The position numbers and the translations under genes were made by a program. Positions 1-64,000 of a stretch of 64,000 nt of DNA are shown piece after piece. The notes beneath the pieces are model-generated. The model saw nothing but the letters and a program-made list of their open reading frames with translations. It ran no database searches and had not been told where the DNA came from. Source of the DNA: Squalus acanthias (lineage: Eukaryota). Position 1 is the first letter of the stretch; each line of letters begins with the position of its first letter. The stretch is from the NCBI GenBank assembly GCA_030390025.1, contig CM059440.1, positions 15,872,001 to 15,936,000 on the forward strand, read 5' to 3'.

Positions 1-1124
1 TGTATATAATGGGTATGTCACTTGGCATTTAGCCATTGAGAGCACTTTAAAGTAGTCACTGCTCACAGGACAGTCTGTCCCCAGCTGTATACAGATAAGC
101 TATTGAGTAATCTTCCTCCCCCTCTCTGGGCCCTTTGTGCAACATTAACTGCAGAGTACACTGTGCTTAGTGATTGGATTTTGAAATGAGAAAGAAAGGA
201 GTAATTTTCCTGGAAAGTGGATTCCGTGAATAATGGGACTGTGCCGTACTCAGAATTGCTGCTTTCTGAACTACATAGTTCTCTTTACATATTAAGGTAG
301 TTACACAATCCACTATTTTTTTTCAAGTTAAATCACATCCATCCTCCTGTTAATACCTATGATGTCTGAAGTTTGATGACAGAAATGCTAAGTCTGTTAC
401 TTAAACCCACAACAAAAAATGTAGAAGCATTTGTTTGATTGCATAACTACCTATAAAAACATATCACACCATCATTGCTTCATCCTGAATAAGCTTCCAT
501 TCTACTTTTCACACGAACAGCTAGGAGATGTAACTGTAAATTTATCTCCACTACCTGATTCCTTGTGGCATTGCTGACAGGTAGGCAGGGATCTGGTACA
601 TGGTTGTGTTGTTTAGCTGCTAACCTGGCGTGTGATTTTAAGGCCACTGCTCATTGCATGTGGAACTGCAGGTGATTGTAGCTGCTTATAAGTATTCTGA
701 GGTCAATTAAAGGTCAATAAATTGCTTGTAAATTTTGGGCTCCAGGTGAAAAGAAGTAATAATGAAAAGCTTGGCTTTCTTTCTCTCTTTTTGAAGATTG
801 TTTTGTACCTGCAGCAAAGTATGCCGTCTGGAGTGTGACGGGTGTGTACTAGACTCAAGACTGTACGTCCATCTGTATATATGTGTATATATACACACAC
901 GTATGTAATTATAATTTGTTTGGTGTTTTAGAAGAGTCAAGCCCCATTAATGACAGGAATCCAGTTCAGTGGAATGCTGATCATTAACAGATCCTGTTTT
1001 TAAATCCTTCAAACACTGCTATGGTGTTGTGCTTGTTTCTCCACCCCCACCCAGCAACAAAAAATCCCAATTTAAGGATACTCATTCCAAATGTGATTGT
1101 TAGCAAATCTGTAGATCTTGACAA

Positions 1125-1365
1125 GCTCGCTTTGATGGATGCAGCTGCAACAACACTCAACACCATCCAGGATAGAACACTACGCTTGATTGGTGCCGCT
1201 TCTATGAGACTAAATATCCACCCCTTCCACCACCGGTGCACTGTGGCTGCAGTATATATGATCTGCATTACTCGCCAAGGTTAATTTGAAGGCACCTCCT
1301 TCCCCTGCAACCTCTATCACCAAGAAATACAAGAGTAGCAATGTTCATGGAGCATCACCACCTCC
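1125..1365 (+). mobile_element. Decayed non-LTR retrotransposon (CR1-group) ORF2 C-terminal fragment
   Basis: ORF 1021-1284 reads MDAAATTLNTIQDRTLRLIG..LNIHPFHHRCTVAAV, resembling the post-RT region of CR1-group LINEs (L..IQ.RA.RLI, L.HRR). Possibly the same family as 32608 and 48268. Confidence 0.65.
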
Positions 1366-2084
1366 AATGCACTTGTCAAAAAATGTGACTTTGTGTGGTA
1401 GGCTTCTAATTAGGGTGGAATGCACTTTGGAAACTGCAAAGACACTCAGAACTTACAGTTGGAGGACAGTGTTTTAAATTGATTTTTCTATTAAATTGCC
1501 CATTGGTATATTATCTACAACTAAGACTCAGTTTCTCATTCAGCTAACAAGTGTCCATTTCCTGTGAGTTTTCAGTTGCTAGATGCAGCTCAAATTCTAC
1601 AAACTGGACATTACATGGATCCCACAGGCACCGTTATAGTGTCTATCTTTGGTTTGGTTCGGTTCACAGTCTGGACTTGATGTTGTAAACAGTTTTATCC
1701 CCTTATCTGCCACAATAAGCATATTACTGAGATGCATTTATTTCACTTTAAGGGTGTGTTAGGTTGCAAGCTCTTTGCAAACAGAAGTATAAAATCATGT
1801 GTCCAGTGCATATCCATTACACTTCAGACATCCACTTCAGATATCACACTTCAAAATTCCAAAAAAAAGGAAGGCCAGTCATTTCCTGTTCATTTTTCTG
1901 ACCTTGATAACGGGCTTCTCCCGAAGGGCAGGAGCGAGGGATTTACAACATTCTGCAGAAACTGCCCCCAACAGTCAGCCGCTGTGTGACCTCAGGATAT
2001 GCCCATTTACACCACCACCACAGGGAGTGCCTGATTAGTGGCCTTGAAGGGACAAACCAGGTTAAGCAGACCGCCAACACTTAG

Positions 2085-2180
2085 CAACAACAACTTGTAT
2101 TTATATAGCGCCTTTAACATAGTAAAACGCCTCAAGGCGCTTCACAGGAGTATTTTAAGACAAAAAAAATCTGACACCGA
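2085..2180 (-). mobile_element. L2-type LINE 3' tail
   Basis: Minus strand ends aaggcgctatataaatacaag(ttg)n, the tail shared with the DeuSINE copies and with 37672-37893. Confidence 0.7.
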
Positions 2181-3592
2181 ATAGCAGTTAAATATCACAA
2201 CGGTGCTGCAGAGCCCAGTCTACCCATGAGCAACACGGCAGGAGATCAGCTAGTACATTTGTCTATACTGTAATAAAAGTAATATGTATGCACACATTTC
2301 ATGTTTTAATTATCTTCTCCTGTCACCCTATTTCCAGCACACTAATTCTGTCACACTTAAACTTACCTGTATAACACTTACCTCTCAATGAGTCCACCAT
2401 GTTGCACTTCCCAAGACAAGTGGCGCTGTTCTCCACAGTGCTTCTTACCGGATACCTACTACATCAGACTTTCACCTGATGTTCCTTCCAGTGCTGCCTC
2501 TCCTGCCTCTAATACTGCTCCACACTCATCAAAGAACATCCAAGGGACAGCCCCACAGACCTCCTAGAGGCAGCTTTTGCTTGCTGGTCTCACCCAACCT
2601 GACCTGGCCCACAGCTCCAGCAAGCAGCTGAGGAAGCGTTTTCGCTCCACCTGACCCAGCCCCATACAACCCCAAGATGGCCTTCTTCCCTTTCCTGTTT
2701 CTGGTGTCAGCACTTCTCTCCTGCCTCACCCTGGACTAAATCCCACAGTTCAAGAGCTTTAGAAATGTGGAGACGGGATTCGCTAAATAGTTTCCACACA
2801 ACTTAACTATTTTGCACATTAAATAATGGAGGCTTCCTCAAAGTCAGTGCTGTAAAGAACTTATACCTAGCCTCACATTCACAGACGAGAACATGGCATG
2901 GCACACACCATCACTACATCTCCCCCACACCACCACCCCCATTCCCCCCCAACACACAAAGTTCCTGCCAACTAGGATCCAACTCCCACTATTTCCAGAC
3001 CCAACAATCCCACTTTCCAATGAACACCCGTCCACTACCATCGCAGTGTGCCCACACTCTCAGGACCACTATCACAACCCAGCAGTCTCCCATTACGTCC
3101 ACATTTCCAACATGCCTCTGCAGTACTCCAAAACCTCAGAACCTTGTCCTCCTACTCCAATATTCAAAGATTTTTCCCCAAAGCTCTTACTCCACAACAC
3201 TTCTTTGCCACCATCCTGCCTATTCCCACATGTTTGACAGTCCTCCCAACATTAATAAAGCCACATCACACGCCCAGTTCTTCTATGTGCATCCTATGTT
3301 CTTCTACCTGCAGCCTAAAACAAGTTCCCCACCATCTTCCTACAAGTTGAAACAAGATCCCCACTATCTAGCCCACTGATTTACAATTTCTTCAAAAATA
3401 TAGAATTTGAACACAAAAATATTGTTAAAACACTCATAACACTTTGTAATAAAAATACATTTCTAATTATTCAGTCACCAAAAATGTTTGGCCCTCAATA
3501 TATGTTGTATAAGAAACAGGATATCCTTCAACTCACTTTGAGTAGTGTCATGAGATATCCCCTAAAAATACAAATCTGAACTTAGTGGCTCC

Positions 3593-3645
3593 AGCCTAGA
3601 TTTTCTGATTGGTGTTAAAATAACACCTGTTAGAAAATCTTGGCT
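3593..3645. repeat. 53-bp palindrome, possible minimal MITE
   Basis: agcctagattttctga...ttagaaaatcttggct with inner ggtgtta-aaa-taacacc. Confidence 0.6.
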
Positions 3646-3870
3646 TCAGTGTGTGCCATGATGTGGTACGAGCCATAGAGACCAACAAGACCCCAGGCGT
3701 GACAACTGATCTTTATTGAGTTAGCTAATCTAACCACACTGGCAATAGGGACTTTAATTTCGGCTTCAACATCCCTGGGCTACAAAAGGTAAAACTTGTC
3801 CAGGATTCTCTCGCTTAACCACTGTCCAGTGTTCCTACTGGAAATGCGTATTTGTGGATGGTGGATGTAA
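3646..3870 (+). mobile_element. Old tRNA-headed SINE (family B), partial
   Basis: Shares gagccatagagacc, gagttagctaatct and tccagtg..ctactggaaa blocks with the copies at 41025, 47632 and 55430. Confidence 0.6.
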
Positions 3871-3962
3871 ATAAAAACATACACACTAACAAAATCATCT
3901 TTAAAAATCTGACAAAACTGAAAAAATTAACAGTCTAATAAAATGAAGTCCCTGGTGCATTG

Positions 3963-4073
3963 GAACATAGGAACAGGAGTGGGCCATTCAGCCTCGAGCC
4001 TATTCTGCCATTTAAGTATCTTAACTCCATCTACCCGCCTTGGTTCCCTAACCCTTAATCCCCATGCCTAACA
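3963..4073 (-). mobile_element. CR1 3' end fragment
   Basis: Reverse complement of the ctcctgttcctatgtt tail seen at 56140-56159. Confidence 0.8.
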
Positions 4074-5074
4074 TTGTCACTTAGGGGTTAATACGGCTGG
4101 TATACTTATTTGTATGCTGTTTTCTTTTATCTGTTCTATGGTTCAAAGTGGTTTCCCTAGCTTTAGATGGTTGCACTCTGCCTTTTTGTTTTATGGGAGT
4201 GTTTAGAATTATTTTACTATTGCACTGAACTGTTGAAAAATCTGCAAAGATCTTTTGGTATCCTGGCAGCACTTTAAAAATGGAGATTTGTCTTTGAATA
4301 TTTTAAGTATAGATTTAAAAAAAAGCAATACTGACTCTTTAAAACTTTACTGGTGACAAGCAGAGATGGAGCTCTTTAGACTTGTACACTAGCCAAGTGC
4401 TGCGGGAGAATGTCTCCCTGCATAAGCATCAGTGACCAGCTATGCCAGACAATTTAGGTTTTTTCATCAAGTATTCCAAATAGTGTTGAAATGTTTAGTT
4501 GGGTATTTGGATACATGTGAACGTGATATTCAAAGTATTCTCCGTGTTCTGTTACCAGAAATAAACCAGCTCTGACTCATTCAGATAATATGTGCGTGGC
4601 ATGTCAGCTAATAAACAAATTATTACATTTTTTTTTAATGTCAATTGATGCTTCTAGAACAAATCTGAACTGCTGGATCAAATAGATGCACAGTACTTTG
4701 CCTCTAAGGGCTAACTAACTAGCTTGATGATAAGACAGTTCGTCATTAATAAATTCTCGCAGACTCCCCTCTGATTAATGTTTATTTTGGTGGGGAGGAA
4801 AAGAACACATAATGAGTACGCATAGAAAACCTATAATACAAGTTTTAGCATTATCGGATGTTACCATTTCCTAACCTCTTTAATTGTTAAGGTCAATTTT
4901 GTGCCCAGTGATTTCAATAATTACCTTTTAACTGAAACATCTGTGGTATTGAAGTGATAGAAAGTGATAAACTTCAAATAGGAATTGGCTGCAGATTTAA
5001 TTTCAGACCCAAACATGTTAATAACAAACATTTTCTGCAATGGTATCAGTTTAGTAGCATAATTTTCTTCTCCA

Positions 5075-5410
5075 GTTCTCTCCCTTCCCTCCTTTCCTGC
5101 AGACAGAATCTCTCATTAGGGTCCAATTTTGCAGGTGCTGGTCACCCTCCAGTATCTCATCCAGCTGACTGTCATTCACATGTGAGTCTTGTCAGTGAAT
5201 GTTGGCAGGCTATCAGACTGTGGGGGATATCACAGCTGAGCCCAATCCTATTGTCATCTTGTGTCAACAATTTCAATAAGGATCGCTTTATAGCAATCAG
5301 TTTCCTTTTCCTAACCCAAAGCCACTGACGCCAGTTGTAGCTGCTCCAGCTGAGATCACAGAATCAGTACAGACCAGAGATCAAATCTTGAATCTTCCCA
5401 ATCCTCATGG
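5075..5410 (-). mobile_element. SINE family B
   Basis: cacatgtgag, gagcccaatcct and cagaccagagatcaaatc blocks shared with the 46360 and 49340 copies. Confidence 0.6.
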
Positions 5411-6111
5411 ACCAGAGGTGGAGACCAACATAATTTTTTTAATTAAGAAACACGATCATATAGTAAAATAATTCTTGTAACAGTATTATATTAAAACTGT
5501 TAGAATAGTTCACTCTGACTAGCATTAAAACATTTGGAATAATTGGAGAGGAGCTACAAGACTGCAATTAATGTTCAATCCAAACTCGCAGTGTCAAACC
5601 CTCTTTCTGATATAACACAGATGGGTTTTGGCTCCCTTACTAAGATAGAAGCAATATTAAACACCTTTAGGGAAGATTTCCTCCGTGCACTGTGTATAAC
5701 AAGATCCTAAATATCTTTATAAGGAGTGCATTTCTAATTTCACTATACATGGCGCACAAAGGAAATCTTCCCTGCTTAGTGCATTTCACGATTGAACATG
5801 TCTTTGTATCGTCCCCAAAGATCATGTTACAGGGAATAATTTGAGGGGTGGAGCTTCTGCACATGCAGAATCAGTTCCCATGAGTTTAATTTGTAAAATT
5901 GGGATCAGTGACAATATGACAAGAGTGCTGGTACCAGACCCGTTAGTGAGAGAGCAGTATTGTGACATAAACAGATGAGTTATACAAGATCACATTACTG
6001 CTCTAGGATGTTATAATGTTACTTTGCACAATTCTGCTCATTGCTCTTGCATATTACAGAACTAATGATAATTTAACCTACATCCTAATACCTTGTTGCA
6101 CATCCTAGTTT

Positions 6112-6483
6112 TGTCAGCTGTGGATCAGTGGGTAGCACTCTTGCATCTCAATCTGAAGGTTGTGGGTTCAAACCCACTCCAGAGACCTGAGCACATAATC
6201 TAGGCTGACACTTCAGTACTGAGGGAGCACTGCAGTGTTGGAGGTGCTGTCTTTCGGATGACATGTTAAACCAAGACCCCATCTGCCCTCTCAGGTGGTG
6301 TAGAAGATCCAATGGCACTATTTCGAAGATGAGCAGTGCAGTTTTCCGGTGTACTGGCCAACATTTTATGCTTTAACCAGCATCATTGAAACAGATTATC
6401 TCATCATTTATCTTATTGCAATTTATGGGAAATGGTGGTGCATAAATTGGCTGCTGTGTTTCCCTACGTTTCAACAGTAACTT
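6112..6483 (+). mobile_element. DeuSINE (SacSINE1-like), 5' part, interrupted by a CR1 LINE
   Basis: tRNA-like head (A box tggatcagtggg, B box ggttcaaaccc) then the central domain gatccaatggcactatttcgaag...aaattggctgc. Colinear with the full copy at 17007-17470. Confidence 0.85.
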
Positions 6484-6500
6484 CCCAAGTCAATGACCCT

Positions 6501-7128
6501 CACTAACCGGTTTTCAGTTTTGAATATCGGGGAGGGTGATGACTCCACAGAGGAATGCAGTATGAATCAAACGCCCGGCACCACGGGAGATTTGACTGCA
6601 CACGGGGGAAAAGAAAGAGTAGAAATGCAGTAGTCATAGGGGATTCGTTAGTTAGAGGCGTCAGCAGGCGTTTCTGTAACCGCAAACGTGATTCCGGAAC
6701 GGTATGTTGCCTCCCTGGTGCCAGGGTAAAGGATATCACTGCGCGGCTGCAGGACATTCTGCGAGGGGGAAGGGGAACAGCCAGAATCATGGTCCCTGTT
6801 GGGTCCAGTGACATAGGTAGAAAAGGTGTTGAGGTTCTTCAGGCAGAGTTTTAGGAGTTAGGAAAAAGATTAAAAAACCGGACCTCAAAGGTAGTAATCT
6901 CAGGATTACTCCCAGTGCCACAGTGAGTATAGAAACAGGAAGATAGTGCAGGTAAATGGGTGGCTGAATAAGTGGTGCAGGAGGGAGGGTTTCAGATTCT
7001 TGGGGCATTGGGACTGCTTCTGGGGGACGGGGCACCTGTACAAGTTGGACGGGTTGCACCTGAACAAAGCCAGGGCCAATGTTCTTGCTGAGAGGTAAAC
7101 TAGTACTGTTGTGGAGGGTTTAAACTAA
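6501..7128 (+). pseudogene. CR1 ORF1 remnant, SGNH/GDSL esterase-like domain
   Basis: VVIGDSLVRG, CCLPGARVKD and VPVGSSD motifs; downstream frameshifted DGLHLN (gacgggttgcacctgaac); internal stop codons. Confidence 0.85.
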
Positions 7129-7129
7129 T

Positions 7130-10100
7130 TTGGCAGGGAGAGCGGAACCACAAAATAGCAGAAATGACATAAGAGGCCAAAGAGATATAAACAGCAATAA
7201 AATTAGAAATATCCCCAAAATTGCAGGGACCAGATTGAGGAAAATAGCAAAACTAACGAAGGAGTTATTAAATTGTATGTACTTCAATGTCCATAGTGTA
7301 ACTAATAAGGTTGGTGAGCTGCAGGCACAAATTGCTACATGGAATTATGCTGTGGTTGCATTAACAGGGACATGGCTCAAGCAAGGCTAGGAATGGGTTC
7401 TTAATATTTCTGATTACCAAGTATTCAGGAATGATAGAGAAGGAAAAAGAGGAGGCGGGCATTATTGATTAAGGATGATGTTACAGTTCTAAATAGAAAG
7501 GTATACTAGATGGTTCTAGGACTGAATCTATTTGGCTTGAGTTGAGGAACAGAGGGGGAGCTGTTACATTGTTGGGAATTTTTTTAAAGAGCTCCAAACC
7601 GCGAGAAGGAGGTAGATGAACAAATTTGTTGGCAAATTTCAAAGGCGTGTATCAACAACAGAGTAGTAATATTAGGAGACATTAATTACCCCAATACAAA
7701 AGCAAAATACCGCGGATGCTGGAAATCTGATGAAGGGTCATCGACCTGAAACGCTAACTCTGTTTCTCTCTCCACAGATGCTATCTGACCTGCTGAGTAT
7801 TTCTAGCATTTTCTGTTTTTATTTAATTACCCTAATATAGACTGGGAAAAGCATAATGCTAAAGGTAGGGAAGGAGAGGAATTTCTGTATGTGTACAGGA
7901 GAACTTTCTCAATCAATATGTCTCCGTCCAACAAGGAAGGAAGCAGTGTTGGATCTGGTTTCTGGGAAATGAAGCAGGGCAAGTGTTACAGTAGGAGATC
8001 ATCTAGCTAACAGTGACCACAACATAATTTGATTTAAAGTAGTTATGGAAAGAGACCAGAAAATATCGACGGTAAAAATGCTCAACTGGGGAAGAGATAA
8101 TTTCAGTGATTTAAGAAGGGACCTAGCATAAGTAGATTGGAAAAGGTGGTTGCAGGGTAAAGCAGTACCGGAGCAATGGGGGGCATTCAGGGAAGAGATA
8201 GTTCAGGTACAAACTAGGCATATTCCTTTTGAAGGGAAAATGTAGAGCATCCAAAGGTAATGCGGCCTGGATGACAAAGGAAACAAAAGTTGAGATAAAA
8301 CAGAAAAAGGAGGCAAATGACAAATGTCAGGAGCAAGTTTCAGTTAATAACCAGTACAAGAAAAGTACAAGAGGGAATTGAAAAAGTTATTACATGAGGT
8401 ACAGAGAGTTTACAAGAAAAGATTAGCAGGCAACATTAAATTGAACCCTAAAACATTTTATAAACATATAAAATGTAAGCGGTTAGCTAGGGAAAATGTT
8501 GGGCCTATTAAGGACCCAAAGGTAAATCTTCATGAAGAGGCAGAGGGCATGGCTAATGTATTAAATGAGTACTTTGCATCTGTCTTCACAAAGGAATCGG
8601 ATGATGTGAAGGTTACACTAAAAAGGAGAGGAAAGTTATGGACAGGATAGTAATAGATAGAGAAGACGTACTAAAAATATTAGCATTACTGAAAGTTGGT
8701 AAGTCACCTGGTCCAGATGGAATGCATCCTAGGTTGCTGAAAGAAGCAAAGGTAGAAATAGCAGAGGCATTGGTCACAATCTTTCAATCCACATTGGATA
8801 TAGTAGTGCTGGAGGACTGGAGGGTTGCTAATGTTATACCAATATTCAAGAAAGGAGAAAGGGATAAACCAGGAAACTACAGGCCAGTCAGCCTAACATC
8901 GGTGATGGGGAAGTTACTGGAAACCATTATCAGGGACAAAATAAATGTTCATTTGGAAAGGCATGGATTAATCAAGGAGAGCCAGCATGGATATGTTAAA
9001 GGCAAATCAAGTCTGACTAAATTGATTGAATTCTTTGATGAGGTAACAGAGAAGGTTGATCAGGATAGTGCAGTAGATGTTGTGTATCTGGACTTTCGGA
9101 AGGCATTCGATGAAGTGCCACACAGGAGGTTTATTAAGAAGATGGGAAGCCCATAGAATTAAGGGGAAAGTGGCGGTATGGATACAAAATTGGTTCAGTG
9201 GCAGAAAGCAAAAAGTGGTGGTGGTGATTGGTTTTTCAGACTGGGAGGTGGTTTGCAGTGGTGTTCCTCGAGTCAGTTTTGGGTCCATTACTCTTCAATT
9301 TTTATGAACGACCTAGACTCGGGTGTAGGGAGCAGCATTATAAAGTTTGCAGATGATACGAAACTTGGCAAAGTAATAGATAGTGATGAGGATAGTTATA
9401 GGCTTCAGGGTGACATGGACAGGATGGTGAAATGGATAGAAGCATGGCAGATGGAGTTCAGATGGCGGAGAAGTGTGAAGTGATGCACTTTGGGAGGACT
9501 AATATGGAAAGACAGTAAACTATAAATGGCACGATTTTGAAAAGTGTAGAAGAGCAGAGAGATCTTGGTGTCCATATACACAAATCCTTAAAGGTGGGCG
9601 GGCAAGTTGATAAGGTGATTAAAATAGCATATAGGTTACTTGGGTTTATAAATAGAGGAATAGAATATAAAAGCAAAGAGATCATGCTAGAACTTCAGGC
9701 CTCAGCTGGAGTATTGTGGACAATTCTTGGCACCACACTTCAGGAAAGATGTAAAGGCCTTAGAAAAGGTGCAGAGGAGGTTTACCAGGATGTTACCAGG
9801 GATGAGGGACTTCAATTATGAAGAGAGGTTGGAAAAGTTAGGATTGTTCTCTGTAGAACACAGAAGGTTAAGAGGTGACCTAATAGAGGTTTTCAGAGAT
9901 TTTGATAGAGTAGAGAAAAACTATTCCATTTGGCAAGTGGGTCAATAACTAGAGGTCATAGATTCAGAATCATTGGCAAATGATCTAGAGGGGAGATGAG
10001 GAGAAATTTTTTCACTCGGAGTTGTCGGGATCTGGAACACTTTACCTAAAAAGGTGGTGGAAGCTGATTCCATAAATAATTTTAAAAGGGAGTTGGACGG

Positions 10101-10150
10101 GTACTTGAGGATGAGGAACTTGCAGGGTTACGGACAAAAAAGCGGGGATG
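7130..10150 (+). pseudogene. CR1 ORF2 remnant (APE endonuclease plus reverse transcriptase)
   Basis: CMYFNVHS..TGTWL, GDINYPNIDW, KSPGPDGMHPRLLKE, PGNYRPVSLTS, YLDFRKAFD, KFADDTKL; several frameshifts and stops. Confidence 0.95.
7697..7822 (+). mobile_element. Small Penelope-type insertion with a hammerhead-like core, nested in the CR1 endonuclease
   Basis: Flanked by a 15-bp TSD ttaattaccc(c/t)aata (7682-7696 and 7823-7837). Contains ctgatga-a-gggtc-atc-gacct-gaaa at 7727-7751. Confidence 0.75.
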
Positions 10151-10240
10151 TGGGACTAAGCACGGCTGCTCTTTCAAAGAGCCAGTACAGGCACGATGGG
10201 CTGAATGGGCTCCTTCTGTGCTGTAAATTTCTATGATTCT

Positions 10241-10320
10241 TAAATGCTGTGAGGCCTTTATGGACACCCCGAGGTCGTGAAAGGCGCTATATAAATACAA
10301 TTATTATTTATTATTTCTTT
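10241..10320 (+). mobile_element. DeuSINE 3' tail, continuation of 6112-6483
   Basis: gctgtgaggcc..gaggtcgtgaaaggcgctatataaatacaa directly follows the CR1 tail. Confidence 0.8.
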
Positions 10321-11460
10321 CATAATAAGGTGTTGTTAGTGGGTTTGGCCAAAAATTATGTCACCAGAAATACCACAGAAATCTCTGGTTGTATTGAAGG
10401 GTTCTTTTCAAATGCTTTGTTGTAGTTAAACAGTTTTTAGCAGAAACAGTGTAGTGTTTTCCAAAGGGATTTTACTCTGGTGTATTGAAGGCATTACAAT
10501 TTTTGGGCAGCTTTGAACTATAACCAGAGTAGCCCCAAGAAAATTGAATACTGCCTTATTCAATTTGTTTTAAATACCTATGGTTTTCTGTGGAAAGAAT
10601 GAGATCTGAGAAGTGGGTGTTGTCATGTAGATTTAACATCTGATAGGTTTTAACAGGCAGAACTAGTTGTAAGCCAGTAAAATGCTTACTGAAGAGAAGG
10701 GAAAAGAAGCCTTCCCAAATGTATGGAGCTCATTTTCATACTTACACGCTTCTTTCTGTTTAGTTTGGCACTCCCGCTCAGAGCCGTGAGTTGTAGCACG
10801 TTTCTGTTTTTCCATTTCTGCCCCAAAAGTTGCACCATTGCCCCATTTTTGCTTGTACCCCTCGCCAGTACAGATCAGTGTGCTCATATCCCAGCTTCCC
10901 CACAGTCACTTACAATATCAGTAGACCATAATACATAATTCATGGCATTTTGTTGCACCATAAGGCTTTTGTATAAGCGACCACAATGAATAAAAGGGTC
11001 TGGTTCCAGATGGAAACTTGGCACGGTCTTCAATCGCAAGCCTTCCCTCCCAATCTGCACTGTACAGCTATTGAATACCTTTTTTTGGAAGCAGGAGAGG
11101 AAAGCTGAAGAAACAGAACACTCCATTAAAGAACTGGCATTCCTTTTGTAGGCATTCACAGGCTGTATTTAAAACAGTAATATCACCCTGCAGTTAGTCT
11201 CTTCACACTTTAAATGTATTCATATACTTAAAAGGTATCCAGGTTACAGATTGCAAATAAATGTGGTTATTGATGGTTCTTCTGCAGTGTTCTTAATTTC
11301 AGTTTAAAACAAGAATCTCATTAAATAGTTTTTGACATAAGAATCAATATTAGTGTTTTCTGTGGGCGTGACCCACCAAGAAAAAGCTTCAGTACCCTTT
11401 TGAATCTTTCTCCAGTATAGCTAGGTTTGAACTATACAATATACTCTGTACTACCTTTAT

Positions 11461-12013
11461 CAAGAGAAATTAAATTTCCGGTCGCCTATTTTGCGCCCAT
11501 AAAATGGAGATTAGGCCTCTGAATTTTGTGTTGATCTGGACCAGAAATACCATATTGGCTCAGGTGACTTTTAGTTATCCAGGGTGCTCAGCTGAAACAG
11601 TTGTTAGGCTCCTTAAATAAGCAACTCCGAGTCCTACGCTGAGTGTAGGACCCCAAATGTGAAATTGAGGTACAAATGGGCGGAGCTTGCACTGCACATA
11701 CTCTGACTAGTTGTACCAAGTTTTGAGCAGCCGAACCAGTAATCCTTAAAGGGACCACTGGAGCCCGCTGGAAAAAAGACACAAGAAATTTTCAGTATTA
11801 ATTTTGTGGACCCAGGTAGAAGCAAAAGTGCTCCTCTTGGGCTGACAAAAAAGCTTCAACCTACTGCCAACGTGTTCAACCCCCCCCCTCCAGGATCCTC
11901 AAACACCCTCTTGGTCGGCCCTGCGTAAATGGTTCTGGCCTCAGACCAACACATAAGAGTGGTCAGTCTGCCGACTTTGCACCTGTTTTGGGAACAAGTC
12001 GAATTTCTCCCTC
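11461..12013. mobile_element. Degenerate Harbinger-type MITE
   Basis: gagaaatt...aatttctccctc ends; internal ccttaaagggacc and gtgctcct blocks resemble 38348 and 18477. Confidence 0.45.
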
Positions 12014-13749
12014 CAATTGCGTCTTTACTGTACAGTATGGATCTTAACTCTATTGAAACAAAATTACACATTTCTAAAGATTACTTAGAGAAACAGATGA
12101 TGTGCTATGGGGAAGTCCAGATTTTACGGTTGCATTCAGTTTATTGTTCACTGTGGAGTTGGTGACCTTTCTTTTTCTCTGCTAGTTGTCTGGACTAGTT
12201 TCCCAATAAAAATGGTCCCGGGTGGGATCTTGATTTCATTGCAATAGTGTAGTACAGGATACAAATTCTGTGATTGGTGGGCTTCATATATAAGCTTAAT
12301 GCACTCAACAGCATTCCTTTGTATGGTTTTTTTTATGCACGTGTTAACCTGTTTATTTTAAATCAGTTAATATCTGTTTAAAAAATCACATATAGGAATG
12401 TGGTGCAAGCAAATTCAACGTTTGTCTGTGAAGCCTGCTGATCGGAATTTCTACCCTGACAAGTCAAGTACTTCAGATAATGCATCCCAACAGGGCTAAT
12501 TCTTACTGGGAAATCTGTTCTTAATCATGTTGCCAGACTGGCATATACAGGGGGGAAATGTCACCATTCATAATGAAAAAATACAATATTACAAGCTGAA
12601 TTTGTCTATGGCCTAGCTGTACATTAGGCAGAAGATTCTCTTTTGGGTATATAATAATAGTGCGCCCCGAATATAATTCATTGTGTTTAGAAATGTTTCA
12701 GTGTGATGGGGCACTATATAAAATGCAAGTAACATATTAAAAGTTTTAAAACTACTGTTTTGTTCCTCTTTGTTATTGGAGGATTATTGGCTGATTTCAA
12801 GATGACCGCCTGCAATAAACAATATTACGAATGTGAGACACAGCGGTGCCGAAAATCCTTGGACGTAGCATCCCAGCATAAATGGATAGGATGCGCCCGC
12901 TTGGGGCCTCTAATGCTGACCCTGCCACAGTGTACAGGGTCAGGGAGAAGTCGTTTAATTTATATATAGCCGGCGGGCATTCGTCCCACTACGGACTATC
13001 TCGGGCGTCTGCCTGCTGAGCGGGGTCACTTCCTGCAGCATAGTGTTGCCAGTTCCAGGGTGTCTACGCTTCCAATCCATCGCCCCCCCAACCCCCACAG
13101 CTCAGAGAATGTAAAACTGCTCCCCTGGATCCCTTTGTAAGAGGGCTACAAGCAGATGTGTCTCAGAAGCACCGTGGATTTTTAGCAACCTGATTGGGGA
13201 ATAATTTCTGTTTTACTGGTAAAGTTGCAATGTTACAAGTCAGAGCATTACCAAGAGCGAGAGAGGGACAAAATCTGCCTCTTTCAAAATATTCATTACA
13301 CAAAGTGCAGGTGGTCTTAACACTACAATATCGTGTTTAGACAGTCCTATGTTTTTAAATATTGTACTACGGAAAAAGATTGGTCCAGCTAGTATTCTAA
13401 TAATTTTTTCTGCTTTTCTTTCATGTACCATCAAATTTACCTGCTTTGCATACTTTCAGGTAAGCCTTTTCCATTCTTTTATTAGAGCAGAAAACATTAA
13501 CCCAACAAAAGCTGGTATCCACAAGTGTCAGCAAGCAGAAGGAAAGCCATACCACACATTATTACTGTAGTAACCTTTGTAAACAGCTTCTGTACTTGCA
13601 CACACTCCCTGTGTAATAAGGAGTAGCATGAAAACATTTAAAAATGGGAAACTCTGTTTTTCTTTTTATTAAGGCCAAGATGTGTTTCCTTTCATGTGAA
13701 CTCTTTTAAGCAGTCCAGAGAAATAGCAACATTGAATTATTTTCCTGAG

Positions 13750-14140
13750 AAGGCAAAGTGGAGACTTAATGAAGGTTTTTGTAAAAAAAAAAATAGGAAG
13801 AGTTTTGATAGAGTAAATAGAGAAAGACTATTTCCTCTGTTTGGGGAATCAGTGACAAGGGATTATCAATTTAAAATTATTGCTAAGAGTGAGGAGAGAG
13901 GTTAAGAAAAGTTTCTTTACACAGATGGCTGTTGGAGCATGGAATGCTTTGCTGCAGGGAGTGGTTGAGGCAGAGACCATGCATTTTTTAAGAGAAATTT
14001 GGATAAATATTTGAAGCAGAGGAAGATACAGAGCTATGGGGAGAGAGCAGGGCATTGGCATTAGTTTTGGAATGTTTCACTAAGAAAACTTCACAGACAC
14101 GATGGGACACATGACCTCCTTCTGTGCTGCAAGCTTCTTT
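13750..14140 (+). mobile_element. CR1 3' fragment
   Basis: FDRVNRERLFPL..TR remnant and tail ccttctgtgctg. Confidence 0.85.
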
Positions 14141-15490
14141 AGTTCTGCTACTGAGGATCAATTTATGAAAGAGATCGTTTTGTAATGGGCTGGAAAATTT
14201 CTTAAAACAAAATATAATCAAATTAATGGACTGTACTTATTTTATTTAAGAAAAAATGTTTTAAAGACATTGAATCAGTGCAGATGAAAGAGAGTTTGGA
14301 AAACAGCTGTCTGTAATTAAAGGGTTACATTGCTCAATAGAATCAAAGCAACTTGGGAATTTGGAATTGCTCTATACATACATGTTACCTGTAAGCATGT
14401 GTACTGTATTGTACATTAACCCAGCTGAGTTTAATTGAGGGTCCCCTAGTCCTACTCCAGAAGTCTACAGTGCAAAAAGTAAATATCTGGGAGCACTCGG
14501 ATTTTATGTCTATAGATTTATATGTGCGTGCTCCTCATTTGCTACCAGCTGCTGCTTAACCTAGCCAGATTAACAAATGCTAACATTTGGCTGTCTGTCT
14601 GTTAGTTTTAAATTGAAACAAAATTGCCCAGTTGCACAATTCTGGCTTGCTGCACCGGTAGTTGGTTTAGAATGAAACTAGTGTTTAGTGCCTGATGTAT
14701 AATTGAGCAAATTATCATTCATTTAATAAAAAAAACATACACCATTTTAAAAGAAAGATGCAGGCTTTATACAGTGTAACCGCAACATCCTGTTTTACAG
14801 TAAGCGCACTTTTAGTTTAGTGACATTTCCTTTAATTATGGATGAGAATGTTTGTATGTCTCATATTGATCTGTTTTGATGAATAGCTGGTGGCAGAGGT
14901 CCAACGCGCCCCCCCCTTCCCTCCCTCCCCCCAGCGCTGAGCGAGTCATGCCATTGGAATGTCTGGTGCATGAAGGCAAAGAAAGCTTGTCTGGGAAAGT
15001 ACTGTAATTTCTCTGGGGCATTAGAAAAGTTCTTTACAGCTTCGAACTGTCCATTAAAATTCATGGGTATGGGCTTACTGGTTTGTCTTGGATTTTAAGT
15101 GTGCAGATTTATATGTATGTGTAGGCCAATGGAGGTTACCAGATGGAGGAATAAAGTTCAGCCTGTTTACTTTTGCAAATACCATGTGCAGCTGGGAAGT
15201 TGCAGTGCTGTAACTCCCAGATGAATTGTGCTGTACTGTACCAATATGGACACTGTGCAGAAACGTCTTTCTCTGTCTAATTTTAAGTTAGTCTCCTTAA
15301 GGGAACCACTGAATTTGGTGCATTCTCCAGTCAGCAGCTGCAATTGACACGTACGCACATTTATAATTTTTTTGTAAAGCTGTTTCACTTTTTTAGTGGG
15401 GCACAGATGGCGGGGGGGGGGAGTTGTAATGTTGTTGTTTTTTCTTATACCTCTCCATTCTCAAATTGTTCCCACCCTCTGCATCCACAC

Positions 15491-15614
15491 TAGAATTACA
15501 CAGAATTTATAGCACCGAAACAGGCCATTTGGCCCAACTGGTCCATGCCGGTGTTTATGCTCCACACGAGCCTTCTCCCAGCATACTTCATCTCACCTTA
15601 TCAGCACAACCTTC
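15491..15614 (-). mobile_element. CR1 3' tail fragment
   Basis: Homologous to 16137-16303 and 54535-54680. Confidence 0.75.
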
Positions 15615-16136
15615 TAAACTAGTCTCTGTTCGGAGTACAAATGATCTAGCCATCAATGATATACTTTAGTTGACCCATGAGGATAAAAGCTTGAGCAGTG
15701 CCAGAAGAGAGTCCCCCTACACCCCTCACCTCCCCCATTGAATGCCTAACCAACTTTGCCAAAACTCGCTCTCTGGAGAAGAGGCGAGTTGTACTTTTTT
15801 TATATGTAAGTTTACGATTCTTTGCTCAGAGTCTCTTTTAAAATTTAAATATTCTTTTCGGCCTGCTGCAGCAATACAGAAAGCAAAACGGACGAATCAA
15901 AAGTAGTCATTTGTGAACAACAAATTCTCAATATTTTTTGCCTGAAAAGGCACCCTCTTCTCCTATTTCTCCCTTCCTATCTTCCAGCTGTACATGGTAC
16001 ATACAGTGCAGCACTGGCAATCAGTTTGGAGTATGTAACGGCTGGCATTTGAACCTAGGCCTGTGATCAATTATCCCCATTGTTGTCTCTGCAATATCTG
16101 TTGCGGAAACTTTGGAAGATTTAACTGAAGCCATTT

Positions 16137-16303
16137 TACATAGAAATTACAGTACAGAAACAGGCCATTCGGCCAAATTGGTCTATGCTGGTGTTTACGC
16201 TCCACACGAGCCTTCTCCCAGCATACTTCATCTCACCTTATCAGTATTACCTTCTATTCATTTCTCCTTCATGTACTTATCTAGCTTCCCCTTAAATGCA
16301 TCT
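16137..16303 (-). mobile_element. CR1 3' tail fragment
   Basis: atgtacttatctagcttccccttaaatgcatct is also present at 54646-54678. Confidence 0.8.
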
Positions 16304-16651
16304 GTGATCTTGATGGTACAAATCTTGTTTCTTCCTAAAAACTTAATCAAAAAGTCCTTTACAATAGAGTCTTCTTTAGGCTTGAGTGCCCTGTTCTACC
16401 ACAGCTCACACCGACCTAGAACTCACATTGGTCATATGTACAAACAGATGAAGAGTGATAACCAGAAAGGATGATCAGCATGCTAGTTAAATGGCTGCTC
16501 CTAATAAACCACTGGATTTTGGTAAAGTACCAGGTCTATGTGACATTGTCTGTTTCTTATCTTAGCTGTGCCACAAAGCCAAAAGTATTAAAAATACATA
16601 TCTTCATTATTCAGAGGGCAAACTGAAGTGCCAGCTCTATAACTCGAGCAG

Positions 16652-18087
16652 GTATATATCAATGATTTGGACATGAATGTAGGAAGTATGATTAAGAAGT
16701 TTGCAGATGATACAAAAATTGGCCGTGTGGTTGATAATGAAGAAGAAAGCTGTAGACTGCAGGAAGATATCAATGGACTGGTCTGGTGGGCAGAACAGTG
16801 GCAAATGGAATTCAATCCAGAGAAGTGTGAGGTAATGCTTTTGGGGAGTGCTAACAAGGCAAGGGGATACACAATAAATGGTAGGACACTCAGAAGTGCC
16901 GAGGATCAGAGGGACCTTGGAGTGCATGTCCACAGATCCCTGAAGGTAGCAGGACAGGTAGATAAAGTGGTTAAGAAGGCATACGGGATACTTGCCTTTA
17001 TTAGCCAAAAGAAAGAAAGACTTGCATTTATATAGCGCCTTTCACGACCACCGGACGTCTCAAAGCACTTTACAGCCAATAAAGTACTTTTGAAATGGAG
17101 TCACTGTTGTAATGTGGGAAACGCGGCAGCTAAATTTGCGCACAGCAAGGTCCCACAAACAGTAATGTGATAATCACCAGATGATCTGTTTTTGTTCTGT
17201 TGGTTGAGGGATAAATATTGGCCAGGACACCAGGGATAACGCCCCTACTCTTCTTCAAAATAGTGCCATGGGATCTTTTACGTCCACCTGACGGGATCTC
17301 GGTTTAACGTCTCATCCGAAAGACGGCACCTCTGACAGTGCAGCGCTCCCTCAGCACTGCACTGGAGTGTCAGCCTAGCTTTATGTGCTCAAGTCCTTGG
17401 AGTGGGACTTGAACCCATAACCTTCTGACTCAGAGGCGAGTGTACTACCAACTGAGCCACAGCTGACACTGAGGCATAGAATATAAGAGCAGGGAGGTTA
17501 TGCTTGAACTGTATAAAACACTAGTTAGGCCGCAGCTAGAATACTACGTGCAGTTCTGGTCACCACATTAGAGGAAGGATGTGATTGCACCATAGAGGGT
17601 GCAGAGGAGATTTACAAGGATGTTGCCTGGGCTGGGGAATTTTAGCTATGAGGAAAGATTGGATAGGCTGGGGTTGTTTTCTTTGGAACAGAGGAGGCTG
17701 AGGGGAGACCTAATTGAGGTGTATAAAATTATGAGGGGCCTAGATAGAGTGGATAGGAAGGACCTATTTCCCTTAGCAAAAGTGTCAATAATCAGGGGAC
17801 ATAGATTTAAAGTAATTGGTAGGAGGTTTAGAGGGGATTTGAGGAGCAATTATTTCACCCAGAGGGTGGTGGGGGGTCTGGAACTCACTGCCTGAAAGGG
17901 TGGTAGAGGCAGAGACCCTCATCACATTTAAAAAGTACTTGGATATGCACTTGAAGTGCTGGAACCTACAAGGATACGGACCAAGTGCTGGAAAGTGGGA
18001 TTAGGGTGGACAGCTTTTTGTCGGCCGGCACAGACAAGATGGGTCGAATGGCCTCCTTCTGTGCTGTAAATTTCTATGATTCTATGA
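16652..18087 (+). mobile_element. CR1 LINE 3' part, interrupted by a DeuSINE
   Basis: KFADDTKIG..WQMEFNPEKC (16667-17006); resumes at 17471 with QRRFTRMLPG..LEQRRLRGDLIEVYK; ends ttctatgattctatga. Confidence 0.95.
17007..17470 (-). mobile_element. Full-length DeuSINE (SacSINE1-like)
   Basis: Minus strand: gtcagctgtggctcagttggtag (A box), ggttcaagtccc (B box), central domain, tail aggcgctatataaatgcaagtctttctttc. Confidence 0.9.
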
Positions 18088-18128
18088 GGTACCACGAAGT
18101 TTTCAGGGATTGAAAGAGAAAACACAAT

Positions 18129-18679
18129 GGGTTCGAAATTGGACCCCGTTGTGCCGGTTTTACGGGCATAAAATGATCGCAATGCAAGCCAATTGCAGGG
18201 ACGAACGCCCCGCCACCAAAGGACACCTGCAATACATCAGACCCTATATTGGGTCAGGCGCATTTACAGGCATCCTTGGTGGCTGCCTAAAACTGGCGTT
18301 AGGCCCCTTACATAGGTAAGTGAGGGGTCTAATGCCTATTTTAGGCCCCCTCGCCGATTATTCTATGTCCCGGAGCAGGAGCCGGGCCTGCACCGCACAG
18401 GATTCTTACGCGGTCGCTAAGCAACAGGAACCAAGAGTGTTACAAAGTCATTGCTGTCGAGCCAGGAAGAAGAGGAGTGCTCCCTTGACTCCACAGTATA
18501 CCAACCGCCCCCCTCCTGCCAGCGGCCTGAGATTAATTTCTTCAGTTGGGCGAGCTGCCTATGGAGGCACGACAGGCTCCGGCAGCTGGCCTAATTAATA
18601 TTAATGAAATCGGGCCTCGGGCCACCCGGTTCATCGCTACCTTCATGCCTGAAACCGGGCGCCGACAAATTTATAACCC
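18129..18679. mobile_element. PIF/Harbinger-type MITE
   Basis: Terminal inverted repeats (TIRs) gggttcgaaatt / aatttataaccc; 3-bp TSD aat; GC-rich interior. Confidence 0.8.
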
Positions 18680-19579
18680 AATGTGCGTAAATTCTATAAA
18701 GTATTTGGCTGCTGCGAGGTGAGGAAAGGGTCAGTCCACCCTTGTTAATGCGGTTTTGTTGAATGAAATGCACCGTCTGGTTTTGGAGTAACTGACCAGA
18801 CAGTCTCAATAAACAGTCTGCATTTTATGGTTGGATAGCAAAGTTCATTTTTATTTCTAAAGAACTGTCTGGTTAGCAAATATAGTTGCTGCATTGAAAA
18901 CGCATAGCCTTTGAGGAAGTGGTGCAGATGGGAGACCTGATTCTGGAATAAAGGATATTTATGTGACGCATTTACAGACCCTGGTATATTTTTTTAAGCA
19001 TACAGTTCTCTCATCCAGTTCTATACACGTGCATAATGAATAAGTTAATTTTTCTATAAACGGTGTTATTCCACAGAAAGTATTTTCAAGATCTCTCTCC
19101 AACCTTGCTTCCAAATAAGAATGTTTCTGTCAAACTCTTAAAACATATGCAAATGTTTTAAATTATCAGGATCTGTAATTACATGGGATTGCATTTTATC
19201 TGATCACTCTACAAAAAGGAATGCCGTCTTTAGAGATGTCGGGCATTACAAATATTATCAGGTCCTTTTAATATCAGTCAAAGTTTTAATAATTATTAAT
19301 TATTTGCAAAGCCATGCAAAGGAAAGCTTTAAAAAAAACAATGAAACAATGTATGGAGTCACCAAAGACGGGATTTTTACATTAGTTTTACATGTGCATG
19401 ATTTTTCAGTATTACAGCTCCCCAGAAAGGAACATTCTTCGTCTCTTCTAATTATACACACAATCACCGTGACTCCCATCACTTTCTTGGCTCTGAGAAG
19501 GATCTTGCCGAGTGAAATATACTTAAAATTAGCAATAAGAGAAGGCCATTCGGTCCCATTTAGCTCACCTCATTTTGTC

Positions 19580-20048
19580 AAGACTTCTGTCAGGACCCAC
19601 ACTGACTATTTACAGCTCTTTTGTGCTACCCCACTCCCTGCAGAACTGTTTCTCGTCGTCCTCCTCGATCTCTCTGCAACCTTTGACACAATCAATCACA
19701 TGATCCTCCTTCAACACCTCCTCCATTGTCCAACTCTGTGGGACTGCCCTCCCTTGGTTCTGCTCTTACCTATCTAATTATAGCCAAAGCATCTCTAGAA
19801 ATGGCTTCTCCCACCACCACACTATCACCTCCAGAGTCCCCCAAGGATCCATTCTTGGCCTCCTGTTCCTTATCTACATGCTGTCCCTTAGTGACATTAT
19901 CCGCAGCCATCGTGACAGCTTCCACATGTTTGCTGACACTCAGCTCTACCTCTCCACCACCTCTCTTGACCCCCTCCTTTGCCTCTGTGTTGTCAGACTG
20001 TTTGCCTGACAGTCTTGGATGAGCCCTAACTGCCTCCCAGCTAAACAC
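19580..20048 (+). mobile_element. L2-clade LINE reverse transcriptase fragment
   Basis: LVVLLDLSATFDTINHMILLQHL, then gtcccccaaggatccattcttggc (VPQGSILG) in a shifted frame. Confidence 0.85.
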
Positions 20049-21519
20049 TTCGGAAGCAACTCAATGTCTGAAACATAAAATATCTTATGTGACAGTATTA
20101 AACTTGCAGCTCATTATTCAGCACCAAAACAGCAAGTTTGTTGGGCTTTGCTAAAAATATGAATTTATGCTTGCAATGTGTATATAGTGCAGTTTTATAT
20201 ATTAGTTATTTTGTTTATTCCCCTATTTCCCTTTTATTTCCCCTTTGCCAGCCAAGATCAGAAAATGTCAGTTTTCCCCCCAGATCACCTAATTAACTGA
20301 AGGAACAGCTTTAGCCCTTAAACCAGCATTTAAATTTTTTTTTTCGAATAACCTTGGGGATTCCAGCAGTGATTTACCATCAAAGGCTCATTTCTATTCC
20401 TTTTGTATTTATTTAAAATTTTTAAAAATATATTATTATGACACAACTACAGGAAATGGAACAGCGCATCTTTGAAAAATTATCCTTATGCCATGGTCCA
20501 AATCAGATATGCACCCAAATTACACTTCAGGGTTTATTTTCTGAAATCTGTGCCTTCTTATTGTGTATCCTCTATATATACTACATGCTTCCAACAGAAT
20601 GCCTCCAGGAAGGCATTAACCTACTTCTACATTTGCGTTCCTACTTGTCGCATGTATGCTGTTGATCTATTTTCGCACCTGTCTGGCATTCTATGAAAGA
20701 GAAACTTCGAAAAATAACTTCACATTGGTCAGAACTTGCAACCATATATGCAAACAGAGAGGGGAGCTTTCTTGTAAATGCCACAGAGCTAATTTTATGA
20801 ATGTGCACCCCTGGTGTGGAGCCTTGCCCGCTGGAAGCGCAACTCAAGAAATTGATTAATTTTAATGGATAGAAAATCATGTGTAGTTTACCCATAGTTT
20901 CCCGATAATCACCCACACCAGGAGTACATGTTCATCATATCCGCCCTTATAAGCTGATGCAAATATCCACCTTGGTTTTGAAAGGTTATGATTTCCTGGG
21001 CTACAGATTTGTTTCTCTAAATTTGATTACAAATGGTTAAGGAAAAAAAACTGGGGAAAAGATGGTGAAAAACGGGATTCACTGTAGAACAGGCGGACTT
21101 GGAGGTGTTTCTACTACAACCTGTTAATTAGCAGATGATTAACTAAAGTATGACAGGAAAGAAATATGGCCTAGTTTCAAGTATTGCACTTTTAGGAAGG
21201 ATACCCAGCAAAATTGTTTCTACATTGCAGTTTCTATTTCAGGGGTTGTAATTGAAAAATCTATTGGCTATCTTACCATAATTTCTAAGTTGCATTATTA
21301 CTGTAACTAACCTATTGTAAATATTGAATCATGTAGCATTATGCCCTATGTGTAGTATGTTGTAGGTGTACAAAGTCTAGTACTATTATTCTATGTTTCA
21401 CTAAAAGTCTTGCCATACAGAGTAAATTCTCTATAGCTTATCAGCACAACTGAATTTTAACTCTAGTTAAACACCCATTGAATTGTATTTCTCCATGATC
21501 ATTTGAAAAGGTTGGCTTT

Positions 21520-21900
21520 CTTTTGGGGTTGGACCCTGAAGGTGACTCATGGTAGGATACAGTTCCATGTGCCCTGGCAGCCCTTCAGTATTGTGCCTAA
21601 GTGATTATTCTTCATGTGCGAACAGTGTCTGTACATGTAGATGGGCTGTTTGACTCTGGAGGCCATCGTAGCTGCGCAAGATCCAGCCCTCAGCCAACAT
21701 CTGCACATGTGCACTTTAGTGGTTAGCAATCAGGGGCAGTTACCCTGGCTAATGGTTTTCTCTTTCCCAAGCCTGAGGACATTGAGGTCAGTTGTGTCCT
21801 GACTGAGGTGGATTAATTCAGCACAGACCAGAGGAATCAAACCTGGGATCTTCCCAGTACCACACTCTGTGCTGCATCTGCTCACTGAGCTACTGGAGGA
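21520..21900 (-). mobile_element. SINE family B
   Basis: cagttccatg, attcttcatgtg, ttcagcacagacca, aacctggga and cactgagc blocks. Confidence 0.65.
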
Positions 21901-22236
21901 GCCTGCAGTTTTGAGTTGTGTTTCACTTAAGCTATTGTAGGCTGCAAAGTTTGCATTAAGTCAGAATGTGTGTCTTTATTTTATTTTAAATTTAATCCCA
22001 ATAATTTTAATTTGTTTGATCAGAAAAAAATCCAGGAAATTGATCATTCAAAATATACACACCATTACAGTGTATGTGTGTTTGACAGTGATAAAATGCA
22101 CCGAAGGATGTAATGAGGTAAAACTGCTAGACCTCGTGTTAAATTTCAGGCCACTTCAGGTTGGAAATAACTTTTTTAAAGTCTGCTGTGGTTGCCTACA
22201 AAACAACAGAAACAACACTTTCAAAGTAATGAATTA

Positions 22237-22302
22237 GCTGTGAAGTTCTCTGGGATGTCCTGAGTATATGAAAGGTGCTGTATAAAAGCAAACTCTTTCT
22301 TT
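22237..22302 (+). mobile_element. DeuSINE/L2 3' tail fragment
   Basis: gctgtgaag..gggatgtcctgag..tgaaaggtgctgtataaa. Confidence 0.6.
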
Positions 22303-23059
22303 CCGTACCACTAAACTGCAATGCTGAGTGGATGTTTGCACTCTTCACAGAACGTGCAAGGCCATGGTTGCATCATTTAGCCTTGCTATGGTCAGGCACA
22401 TGATTCATTGTGTATGTGTTTCATTCTTTAATCTATGTCTGCTATTGATTCTAAATCAACGGCCTTAAGTCTAAACATGGGCCTTTGCCTTTGTGACCCT
22501 TGCGCTCTGTCAGACTCAACTGTTTGATTGGTGTGAAGAAGGAAAAATGATACTCAGTTCAACAAAATACAAAAAGATGAAGACCAGTAAAGTACTGGGA
22601 AAACATTGTGGAAAACATTTTGGGGTTTGGCGAGTTTAATTCAGAGATATCTTTACAAGCACTGAGGAAAAAAAAATTCTGGCAAAAATTATCAATAAAA
22701 GAAAGGACAAATAGAGTGCTTTGTGTTGCCTGGCCAGCCACTTGCGCCCACATCCAACTGTGAGTTTCATGATTGTTTTTGTTGGGAAGAGGCTGATGGA
22801 CCACTTGCTATGTTGAAATGATTTACAGCATCCAGACATATAGTGATCAGTAAATAAACCTCAGTCACCCACCTTACCCAGCATAAAAGCACACTTACTA
22901 GAAATTTAAAATATTTTAAAACAAGATTAAAATAAATTGTTGAATTTTTGTTAACTAGATAGATAATTAAAAGCTGTCATATTGATCTGCATCCTGCAGT
23001 TGGTATGTGAAAATATATATTAACTTGCAGATTGGTAATTTGTTCCCCTCGTGTCACCC

Positions 23060-23415
23060 TTTCCCTTCTCTCCTGAAGATCTTGCTGCCAATTCCCTTCT
23101 GATACCTTGCCAGTGGGGCAGAAGTCATGTGTGACCATTTACAGTAAATCTTTGCAGCCTGTTCGACCGCGGGATGCATCAAAGCAAAGCCAGATCTTCA
23201 CCTGACTTGTACACATGCATTCTTCCGCCATAGTCACCGAATAATGATCAGGAGCAGGAACCCGAGCTGATTTTCCCCTCCCTAGCCCGGGGCGGTGAGT
23301 CCAATTGTAGTGCCCCTGCTGTTGCCTTGGCCTAGATCAACTAACTCAGGACAAACTCGAACTTTCCAGGTCTCTACGACTCAGCTACTCTGGATAAACT
23401 CACTGAGCCATTAGG
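23060..23415 (-). mobile_element. SINE family B
   Basis: gatcaggagcaggaaccc, ttttcccctccctagccc, ccaattgtagtgcccc and cactgagcca blocks. Confidence 0.7.
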
Positions 23416-26262
23416 AAGAGGGCTGAATATAAATTAGAAGCTTATGCATATGGTTAATGCACCATGAAACCTTTTTATTGCTTCAACCCATTTCATAATT
23501 ATCAACGTTTTATTATATTTTTCTTCTTCAACCTTTTTCTATACTACATAATTTCAGCAGCTCCTAGTAACAATACAAGATAAGCATGTGAACGAAGGTT
23601 GCTAAAACAAAATACTGTGCACGCATGCATTCACCGGCTCCATTTAACCCTTTTTATAGCATTGGAAGGTGGGATGTGATACACCCATAAAAAAAACTCG
23701 TTGTGTAGACACTTTGGGGTAATTTTGACTTTCAACGATGGTGTAAAATAGGTGATATCGAATCAGCCGCCTGTTATACACCCTGCCCAATGTTCTTCTA
23801 CATTGACTTCATTTTTAATAAACATTTTTTACTCAAGATTTTCTAGCTACTGGCTAGATTGCAACTGCAGTTGGAGCAGTTTGTAGCAGCAAGCACTATC
23901 ATAGTTATAAAATCCACAATCCAGAGACCCACCCTCGCATCTGAAGAAGGAAGCTGTCTGAAGTTTGGGTTAACCGGGGGCAAAAGTATACTGATGAAAA
24001 AAAAATTAGATTGGCATGATAATTTTGGAAACTGAAAAGTTATCTTTTAACAAAATTGTGCCTGTACATCTGATGTATTTCAGTTGCATGTGGGCTATGT
24101 ATTCTCTAGGGACAAGTGAACATTTTTTCGCAAATATTTCTACCCCCTGCCTGTGATTCTATCGCGTAGTAATGTCAGCAAGCAACTGTGCTTATAAAAC
24201 CCTACGGTTCAAATGCCAGGGTTTTTCCATTAGTGTGTCGAATGGGGACTTCAGGTGCTCTTTTGTTACTGTACTTCAAGGCTTTTAGCATGAGCTTGCA
24301 TTTTGTTGCTGATGTTGCAAAAATCCTTGAATGGAGTCTGCAACTGAAACTATTTTATTTTCCCAAACACAGATAGTGCACGGTTGTAGAGACAACCAGC
24401 TAAGAAGGTCTTGTATGAACACAATAGTTATGCTATCACATTAAGTAAAACTAATAACCTTTTTCTTCCACTAAAATGGTAATTCTAAACCACTGAAATC
24501 ATAACTTTTTCTTATATTGTTGGAAAACAAATAAGAACAAAGACAAGTTAAAACATATTTCCCTCTTCCAGTCTCACACCAAAACCCAATTGAAAGGGTG
24601 GGCTATAATTTTCTCCCAGGCCTCTGCCAATGCTACTCGAGGAGCTGTGTAAGAGAGATCCAAGTTAATTTTCCCATCTCCTGTGAAGAATGGAAGACCA
24701 TGAGAGCTGTTGTGGATCTGAATTCACATCCTACTCCGTCTGGTACAGCATGGTGACGGTCCAACAGGACAACAAGGTGTTAAGTTTAAGGGTCCAACAA
24801 CTCATGTAATTTTTACTTTCTGCAAAAAGCGCACAGAAATGTTTTGGATACTGCAGGCGTTTTCATCGCTGTGTTCTGTTCCTCTGACTTGGAAGACGAA
24901 GGAGTACACCGATAGGGCTAACACACATCCCACTGCTGTACTTAGAATTAGGTAGGTTTAAATTAATTATGATGAAATAATGACTGGAGTTTTCAAGTGC
25001 TTCATTCCTCGTTTTGATTGGAAATATGTTTTTAATATTTCAGTGCATATGGGTGAGTCATTGAACAAATATTCATAGAAAATATGGACAGGCAAGCATG
25101 ACTTGTCTTAAGCCCCCTTCAGAATAAAACAGATGTGCATTTTTTTTACCCTTTTACAGAGCAGCGCTAACAGATTTGTTAAGTTAAGCCTACAGAATAG
25201 TTTCCTTTTCCCATGAGGGTGCCTTGGAAGCCTGTACCAGTTACTACAAGGTTGGGTGGTTTAAGCATTCAGATTGTACGGCGGAATTTAGGAGTTGACA
25301 TAATAATCTCTAATAGGATTAAGTATGACCCAGTTAAGATTTTGACTGATAAAACAGGTGATCCCAGCTAAGAAAGGCAAGACAGTTAACAGCTGAGCCA
25401 TCAAGCACATTTGCTTGAATTCCTGGGAGATCAGTAAGGGACTATGTAAACCAGTGGTTTAAAATTGTACCTAAATCTGAGAAGAATCTTCTTATGGCAT
25501 ACTGAAGTTCAGTTAAACAAACCTTTTTTTCATGTTCGTGTCTGTATAGGAAAATGAATGATTAAACTATGCTATGTCACCATAGTAGACTTAGCACCTC
25601 CTCCCCCACCTTGTCAGTTTGACTCACTGCAGTAGCAGGCACTTGAACCTGTCAGCGGTGTTCAAGGGTTTCTCAGTTTTGATGTGGGAGGAGAAAACTA
25701 ACAAGTGGTGATATGGCGCAAGGGCTGGGGCGTGCATAAATAGTGCTAATTTTCCTGAAATTTTTGTTCAAATTTTATAAGGATGAACCAGTAAGTAATT
25801 CATGGCAATTTTGTGAGAGGAGGCCGGGGATTCTTTGCCAGATTATAATGAAACCTCTGGTAATGTATGACCGGTTTTACTGGTTCTCAGTCAGGCTATA
25901 AGGGGTGTGGTATCCTCTTTCAGAGAACAATCTGCACTTTCTCTGTCCAACCTACATTGAGCAATCAGTCTGGCAGTGGAGTCTGAAATCCCAGAAAAAT
26001 CATAGCCCGTCCATCCTCTCTTGCAGCCAAAGGAAGAAATTCATGTTCTTTTTAATGGCTTGAATAAATGTGGCGAGAATGGGGGAAACAACACAAAGCA
26101 AAGGAGAACGGCAAACATGTTAGAAATGTGCTGTTTACATCTCAACAATGTCACTATTCTACCAAGAAAAAACAAAATCTATTGACCAGCTTCCATTGGG
26201 AATCAGCTGATTGCCAAGACATTTTGTTGGTAACTTTTTAAATGGCCTGACTTTAATACAAA

Positions 26263-27153
26263 GGGGGGAAAATTCGGTTGCTTTGCGCCTCCCGTTAGCG
26301 CCCTAAGAGGGCGCTAATGGGGCACAAAGCAACTAGCGCCTGGGCACAGCGATGTTTGCGCCGCTCGCGAAATTGACCAGACATTTTGCGGTGGCGCTAA
26401 ACACTACCGCCACGATCTCCTGCGCCCGCAGATCGTGACGTCACTCGAGTGTGCAACGCCCCGGTAGCGCCCCGGACCAGATATTGAGTGGCGCCCCCTG
26501 CCTTACTGCCTGCCGCTAGCAACGACAGGTTGAGGGGAGCGTTTTGCAGTCGGGAAGGGACTGGGTGAGTGCTATTTAAAGGGGACCGCTTCCTGCCTTT
26601 TTTTGTCGGCGACATTTTTGCACCACGCATTCAGAGAGAGAGAGAGAGACTGACTTCTGGAGAGATTCAACGCTATGTGAAGGAGTTTTGGGTACTGAGC
26701 AGCACTTTGCAGGTTCATTTTGATTTGACCTTGCATCGATTTAGAAGAGATTTTGGGGGCTGCACTCTGAGCTCTTTCCCTGGGCCTCTCCATTGTTCTT
26801 TCCAGCAGATTTGATGTACAGGTCTCTCCAGGCCGAGAGTCAAGGCTGCAATGAGCAGGGTGTGGATGGAGAGCAAGATCGACCCTCCCCTTTAAGAACT
26901 GGCCGGCGCCAGTGTGTCTCTGCTCCATTGATGACTGACATTACATGAGCTTCGCCAGCGCTCTGAGGTAGCGCCTCGCTCCTCGGCGTTAGCGCCTTAA
27001 GAGAGGTGTGTAGCGCCTGATTTAGCGCTCCAATCACCTCCAGGGGCGATAGAAGCCAAGTTTGCAGTCGGAGGTGATAATTAGCGCCAGGCGCTAAACT
27101 TTGCGCCTGGCTGATAATTGCGCCCAAACGGGGTGATACCGAATTTCTCCCCC
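26263..27153. mobile_element. PIF/Harbinger-type non-autonomous element
   Basis: TIRs ggggggaaaattcggt / accgaatttctccccc; TSD aaa; many tagcgcc/ggcgcta subterminal motifs. Confidence 0.85.
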
Positions 27154-27486
27154 AAAGTTTTTCAGCCAAAGTTTATGAACAGTGATGGTGACATGAAGTT
27201 GAATTCAAATTACACAGTGTTAATTATGTGATTGGTAATGTCCTTTTTGAAACTGAAGTAAAAATAACAAAATATTGGAAAACTTGGCAAGTAGCATATA
27301 TTAACCGAGAAATAAATATTGGCAATATTAGTAGTTGAATGTCTGACATGTTTGTATGACATTCCTCTGCCCGCTATTTTAAAGGCGTGAATCCATTTAC
27401 AAACACATTATGCATTCGTCCATTAATGTTAGTAACAGTTCGTGGTGCAATTGTAACCATAAGAGTGCATTTACATTACACCTATA

Positions 27487-28046
27487 GGGGGCAAAATTGG
27501 GTCGCGCCTCGAAAAAGTTGGCACCCCCGTGCCTGAAATTCACTGGTAGCGCCCCAAGAGGGAGGTGGGGCGCTACTGGAAGCGCCCCACCTCCCTCTTG
27601 GGGTGCTACGAGTGAATATCACGACGCTATGTGCCGCGGTACTGCAGGCCTTCCTCCCCTTATTCAAGGGGAGGGGCCCAGCTGGGCCACCAGGGATCAG
27701 AGTGCCAGCAAAAGAGCCTGGCACTCGAAGAGTGCCGGGCTCACGGAGCACAGCCGACATCCCGCAGGGGCTTCACAGGAGGCCGGGGGCAGGTGCTGGC
27801 AGGCGGCCAGCAACAAAAATCGCCGCCCAGCAGCACCTCTTAAATTTGCGCCGCCCTGGCTGCACGTACGCCCCCCCCTAGCATCCGGCGGTAAGTCAGG
27901 GGGCGCTACCGAAGATTGCGGCCGGGGCACTGCCCACGGTGATGACGTCATCGCCGCGGGGCGCTAGCGGTTACCGCCGCCGCTAATCGCCCGCTGAATT
28001 TTGCGGGAGGCGTTAGCGGCGCAGTGCTCGGGCGCTTTTTCCCCCC
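27487..28046. mobile_element. PIF/Harbinger-type MITE
   Basis: gggggcaaaa / tttttcccccc ends; TSD ata; related in reverse orientation to 63143-63849. Confidence 0.8.
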
Positions 28047-28751
28047 ATAGTGTCAAGTGTAAAATGGTTTGCAGCGTAAATCCGGAGTTAGGGCCTGATC
28101 TGATTCTGGAGCAAAGTGCAGTGTGACTCTCCCAGGGAGTCTCAATCTGCTTTGTTCCATGCATTTGGTTGGTTAAAAACTGGCTTTAGAGTTCCTTTTT
28201 GAGCTCAAGTTTGGCACATCCAGCTCAATTGTTGATGGTTTTGCAATGCCAGATGGAAAGCTGTGCCAACCAACACTTGCTGTTGGTCCTAGAAGAAGTA
28301 TGTACACAAAGGGTTAGTTATAATGCCCAATAAAGTAGAATTTTTAGAATGGAGTCATCCAGGGATTTAATCTGACCAAAAATTTTCCAATATGGTGACA
28401 AACAACAAATTTATCCTTTTCATATCCAAATCTTTCCTATTTACAAATATAAAAAATTATGTTTAATTTGTGAACGAAGCTTGGGGTTTTAGTGTAGAAA
28501 GTTTAATTAAGGACTTAGCAACATCGAATGTACTTTAGAAGAGGACCGTAAAGCATTACTTTCTTAGTAGATTCTCCAGCTCAGTTTTCTCCAACTCGTT
28601 GAATTTAGCAATGTAATAGGAGCTGGTCGCTCTCGAGGACTGAATTTAGGTCTGTGATAACTGAACGATATATGAAATTTGCTAATCTGCAGTTACAGCC
28701 GGGATTCATCACTATCACCCATATTTGCAAGAGAATGAAATTTTTTATGCT

Positions 28752-28761
28752 TGAGTCAGCA
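28752..28761 (+). promoter_or_regulatory. CNC-sMaf/ARE-type motif TGAGTCAGCA
   Basis: Exact motif match in unique-looking sequence; motif only, no functional evidence. Confidence 0.25.
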
Positions 28762-29611
28762 TCAGAATTGCTAGGCTGGATTAAGATGATTAACAGGTTT
28801 GAAATGGGAAGCCCTGTTGCCACAGAGCAAAGATGATTTTGTTTCAGCAGTTACGCCCAGCCTGAAGGAAATTTGGAAACCGTGTAACATGATCATGTCA
28901 TGTCTGGTTTTGTATTTAAATCTGGGTGGAAGGTCAACTTGTATCCTCCTCTTCAGTGAACGACATAGGCTGTATTTGAAAGTACAGGCAATTCCTGTTT
29001 AGTGAATAACCTGTTCTGGTCACAGTACTTGTTACATGCAATAGGCTGGGACAAACTAAACTGTTAAAACCAAATTTGTGCACACTGTAATAAGAGCATC
29101 AGTACTAGGACAGACGCCCTGTCAGGAACAGATTGTGACTTTGTATGTAATAAAAATCTATTTAAGTGGTTTGCTTGAACATATTTTTGCTCGACTGTTT
29201 TATATAGATTTCTGGTTCATCCGTTAAGGGCTCCAATTGCGTTGCTGCACCACAATACATGATGGAAATTCTGACAGACAGAACTAATCTGGCCTTTTTT
29301 TTCAATGTATGAATCTCTCTCTTCTCTTCAGTCTTTTGGTTTCCTTAGGCCACAGACTTACTACAGCTCTTTTTCCGGGAGATCCAGCAGTTTCACATTT
29401 GGCTTGCAGCCGGCTGCAGAGAGATCATTCTTTGGGAACTGGTGGTGCAAACACCCCACTGATACCAGTATGAAAGGGCCTGATAGGGCAGCGGATAGAC
29501 ATGTTACTCCCAGACTATCACCAACGCAGTTCTGAGTTAGCCACTAGGACGTGTATGAGAGCAACCCAAGGGCTTATGGTCCTCAGTTTTTTTTTTCTCC
29601 TTTCCCACGGC

Positions 29612-29670
29612 TTGGGCACGGGCTCGACGGGCCAAATGGCCTCCTTCTGTGCTGTAACAATTCTATGATT
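29612..29670 (-). mobile_element. CR1 extreme 3' tail (reads on + as gggccaaatggcctccttctgtgctgtaacaattctatgatt)
   Basis: Same tail sequence as 10196-10240 and 18039-18087; short fragment, and the text match suggests + orientation, so strand is uncertain. Confidence 0.5.
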
Positions 29671-32607
29671 CCCCCTTAACTGAACTAGTATGACATTTTT
29701 ACTACCTGTAACAGGCACAGGCAGTTGCCAATTTTAGCCAAATTTTGGGTACTTTTGTGTTAGCGGTCATCTATTAGCAAGTGAGTTTAGACTAACCAGG
29801 CCATTTCCTGTAGGGCCCTTATAGCTGGCAGGCAGAAAAGACTTTTATCCCATCAATCAGGGTTGAACATGAAACAAGCTTCTAATTCACTGCACTACCA
29901 GTCCCCTTGCATCTTGCATCTGTCTGCAAAATCTTACTTAATGTTTTGTGTCAACTTTTTCCCATTATAAATTCCTATGTCCACATTTATAATGGAAACT
30001 GCCTATGCAAGCTTGACGCACTGTATTTACACCTTCTTGCCAGTGGCGGTACTTTGGTACCTCAGTTTTGCATCTCCCAGCTTCATAGCTTGTACTCTAC
30101 TATACTTCCCAACATGCCGTATATTTTGTTATTTAACTATCAAGTAATATAAAATCAAAGCATTATATATTATATAAAAGTAAGGATAGAATGTATGGCT
30201 TTAAAATGAAGATTGAATTATATCTGCGTGTTCTGGTGCCATTATTCCTGACCTTAAACCCGCTTCACCTGAAGACAGCTTGACTGCCAGTATGCAAGGC
30301 CGTGGGAGGTCGACTAGTACTTCTAAATTGTGTTGTTGCCTTTAGCTGAAAGTTAACAGTTTATTATAAAAGTAGTTATTATGCTACGTATTCAAAGGTA
30401 GATAATTAGGAAGCAATTTAATGCTTGCAATAGGAAAATATATTAATGCTTGGATGAAACATTTTGTACAGTGGGAATGAATGAGAAATGGTTTTATACA
30501 CCAAATTTCAATGACTGGACAAAGTATATATTTGTATGGAATTTGTTTGGACTAATGTTTGGTGCTCATTTTAGGCAGAGGGGGTGATGGGGAAGAATCA
30601 TTAAGTTAGGTTTCCCTATAAACAACCAGCATTTTTTTAACTGCCCTATCTGTATGATGGGTATTTCCTGGTTGTAGAGTTTGCACAATTGTGCTACAAT
30701 TTTGGATCTGTTGGACAAGGTCCAGTCACAGGTATTAGTGTAATCTGCTGATACTTTTTATGTTATGTTGTCAGTGGAAATAAATAGATTTTTTTTTGTC
30801 CGTTGGTTATTTGGGTGGAGAACTCTTTTGATATCTCATGATTTGAAAATAATCCGATAACTATAGTTTTTTTTTGGAAAAAAATCTAAATGGTTCAGAT
30901 TTCCCTATGAATCGTACTGTAGACTGTCATTTAGTTAAATTTAGTCTCTCTTTATTTCCATATGATTTGGCAAGCTAAATGTAAGAAAATGCACAAATAC
31001 AATCCATTAAGAATGCTCGAGGGAATTTAATTACAGCACCTGTTTCAGACTTTTTTCATGTAAGTTAATAGGTGTCTGACCCCAGCCTGCTAATTGTAAT
31101 ATCACCCCGCAGTGACTGTAATTCTGACTTGAGTTATGCATAAATTCACTGTCGTTGAATTAACTGAGCACTGCACAGATCTGACAAGTCAGTAAAAAAA
31201 AATGCTTTCAAAAGGAACTGAGAAAATATCTATGTTTTAGACCTACGCTCAAGTATAGTGGCATATCTATATGTCTGAATATTACGTGTGTCTTATTTAT
31301 TTATTACAAATATTTAAAAATAAAGGTCACCTGTTTAGTTTTCATTCCAAAAGCTGTATTTTTGCATTTGGTCTGTAGCAGTATTTCATCGAATCATTAA
31401 CTAAGGGTTAAGCAATCAGTGGTTCTGTTAATTTCTCCAGTTTAAGTTTATTATAATCAATAGTACAGCTCAAACTGTTTCTCACTAAACAAAAGTTAAA
31501 GCTAAGGTAGCCGTAAAATGTATTGCTGTTATAAAATACCAAATTTAATACCATGTATTTCAATCTTCTACCTCCCTCCCATGGCTGTGAATTTGCTGTA
31601 TTGGGAACATTGCACATGCAATTACAATTTCATTTTGAAGACAACTAATTATTTTTTGGGGAACATCAAATTTTTCTATTCTCCCCCTGCTCATTGGGGA
31701 GGCATTTAACAGTTGTCTGGGGATGAATTCCTTGGCAACCAACTCAGGGTGCCATTGATGGTCATTGCCCAGAGCTTAGTTGATGCATACCTGGAGATGG
31801 GGGTGAAGAAATTCTGTGTGAAAGTTGTTTGTACTCTCCAAAAAAATACCACAACCTTGCATCCATTTGCCTGCACTCCAAATGTAATTCATTATGTGAG
31901 GCACTTTAAGATGTTTTGCTCTGATAAAGGCCCCACATAAATACAGGATTTATTTTGCTATAGACTGAACACTTTCAGGAAAATTTTATTTAATAGAAGA
32001 ATTAGTGGAAGACTCTGAGACATCTATAATGTATTGGGAAGACAAGCTAATGATCTTGCGAATATAGAGGAGTCAGTGCAGGCTGACAAAAAAGGGAGCC
32101 TACATCCAGCTGCTTCTGGGAAAGAAAAATGCTCGTGCTTGACAATCCTTATACCGCACTGACGCAATCATTGTCCTTGAAAGTACTGACAATGTACTTA
32201 GTACTGAAGAACACACTTAACAATGTTTTGCACTAGGCCAGCAATTAGACTGTGGTTAGGATTCTTTCACAAGGTGTCCCTGGGATGTATATAGAATGTG
32301 TTGCAAGATGTGATTCAACCTTGCAGAACTCGTCATTTTTTTGTCTCTAACCAATATTTCTGTGCCAGTTTTTAATCTCTTCCTGTCATTCCTATAGGCA
32401 TGCATTTCTTGCTGGAGTTTGGGGCTAAGGGCACCATGTGCCTTCTGTACCTCACCCAACTTCCCATAATTCGTATGTGAGTGTTGTTAATGATCAAGTC
32501 AGATTATTTAATCACGGGGACATTATGACTGAATCTGTCATCAATTGATATCCAAGTAGGAGCACTTACAGCATTGGTCACTAAATAGCAATCAAAAGCA
32601 AGAAGCT

Positions 32608-32709
32608 TGCAGCGGTTCAAGAAGAAGGCCCACCACCACCTTCTCAAGGGCAATTAGAGAAGGGCAATAAGTGCCGGCCTTGCCAGCAACGTCCGAATCC
32701 CAAGAATGA
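32608..32709 (+). mobile_element. LINE 3' end (CR1-group, second family)
   Basis: gcagcggttcaagaagaaggcccaccaccaccttctcaagggcaattag..gggcaataa; the tail is shared with the SINE at 34495. Confidence 0.7.
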
Positions 32710-34494
32710 GGTGAGATAGCAGAGGACAATGAAGGAAGTGCGGGCGGTAAAGCCTACTGTCGCCTTGCCGCCTGACCTTAATTCTCTTCCCCATGTCCCT
32801 GCTGACTTCTCTCGTTTCCCATCCGCTGGAGGATTTCTTTTCTGTCCAGCCCTAGGAAGTGTCAGTAACGCTGTAAAGTGCCTCCATGGAGCAAGAGGTC
32901 CTTGTAGTGCCTCTTCAGTTCCGCCCCCAACACTTACCCACTGACGGCCCCAGTCTCAGCTGAGGCCTTCAATGGGACATGGATGTTCAGGGCATTTCTG
33001 TCCCTTTTAAAATTCTTCTCTAGATCTTCTGGTGTTTCAACAGCAGGATTCTCCTCTTCACACTGGTGGGTTCCCCATTGGTAGCAGGAATCCCACTGGA
33101 AGCTCACTGTGCATCAATAGGAACTCCGACACAGGGAAATGAGTCAGGTTGGGGTGGATATGGAGGGGTAGGTGGAAGAGGAGAATCCCAGCACTGGGGC
33201 CTGAGACTCAGCCCCTTATTGGATAAATTCACTCAGCCATCGGAGGAGCCTTAGACTCAAATATTTAAATAAAACGCAAATTTACTTCTAAACATTCCCA
33301 ACAGTCATGCTTGCCACGTGTGTAACCGAAGGCCATTGCGGAGGATTGCTTTACATACAATCTGTACTGCAGTTACCATCATAGATAAAAATAAGGGTAT
33401 AGTTAAAAGACACCGAGTGCTCTTTGTACAATATATTATTTTACCAAGCTAAGGAGCCTGAATAAGAATGACTATGCATAAGATCATACCCAGTGCATCT
33501 ATGAGTGTGAGTCAGGATTTTGTAGTTTGTAACATCTCTGGGGACAAAAGAGTTGGCATGTCTGTGGGCTACTAATTTAGAGACAGATGATTAATTTTAT
33601 TTGCTGGATGTAGGAAAGTGCAATATGAAATTGTGCTGGGAATTTTAGGGTACTTTTCCTTGGCAGATGGAGTCCGGGGAGAACACAACAGCCCCGCCCA
33701 TCTCCTGTGTTTACACTGGTCTACTCGACCTGTTCTGCAAAGTAAAATTTGATCTTCTGTTCATGTTAATTTTCAGCAAGGGACTTTTTTTTTGCAATGT
33801 AGCTTCTTGTTTCCCTTGTTTATGTGCAGGAGCTTGGGAAAGCAATGTTCAAGAAAGTACAATCTGGCCTCAATTTTAGTCAGTTAAAATTCTGGACAGG
33901 GCAGACACGGGGACATTGTGTCACAAGGCATTTGGGTGTCATGGCACATGGGCCTGGCAGACCTAGGCATTTGATGCACGACCAGTTTTCTGCATCACCA
34001 TGTTCACGCCATGATGCTATTTTGAGTCGAGAATCATGTGTGCCAGTGCCCTGAACCAGCTCAGCACTATTAGCAGGCCACAGGTGGAGGCAGTTCACCG
34101 ATGCTGCCATCAGATCTGTGGAGGAGGTTGGCTTGTTTACTTTGAAGATTGTTGTTAGCAGGAATATCACCTGTTTACTGTCAATGGCCCTGCATTAAGG
34201 TACAAGCACTTTAAGACTAGTCCATATAATTGGGACTTCACCATGTAAAAAATTATGGAATGAGATAAAGCATTCGGCCCATCAAGTCCACTGGTTCCAC
34301 AGATAGTGTTCAATCTATCCAGTTGGGCCAACCATTTAAATTTTGAAAGAAAGCTGTGTATAAATAATCCCTTATTCCCAAAGGTAGTCGAGCAAAACTG
34401 CAGAATATTCATCCATCCCATTACTGACCTCTAGGGCAGGGATTTGCCCTAGAATATTCCATGAAATTCATCATAAAGGTTACAGTAACCTTCG

Positions 34495-34765
34495 GTCATG
34501 GTACTGGACCAGCAACCAGAGGTCATGAATTTATATCCCACTAAAGCAGATTGTGAAGTTGAATTCAAAAAATGAAAGCTACTGGATTGCTGTAAAAACC
34601 CTACTGAATAACTAATGTCCTTTAGGTAGCGTAACCTAGTTTAGCCTAAAAGGGACTTCAGTACCCCACACTATGATGTTAGCTCTTGATGCCCTCAAGG
34701 CAACTAGGGATGGGCAATAAATACTGCCATGTCAGAGTTGCCCACATCCCAAGAACAATTTAAAA
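34495..34765 (+). mobile_element. SINE (third family) sharing its 3' tail with the LINE at 32608
   Basis: Degenerate tRNA-like head, central actaatgtcctttagg, tail caaggcaactagggatgggcaataaa...gcccacatcccaagaa. Confidence 0.65.
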
Positions 34766-34899
34766 AAAGGTCAAGGTCCTGTGCACATTGAGACACTTCT
34801 GTGTAACTCTTGGATGGTGATTCTTGGCATCCTCAACATATTTTGATAGGTTGTATCCGCAAGTCTGATTTTGTGAGATTAGAAAAGGAGTGGGTGCTG

Positions 34900-35180
34900 T
34901 GCCTTTATCAGAGCATTAGACGAGGTCACTGAAACATTGGGCAAAGAGATGTGACTGAGAAGGCTTTTAAAGTTGCAGATGAAAATAGTGATGGAGGGTT
35001 TAGAAATGAAATTCCTAAGAGTGGGGCCACGGTGGTTGAAGGCTCTGTCATCAAAGGTGGATCGGGGTGGGAGGTGGTGCAGGACGAGACGGAAGAACTT
35101 TGCAGAGGTAGATTGGGATAAGGCAGTGGAGGGACCTGTAGATAAGAAAGAGGATTTTAAATTTGATTTCGAATCTTGAG
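34900..35180 (-). mobile_element. L2-type LINE 3' fragment
   Basis: Minus-strand PRSTFDDRAFNHRGPTLRN..FKSLL resembles the L2 C-terminal G.RAF...P.LWN..FKSLL segment. Confidence 0.6.
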
Positions 35181-37069
35181 TCGTAAAATGTATTAAATCA
35201 GTTCTGGCAATTGTGTCTTGTTGACCGGTGCAAAATACATTTGACATTCTCGAGTTATTTTAGAAAATACCAGGCATAAAATGGAAGTATTAAGTACTGA
35301 GAAACTGGCATACAGCCAGTCTGTCCCATATCCTGTAGCTCATTTCTTAATGTCACCACTTAGTTGTTCCTGAGTCCTGGTTGGACACTCTCTGTCATAT
35401 CGATCAGACTTGGAGACTGGCTGTTTCAGCTTTTTTAGCTGCAATGGCAGCAAGTTTGTTAGCAGTAGTCTTATAACTGTATAATTGGTGAATAACAAAA
35501 ATACAAAGTAACGAATTGGAAAGTAGAACTCAACCAATGAGGAAGAAGAAAATTGTCAAGACACGATGGTCACCACAGACAACAAGCTCAACACACTCCA
35601 ATGTTTTCAACTTTTTCTATTGTAACTTCCCAAAGATAAAAGAAAATGGTGCTATCATGGCAAAGAATAGTGTATGTGTATATATACACACACTAGCAAG
35701 TGAACAAATACAGGAAGATACAGATATTTGATAACAGACACGAGAAATTGTATGAGAAAGGTAGACCCAACCTTAGGCTAAAAGTTTATCGCAAAATTGG
35801 TATTTCACTATCTTTCACTCATACTTGCTTCTTTGTTTAAAAATAATGAGGACAAGAATTTCAGACCCCTTACTACTAAAAGAGAGAGAAAATAAATTAT
35901 TAATTTTTCCTTCATGAAAATTAGGTATATTGAATTAGCTTTTTATCAGCGCCACTTCTAGATCACTCTGGTGAGCCTACATCATACCTAACTCACTGAT
36001 CGTATGTGTTGTCTTACTTGGTGTCTTTATTGTTTTGACATTGTTTCTTCTTGCCATTAGTAAATGTGCTGCATTATCAAAGTACTGTACTTACTTGTGC
36101 CATTCCCCAAATTTGCAAATGGAAGGAGTGAGGTCAAGAAATTAAACGTTTTTTCTCCCAATTTTACATCTTGTCATTTTACACAAGCAGCCGATGACCA
36201 AAAGGGGAAGGAAGGGAGAAAAAAACGGCAGCCAGATCGCAGGCAACTGTTTAAATAGAGACAGGGAGAACTGGTCAATTATTGCAGCACTCAAACATGT
36301 GATGGGATGATGATAAATGTATTTTCAACAGTGGGTGATGCAAAACTAAGACCAGAGTGCAATTCTAAGCACAGCAGTTAAGATACATCGTTCACATCAT
36401 GGTGGTGACTGATGCTTGACTCCTCCAACCAGGTATGTCATGGGTCTCCCCAAGTCTCGCACCATGCGAAAAACTGCAACTCACTTGGGAGGAGGATCAT
36501 TCCTTCTCTTCGTCACCACACCACACCACACTCACTACAGCTTCACAGGACGAGTGAGAATATTTTTAAGGAGTTGTGAAATACAGAAGCAGATTACAAA
36601 AGGGACATTCCCTCCTTTTTAAAAAAAAAGATATGTGAAGTAGAGTTCAGTGTATGTTTGGTCTTTTTCAGTACCTTAATTTCTTTAACATGATAGAGCC
36701 CAATATAGGTGCAGACGAAACTAATTCCGAAGCCTTAATTGAACACTATTAATAGTGGGTCTGTGCAGACATGACATGTGGATGTTCAGTCACGCTGCAG
36801 TGTGCTCAGTACACCCCAGGCAATGAATCAGTCACTTCCCATAGAAAAGACAATCTGTCTTCCCATGTCTCCTCCCCCACCCCCCTCTTTTTGCCACTGC
36901 TGCTCACAGACAGGAAAATCATCTTTCCTGATGGGATGCAGCGATCCGCTTGGATTGTAGGCTAATACTGTATACAGCTGGTGCCGTCTTTTCAAATAAA
37001 ATTAACTGCAGTCTGCATGAAGGTTTCTTTCTTCGTTTTCTTTAAATTTCCACCTATATTCCTCTAGTT

Positions 37070-37290
37070 TTCTCCTCTCCTCCTTGTAGGATACAGTTCT
37101 ATTGTCACAGATGATCATTATTCATGAGTGATCCTAGGCAGTGAATGTGGACAGGCTATTCACCCCCAGGAGTATCACAATCCAGCCCAATCCTATCCTT
37201 ACCCAAAGTCCACACACACACATACACCTATCCAGCAGAGGTCACTGGATAGAGATCAGGAGCACGATCTCTCTGTGATTATTTTTCCCT
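37070..37290 (-). mobile_element. SINE family B, partial
   Basis: caggctattc, cagcccaatcct and ggtcactggatagagatcaggagc blocks. Confidence 0.6.
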
Positions 37291-37671
37291 TAGTTTTTTT
37301 TAAAGAATATGTTTATTCACATTTCAGAGGGACTGTTTATTAAAAAGTGATTGACAATCTGGACCTTACCATGCCCTTGCAGAAGTAGAGTCTGTTGGTG
37401 GCTCTTATTGGGGTTTATCTAAAGTTTTGTGTGGGATGGAAAGATTGATGCTCTTTAAGAATATTAATTTGGACCCTAAATTTCATGTAGGATTTCTCTA
37501 GCTTATAGTCGGTATCTTACTTTTGAACTAAACTAAAATGAGGGGTTATCTTTTAGGTTAGCCTGTATAACTTAAAAAGATTTATGTAAAATTACTGATT
37601 ATTAAATAGGATGTTATTCATCATTTTAGATATTACGTAATTGATATTTTCAATTTACCATATCTTCCAAC

Positions 37672-37893
37672 AATAAATTGCCTTTCTATAGCTCTTTCAA
37701 TGTAGAAAAATGTCCCAAGGCACCTCACAGAGGTGTAATCAGACAAAAATCAACATCAAACCAAAGAAGGAGATATTAGGAGTGTTGAGATGGGTTTTAA
37801 TGAGGTGAGGGAGGCGAAGAGATTTAGGGAGGGAATTCCAGAGTTTACGGCCTAGGCAGCTGAAGGCACGGCCACCATTGGTGGAGCGAAGGG
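37672..37893 (-). mobile_element. L2-type LINE 3' end
   Basis: gggagggaattccagag..cctaggcagctgaaggcacggccacc encodes GGRAFSCLG..LWNSLP on the minus strand; tail as at 2085. Confidence 0.8.
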
Positions 37894-38430
37894 AATACTG
37901 CAAAATTTATACAAAGCTTAGTGCAAATTACCTCTACATTGTCCATCAAAAAATATTCCTGCAAATGCCATTCGTGGCCTGTAAATATAGGGGGTAAAAC
38001 AGTCCATTTTTGTAATCCACCCTGGTTTATATTTTATTTTGGTTATGGTATTTTCATATGAAAATATTGCTACTCACTGCTGAAAAAGATGGGTTATAAA
38101 AGCCTTATTTGCCTAGAAATTCAATTGTTTTTTGTTTAAACTCTGTGGCCGCGATTGCGCCAATTGTGGTGAGTCCGATGCAGCCGGAGTAGGTGGCGGC
38201 TTCAAACCCCGCTTCCATCTTCATCCCGCCTCCTCCAAGTGGTTTTGCCCTGATTGGGCTTGTTAAGCCCGCCCTGCAAGGTTCCTGGCCAATTAAAAGG
38301 AAGCGGGTCTGATGACGTCATCTGATGATGCGTCATCAGCCAGTTTCCTTAAAGGGACCATGTCCACATTCATTTTGACAGTTGTATGTCAGTGTTCTGC
38401 AGCATTGAGGTGCTGCAAACACTGACAGGC

Positions 38431-38665
38431 ACTGCACAAAGGGGCACGGCTGCACCCAGGCTCTCCCATGACTCCCTCCGTATGCTTATGGAGGGAGTCA
38501 CGGCACGCAGGGAGGTTTTCTTCACTTCCAATGGGCGGAAGAGACCTCCCCAGGAGACCAACACAGCCTGGTTACATATTGCACAGGAGGCCACAAGCAG
38601 GAATGTTGTCAGAATGATCTGGCTGCAGTGGCACAAGCCTTTCGATGATCTCAGTAGACCACGAA
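38431..38665 (+). pseudogene. Harbinger Myb/SANT-like DNA-binding domain, within ORF 38386-38892
   Basis: APRLSHDSLRMLMEGVTARREVFF..TAWLHIAQEA..RMIWLQWHKPFDDL fits the Myb_DNA-bind_5 pattern (PRF..L..V..R..LF, W..IA, R...QC.K.FNDL). Confidence 0.8.
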
Positions 38666-39189
38666 ATGTTACTGCAAAGCCACACTCAACCTCATTCTCC
38701 TGTGCCACTCATCACATCCCCATCACTCTGCCTTCCCTACCCTACTCCTGCACATCCTTACTCACACCAACTTACCTTACACCTCCACTCATTCATCTCT
38801 ATCTACGTTATCACTTCCCCATCTCACAATCCACTCCTCACATTCACCCTCATCCTTGTCCAATCATTCAAACTAACAACACACAAGGGTAGGCACTTGT
38901 GTGCTTTAGCAATGTTCGTGTAAAGTGTCTGTTAATGTGTTGTCAAGCATTGAAATCTTTATTTTCAACACTTTGCCTTCTTGGACAGATTTGTGTGCAC
39001 CTTAGTGAGTTTCAGTGAATGGTGAGACATAACTCCCCCCGCCCGGCCCCCCCCCCCCCCCCCAAATGGTGATGATGAGTGTGAAAGGAATAAAGGAATA
39101 GCTTGGACATTGTAGGCATGCTTTATGGTGCTGGTGTGGGGTGGTGGCAACCTGGTGCATCATGTGGCAGCCAGGGTATACAACGTCAA

Positions 39190-39400
39190 GTGAAGTAAAT
39201 CTGGCCATGGTGAGGCCATCACTGGCCTCCCGGGCAGCAATGTGGGTGCTGATGCCCTGTGTCTTGTGCAGCATCAGGTGATTGCGGAGAAGGTTGGTGG
39301 TGTTATTGCTGCTGGTGTGTCTGGTGATGTTGGTGTTGGGGCTGATCGTGGTGGGATTCTGAGGACCAAGGTGAGATTTTTTTCAAGGGCACCAATGCTG
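39190..39400 (-). pseudogene. Possible Harbinger transposase N- and C-terminal remnants
   Basis: IAAREASDGLTMARF resembles the C-terminal ..R..LI..RF of HARBI1-like transposases and converges on the Myb ORF; no DDE core present. Confidence 0.4.
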
Positions 39401-41024
39401 CTGGAATAGATGGCAGCTGAAGTTGAGATGACTGAAGCGATTGTCAATGGTGAGAGAGGTTGCTCCAAGGAGGTGACAGTGGATAGAGAGTTTACTCCAA
39501 ACACTGCCAAACTGCATACAGCTCAAAAGTGTCTTCTAAATCCTGAAGGCTCAAGCTTCTGACATTGGAAAGTGAACAGCTGTGAAATGGCAGCTTTTAT
39601 ACCACTTTTGCAGTTGTCACCTATTCACAGCAATGGAGAGTCATAGAGAATCCGACACACTTACCTGACGTGATCTCCGAGCAACGGGAACCTTGTGGAA
39701 AAGTTGGAAAAATGGCTAGAAGGTGATAAAATGCCATTCATCTACCTTTAAAGACCCTCTTAAATATCTCAATTGGCTGACCCGCCGCTTAGTGCCGGGT
39801 CTGCAAAGCGCAGGCAGACCCCGCACTTGGGAAACTGACACTGAGGCGGGTTCAGAGCGGGATCCCGACCCGCTGTCAATCTTTTAGATTTTGACAGCAG
39901 ACCCGCTTCCGAACCCGCTCTCTATGAGCGCCGGCAAAATTCCGGCCTGTGACACTGAAACAGTCTGACACTGAAATATTAGCAGTTTGTACCTTTTTAA
40001 AATAAAGATCCTTAAACAATTTAGAAACCGGTGCAATTTGTGGTAAATTCACTACTCCCAGCACGGAGCTGGGCTGGAAGGTGCGTCGGTCAGAGATAGA
40101 ACTACAGCATTGTATCCCCGATTCATTTACCTGTGCTGTTTCTGACCACGGTTCCCCTCTGGCAGTGCAGGATTGGTGAATTACCTTTGTGTTCCGTGCT
40201 TTCTGTGAACCTCTTCTCTAATAATGGTTAAAATGTAAGTCAGGCTGAAAATAAATATTCCATAGAATCACTTGGTAGATGTGGTGTAATTTCCTCAGCA
40301 ACACTCATCATCACCTTTGTCTTCCCTGCAGAAATAGACCATTGAATGGGAACACTCAACTGTCCAAACTCAGTGAGGTGGATTAATCCAATTCATATTA
40401 TATTATTAAATGTGACCTTTCGAAAATGAAAGGGGTTATGGTTTCACGTGAAATTCTAGTAAATGCTGCAGATGCAACCAGAGAAACAAATAAAAGGCAC
40501 TCGGACAGGGTTTCCTTTATTTCACAATTTATCAATTTGAAAAATAAGTTACAATTTCTAAAATGCTGCAAATGTTAATCTAAAGTGCAGGTTCCTCCAC
40601 ATAGAGGTAGGTTACACTTCACTACAATTGTCATCACTGTATGGATTTGTTCTGTTGAGTGAAAGAGTACAACCCCAGTGATATAAAGTGACATAGCACC
40701 CCCTTTACTCTGTTGAACGCACCATTAACTGCCCATTCATTTCCCAAACTAAGTCACATGATAAAAGTCTTGGGTCATGTCCATAGTCCGTTCCTGCTAG
40801 GATATTGTGCCAAGACTTCCCCAACAAGGCATCACATAGGTAGAGGCAGCACAAAATTTGCTCTATTATTTTTAAACAATTGGCTATATTGTTGTTGTAC
40901 TTAAGGAATGAGTCTCTTAAGTGATCTTATCCTTATGCACCAGCATTTGGATCAGTTGGCAGTAATGGCAGAGCAGATTTCTATGAAAACCAGTTTTGGC
41001 CAAAAAAGCACAAATGTTGCAGTA

Positions 41025-41310
41025 AGCAGGTGAACCGCACAGATTAAGTTCCGTTTCCAGTTTGTGTTAACTTAACTGATCTCAGCCAGGCTGGTGGAAG
41101 GGGAACACCAATTGGCCTCAGTGCCCCTGAGTGAAGACCAGAAAAAATCGGTCAGGGTTCCTACCCCTAATCACTCTGTTGGAAGTGCATGGGCATCAGG
41201 TGAAAACAGAAATATGATGCTCCAAGCCTCAGTTGAATAATTGTCACTTGGGTTAGGTACTTGAGGGTGACTGGCACCCATGGAACTGAATCCCAAGCAA
41301 AGAACTGAGG
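41025..41310 (+). mobile_element. SINE family B
   Basis: ctgatctcagcc, caattggcctcagtgcccct, cagggttcct and cccatggaac blocks. Confidence 0.65.
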
Positions 41311-43431
41311 GAAATAAAGGTAAAGATGATGCCAAGATACAAATGGGTGTCCTCCTGTAGCCTCAATTCCCCGTACATCAAAGTAATCAAACCGAGCAAC
41401 ATTGTATGTAAAAGAAGGCAAGTGGAGGAGGGAGATTCTTTCATCGGGAGAAGAACGGCCAATCCACACTGGAATGGCACAAAGAGAACCAAAATGTTGG
41501 GAGAAAAATGGCTGGGGAGGGAAGAATTAAAATAAAATACAAGGGAGAACTTACCTGCAGCCTCAGTCACGCGGATGGATGTGAATTCCAAGTGTCACAA
41601 ACTAAAACAAGGCTACAAATTGATTTTTCTTTACAAGGAGTAATTGGTTGTTATCTGTAATTGCTGTATGGTTGGTGTGGCCTTCACACTATTTTTTCTG
41701 CCTTAATAAGAAGGCAAGTAACTGAGTTGAGGGCAGAGTGTTAAAAGGCTTCACTTCGGTAATGAAAGAAGTAGGAAAGAATACGTGTGTGGGAAAATGA
41801 CATGTACAGTATATCATCTGTGACCATCATTTTTTTCCATAAACCTTGGTCATTAAGCTGCAGTTTCCCTTCATACTTTACCGTTGAATCCGTGACACAA
41901 CATTTCCATTGAGTGCAGTATTTTCAACCCTCCTAACGTTAGTTTCAGGTAAAGCAACATTGGTACAGACAGAATTTACTACAGGATAGGTCTTAAGGTC
42001 TTGGTTTTTCTGGGGCATTATTTAAACAAAACACACAAATGGCTGTGCGAAGCAGACTTGCCTATCATTTACCTGTAACCTAATAGTTTAGTCTGGATGT
42101 TTTGGGTTTTTTTCATTTTCTAATTTCTTGGCCATTTTACTTGGATACAAATCTGCTTTTGAGCCCTGTATTAGAGCATGTGGAATGAGGATCATATTTT
42201 GATTTTATTTGGTAAAACTGGCCAGCCAGAATAATCTTATGAGGCAAGCATGAGAGAGTTTGCCGGTTGTATTTTTATGAGAAATAAGCAGAGAATTAAA
42301 ATGCAGTGCTGCCACATCCCCTACTTTTGTTTCTTGTGGTTCTGCAGCTGAATCAACGTATTAACCACCATAGGTTGACCAGTATTCGTACTTCAAAGAG
42401 ATTGCAGTCAAACCTGTACTTAGGGTCACCTGCATATTACAGCCACACATTTTGACTCAGGCCAGAAGCTAATGCAATTCAATGGGGATTATTCTGTGTA
42501 TAGTGATCACCTTTGTGTTCCATATTACAATCGCCTAATTCCACATTTATCGGTCTTGAGATCACAAGAGTCTCTACGATTTTTCCTCCCAAGTCCCAAC
42601 CTTTTTTTTTGGTGAAGATTTTCTTTCAACCTTGTTCTCTTCCTGCTCAGAGAATCCACGAGAGAGTGGGAGTTGGTTTCTAGGCCTGGGTCCAGTTCAG
42701 CTTCCTCCGCTAGCAGCTGAGTTCCTTGATAAATCAGTCACCTGTGAGTTACTGCCAATATGGCTGGTCCCTTCTGTGAACATAATGGACATGTTCGACT
42801 ATATAGAAATCAAGAGAAATGTACTTCTAAATGAATCTCTAATTTATCAAATTTGCAAGCTGTCGAATTTCACTCGTACGAGAATGTGTCTGGTGCTTCG
42901 GAAAGCAAATGGTTCAAGGGAGCACGGCACGTGAGCTTAGAAATGATCACATGTGGCACACTAGTACTAACAGTATGGCCTGAAGCTTTGCAGCAACTGC
43001 GTGTGCTGCAAGGAGAACGTGATGGTGATTTCTGAAGACAGCTAAAGAGGCTTTGAAACACTAATACAGTAATTGGTTGTCTGGCTTCATCCACAGAGTC
43101 TGAGCTTGGAAGGTTTCATAAGTAATAAATGTTCTTGAAAAAGCTCAGCTCTTGCAGCTTTTTAGGCCCTTTGGGGATTTTGGTGACTGTCTGTTCCCTC
43201 TCCTTTACTGTTTTGATGTTATCCTTTATAATGGGATCAGACTGGCCTACAGTTTAGCAAGACGGAGCTTGCATTTTTAGCTGTGCCTTGACCTGTATTG
43301 CTAACACGTGCCTGCTTTTGTGGTGTCCAGGGAGCCGGCTGACAGGATTGATCAGGAGGGTTATCGGGTGAGCATGTACGTTCAGAAGGTTTTAACATTT
43401 AGTACAGTAGAGAATTATACCAAGGAAAATA

Positions 43432-43702
43432 AAAGACTTGAAAGGCTTGTATTTATATAACGCCTTTAATGAACTCAGGACATCCCAAACTGCTACCCAG
43501 CCAATTAATTAATTTAGACGGTTAGTCACTTTTTTATAGGTAACTGCAACATCCAATTTGCACACAGCAAGATCCCACAAACTGCAATGAGATAAATTAA
43601 CAATTAATCTGTTTTGGTGGTGTTTGTTGAAGGGTAAATATTGGTCAGGATACTGGGAGAATTCCCTGCTCATCTTTGAATAGTGCCATAGATTTTTATG
43701 TG
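43432..43702 (-). mobile_element. DeuSINE 3' half
   Basis: cttgtatttatataacgcc, gcacacagcaagatcccacaaac and gaatagtgccat match 17007-17280. Confidence 0.8.
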
Positions 43703-43838
43703 AAGCTGCATTCATTACTACAGCGCACAATGATTGTTTAAAGGAATACTGCCTTCAGGAATACACAAATTTCTGGTGGTAGCTTCATTACGATGACATG
43801 CTCAAGTACCATAATGCAACTTTCCCAGATGATTCAAT

Positions 43839-44400
43839 GAGGTGGATTTTCCCCCGTTGCGGACTTTATGCAGCCAGGTGGCAGAGTGCGCTCACTGGTC
43901 ACCCGATAGTACTGGCAGGCGGCCCAGTCCAGTTTGAGGCTAGACCTCATTAGCGATAGGCTGGTGGGCTGTGAGTAGCTCACCGTCACAATATCGGGCG
44001 TCCCCTCCAGACCAAATTATGGTAGGTGGGTGACTTGGAGCAGAATTGGCTCAGGCTGGTTTTATGGAGCCCTGAGTATTTCTGCTCCTCCTGGCCCCAC
44101 AAGAATACAGTAAAACTTAGCTGAGGGCTCCTCTTTGGCTGGACTGCCGGCTGACCCTGCAGAGCCTACACGGTCAAGCTCCAGCCAGTACTGTCCTAAA
44201 ATGGCAAAGATGGGGTCTTAAATACGTCATGGGATCCCTATTTGCATAATAAAGGAGCCTACCGCCTGGCTTAGGCAGGTGCTCTGGCTGCCCAGAGGTA
44301 GGCCCAGGGAAAGAGCACTGCAGCATGTTGCCTCAAGCAGCAGAACAAACAGTACGATCCCAGTGGCAACACATGCACATTGTTGAGGCAAGTCTAGTGC
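43839..44400. mobile_element. Degenerate GC-rich MITE-like element
   Basis: gaggtggatttt start; ctgctcctcctggccccaca block resembles 11828 and 18477; right end unclear. Confidence 0.4.
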
Positions 44401-44463
44401 CAGCATACAAAAGGTCAACTGAAAAAACTGGGATATAAGCAGAAAATACTGGAAACACACTGC

Positions 44464-44592
44464 ATGAAGGGAAAAAATTTGCAGGGCTGTGGGGGGGAAA
44501 AGCAGGGAACTGGGATTAATTGGATAGCTCTACCAAAGAACACGATGGGCCGAATAGCCGCCTTCTGTGCTGTATCATTCTATGATTCTATG
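44464..44592 (+). mobile_element. CR1 3' tail
   Basis: aaaatttgcagggct..gatgggccgaat..ccttctgtgctgtatcattctatgattctatg. Confidence 0.85.
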
Positions 44593-45734
44593 GTATCAAT
44601 CAGCATTTGAAGGAGAAAGTAAAGTTAATGTTTGGGTTGTTTCTTTCACCCTGGTGGAGGAGCTCAATCAAAACATTAGCCTCTCTTTCCTTTTTCAGAT
44701 ACAGATGGCCCTGTTGTAAGCTTCCTCTTATTTTCAGAGTTCCAGTATTTGCAATTTTTCTTATTACCATTTATAAAACTGGGAAGTATTTCAGAACCGT
44801 AAGGACAAGTGTGGAATCTTACACCAGACCTGCACTTGCTGTGGCTTCCTGCAAGCTGGTGTCTTCTAACTGCAACGATTGTCCAAAATGCATCGCACGT
44901 GGTTACTTTGTCTATGTGTTCAGCGAAACAGAAATTGGGCTCCGTGATAATCTAACTAGACACAATCAATACAGTTCTGTTTCGAAAGCCAGACAGCAGG
45001 CACCTAGTTAGTGTTATAAAATCTATGCATAGGGAAAATGAGACCATACTTCCTGTGTCATACCAAGTCAAAATATTCATTACTTCTAGTCTTTTGACAA
45101 CCAAATAAGAAAATATGGTGGTGGGGTGTTTTTGACCTGGAATCACAATTGTTTCCATTCAGAAGGGATAGCATTGAAAATAGTCAGGTTTATATACTAT
45201 TCTATTTCATTTATCTTATCATAAATTGCAAGGTATTGAAGGATTTTTAGTGAAGGAAAAAATCTGAAATAGAAAGTAAATTGGACATTACAGATCTACA
45301 ATGGTGTTTATTTTTACAACATTTTTATCCTTCACTTTTTAATTATATTAACCCATTAAGTGCTAAATAACTCAAAATACACGCAGGATTCTAACACCTG
45401 CAGAAACATTACCTTGATTTCTACTACTGAATCTGGGGTAAGAGATTTCCAACTTGTGCTGTTCCCGTGCTCTTACTAAAAAGCTTGTGTGCTTAAGCGT
45501 GCAAAGGAAGTTTAGTACAAGTGTATTAGTACTCAGATGGGAACAGTACCAATCAATAACTGTACCCAAGGAAGGGAATGTCACTGTTGAAATTGGAACA
45601 AATTTTGATAGTTTTTGTTGGAAAATAGGCACAAATGCATCTGCTTATTATTTTTTAAAGTTTTTTCCCCACTCTCCCATTATTTCTTAATTCATAGTGT
45701 TCATTGAATTATATTTAATAAAAACCTATATTTG

Positions 45735-45990
45735 TTACATAGGGATATAAGTTCAGAAAAATTAGGAAGTTAGGAGTAAAAGGGAGAGTCAGGCGGAACT
45801 TTTATTACACAGTGTGTTAGAGTTGTGAAATAAGTTACTGGGGTCGGCCATTGAAGCAAACGGTATCATAGGTTAAGGAGGCAACCAGATATATTTCTGG
45901 AAAGCAAAGGAATTGGGGGATCTGGTGAGAACATGGGGTTGATATCCGTCATAAAGGATGGGTCTGGTCTGTTGGGCCTAATAGTTTTTT
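45735..45990 (+). mobile_element. Degenerate CR1 3' fragment
   Basis: gggatataagttcaga, aactttattacacagtgtgtt-like and gatatatttctg blocks are colinear with the other CR1 tails. Confidence 0.5.
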
Positions 45991-46359
45991 CTTCTTCCTA
46001 AAGATTTCTTTCAATGTAAAACTAATAGAGGATGTTCACTGAGGACAGCTTTGGTGAACTTTTTCTTCACAACCAGAGTGACTCAGCCAAGGAGCTCGCA
46101 AGTGATAGGACGTGAACGATATGATGTTTTGTTTAAAGTATCACGCTGGTCCCAAGCGTCTTCACAGTTTAAACCATGAACGTGTTGAGAGGTACGAATA
46201 CCTTAATAACACAAGATCAAAATCGCCTCACTACAGATCATATTAGCCTCAAGGTCATTTTCATGGTATAAAAAGAAATATGCTCTGTCTTTAAATTAGA
46301 TGTAAAATGTATTCTTACTGTATATTTAAATATATTCTTCATCCCACCCTGATTTCCTG

Positions 46360-46745
46360 CACTCGTCTCCTGTAGATGCTAACTCATGCTGGGGTACGAT
46401 TCCATGAGCACTGCCAGCCCTCTGGTACCTCACCCAAATGGCTACTCTTCACGTATGAGACTAGACAGTGAGTGTTGACAGATTAATCGACCATGAAGGA
46501 CATCGCAGCCAAGCCTGATCCTGTTCTCACGCAATATCCACTGTACACGTGTACTTTTCCAACAGGAGCCACTGGATAGTGATCTGAAGCAGGAACTTAG
46601 CTGATACCTCTCTCCCTAACCAGGGGCACATAGGAGAATTGTAGGGTCTCCAGCATCATCCTAGCTAAGATCAGTTAACTAAACACAAGCCAGAGATTGA
46701 GCCTGGGACTTGTGTATGTCTCTGTTCCACTCCAGACAGTACATT
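46360..46745 (-). mobile_element. SINE family B, near full length
   Basis: actcatgctggggtacgattccatg, gagactagacagtgagtgt, cactggatagtgatc and gattgagcctgggac blocks. Confidence 0.7.
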
Positions 46746-47512
46746 TTTGCAATAAGTAATTGGTAGACCTGGCTGGATTTAAAAAAAATATTAACTATTA
46801 TTGGTTGGTGAGGAGCAAATTATTTTTCTTTTCTTTTTATTTCCCTAGCAAGCTTTTCAGATGGATGCTAGCGATGAGCGGAATTAGTTTGTGGCCTGAA
46901 CATTGGGTAGGGGAGGGAGACGAAGGACTGGCTTTGTGGAACTGCATTGTATGGGGGAGGGTGAAAGACCCTTGTTTAACCTAATTACAGATGACATTGC
47001 TATGGAAATCTACTCTTTAGAAAATGGCTGTTTCCAGAATTCGGAGCAGAGAATGTTTTCATCAGAATAGAAACTGATCAGTTTTCTTTTTAAAATATTG
47101 TTGGGCTCCTCCTCCTCGGCTCCTTTCCTTGACAGGGATAACAAATAACTTTTAGAAATATGCCCTTTCTGTTGTTTTCTTGGGGTGGGGGTTTAGTTTC
47201 TTTAATAAAATGGTCTGGGGGAGAAGAACCTCACCTATTGTTTCACTTTTACTGGCTGACTTTTCTGGTTGCTGTTTGAAATGTTGGTCCCTCCTGTTTG
47301 TGCACACAGTGTACTATATCATTGGCATGCTTCCAGGTCTCTTATGTTGCAGAGCCAAGTAAAGAATGCATTGCAAAAAATTGTGTTTCAACTTCTAGAA
47401 TTGCTTCAGTAACCCAGAGGACTGATTGTTCAAACATGAGAGAATGTGTCCTGGGCATATGTGCTGCTCACATGGGTTGTCATTCGCTATATGTTACACA
47501 CCGCTCCCCTGT

Positions 47513-47631
47513 TAGGAACATAGAAACAGGAGGAGGCCATTCAGTCCCTCAAGCCTTTTCTGCCATTCAGTTAGATCATAGCTGATCCGTATCTTAACTC
47601 CATCTATCCGCCTTGGTTCCGCAACCCTTAA
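47513..47631 (-). mobile_element. CR1 3' tail
   Basis: aggaacatagaaacaggaggaggccattc..gtatcttaactccatct, reverse of 56050-56159. Confidence 0.8.
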
Positions 47632-48030
47632 CTGTTGGCTGAGTGGGTTAGTTCATCGCATGATGTGTCCCTAAACCATGTATCAAGAGCATCCAGTTTC
47701 GATCCATGTTCTGTGCTATGTTAGCCAATCTTAATCAGAGCAGCAACTGTGGTGTTATAATTGGCCTCAGCATCCTTGGCCTATGGAAAGAAAAAATCAC
47801 CTAGGTTTCCTGCTATCTAGTGACATTTTCTGGAACACGTAGAGGTGGACATCAGGTGATAACAGGATTTGGCTTCGCTGTAATGTTCTTCACGATGGAA
47901 TAGCCTGCTGACGTGTCCAGGCATTCACTACGGGCACTTGGGTACAGTACTAGAAGGCTGCCAGCAGATATGGAACTGTACCCCAGTATAAGTCTGTTCC
48001 TTAGCAGAGGAAGGAAGAAAGTGGGGGATG
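47632..48030 (+). mobile_element. SINE family B, near full length
   Basis: A-box-like tggctgagtggg, B-box-like gtttcgatcc, body, and tail tggaactgtaccccag..gcagaggaagg. Confidence 0.7.
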
Positions 48031-48267
48031 GGGGCAGGAGGGTTGAACTCAATCTCATATTTCAAATGTCTGGTTCAATGATATGAGATCAAAAGAAATT
48101 TTATGCATTAGTACTTTTTTTTTCCTTAATGTGCACTGCACACATCTGGACTGTACAACATAATTAAACTAAATCAGTATAAAATCCTATTTGGTTAAAC
48201 TTGCTGAGTAGATCTAACTAATGGTTTTTCACTCTTCAGCAAAATTAGCTAAGCCCCTAACCAAGCT

Positions 48268-48600
48268 ATTCCAGTACAGCTACGACACCGGAAAATTGCC
48301 CAGTTATATCCTATCAATAAAAAGCAGGACAAATCTAACCCAGCCAATTACTACCCTATCAACCGCCTCCCAATCATCAGCAAAGTGATAGAAGGAGTCA
48401 TGAATAGTGCCATTAAACGACATCGACTCACCAATAACCTGCTCGCTGGTGCTCAGGTCGGGTTCCACCAGAGCCGCTCAGCTCCAGACCTCATTATAGC
48501 TTTGATCCACACATGGATGCAGGAACTGAATGCCAGAGGAGAGGTGAAAACGATTGCTGTTGACATTGGGGCATATTTGACCAAGTATGGAACTAAGGCG
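48268..48600 (+). mobile_element. LINE reverse transcriptase N-terminal fragment
   Basis: KKQDKSNPANYYPI..ISKVIEG..LL..AQVGF..AVDI. Confidence 0.85.
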
Positions 48601-49339
48601 CCCAGGCAACTCAAAAGGTCAGTGGCGGGTCCATGGGCTGGAGGCCATATCTGACACACAGGAAAGTGGCGTCGCCAGTAACGGGATTCCCCACAGAGAA
48701 AAAGCAAATGTGTGGGATGGTTTCAACCACATTACTCTTGAGCACTTTCTACTGGCTAGTTCAAGAATGGAATTGAAGGAATCTAAGGAACTGGTGACGC
48801 CTACCTGTTGTCTCAGCCAGGAACTGGTGCAGGGTGACCTTTTAGGAAAAGGAAAATAAGAGGCTTGTGGGAGGAGCCGTTTTAAATCTTCAGCTGACAA
48901 AAATCGAAAGAATAGCTGAGAGTGCTCTGGGGGTCTCGAACTGTTTGTGACATTTAAGAACATAAAAATAAATGAAGTACTGTTCTAGTAGGAGCAGAGA
49001 AATAGATACAATTGTGCCCTATGGTCTGTGATGGTGTGGGAATATTGAACAATCTCATTTACAAACCCAGCAATCTCTTTCTTGTAGTTTAGCAACCAGG
49101 TATTCCTTTTGAGAATTGCATCAGCATTTCTGCACAGCAAAAAGTAATATGGAGAAGAATTTTCTATTTTCTTGTGCATTGTTCTGATCTATTTGATACT
49201 TCATTCCTCATATTTGTCATTCAGTAATGTGTCCTGGGGAATAAGTAGCATAAAATTTGGTACAAGTTACAGCGTATATATTTTCTCTATCTTCTGCTAT
49301 CACTAGTTTTCTTTGCCAGTTTTTCTCTCTTTTTCCTTC

Positions 49340-49740
49340 AACTCCCTTTCTCTTGTAAAGGCACTCAATCCTTAAGGTATAGTTCCACAGGCACCAGCCA
49401 TCAGATGTACCTTGCCCAAGTAGTCATTCTTCATGTGTGAGCCTTTACAGTGAGTGTAGCCTAACTATTCAACCATGGGGGTATCACATCTAAGCCTGAC
49501 CTTCTCTACCTGGTGCACCCATGTACTTCCAGCAGGGATTGCTAGATAGCGATCGGATAAGATTCATGCTTAGCCGATTTTCCTTCTTTAAACAAGGGCC
49601 TCTAAGACCAATTGTATTGCCCCTCCCATTTCTCCAGTTTAGCCCCCCTCAATCCAACAGAGAATGGAGATTGAACCTGAGAACTTCCTTTTCTGCATAG
49701 CAGAGCTACTCACTGGTTAAACTTGCTGGGCCATCCAGGG
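49340..49740 (-). mobile_element. SINE family B
   Basis: cattcttcatgtgtgagcc, gatagcgatc, ccaattgta and gattgaacct blocks. Confidence 0.65.
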
Positions 49741-49862
49741 AGTCATAACTAATTTTGTATTACTTTGATGTATAGGGAGTGGCTTGTACAGTTTGTGACT
49801 TTTATATTTTTTAATCCGAAACCGCAGCCATATAATTAGGTGAGTTGTTTATGCCGGATCAT

Positions 49863-50346
49863 TGAATCACAGAATGGTTACAGCACAGAAGGAGGCCATT
49901 CGGCCCGTCGAGCCTGTGCCGGCTCTCTGCAAGAGCACCTCAGCTAGTCCCACTCCCCCGTCCTTTCCCCATAGCCCTGCAAAATTTTTTCCTTCGGGTA
50001 CTTATCCAATTCCCTTTTGAAAGCCATGATTGAGTCTGCCTCCACCACCCTTTCAGGCAGTGCATTCCAGATCCTAACCACTCGCTGCGTAAAAAAGTTT
50101 TTCCTCATGTCGCCTTTGGTTCTTTTGTCAGTCACCTTAAATCTGTGCCCTCTGGTTCTCGACCTTTCCACCAAAGGGAGCAGTTTCTCTCTATCTACTC
50201 TGTCCAGAACCTTCATGATTTTGAACACCTCTATCAAATCTCCCCTCAACCTTCTCTGCTCTAAGGAGAACAACCCCAGCTTCTCTAGTCTATCCACGTA
50301 ACTGAAGTCCCTCATCCCTGGAATCATTCTCGTAAATCTTTTCTGA
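49863..50346 (-). mobile_element. CR1 3' end with an uninterrupted ORF2 C-terminus
   Basis: ORF 49944-50390: QKRFTRMIPG..LEQRRLRGDLIEVFK..FFTQRVVRIWNALP, followed by the CR1 tail. Confidence 0.92.
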
Positions 50347-50679
50347 TGGGATCTACCACAGTACCATTTTGCCAAATACTGCAAAAACATCCCTATAACA
50401 CTGCCTGATATTTGATATTATTTCACTGTGGATGCTTACATCATAAAGATTATTTCATATTAATGAAAGTTCTTTTTCTTTTTCTTTACTCTATCATGTG
50501 ATTCCAGCAACTGGTAGTGAAGGATTTAAAAATGTCAATTGTGCTGTGTGTTGTGCAGTCTTAAACCAGCAGAAGCACAACTTCAACGTTCAAAGTAACA
50601 TTTCTTGGGGTGCTGTGACATCACTTACACGATTTGATTGTGTCACAAACTTACTCTTAGCTGCCTGTTGTTTTGTACA

Positions 50680-50854
50680 TAACCTAACCCACCAGGCAGG
50701 AAACTGACCAGATCATGTCCAACGCCAGTTTTACACCCCACCCGAATTTGCTCTCCATCAACTTCATTGGAGAGTAAATTGGCGCAGGGAGTAAACGCGA
50801 CTTTCGACCCGATCCGTTCAGTTTCCCACCGGGCGGGTTAGGTTAAAATTACCC
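50680..50854. mobile_element. Foldback MITE (whole-length imperfect palindrome)
   Basis: taacctaaccc..ggaaactga / tcagtttcc..gggttaggtta; inner aatttgctctcca / tggagagtaaatt. Confidence 0.75.
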
Positions 50855-50915
50855 TCAGATTGTTACCGAGAGGGTGTTAATGAACGTGCTCCAAACAATG
50901 CGTGCTATATCCAAG

Positions 50916-51118
50916 ATGTGGAGATGCCGGTGTTGGACTGGGGTGGACAAAAGTGAGAAGTCGCACAACACCAGGTTATAGTCCAACAGCTTTATTTGAA
51001 ATCACAAGCTTCGGAGCGCTGCTCCTTCGTCAGGTGAAGAAGGAGCAGCGCTCCGAAAGCTTGTGATTTCAAATAAAGCTGTTGGACTATAACCTGGTGT
51101 TGTGCGACTTCTCACTTT
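50916..51118. mobile_element. Penelope-type inverted pseudo-LTR insertion (hairpin) with hammerhead cores
   Basis: 13-bp TSD tgctatatccaag (50903-50915 and 51119-51131). Arms 50948-51028 and 51039-51120 are exact reverse complements except for a 1-nt indel. Confidence 0.85.
51001..51038 (-). ncRNA. Minimal hammerhead-ribozyme-like motif, probably defective
   Basis: UCAC-CUGACGA-A-GGAGC-AGC-GCUCC-GAA-GCUU-GUGA: stem I, core, stem II and palindromic stem III are present; one A of GAAA is missing. Confidence 0.6.
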
Positions 51119-52064
51119 TGCTATATCCAAGGTTGTTGTATCTCTAAGTGTTCTGGCAACTAGCTACTGCATTTCAAATAATTAAACAATTGTTCAGCCC
51201 TCTCTTTGCCAAACCTGTGATTTCCAAAATATTTTAACCTCTCAAAGTACATGTCAGTGTTCTGCATTTGTTCCAGGCCCAGTTGAGGTTTTGGCTTTGT
51301 GAGCTGTGTACTTTTATCACAGAGTGAATGGTACACAGACTTTGCAGCTGCAGCTTGGAGACTGTTCAGATTCAACAGAGCCTTGCCAGGTCCCTCCTCT
51401 TTATCAGCCTCAGCTTTGTAGTGTTCCCACACAAGGGTTGCCAAATAAAACTGAAGAGAGGAAAAAGAGCTTTCTCTATAGAATCCACAGGCCTGGTTTT
51501 GACTGGTCTCAGCCCCTGGCCGTTTGCCAGTACGGCAAGGGTTACAGCATTAGAGCGCTGATAGCACTGCTTGGCTCTTCCTTTCCGCACCAAGATGAGG
51601 GAGCTGGCACACGACCAATTTCAGCTTACTGAGGCTGCTGTAGCTGCCTTGAAACCTTTGGGAGAATTGTCTGTCACCCACACCACTCCTTTGGGTCAAC
51701 TTTGTTATATTTACTCTAACAGAATTGCCTTCCCCAAAGTGGAAAGGGCACCATACTTAAGAGAGTAAACCATTACCCATGCCACTAGTCTCTTTGGAAT
51801 TCAGCATCATGTATTCAGATCAAAATGTGTTGGAGACTGGGAATTGCAATTTACAGCTCAAGCATGCTTTGTGAAATGCAGTCTGAAACTGAAATGCAGA
51901 CAAAAAAACCTGTAGAAATTTCTCTGAAAAGTTTACATAATTGGCTTGTCTTACCATGTACAACGTGTACAGTTCAAACAAAGCATGCCTGCATTGTGGT
52001 TAACAATTCAATCCATGTGTGGAAGCAACGTCTTTTTTTAAATGTCCCTGCAGTTTACTTCCGT

Positions 52065-52425
52065 CCTCTTTGAAGATGCTGATTCATCCTCGGATTTGAT
52101 TCCATGAATGCCAGCTGCCCTCCAGTGCCTTGCCCAAGGAGCCATTCTTCATGTGTGAGCCTTGGCAGGCCAGTTGACTATGTAGAGGGTGTCAGATCAT
52201 AGCGTACACATAGACGGCCTTTCTAAGAGCAGTGCAAACCACAGCTAATTTTCTTCCTCTTCTGAGCCCAGTGGTGCAGGGGCTTATTTAGCACCCCAAC
52301 TAATATTAGCCCAAGCTGAAATCAGTTAACTAAGCATAGACTGGGAGTCAAAGCTGAAACTTACCTGATGTGTATGACTGAATATTACGTTGAACAGTGC
52401 ATTTACCCACTAAGCCATCAGAGGA
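52065..52425 (-). mobile_element. SINE family B
   Basis: ccattcttcatgtgtgagcc, atcagttaactaagcatagac and cccactaagcca blocks. Confidence 0.65.
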
Positions 52426-52511
52426 GCTGCAGTTACTTTTGAAAGCCAGTCTTTTAAACTAGCTTAGTTTTGCAGTTTTGCCCCTTAACGAGAAATTACT
52501 TAAAAAATTAT

Positions 52512-53294
52512 GGGGGCGAAATTTGCCTCCTTTGCACCCGCAGTTAGCGCCTCCGGGAGGCGCAAAGGGCTTATCGCCCGGGCGGGGGCGCTAATGACGC
52601 CTGCCGCGAAATTCGGCAGAGTGCTACTGAGGCGCTAGCCGATAGTGCTGTGCCCCCGCCGGTAGCGTCCTGGGCCGCTGGTGATGACGTAATCGCCGAG
52701 CGACGCGACCCCTTAATGCCCCGCCACAGCCCCTTACTGCCCCGCGGCAGAAATTCAGCTGCACCCTGCGAGGCTGCCGCGGGCGATGTCAGCGATAGCC
52801 TCACTGGTCGCGAACCGGGCCGCACACCGCTGTCGTGGGTGGGGGGGGGGGGGTAATTAAAGATGCGGTCCGGCTGCACCCTGCGCCCCCATTTTATTAT
52901 TTTGGCCGACCTCCAGGTCGGCCCCTCTTGGTGGTGCTTGGCGTGGCCTGTGGCCGCCATCACGCCGTCAGGCACCGCCTCTCGGTGCCGGGCTGCAGCC
53001 ATGGCACCACGCCGCCCTGGTGGGCTAGTGGAGGCCATCAAACAGCCTGCAGAGCTCGCAGCGTCCCTCCCCTTTAACGGAAGGGGAGGGGCACTGAAAC
53101 GCGTCAGCGCTACCGCGCTTTGTGCCCCAGACACCGCCCCGAAAGGAAGTGGAGCACCCAAGATAGCGCTCCGCTTCCTCGCAGGGGAGGTAAGCCCAAT
53201 TTAGTGGCCGTGGTGGTACTCCTGTGCCGGGCACAAATTTCTGGCGCTAATTCAGTTACCAGCCCCAAACGAGGCGTAACTGAATTTCGCCCCC
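52512..53294. mobile_element. PIF/Harbinger-type MITE
   Basis: Perfect 12-bp TIRs gggggcgaaatt / aatttcgccccc; TSD tat; CpG-rich; tagcgc/ggcgcta motifs. Confidence 0.88.
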
Positions 53295-53307
53295 TATGTA
53301 TTGATAA

Positions 53308-53690
53308 ATTTCAAGCCCCACTTCAGAGACTTGAGCACATAATCCAGGCTAGCAATTCACTGAGGGAGTGCTGCACTGTTGGAGGTACCATCTTTTGGAT
53401 GAGACGTCTGCCCTCTGAGGTGAACATACAAAGATTCCATTGCACGATTCGAAGCAGAGCAAGGGTGTTCTCCTGGTGTCCTGGCCTACATTTATCCCTC
53501 AACCATTAAAACAGATATCTGGTCATTAATCTCATTGCTGTTTGTGGGGCCTTGCTGTGCACAAATTGGCTGTTGTCTTTCCCTACATTACAACAGTGAC
53601 GTCACTTCAAAAGTACTTAATTGGCTGTTAATTTTTTGGGACGTCCTGAGGTTGTGAAAGGAGCTATATAAATGCAAGTCTTTTCTTTTT
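53308..53690 (+). mobile_element. DeuSINE lacking the A box
   Basis: ttcaagccccac..gagacttgagcacataatccaggct, central domain, and tail gctatataaatgcaagtctttt. Confidence 0.85.
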
Positions 53691-54534
53691 TTCCTTTTAC
53701 TGTGTATATGTGATATCCCTTTTAGATAACATGTATAAATAGCACTGGTGGTAACATTGCATTGATGTAAAAGCCACTGATCTCAAGTTAGAACATTTTA
53801 AAAAGGAGAACAAATGCAAGCACATACAAATGGTTTTTATTGTGTGCTGTGCTGTTTAATCCTGAGAACCATGTGGCTGCTTTTCCAGAGGAAGCCTTGA
53901 TTAAGAAATTCACTAGAATGACAACGATACATTGGGATTTTGTACCGGGATGAAAACAAGATGATGAGAGTGTACAACAAAAGCTTGTGGTGAGAGCTTT
54001 AATAAAATTACGTTGGCTGAAATGATTACACAGCGAATGTTCACAAAGGTTGCAGCACACTTAACCTCTAAGTGATGCTTGTCTGCTTCAGTCAACAAGA
54101 AAATAATTGCATCAAAAATGTGCAACTGTCAACAGCACGGTTCAGTGATCTGATAAATAGTTTCTGGGATATTTAATTACAAAATAATGTACCCCTAATG
54201 CCATCCTGTATCATGGATCAGCTATCCTGTTTGTTAACTCAGTTACTTTTCTTACAGTGACTCTGGTACTTTAAGCCAGCAGTGATGCTGCCACTTTAAG
54301 TGGTTTCGGGTACATATTGATGTGAAAGTGCCAGTATAACTGGGATGGATGTCAGATCCTGATCTTCTGCCCGAATTCCCTAAAGTCAAGTAGGAGCCTT
54401 TCTCCAAGAAGGCATCTGACACCAGTTTGAGTTTGCACCAAATGCAATATAATTTGAGTCTGGTGCAAAGCTGCATTTTAAAAGTACCTATGCACCCAAG
54501 AGCTTTTAAGACTTTGTATGGCATCTTTAAAATT

Positions 54535-54857
54535 ACATTGAATTTACAGCACAGAAACAGGTCATTCGGCCCAACAGGTCTGTGTTTATGCTCCACTCTA
54601 CTTCATCTCACCCTATCAGCATATCCTTCTATTCCTTTCTCCCTCATGTACTTATCTAGCTTCCCCTTAAATGCATCTATGCTATTTGCCTCAGCTACTC
54701 CATGTGGTAGTGAGTTCCACATTGTCACCACTCTCTGGGTAAAGAAGTTTCTCCTGAATTCCTTATTGAATTTATTAGTGACTATCTTGTACTTATGACC
54801 CCTAGTTTTGGACTCCCCCACAAGTGGAAACATCTTCTCTAGGTCTACCCTATCAAA
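54535..54857 (-). mobile_element. CR1 3' end
   Basis: ORF 54603-54860: FDRVDLEKMFPL..TRGHKYK..FFTQRVVTMWNSLP. Confidence 0.9.
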
Positions 54858-55429
54858 CAAATGTTATATAAGAATGGACTCTCCCACCCACATTCTCCAA
54901 ACGTTAAAATTGGCAACTGGGGAAAGCAAAGCCCCGCACATAGATTCAGTGAGGCATATGCAGAGCTCCTTTGTAGCTGACCTCACTGCTACCTGGGTGG
55001 ATGCACAGCTAGCAGTATAATTTGATGTGCCAACTTCACATCGAACTTCAAAGGTACTGTTCTGTGACGGGTAGCAGCAGTGTGATTCCACTTTAAATGG
55101 AAACACAATGAAACATTAAAATTACAAATTATTTTCAGACAGCTTTTATAATCTTTGCCTCCTTGTTTTCAATTTTTCCCTGTTCCTTCTGCATCACCCA
55201 TATTCCAGCAACTCTCGCTATTCCCTAACTTGGGGGATAAAGCAACAGTCCCTGCCATAGCGTCTGCCAGTGCTGCTCAATAACTGTTTGAGGCTGCTTG
55301 ATTCAACATAAGCCAGAAGCACTCTGCTTTGACATATGTTCTAGGATTTTATTGTCTATTTTTAATACTTAAAACAGACTCTTGAAACTCCCCTGATGTT
55401 CAGTTTCTTGATGCATTGTGTGGTGTAAT

Positions 55430-56220
55430 AGAGGTCCACAGACACCAGGAACATTTTAGGCTAAATTCCTGGTCTGTACTGACGCAGCTGAGTGGCAGTG
55501 GAGGGCACTACATTAGCCTGTGTTTCTAGGGAATACTGAGGCCAAGGTTCTCACTCCTGATTGCTATCTCATGACCCTTGATGGAAAATGTGCATGCAGC
55601 GTTAGGTGAGGACAGGATCAAGTTCTACTGTGATGGTTAACCAGCCTAACAACACTCACTGACTAGGCTCACATAAGAATGGTCACCTGAGTGACAACTA
55701 AGTTAGAATGTTACCAGGGCTCCAAGGTTAGATTATGAGGAGAGATTACATAAACTAACCCTTGGAGCCCTAGAATATAGAAGGTTAAAACATTCAGGTT
55801 TTTAGAATTTTGAAAGGAATTGATAGGGTAGAGAGCGAGAAACCTTTTCCGCTGGTGGGGGAGTCTAGGACAAGGGGACACAACCTTAAAATCAGAGCCA
55901 GGCCATTCAGGAGAGAAGCTAGGAAACACTTCTACACGCAAAGGGTGGTAGATGTGTGGAACTCCCCCCACAAAAAGCAGTAGATGCTAGCTCAATTAAT
56001 CATTTTAAATCTGAGGTCGATAGATTTTTGCTAGCCAAAGGTATTAAGGGATATGGAGCCAAGGTGGGTAGATGGAGTTAGGATACAGATCAGCCATGAT
56101 CTCACTGAATGACGGAACAAGCTCGAGGGGCTGAATGGCCTACTCCTGTTCCTATGTTCTGGCATCTGTGGAATCAAAGCCCAGCGTATATCCTACGTTC
56201 AGCAAAGGAGGGCAGAAATT
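55430..56220 (+). mobile_element. SINE family B, split by the CR1 at 55709-56159
   Basis: Body runs to aagaatggtcacctg (about 55690); tail gcatctgtggaa..ttcagcaaaggaggg resumes at 56160. Confidence 0.6.
55709..56159 (+). mobile_element. CR1 3' end
   Basis: tgttaccagggctc..ttatgaggagagatt..ttctacacgcaaagggtggta..cctactcctgttcctatgtt. Confidence 0.88.
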
Positions 56221-57579
56221 TGGGTGAGAAAAAAAAATGACCCTGCCAGACTCAGGAATAATCCCTCCCAAGAAGCTTTGACTGGAGTCTATTTGACATA
56301 TATATACTGCCATTTAATTTTTAAGTTGCTTCTCAATTTAGGTCCTGTCTCAACTCACCACATTTCCTTAAGTCAGGAGGACAGAGCATCTAAGTTGTTG
56401 ACACACCCATGACTACCATCACTTCTCTATAATTTGCTGTCTGAAGTATGTTTCTATAAGGCAAGACTGCCAGTTCCAACAGAAATCTGCCAGAAGATCC
56501 CCTCTGCCCTGTGTTGCTTCAGTAACAAACAGTAGATTCAAGTAACATTGGCTTTTTAATTTTGTTTTTTTAATTCTTTCTGGTATCCTTGGAGACCCCA
56601 CAAATAATATCTTCTGGTCTTTATCCATCTTCCCGTGGACATCTTGCTATCTTCCTTAGGCACCTAGATTTCTGTCTGGATATTTTTTTTTAATTAATTT
56701 AAATTTTTTAGCAGAGAAATTAGCAGATTATATTTTTACTCAAGAATATATGGGGTTTTATATATATATATATTGCTGACAGTAAATGTTTCCTCTTTAT
56801 TGCAGCTGTGCTGAAAATGTAGCTTATTCTTTTGCTCTTGGTCTCGCTCAGCTGCACAACCACTTGCTTTTGATGTGGTGTATGAACATGAGCTCCTCAA
56901 GATTCCTTTAATGACTTAAATCATCACCAAATTTAGTCTGTCTAGCAGTTTTGTGGTGTCTGGGATGGTTCGTAGCCATTACAGCTTTGTCCATCCGGTG
57001 CTCTCAGAACATGAAGTACTGGAATGTTATGAGCTCTTACGGCATGTCTGAGAATGCAGTTAGTGGCTTTCCAGAGAGGAGAGAGGTCGTGTTTGGGCTG
57101 GACCAGGAAGTCTGTCATTGTTAGAGATGCACCCTTCTCAGTAAAAAAAAAAGACTCTTAAATATGTTTTCCCCGTTTGTAATGTTTGAAAATTATGCAA
57201 TTCCAAGTCCCCACCTTAGTACAATTACAGTATAAGCATGTGATTAGAAATTCCTGTTATTGTATCTGCCTCAAACTTATGCCTAGTATCTTGGTGGCAG
57301 ATTCCATTTAGTCAATGAAGAAATTCAAAACATAATGAGACAATCTCCTAAAAATAATTTGCCTGGCCCTGCAATGTTGTAGTTTTGACTGTATGTAATC
57401 TTGCAGTGGTCACAGCCAGATTAATGTAAACAATCCAGTGCAGTTCTGTCCCCGTTTCCCAATTTTGAATTAAAGACGGATAAAGTGGTCCCTTTTTTAC
57501 GTTTTCTTCGTGTATACACGCGGAAAGTAGATATCGTTCTTTCGATTTTTTTTCTTCCCATCCAATTTTCTTTGTACTT

Positions 57580-57791
57580 GGGAACGTCGGAAAAGCAGTA
57601 GGCCATTTAGCCCCTTGAGCCTGTTCCACCATTCAATTAGATCACGGCTGATCTGTATCTTGACTCCTTCTACCCGCCTTGGTTCCGTAATACCCTTGCC
57701 TAACAAAAATCTATCAATCTGTTTTGAAATTTTCAATTGACCTAGCCCCAACAGCGTTTTGGGCAACAGAGTTCCAGATTTCCACTACCCT
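57580..57791 (-). mobile_element. CR1 3' end
   Basis: Reverse complement of the subfamily at 55930-56159 and 61400-61632. Confidence 0.82.
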
Positions 57792-58080
57792 GAAGGCACT
57801 GTCTTTGGTTGAATTATGGTTTCCTAGGTACTGGTCACCCTCTGGTACCTGGCACAAGTGGTCATCCTCCATATGTGAACGTAGATTGTGATTGTCAGTG
57901 AGCTGTCGAAGGTGGAGGGCATTACAGCCGAACCTGGCTCTGTCTTTGCCTGATGTCCAGACATGTAGATCTTGCAGCAGGGGTGACCAGGAACTCTGGC
58001 TGAAATTGTAGCATCCTTCCTGTCAATAGCCAAGTTAGCGCAGACTGGAGATTGAACCTAGCACTTTACTGCTCTGTGTG
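57792..58080 (-). mobile_element. SINE family B, partial
   Basis: ccctctggtacct, attacagccgaacc and gattgaaccta blocks. Confidence 0.6.
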
Positions 58081-61000
58081 GAGAATTCTAATCCAAAGGC
58101 TCTTGCATCATTTGTTATTCTCCCACCTGAAGAAGCTACCTGCTTCCGGGCCGTTCTGTCAGTCCTGATTGTGATCGGACACACAGGAGACATGGTAGAG
58201 CAACCCAAATATGCTACCACCACATCCCCCATGGCGTGAAGCACCTTGGCTTCACTTGGTAACTATGCCAGTGGTCTAGCTGAGTTGCTGTCTGACTTTG
58301 CTTCCTACTGCTCCAGTTAGGGTACCTAAAACATGATCATTTGTTTTTCTAATTATATTTTCAAATCCTACATTTTATCTGTTTTCTTAAAAATCTTGTA
58401 AATGAAAATGACACCCTATACAGAAGTTTTTAGCTAACAGTTGGGTGAAAATGATACAAACTCCTCTGCACTTTCTAACGCTGATTCCATTTAGCGTTTC
58501 AGTCAACAGGAAGTGCAAGGAAAAACTCAGAGCATCAGTTATTCCCCAAAGTGCCATACCCTTCCCTAGTGCCCTAGCTTAAAAGCCATCAGGAAAATAA
58601 GACTGCGAGCCAGAAAATCAGACTTACAGAAAAATAGTATGTGAAAGTATTGTTGCTGACAAAACAACCAGAGAAGTAATCCCAAAGATATAGGCAGGCA
58701 GATGGAATCACTACAGTGTTTACATTGTACATTGTTTGAACAATCTTGGTATTGGGATCTTTATATAAACCTTTTGTTATTGAGCATCCTGCACTTGAGG
58801 CTTGAATAGTGTTTAATGCTGGATATGTGATGAACTGCATCTGTCCACCACCATCTGGCTGCTCTGTCAGCACTGTGTTATTATGTACTGTATAGACATA
58901 CAGATGTACATATAGACATCATTCAGGCTTCTTCTAAGCATTGCAATGGTAGGCGCAACCCAGTCACTTCAATTCCTTAAGATGCTGGGCAAAAGCGTTA
59001 AATATTGGTTAAAAAGGCTTAACAAAATCAATCTTTGTCACAGCTTTAATATACATGTAACAAGTGCAGTTGTGTTTTATTTTTCACCCCAAATTTCTCA
59101 GAATTCTTTCAGAATGGAGACTACAACTCACTCTTTTATGTCTTTCAGTTGGCATTTTGTTGTTGTGGGAATCCTTTTTAAGGAGCAGGTAGGCAGGGTC
59201 TTTTTGGAGTCGAGGGGGATCAAATATAACATGCCTGGCAATGAAAATTCGGAACCAAGTCAACCCACTGCGGCAGCCTTGGTAATCCAATTCCGGAACC
59301 AGGCAAGTCCGCAATGTTAATGATTGACCAGCCAGTCTGGCTCACCAATGAAACTTGAAGGGGTGACCTGTTAATGAGGGCTGGGATTCTTCCCAGTCAG
59401 CTCCAGATAACCCTGGAAACCAATGCACTAACAGCTCGGGCGATCCTGATTGGAAAACAGCTAGAAGCTTACCAGTGCTCTGTATTGGTGAGTGGCATGG
59501 TTTTAACTGGGTAAACTCCGGCAGTACCACCATGCACACTTGGGGGTCCCAAAACATTGGGTCTTCTAACCGGCACCTAAGCTCTCTGAACACTGTGCTG
59601 TGGCAGAAAGTATGCACTTTATGTCGGGTAAACAGACACTCTGCTCATGTACATTTCTCAGCTTGGTTTGGAGAATGGTGATGAGTTTGAGTTTCAGCAA
59701 GCATTAGACATCCTGGTTAACCAAAATAAACCCTCTCTGCTGCTACTTCTTGATGTGGAAATGCTAGTTGATTTTAGAAAGATAAATCGTGGAGAGAAAT
59801 TTCTAGCCTGCATATTAGAAATGCCATACAGCACAAGCCTTTCAAATCAACAAATACCGCATATATGGTTGCTACAAACTGCAGGGTCTGCAACTCTTGG
59901 TCACAGCTGTGTGAACTGGGTGGCTCATGCTATACAATACCACACAGTGTGTAACTGTGGTATATGTGTCCACAATACCATGGACTACATTCTACAGCTG
60001 GGTATGAGAAAATGTTGTGTGGACTTGCAATTTAAAATTCATTTTTTGTAGAAGGAGGGTGGGGGGGGGATTGAAAAATATCAAAAGAAACAGAACACTA
60101 TCCAATTGTTGTGAAAATCAGTAGGGTGATCGGCATGATCGGCATAGATGTTCAATAAATGGAGCAGTTTTTCTTGTCTGTACAGAAAAACAACAGTGGC
60201 TAAATGTCAGATCTACAAAGTATTTATGACTGTGTGATTACACCCATCGTCTCAGACGTTGGAACCCACTTTGCCGACAGGGTTGGATGCCGAATATCCT
60301 TTCTACTGTACTTTCTGCTTTTTTTTGTATGACTCATACCTCGCGCTCACAGACGAGTATGTCTGAGCAGCGAGTCCTTGAGGTTTCAGAGTGATAACAA
60401 ACAGCCACTTCTTGTGGCTTTCACTTTGCGTAAAAACCATTATCAGAACTTGTAGCCATTAGCTGTACTGCGGAGAAATGAAAAGGAAGCACCACCCTTC
60501 CCAGACTAACCACTCGCACTAGATTGGAAATATGAGACGTAGAGCTGTGGGTGTTAACCCCTTGCTGATATGTATATATATATATATTTATGTGTGTGTG
60601 TGTGTTTTTTATGTGAACGTATAAGTGAAAAATATTTGGCACACAGCTGATTCTACTTTGTGATAATGAATATAATTTCAAAAAAATGCTTTGAAGATGT
60701 TGCCGGATGGAAAATTATTTTTAAGAACAGAAGCTGCAAAAGAAATGCAATCTTTGTTAATGGGAGGATCCTGCTACTGTGGATAAGAAATTGTAGCAAT
60801 CAGCAAAAGAGCAGGCTTTAAATAGTGGAAGATTTCACCTAATAAATTGATATCTTGCTGATGATGGTGAATTATAGCTATTGTTCAATATGTGGAAGAT
60901 CCATAGCTCAGGAAAAATGTTGCTGAATGTTCAATAATGTTCAGTCTTCCGTATTTTCGTTTTTTGATTTTCCCACGTAGATAATGATCGTGCGAGCTAT

Positions 61001-61217
61001 AAAATTACCAGTCATGCCAATAGAAATATTTTATGATAATACTTTTCCAGTCCTTACCACTGACATTTCATACCAGTAAAAATGACTCCCTTTTTCACAC
61101 CCAGTCTCTGTGTCAAACACTCCTTGATGAGGTGCAGTATGTGTTAGACACAGTGTGAAGCTCTCTTTAAAAAGCATACAAATGGCAAAGTCGTCTTAGC
61201 TGATACTGACATCCTTT

Positions 61218-61632
61218 GAGTTTAGACGGTTGAGGGGTGATCTAATCGTGGTCTTTAAAATAATAAAAGGATCCGATAGGCTAGATATAGGGAAACTATT
61301 TCCTCTGGTGGGGGAATCCAGAACAAGGGGGTTACAATCTTAAAATTAAAGCTGGGCCATTTAGGAGTGAAATCAGGAAGCACTTTTTTACACAAAGGGT
61401 AGTGGAAATCTGGAACTCTTTCTCTTCCCCCCCCACCCCCTAAAAGGCTGTGGATGCTGGGTCAATTGAAATTTTCAAGACCAAGATCGATAGATTTTTG
61501 TTAGGTAAGGGTATCAAGGGATATGAAACAAAGGCAGTAAAAGTTGAGGTACAGATCAGCCATGATCTAATTGAATGGTAGAACAGGCTCAAGGGACTGA
61601 ATGGCCTACTTCTATTACTATATTCCTATGTC
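61218..61632 (+). mobile_element. CR1 3' end
   Basis: agacggttgaggggtgatctaat (RRLRGDLI) ..acacaaagggtagtggaaatctggaac.. followed by the tail. Confidence 0.88.
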
Positions 61633-62129
61633 CCTCACCTTGATGAGCGCTTTCTTTTTTAAAAATCGCACGCTACATTGCATAGCAAATCTAAAAATCC
61701 CAATGTCACTAAAGAGATTGTGTGACCACTGACTTGTAGAGCAGCCCACTCTCCGTTTCTGAATATGATGGCCAAAATATCTTCAGTTTGATTCTTTCAC
61801 GCTCATGGGAATCAGCAATATCTTCATTGCCTTCTCGAGAGATAATTCGCACAGCTGAAAAACAAAACCGATGTTAAAATTGTTTGCCAGTCATGCTCAT
61901 TGTTGTAGAATTAATTTAAACAACAAGCTGAGACTCTGGGGATTGTTCACTCCCATGCAATAAACACAATGGAGCTGAAATTCCATGGCTATCATACAAG
62001 TCTCCCACTGTAACTCCAGTGGGAGACTGGCAGATCCCCAGGGAAATGGGGGGAAAGGCTGTGGTTATAGCGAGAGATTGATGGAAACTCTGCAGAATTT
62101 CAGCCTCAGTATATTTCCAGAGTTCTATT

Positions 62130-62625
62130 AAGAAAGAACTCATATTTATATAGGGTATTTCCTGTCCTATACAATGGCAATTAATGCTAGATCAATTGTT
62201 AATTTTAATCTGAGATTGATAGATTTTTGTTAATCAAAGGTATTAAGGGATATGGGCCAAAGGCAGGTATATGGAGTTAGGTCGCAGATCAGCCATGATC
62301 TCATGGAATGGCGGAACAGGCTCGAAGGCTCAATGGCCTACTCCTGTTCCTATGTTCCTCAGGGTGTCCCAAAGCGCTTTACAGCCAATAAGTTACTGTT
62401 TGTAGGCAAGGGTGGCAGCCAAATTGCACACAGCAAGATCCCACAAACAGCAAATGAGATAAATGGCCAATGTTTTGTGTTGGTTGAGGGATAAATGTTG
62501 GCCAGGACATCAGGAGAACTCTCCTGTCATGGGATCTTTTACATCCACCTCAGCAAGGAGGCAGGGTCTCAGTTTAACATTTCATCCAAAGACCGCACCC
62601 GCGCCCTCCTGTATTGCACTGAAGC
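62130..62625 (-). mobile_element. DeuSINE split by the CR1 tail at about 62170-62357
   Basis: Tail agaaagaactcatatttatatag at 62131; body cctcagggtgtcccaaagcgctttacagccaat from 62357. Confidence 0.7.
62170..62357 (+). mobile_element. CR1 3' tail
   Basis: gatagatttttg..ggtattaagggatatgg..cctactcctgttcctatgtt. Confidence 0.85.
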
Positions 62626-62650
62626 GTGAAGTCCCAGGTCATCTCACTTT

Positions 62651-62759
62651 TTCTTGTGACCTTGGCGGGAGATCCACGGAAACCCCGAAGAAACGGTATA
62701 AAAACCGTTCACGCCGTTTCTCCAGAAGTTTCTGTGGATCTTCCGCTCAAGTTACAGAA
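62651..62759. repeat. About 110-bp imperfect hairpin (foldback MITE-like)
   Basis: tgtgaccttggcgggagatccacggaaac / gtttctgtggatcttccgctcaagttaca; inner agaaacgg / ccgtttct. Confidence 0.7.
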
Positions 62760-63142
62760 GGCGATCAGGTCAACCCCCACGGACATTTTAACTCCACAAT
62801 ATTGAAGAAGCATGCACATTTGAAATTATTAAAAAGACTGCAGCAACCTTACTAGCAACTGTCATTTTGGACTGGCCTAGCACGGTGATATTGTTATGGT
62901 AACGGCTGTTCCAAGCTGTTGTTGTTAGCATGCTAGCTCACATCCCTCCCCAAAGGGAAAGTAATTGACCTTTTAACACTAGCTGACTGGCAGAGTATCT
63001 AAGTGAACTTTCCGTTTTCCTTCTGTATGTTTTGCTGTGTGGTATCAGAGTTATCAAACTTTTTACCCGTCATTATTTTAGCATTGTGGTGTTTGGATGA
63101 GTTAACAAAACTATGAACTCTGTATACACTTATAAAGAGTAA

Positions 63143-63849
63143 GGGGGAAAGATTGGGTTGCTTTGCCCCTCCCGTTAGCGCCCCGAAGCGCTACTGGCTA
63201 TTGCCGCGCCCCCAAGGGGGCGCTAACCTAGCACCCAGGTGCGGCGCCGCTAACGCCTCCCATGAAATTCAGCGGGAGGTTAGCAGCAGCGATAGCCGGT
63301 AGCGCTGCGCCTCCGACGATGATGCCATCACCGTGCGCAGCGCCCCGGCCACAAACTTCGCTCACACTCCCTGGCTTATCGCCGGACGCTATGTCCGACG
63401 GGGTCAGGGTGCCGAGTTTGCGGCCGGGGCGGCGCAAATTAAAGGGCAGGTGCCGGCCGGCCATTTTTTTTGGGCCACCTTCCAGCATCTGCCCCCTCTC
63501 GCCCCCTCGCCGCGATCGGTTAGCCTGCCACTCCTCTTGAGTGCTAGGCTCTTTTGCCGGCACCCCGCTCCCTAGTGGTCCAGCAGGGCCCCGGTGCGCG
63601 CTGTGCTAGGCCTTTAATGAGGGGAGGGAGACCTGTAGCACCACGGTGCTATGTGCCAATGCACGTGGCGCTGCTGCACTTAGTGCCGCGATATTCAATA
63701 GGAGCGCCCCAAGAGGGAGGGGGAGCGCTTCCAGTAGTGCCACGCCTCCTGCTTGGGGCGCTACCATTCAATTTCAGGCGCGGGAGCGCTAAAAGTAGCG
63801 CCACGGCGAAGTTAGTGCCCCGAAGGGGGCACGGCCCAATTTTTCCCCC
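63143..63849. mobile_element. PIF/Harbinger-type MITE
   Basis: TIRs gggggaaagattggg / cccaatttttccccc; flanks taa and gaa; left end matches 26263, right end matches 27487 reversed. Confidence 0.85.
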
Positions 63850-64000
63850 GAAGTGCTTTGTAGCTTAGATGCCTCATAAATGCACAATATTCAAAGAGGT
63901 ATTGCTACTCAAAAATAAAAATGCTAGAATTTTTTATAACTATAACCATTAACAAACATTTTCCACTCCTGGATAAATTGTATTAGAGCCCTGTTGTTCA

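Follow-up and report, generated by a model that had tools for sequence, protein, structure and literature searches.

The element described here lies within a 64-kb window, which is the whole stretch of DNA that was analysed, and its parts are listed in Table 1. Sequence comparison demonstrated that two exact copies of a 13-bp direct repeat bound the element, as an earlier note on this DNA had stated in reporting a perfect target-site duplication (TSD). The same note had described arms of 81 and 82 nt that differ by one indel, and comparison of 50948-51028 (81 nt) with 51039-51120 (82 nt) confirmed that the two arms are identical except for that single position. A 32-nt extension present on one arm only had been overlooked; its distal end is the likely start of reverse transcription. 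The inverted arm is without the CUGA and the 5' strand of stem I, while its GAAA is whole at 51055-51058. The AATAAA previously noticed on each strand is likewise present, and the two occurrences are one pLTR motif doubled through the inversion.

Table 1 Features of the hairpin insertion, in positions of the window (PLE, Penelope-like element)
Feature	Position	Strand	Remark
Target-site duplication, left copy, 13 bp	50903..50915	.	Present once at the unoccupied site of two relatives
One-sided PLE 'tail', 32 nt, stopping right before the ATG of the parent ORF	50916..50947	-	30-nt part: 33,174 exact matches
Tail-bearing arm, pLTR leader, from -6 (counted from the C of CUGA) as far as the end of the tail	50916..51039	-
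Minimal type I hammerhead, GAAA minus one A (GAA at 51012-51010)	51002..51037	-	From sequence; motif test failed
Inverted tail-less arm, starting at G8 of the core	51039..51120	+	Final two bases shared with the TSD
AATAAA of the pLTR, tail arm	50991..50996	-	Its 26-nt context: 58,998 exact matches
AATAAA of the pLTR, inverted arm; duplicate of the tail-arm motif	51072..51077	+
Target-site duplication, right copy, 13 bp	51119..51131	.

The insertion is real because its site is empty in two related species. One contig of each species joins 50902 directly to 51119, without the 203-nt insert and without one copy of the TSD, and with 12 and 11 other letters in 635. Since the flanks differ by only about 2% in these relatives and the closest genomic copy of the insert is 99% identical, the insertion is also recent, in agreement with the youth proposed in the earlier note. 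A contig bearing the same species label spans the right junction, but it contains no more than about 22 letters of the insert, too few to bridge it. An imperfect inverted repeat at 50680-50845 (78-nt arms, 74% complementary) lies 60 bp to the left of the insertion; it belongs to a repeated, MITE-like family and must be older than the hairpin insertion, because the two relatives share it. Elsewhere in the window, an 88-nt near-palindrome (89%) at 27534-27621 sits within a repeat that has a diverged copy at 63244-63792, near the window end. Reverse-transcriptase (RT) fragments at 8605-9153 (+) (RVT_1, E=1.5e-11) and 19704-20006 (+) (E=0.008) are likely LINE remains. Pfam scanning of 47 of the 150 frames in 0-26.9 kb gave one RT match above the cutoff, and a scan of 220 open frames of at least 55 aa in 26.7-64 kb found no host domain, a result compatible with an intronic position. 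Besides the one inverted pair, no further copy was found in the 64-kb window.

The parent of the insertion was sought through its repeated parts. A 30-nt part of the tail has 33,174 exact matches in the 3.7-Gb genome, and all eight parent loci fetched from a protein search, which listed many intact frames, hold a 921-codon open frame whose ATG follows directly after the tail. At these eight loci the parent units are arranged in tandem with a 3,138-bp repeat or as inverted pairs; L087, for example, has three pLTRs spaced 3,138 bp apart, and L086 has inverted copies. The window arm is 92-96% identical to the pLTRs flanking the 921-codon frames. Three copies (L023, L026 and L028) run upstream into the end of the ORF and belong to closer subfamilies, with arm identity of about 97%. 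The parent protein matches RVT_1 (E=1.4e-8) and GIY-YIG (22.6 bits, right at the cutoff score), and in parent L089 a Cx4CxxC linker stands just upstream of the VVY..YIG motif. A search of PDB sequences with the parent protein returned a single weak RT match (E=0.89). The family thus combines one ORF bearing RT plus, at its C terminus, a GIY-YIG domain, tandem or inverted pLTRs, a 32-nt one-sided tail with a 13-bp TSD, and a hammerhead motif within the pLTR, and the parent is an endonuclease-bearing (EN+) Penelope-like element. As CX2-5CxxC between RT and endonuclease is given as a Neptune/Nematis mark in the available text of PMC8557442, the linker suggests that the parent would be of Neptune/Nematis type. 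The Penelope origin put forward in the earlier note thus holds, the arm and tail being identical with the pLTR and tail of parents that carry RT plus GIY-YIG, and the copies and parent for which it had called were found in number, intact tandem parents among them. L086/L087 (C1, 223.72 Mb) form an intact head-to-head and tandem array of three full 921-codon units, which is likely an active source locus. At L026 (C10, ~132.22 Mb) a 935-codon open frame is present, and the downstream pLTR bears the same GAA deletion as the window copy.

To characterize the copies, we used the first 100 exact tail matches, all of which fall on contig C1 within its first 9.6 Mb. An adjacent inverted arm accompanied the tail in 66 of these 100 copies, and a TSD was present in 62 of the 66, of which 46 were 12-13 bp long. 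The remaining copies either extended more than 250 nt into the element (17/100) or took other forms (17/100). With positions counted from the C of CUGA, an end at -13 or later is seen in 61 of the 100 tail arms, making stubs of this type the commonest form. The inverted arm never carried the tail, and in 54 of 61 scorable copies it stopped between -6 and +5 of the point where the tail starts; four copies were dropped for want of an anchor, and L109 and L110 are one locus sampled twice, of which one was dropped. Arm 3' ends therefore fall at two sharp positions, about 35 nt apart. The arms of one insertion were concordant at subfamily markers (56/58 at one site and 57/59 at another), while in the window subfamily, duplicate pair included, the stem II loop differed between arms in 12 of 30 hairpins as against one difference at a marker site. 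Shared markers together with loop differences fit separate synthesis of each arm from like templates, and later mutation at the hairpin loop is an alternative account of the latter. One-base insertions in the stem II loop of one arm relative to the other were seen in L041, L044, L049, L100, L109, L111, L134, L147, L152, L154 and L163, with the arms otherwise alike; this loop is possibly an RT error hot spot or a site of loop-specific mutation.

The earlier note had taken the element for a non-coding mobile unit of about 200 bp in its own right. On this reading the hairpin would itself be transcribed and re-inserted in the manner of a retrozyme or SINE. Such a unit could account for the tens of thousands of similar short copies and for the occurrence of the exact asymmetric junction of the window at 93 places in the genome, and non-autonomous PLE derivatives (retrozymes) have been described (bioRxiv 10.64898/2026.07.22.740005, in the part available). 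The position of the tail argues strongly against it. The window and the first 30 other places sharing its junction were scored for tail side: 19 copies bear the tail on the full-core arm and 10 on the cut arm, two have none, and both subfamily marker states occur among the 31. A unit derived from a master copy would fix the side of the tail, so a junction with the tail on either side has not been copied as a unit. In other samples the junctions vary widely from copy to copy, and neither the shared structure nor the shared end orientation of a SINE- or MITE-like unit is seen. In addition, the 93 copies of the junction compare with 20,304 matches to the intact core, the upstream TATA is not kept in the stub, and the window holds one inverted pair where a non-LTR retrozyme has at least two head-to-tail units with complete hammerheads, a tandem array being required of retrozymes according to the available part of the same preprint. 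The reading as an independent mobile unit is thus largely refuted, and we regard it as highly unlikely.

The minus strand of the window copy presents, in order, the 5' strand of stem I, CUGACGA, an extra A, stem II, and GAA in place of GAAA. This agrees with the previous description of that strand, and the proposed minimal hammerhead with a palindromic stem III is likewise supported. The plus-strand core had been described as lacking the 5' strand of stem I and as carrying GUGAAGA in place of CUGA; the absence of the stem I strand was upheld, whereas the GUGAAGA is not a mutated CUGA but the inversion junction. It consists of the reverse complement of the 5' end of the other arm, fused at 51039 to the arm that starts at G8, with one base shared between them. 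The plus-strand core defect is accordingly a truncation and involves no second mutation. Neither arm has a complete core, and neither strand of the stub passes a hammerhead motif test that recognizes all three pLTRs of parent L087 as well as copies L046, L059 and L134; no match to this motif was obtained in L089. An Rfam search returned no hammerhead match, giving only microRNA-type hairpins below their gathering scores. The earlier note had made its proposal depend on conservation of the core among copies, and the GAAA box is indeed whole in 85 of 87 tail arms and 59 of 62 inverted arms of the 100-copy sample.

Genome-wide exact counts gave 20,304 places with the intact 25-mer and 13 with the GAA-deleted form, seven of the latter on tail arms and six on tail-less arms; among the matches listed, the partner arm was intact in all nine GAA-deletion copies where it was visible. 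Loss of one A from a neighbouring, non-catalytic A-run, taken as a control, occurred 21 times against 58,998 (odds ratio 1.8, p=0.11). These counts suggest that the broken ribozyme letter would be a rare slip near the background rate, and a deletion rate near 6e-4 in a homopolymer would fit assembly error too. The missing A would have arisen in the window copy alone, through a synthesis slip, a later mutation or an assembly error; among the contig pieces listed, none spans the deletion together with the junction of this locus. The earlier note had also raised the idea that the A was lost under selection, since an intact ribozyme would cut a host transcript. That the sole difference between the arms removes a conserved core A from the only strand with a full core speaks for this idea, as does a deletion rate 1.8 times that of the control, but the excess is not significant and more than 20,000 intact cores are tolerated. 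The deleted A, moreover, sits in one of the five runs of at least three identical bases in the arm, and the predicted fold of either strand is one long duplex (-152 and -162 kcal/mol) in which the core would be paired to the other arm. In vitro, minimal hammerheads did not cleave when single and cleaved weakly as dimers (PMC4209133, in the part available), and in the Pfam scans of open frames from 26.7 to 64 kb no host exon was found, an intron being possible. We therefore consider selection very improbable indeed as the cause of the missing A, for which it is neither needed nor seen. A plain co-fold of two copies did not form the stem III dimer, the helices being too weak for this outcome to be informative. 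The stub is most likely a dead end without a working ribozyme.

An apparent strand-specific decay of the core, in which all tail-arm cores of 30 loci were altered and most inverted arms were intact, was rejected as a seeding bias. It arose because the DNA search skips common words, and unbiased samples contain intact cores as well as deletions on both arm types. Despite having CCGACGA for CUGANGA, one subfamily (8/67 cores; L040, L050, L105, L117, L127, L146 and copies related to them) has spread, suggesting that mobility may not require cleavage.

The element is most probably a head-to-head stub of an abundant autonomous PLE, the leader of which was likely copied separately from both cut strands. 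The endonuclease would make staggered nicks about 13 bp apart. Reverse transcription would be primed by one nick at the tail end, beside the ATG, and by the second some 35 nt deeper inside. The two cDNAs would run toward the 5' end of the RNA and would then be joined by microhomology repair. It is less sure that most stubs are this short because the TATA/initiator site at which the template begins lies 7 nt ahead of the hammerhead core, where the enzyme would run off. Separate priming is supported by the identity of the arm with the parent pLTR and tail, by the TSD and empty site, by the two 3' ends and by the variable junctions. Alternatively, the hairpin could have formed by fold-back, a single nucleic acid strand priming its own copying rather than synthesis starting twice. 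Self-priming on an antisense template has been proposed for palindromic PLE junctions (Arkhipova et al. 2013, PMC3846280, in the part available), and it would explain why both arms carry the same subfamily markers. Copying of a tail-less cDNA could not supply a tail, however, and under fold-back one would expect neither a tail confined to a single arm, on either side of the same junction, nor a tail-less arm with its own sharp 3' end. We consider fold-back unlikely and prefer separate priming on the two cut strands.

The layout of an inverted, 5'-truncated copy with a one-sided tail and a TSD has been published for PLEs (PMC8557442, PMC3846280, in the parts available). In its head-to-head arms, one-sided tail and TSD, the window stub resembles the inverted-pLTR insertions of Pen2a_Av of Adineta vaga and other EN+ PLEs (PMC3846280; Craig et al. 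2021, PMC8557442), and the available text of these papers also describes pLTRs with a hammerhead, a TATA box and an initiator-like motif. Insertions of the Pen2a_Av type are given a tail of 30-40 bp and a TSD of 8-10 bp, compared with a TSD of 12-13 bp in the present stubs. They further differ, as far as those descriptions go, in that the window stub has no ORF between its arms and that stubs are the commonest form here. Two RT start sites bounding the tail, to which the two fixed arm 3' ends correspond, are also reported for PAc (Poseidon) of Anolis carolinensis, the protein of which cuts and extends both strands in vitro, where the hammerhead is not needed for insertion (PMC11167929, in the part available). 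The PAc start sites lie 111-118 nt inside the ORF, whereas here the tail ends at the ATG, and the Cx4CxxC linker of the present parent, a Neptune/Nematis mark, sets it apart from PAc in the available account. The short helix I, the extra base before stem II and the palindromic 15.2-16.2 pair are shared with the minimal hammerheads that metazoan PLEs carry (Cervera and de la Pena 2014, PMC4209133). That report, in its available text, notes pairs of minimal motifs on opposite strands 100-700 bp apart and ties scattered single motifs to truncated PLEs; unlike the hammerheads it describes, neither arm of the window copy contains a complete core. Animal non-LTR retrozymes are similarly non-coding, PLE-related and equipped with a type I hammerhead, but they are described in the available sources as head-to-tail tandems with complete ribozymes (PMC7229834; bioRxiv 10.64898/2026.07.22.740005), in contrast to the single head-to-head stub of the window, which has none. 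The window element is a truncated member of an EN+ PLE family and not a retrozyme.

The earlier note had placed the inversion point at the hammerhead core, and the centre does fall near it, with 5' ends between -13 and +11 in 44 of 100 tail arms and 40 of 66 inverted arms. For tail arms, the stopping rate per base in this interval is 4-9 times that of other intervals. Pooling of 147 arm 5' ends placed 37 of them at -8 to -4, or 7.4 per nt compared with 0.5 per nt at -24 to -15, and the peak drops sharply upstream and gradually downstream. In each of the 30 copies extending 60 nt upstream, a TATA box precedes the A of a YYA initiator-like motif by 27-35 nt (mostly 30-32); this A stands at -7, or at -13 in one subfamily. 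Within a copy, a short arm tends to accompany a short one and a long arm a long one (45/6/3/11, p=4e-6). Because the arm ends cluster 4-8 nt before CUGA and about 30 nt after a conserved TATA, run-off at the 5' end of the mRNA is a plausible cause of the pile-up. TATA and Inr-like motifs have been noted in the pLTR of rotifer Pen2a (PMC3846280, available part), and Drosophila Penelope is described as having an internal, TATA-less promoter (PMC2377424, available part). Hammerhead cleavage was rejected as the cause of the centre, as the predicted cut site lies at +28/+29 yet only 10 of 147 arm ends fall at +22 to +31.

The pile-up might instead be produced by repair, if identical cDNA ends anneal only at self-complementary words and the hammerhead stems supply such words. 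Junctions do recur at palindromic words (AAGCTT in L057 and L137, AATT and TA elsewhere), and small templated-looking duplications are common at them. In 10 of 50 near-perfect hairpins of another subfamily, the arms pass -7 and are joined at a natural palindrome, which indicates that microhomology shapes the ends too. Repair would not, however, readily explain the sharp upstream edge, which fits the TATA spacing, or the single ends near it: of eight cases in which an arm stops at +27 or later, five have a partner arm that still ends at -6 to -10, and five of 17 copies without an adjacent inverted arm end at -4 to -9, small numbers in both instances. Repair as the main cause is accordingly doubtful, though of some weight, and our reading of the arm ends, in which the enzyme runs off at the mRNA 5' end and microhomology then joins the products, might equally well prove right or wrong. 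A cap-derived G before -7 was considered and rejected as a marker of the mRNA end; it was present in 89 of the first 100 matches, but a control at -4, made up in part of the same junctions in mirror image, also gave 89/100. A single extra G:C pair occurs in eight of 50 near-perfect hairpins of a subfamily with T at -8, where a templated repair insertion is possible, and a single-arm test for the cap G found no scorable case with a TSD among the 17 candidates listed. L228 (C1:80769881-80769930) is a perfect hairpin in which both arms run from -7 and are preceded by the same two non-templated bases, a candidate signature of the cap or of terminal addition. Among the paper titles and passages covered, mainly of open-access literature, none was found to state that PLE stubs end at the transcription start.

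Taken by itself, the window copy is an ordinary young Penelope stub of already-published layout. The present analysis adds a test of tail side, a matched control for the deletion, an empty site and the spacing between TATA and initiator. We tentatively propose, at a little short of an even chance, that the stubs are copies of the PLE mRNA leader made by run-off, from which its architecture can be read. If this is true, the leader would comprise a TATA box, a start 7 nt before the hammerhead and an AATAAA about 50 nt later, with two RT start sites, one at the ATG and one about 35 nt before it. Reverse transcription that starts internally, near the 5' end of the mRNA, would then yield only a stub of about 90-125 nt, and copying of a whole element would need a transcript that reads through the AATAAA into a second pLTR. 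This would account for the excess of stubs and for the persistence of PLEs as partial tandems. The two-armed stubs, in their tens of thousands, would also document naturally both two-strand priming and the errors of RT, which would be notable in the stem II loop. The stubs would also put an AATAAA on both strands, together with a long predicted duplex, into any transcript that crosses them. The family statistics bear modestly on how PLEs make their inverted ends and tails, and in a vertebrate family that has many intact parents the stubs offer testable positions for both priming sites and for the start of transcription.
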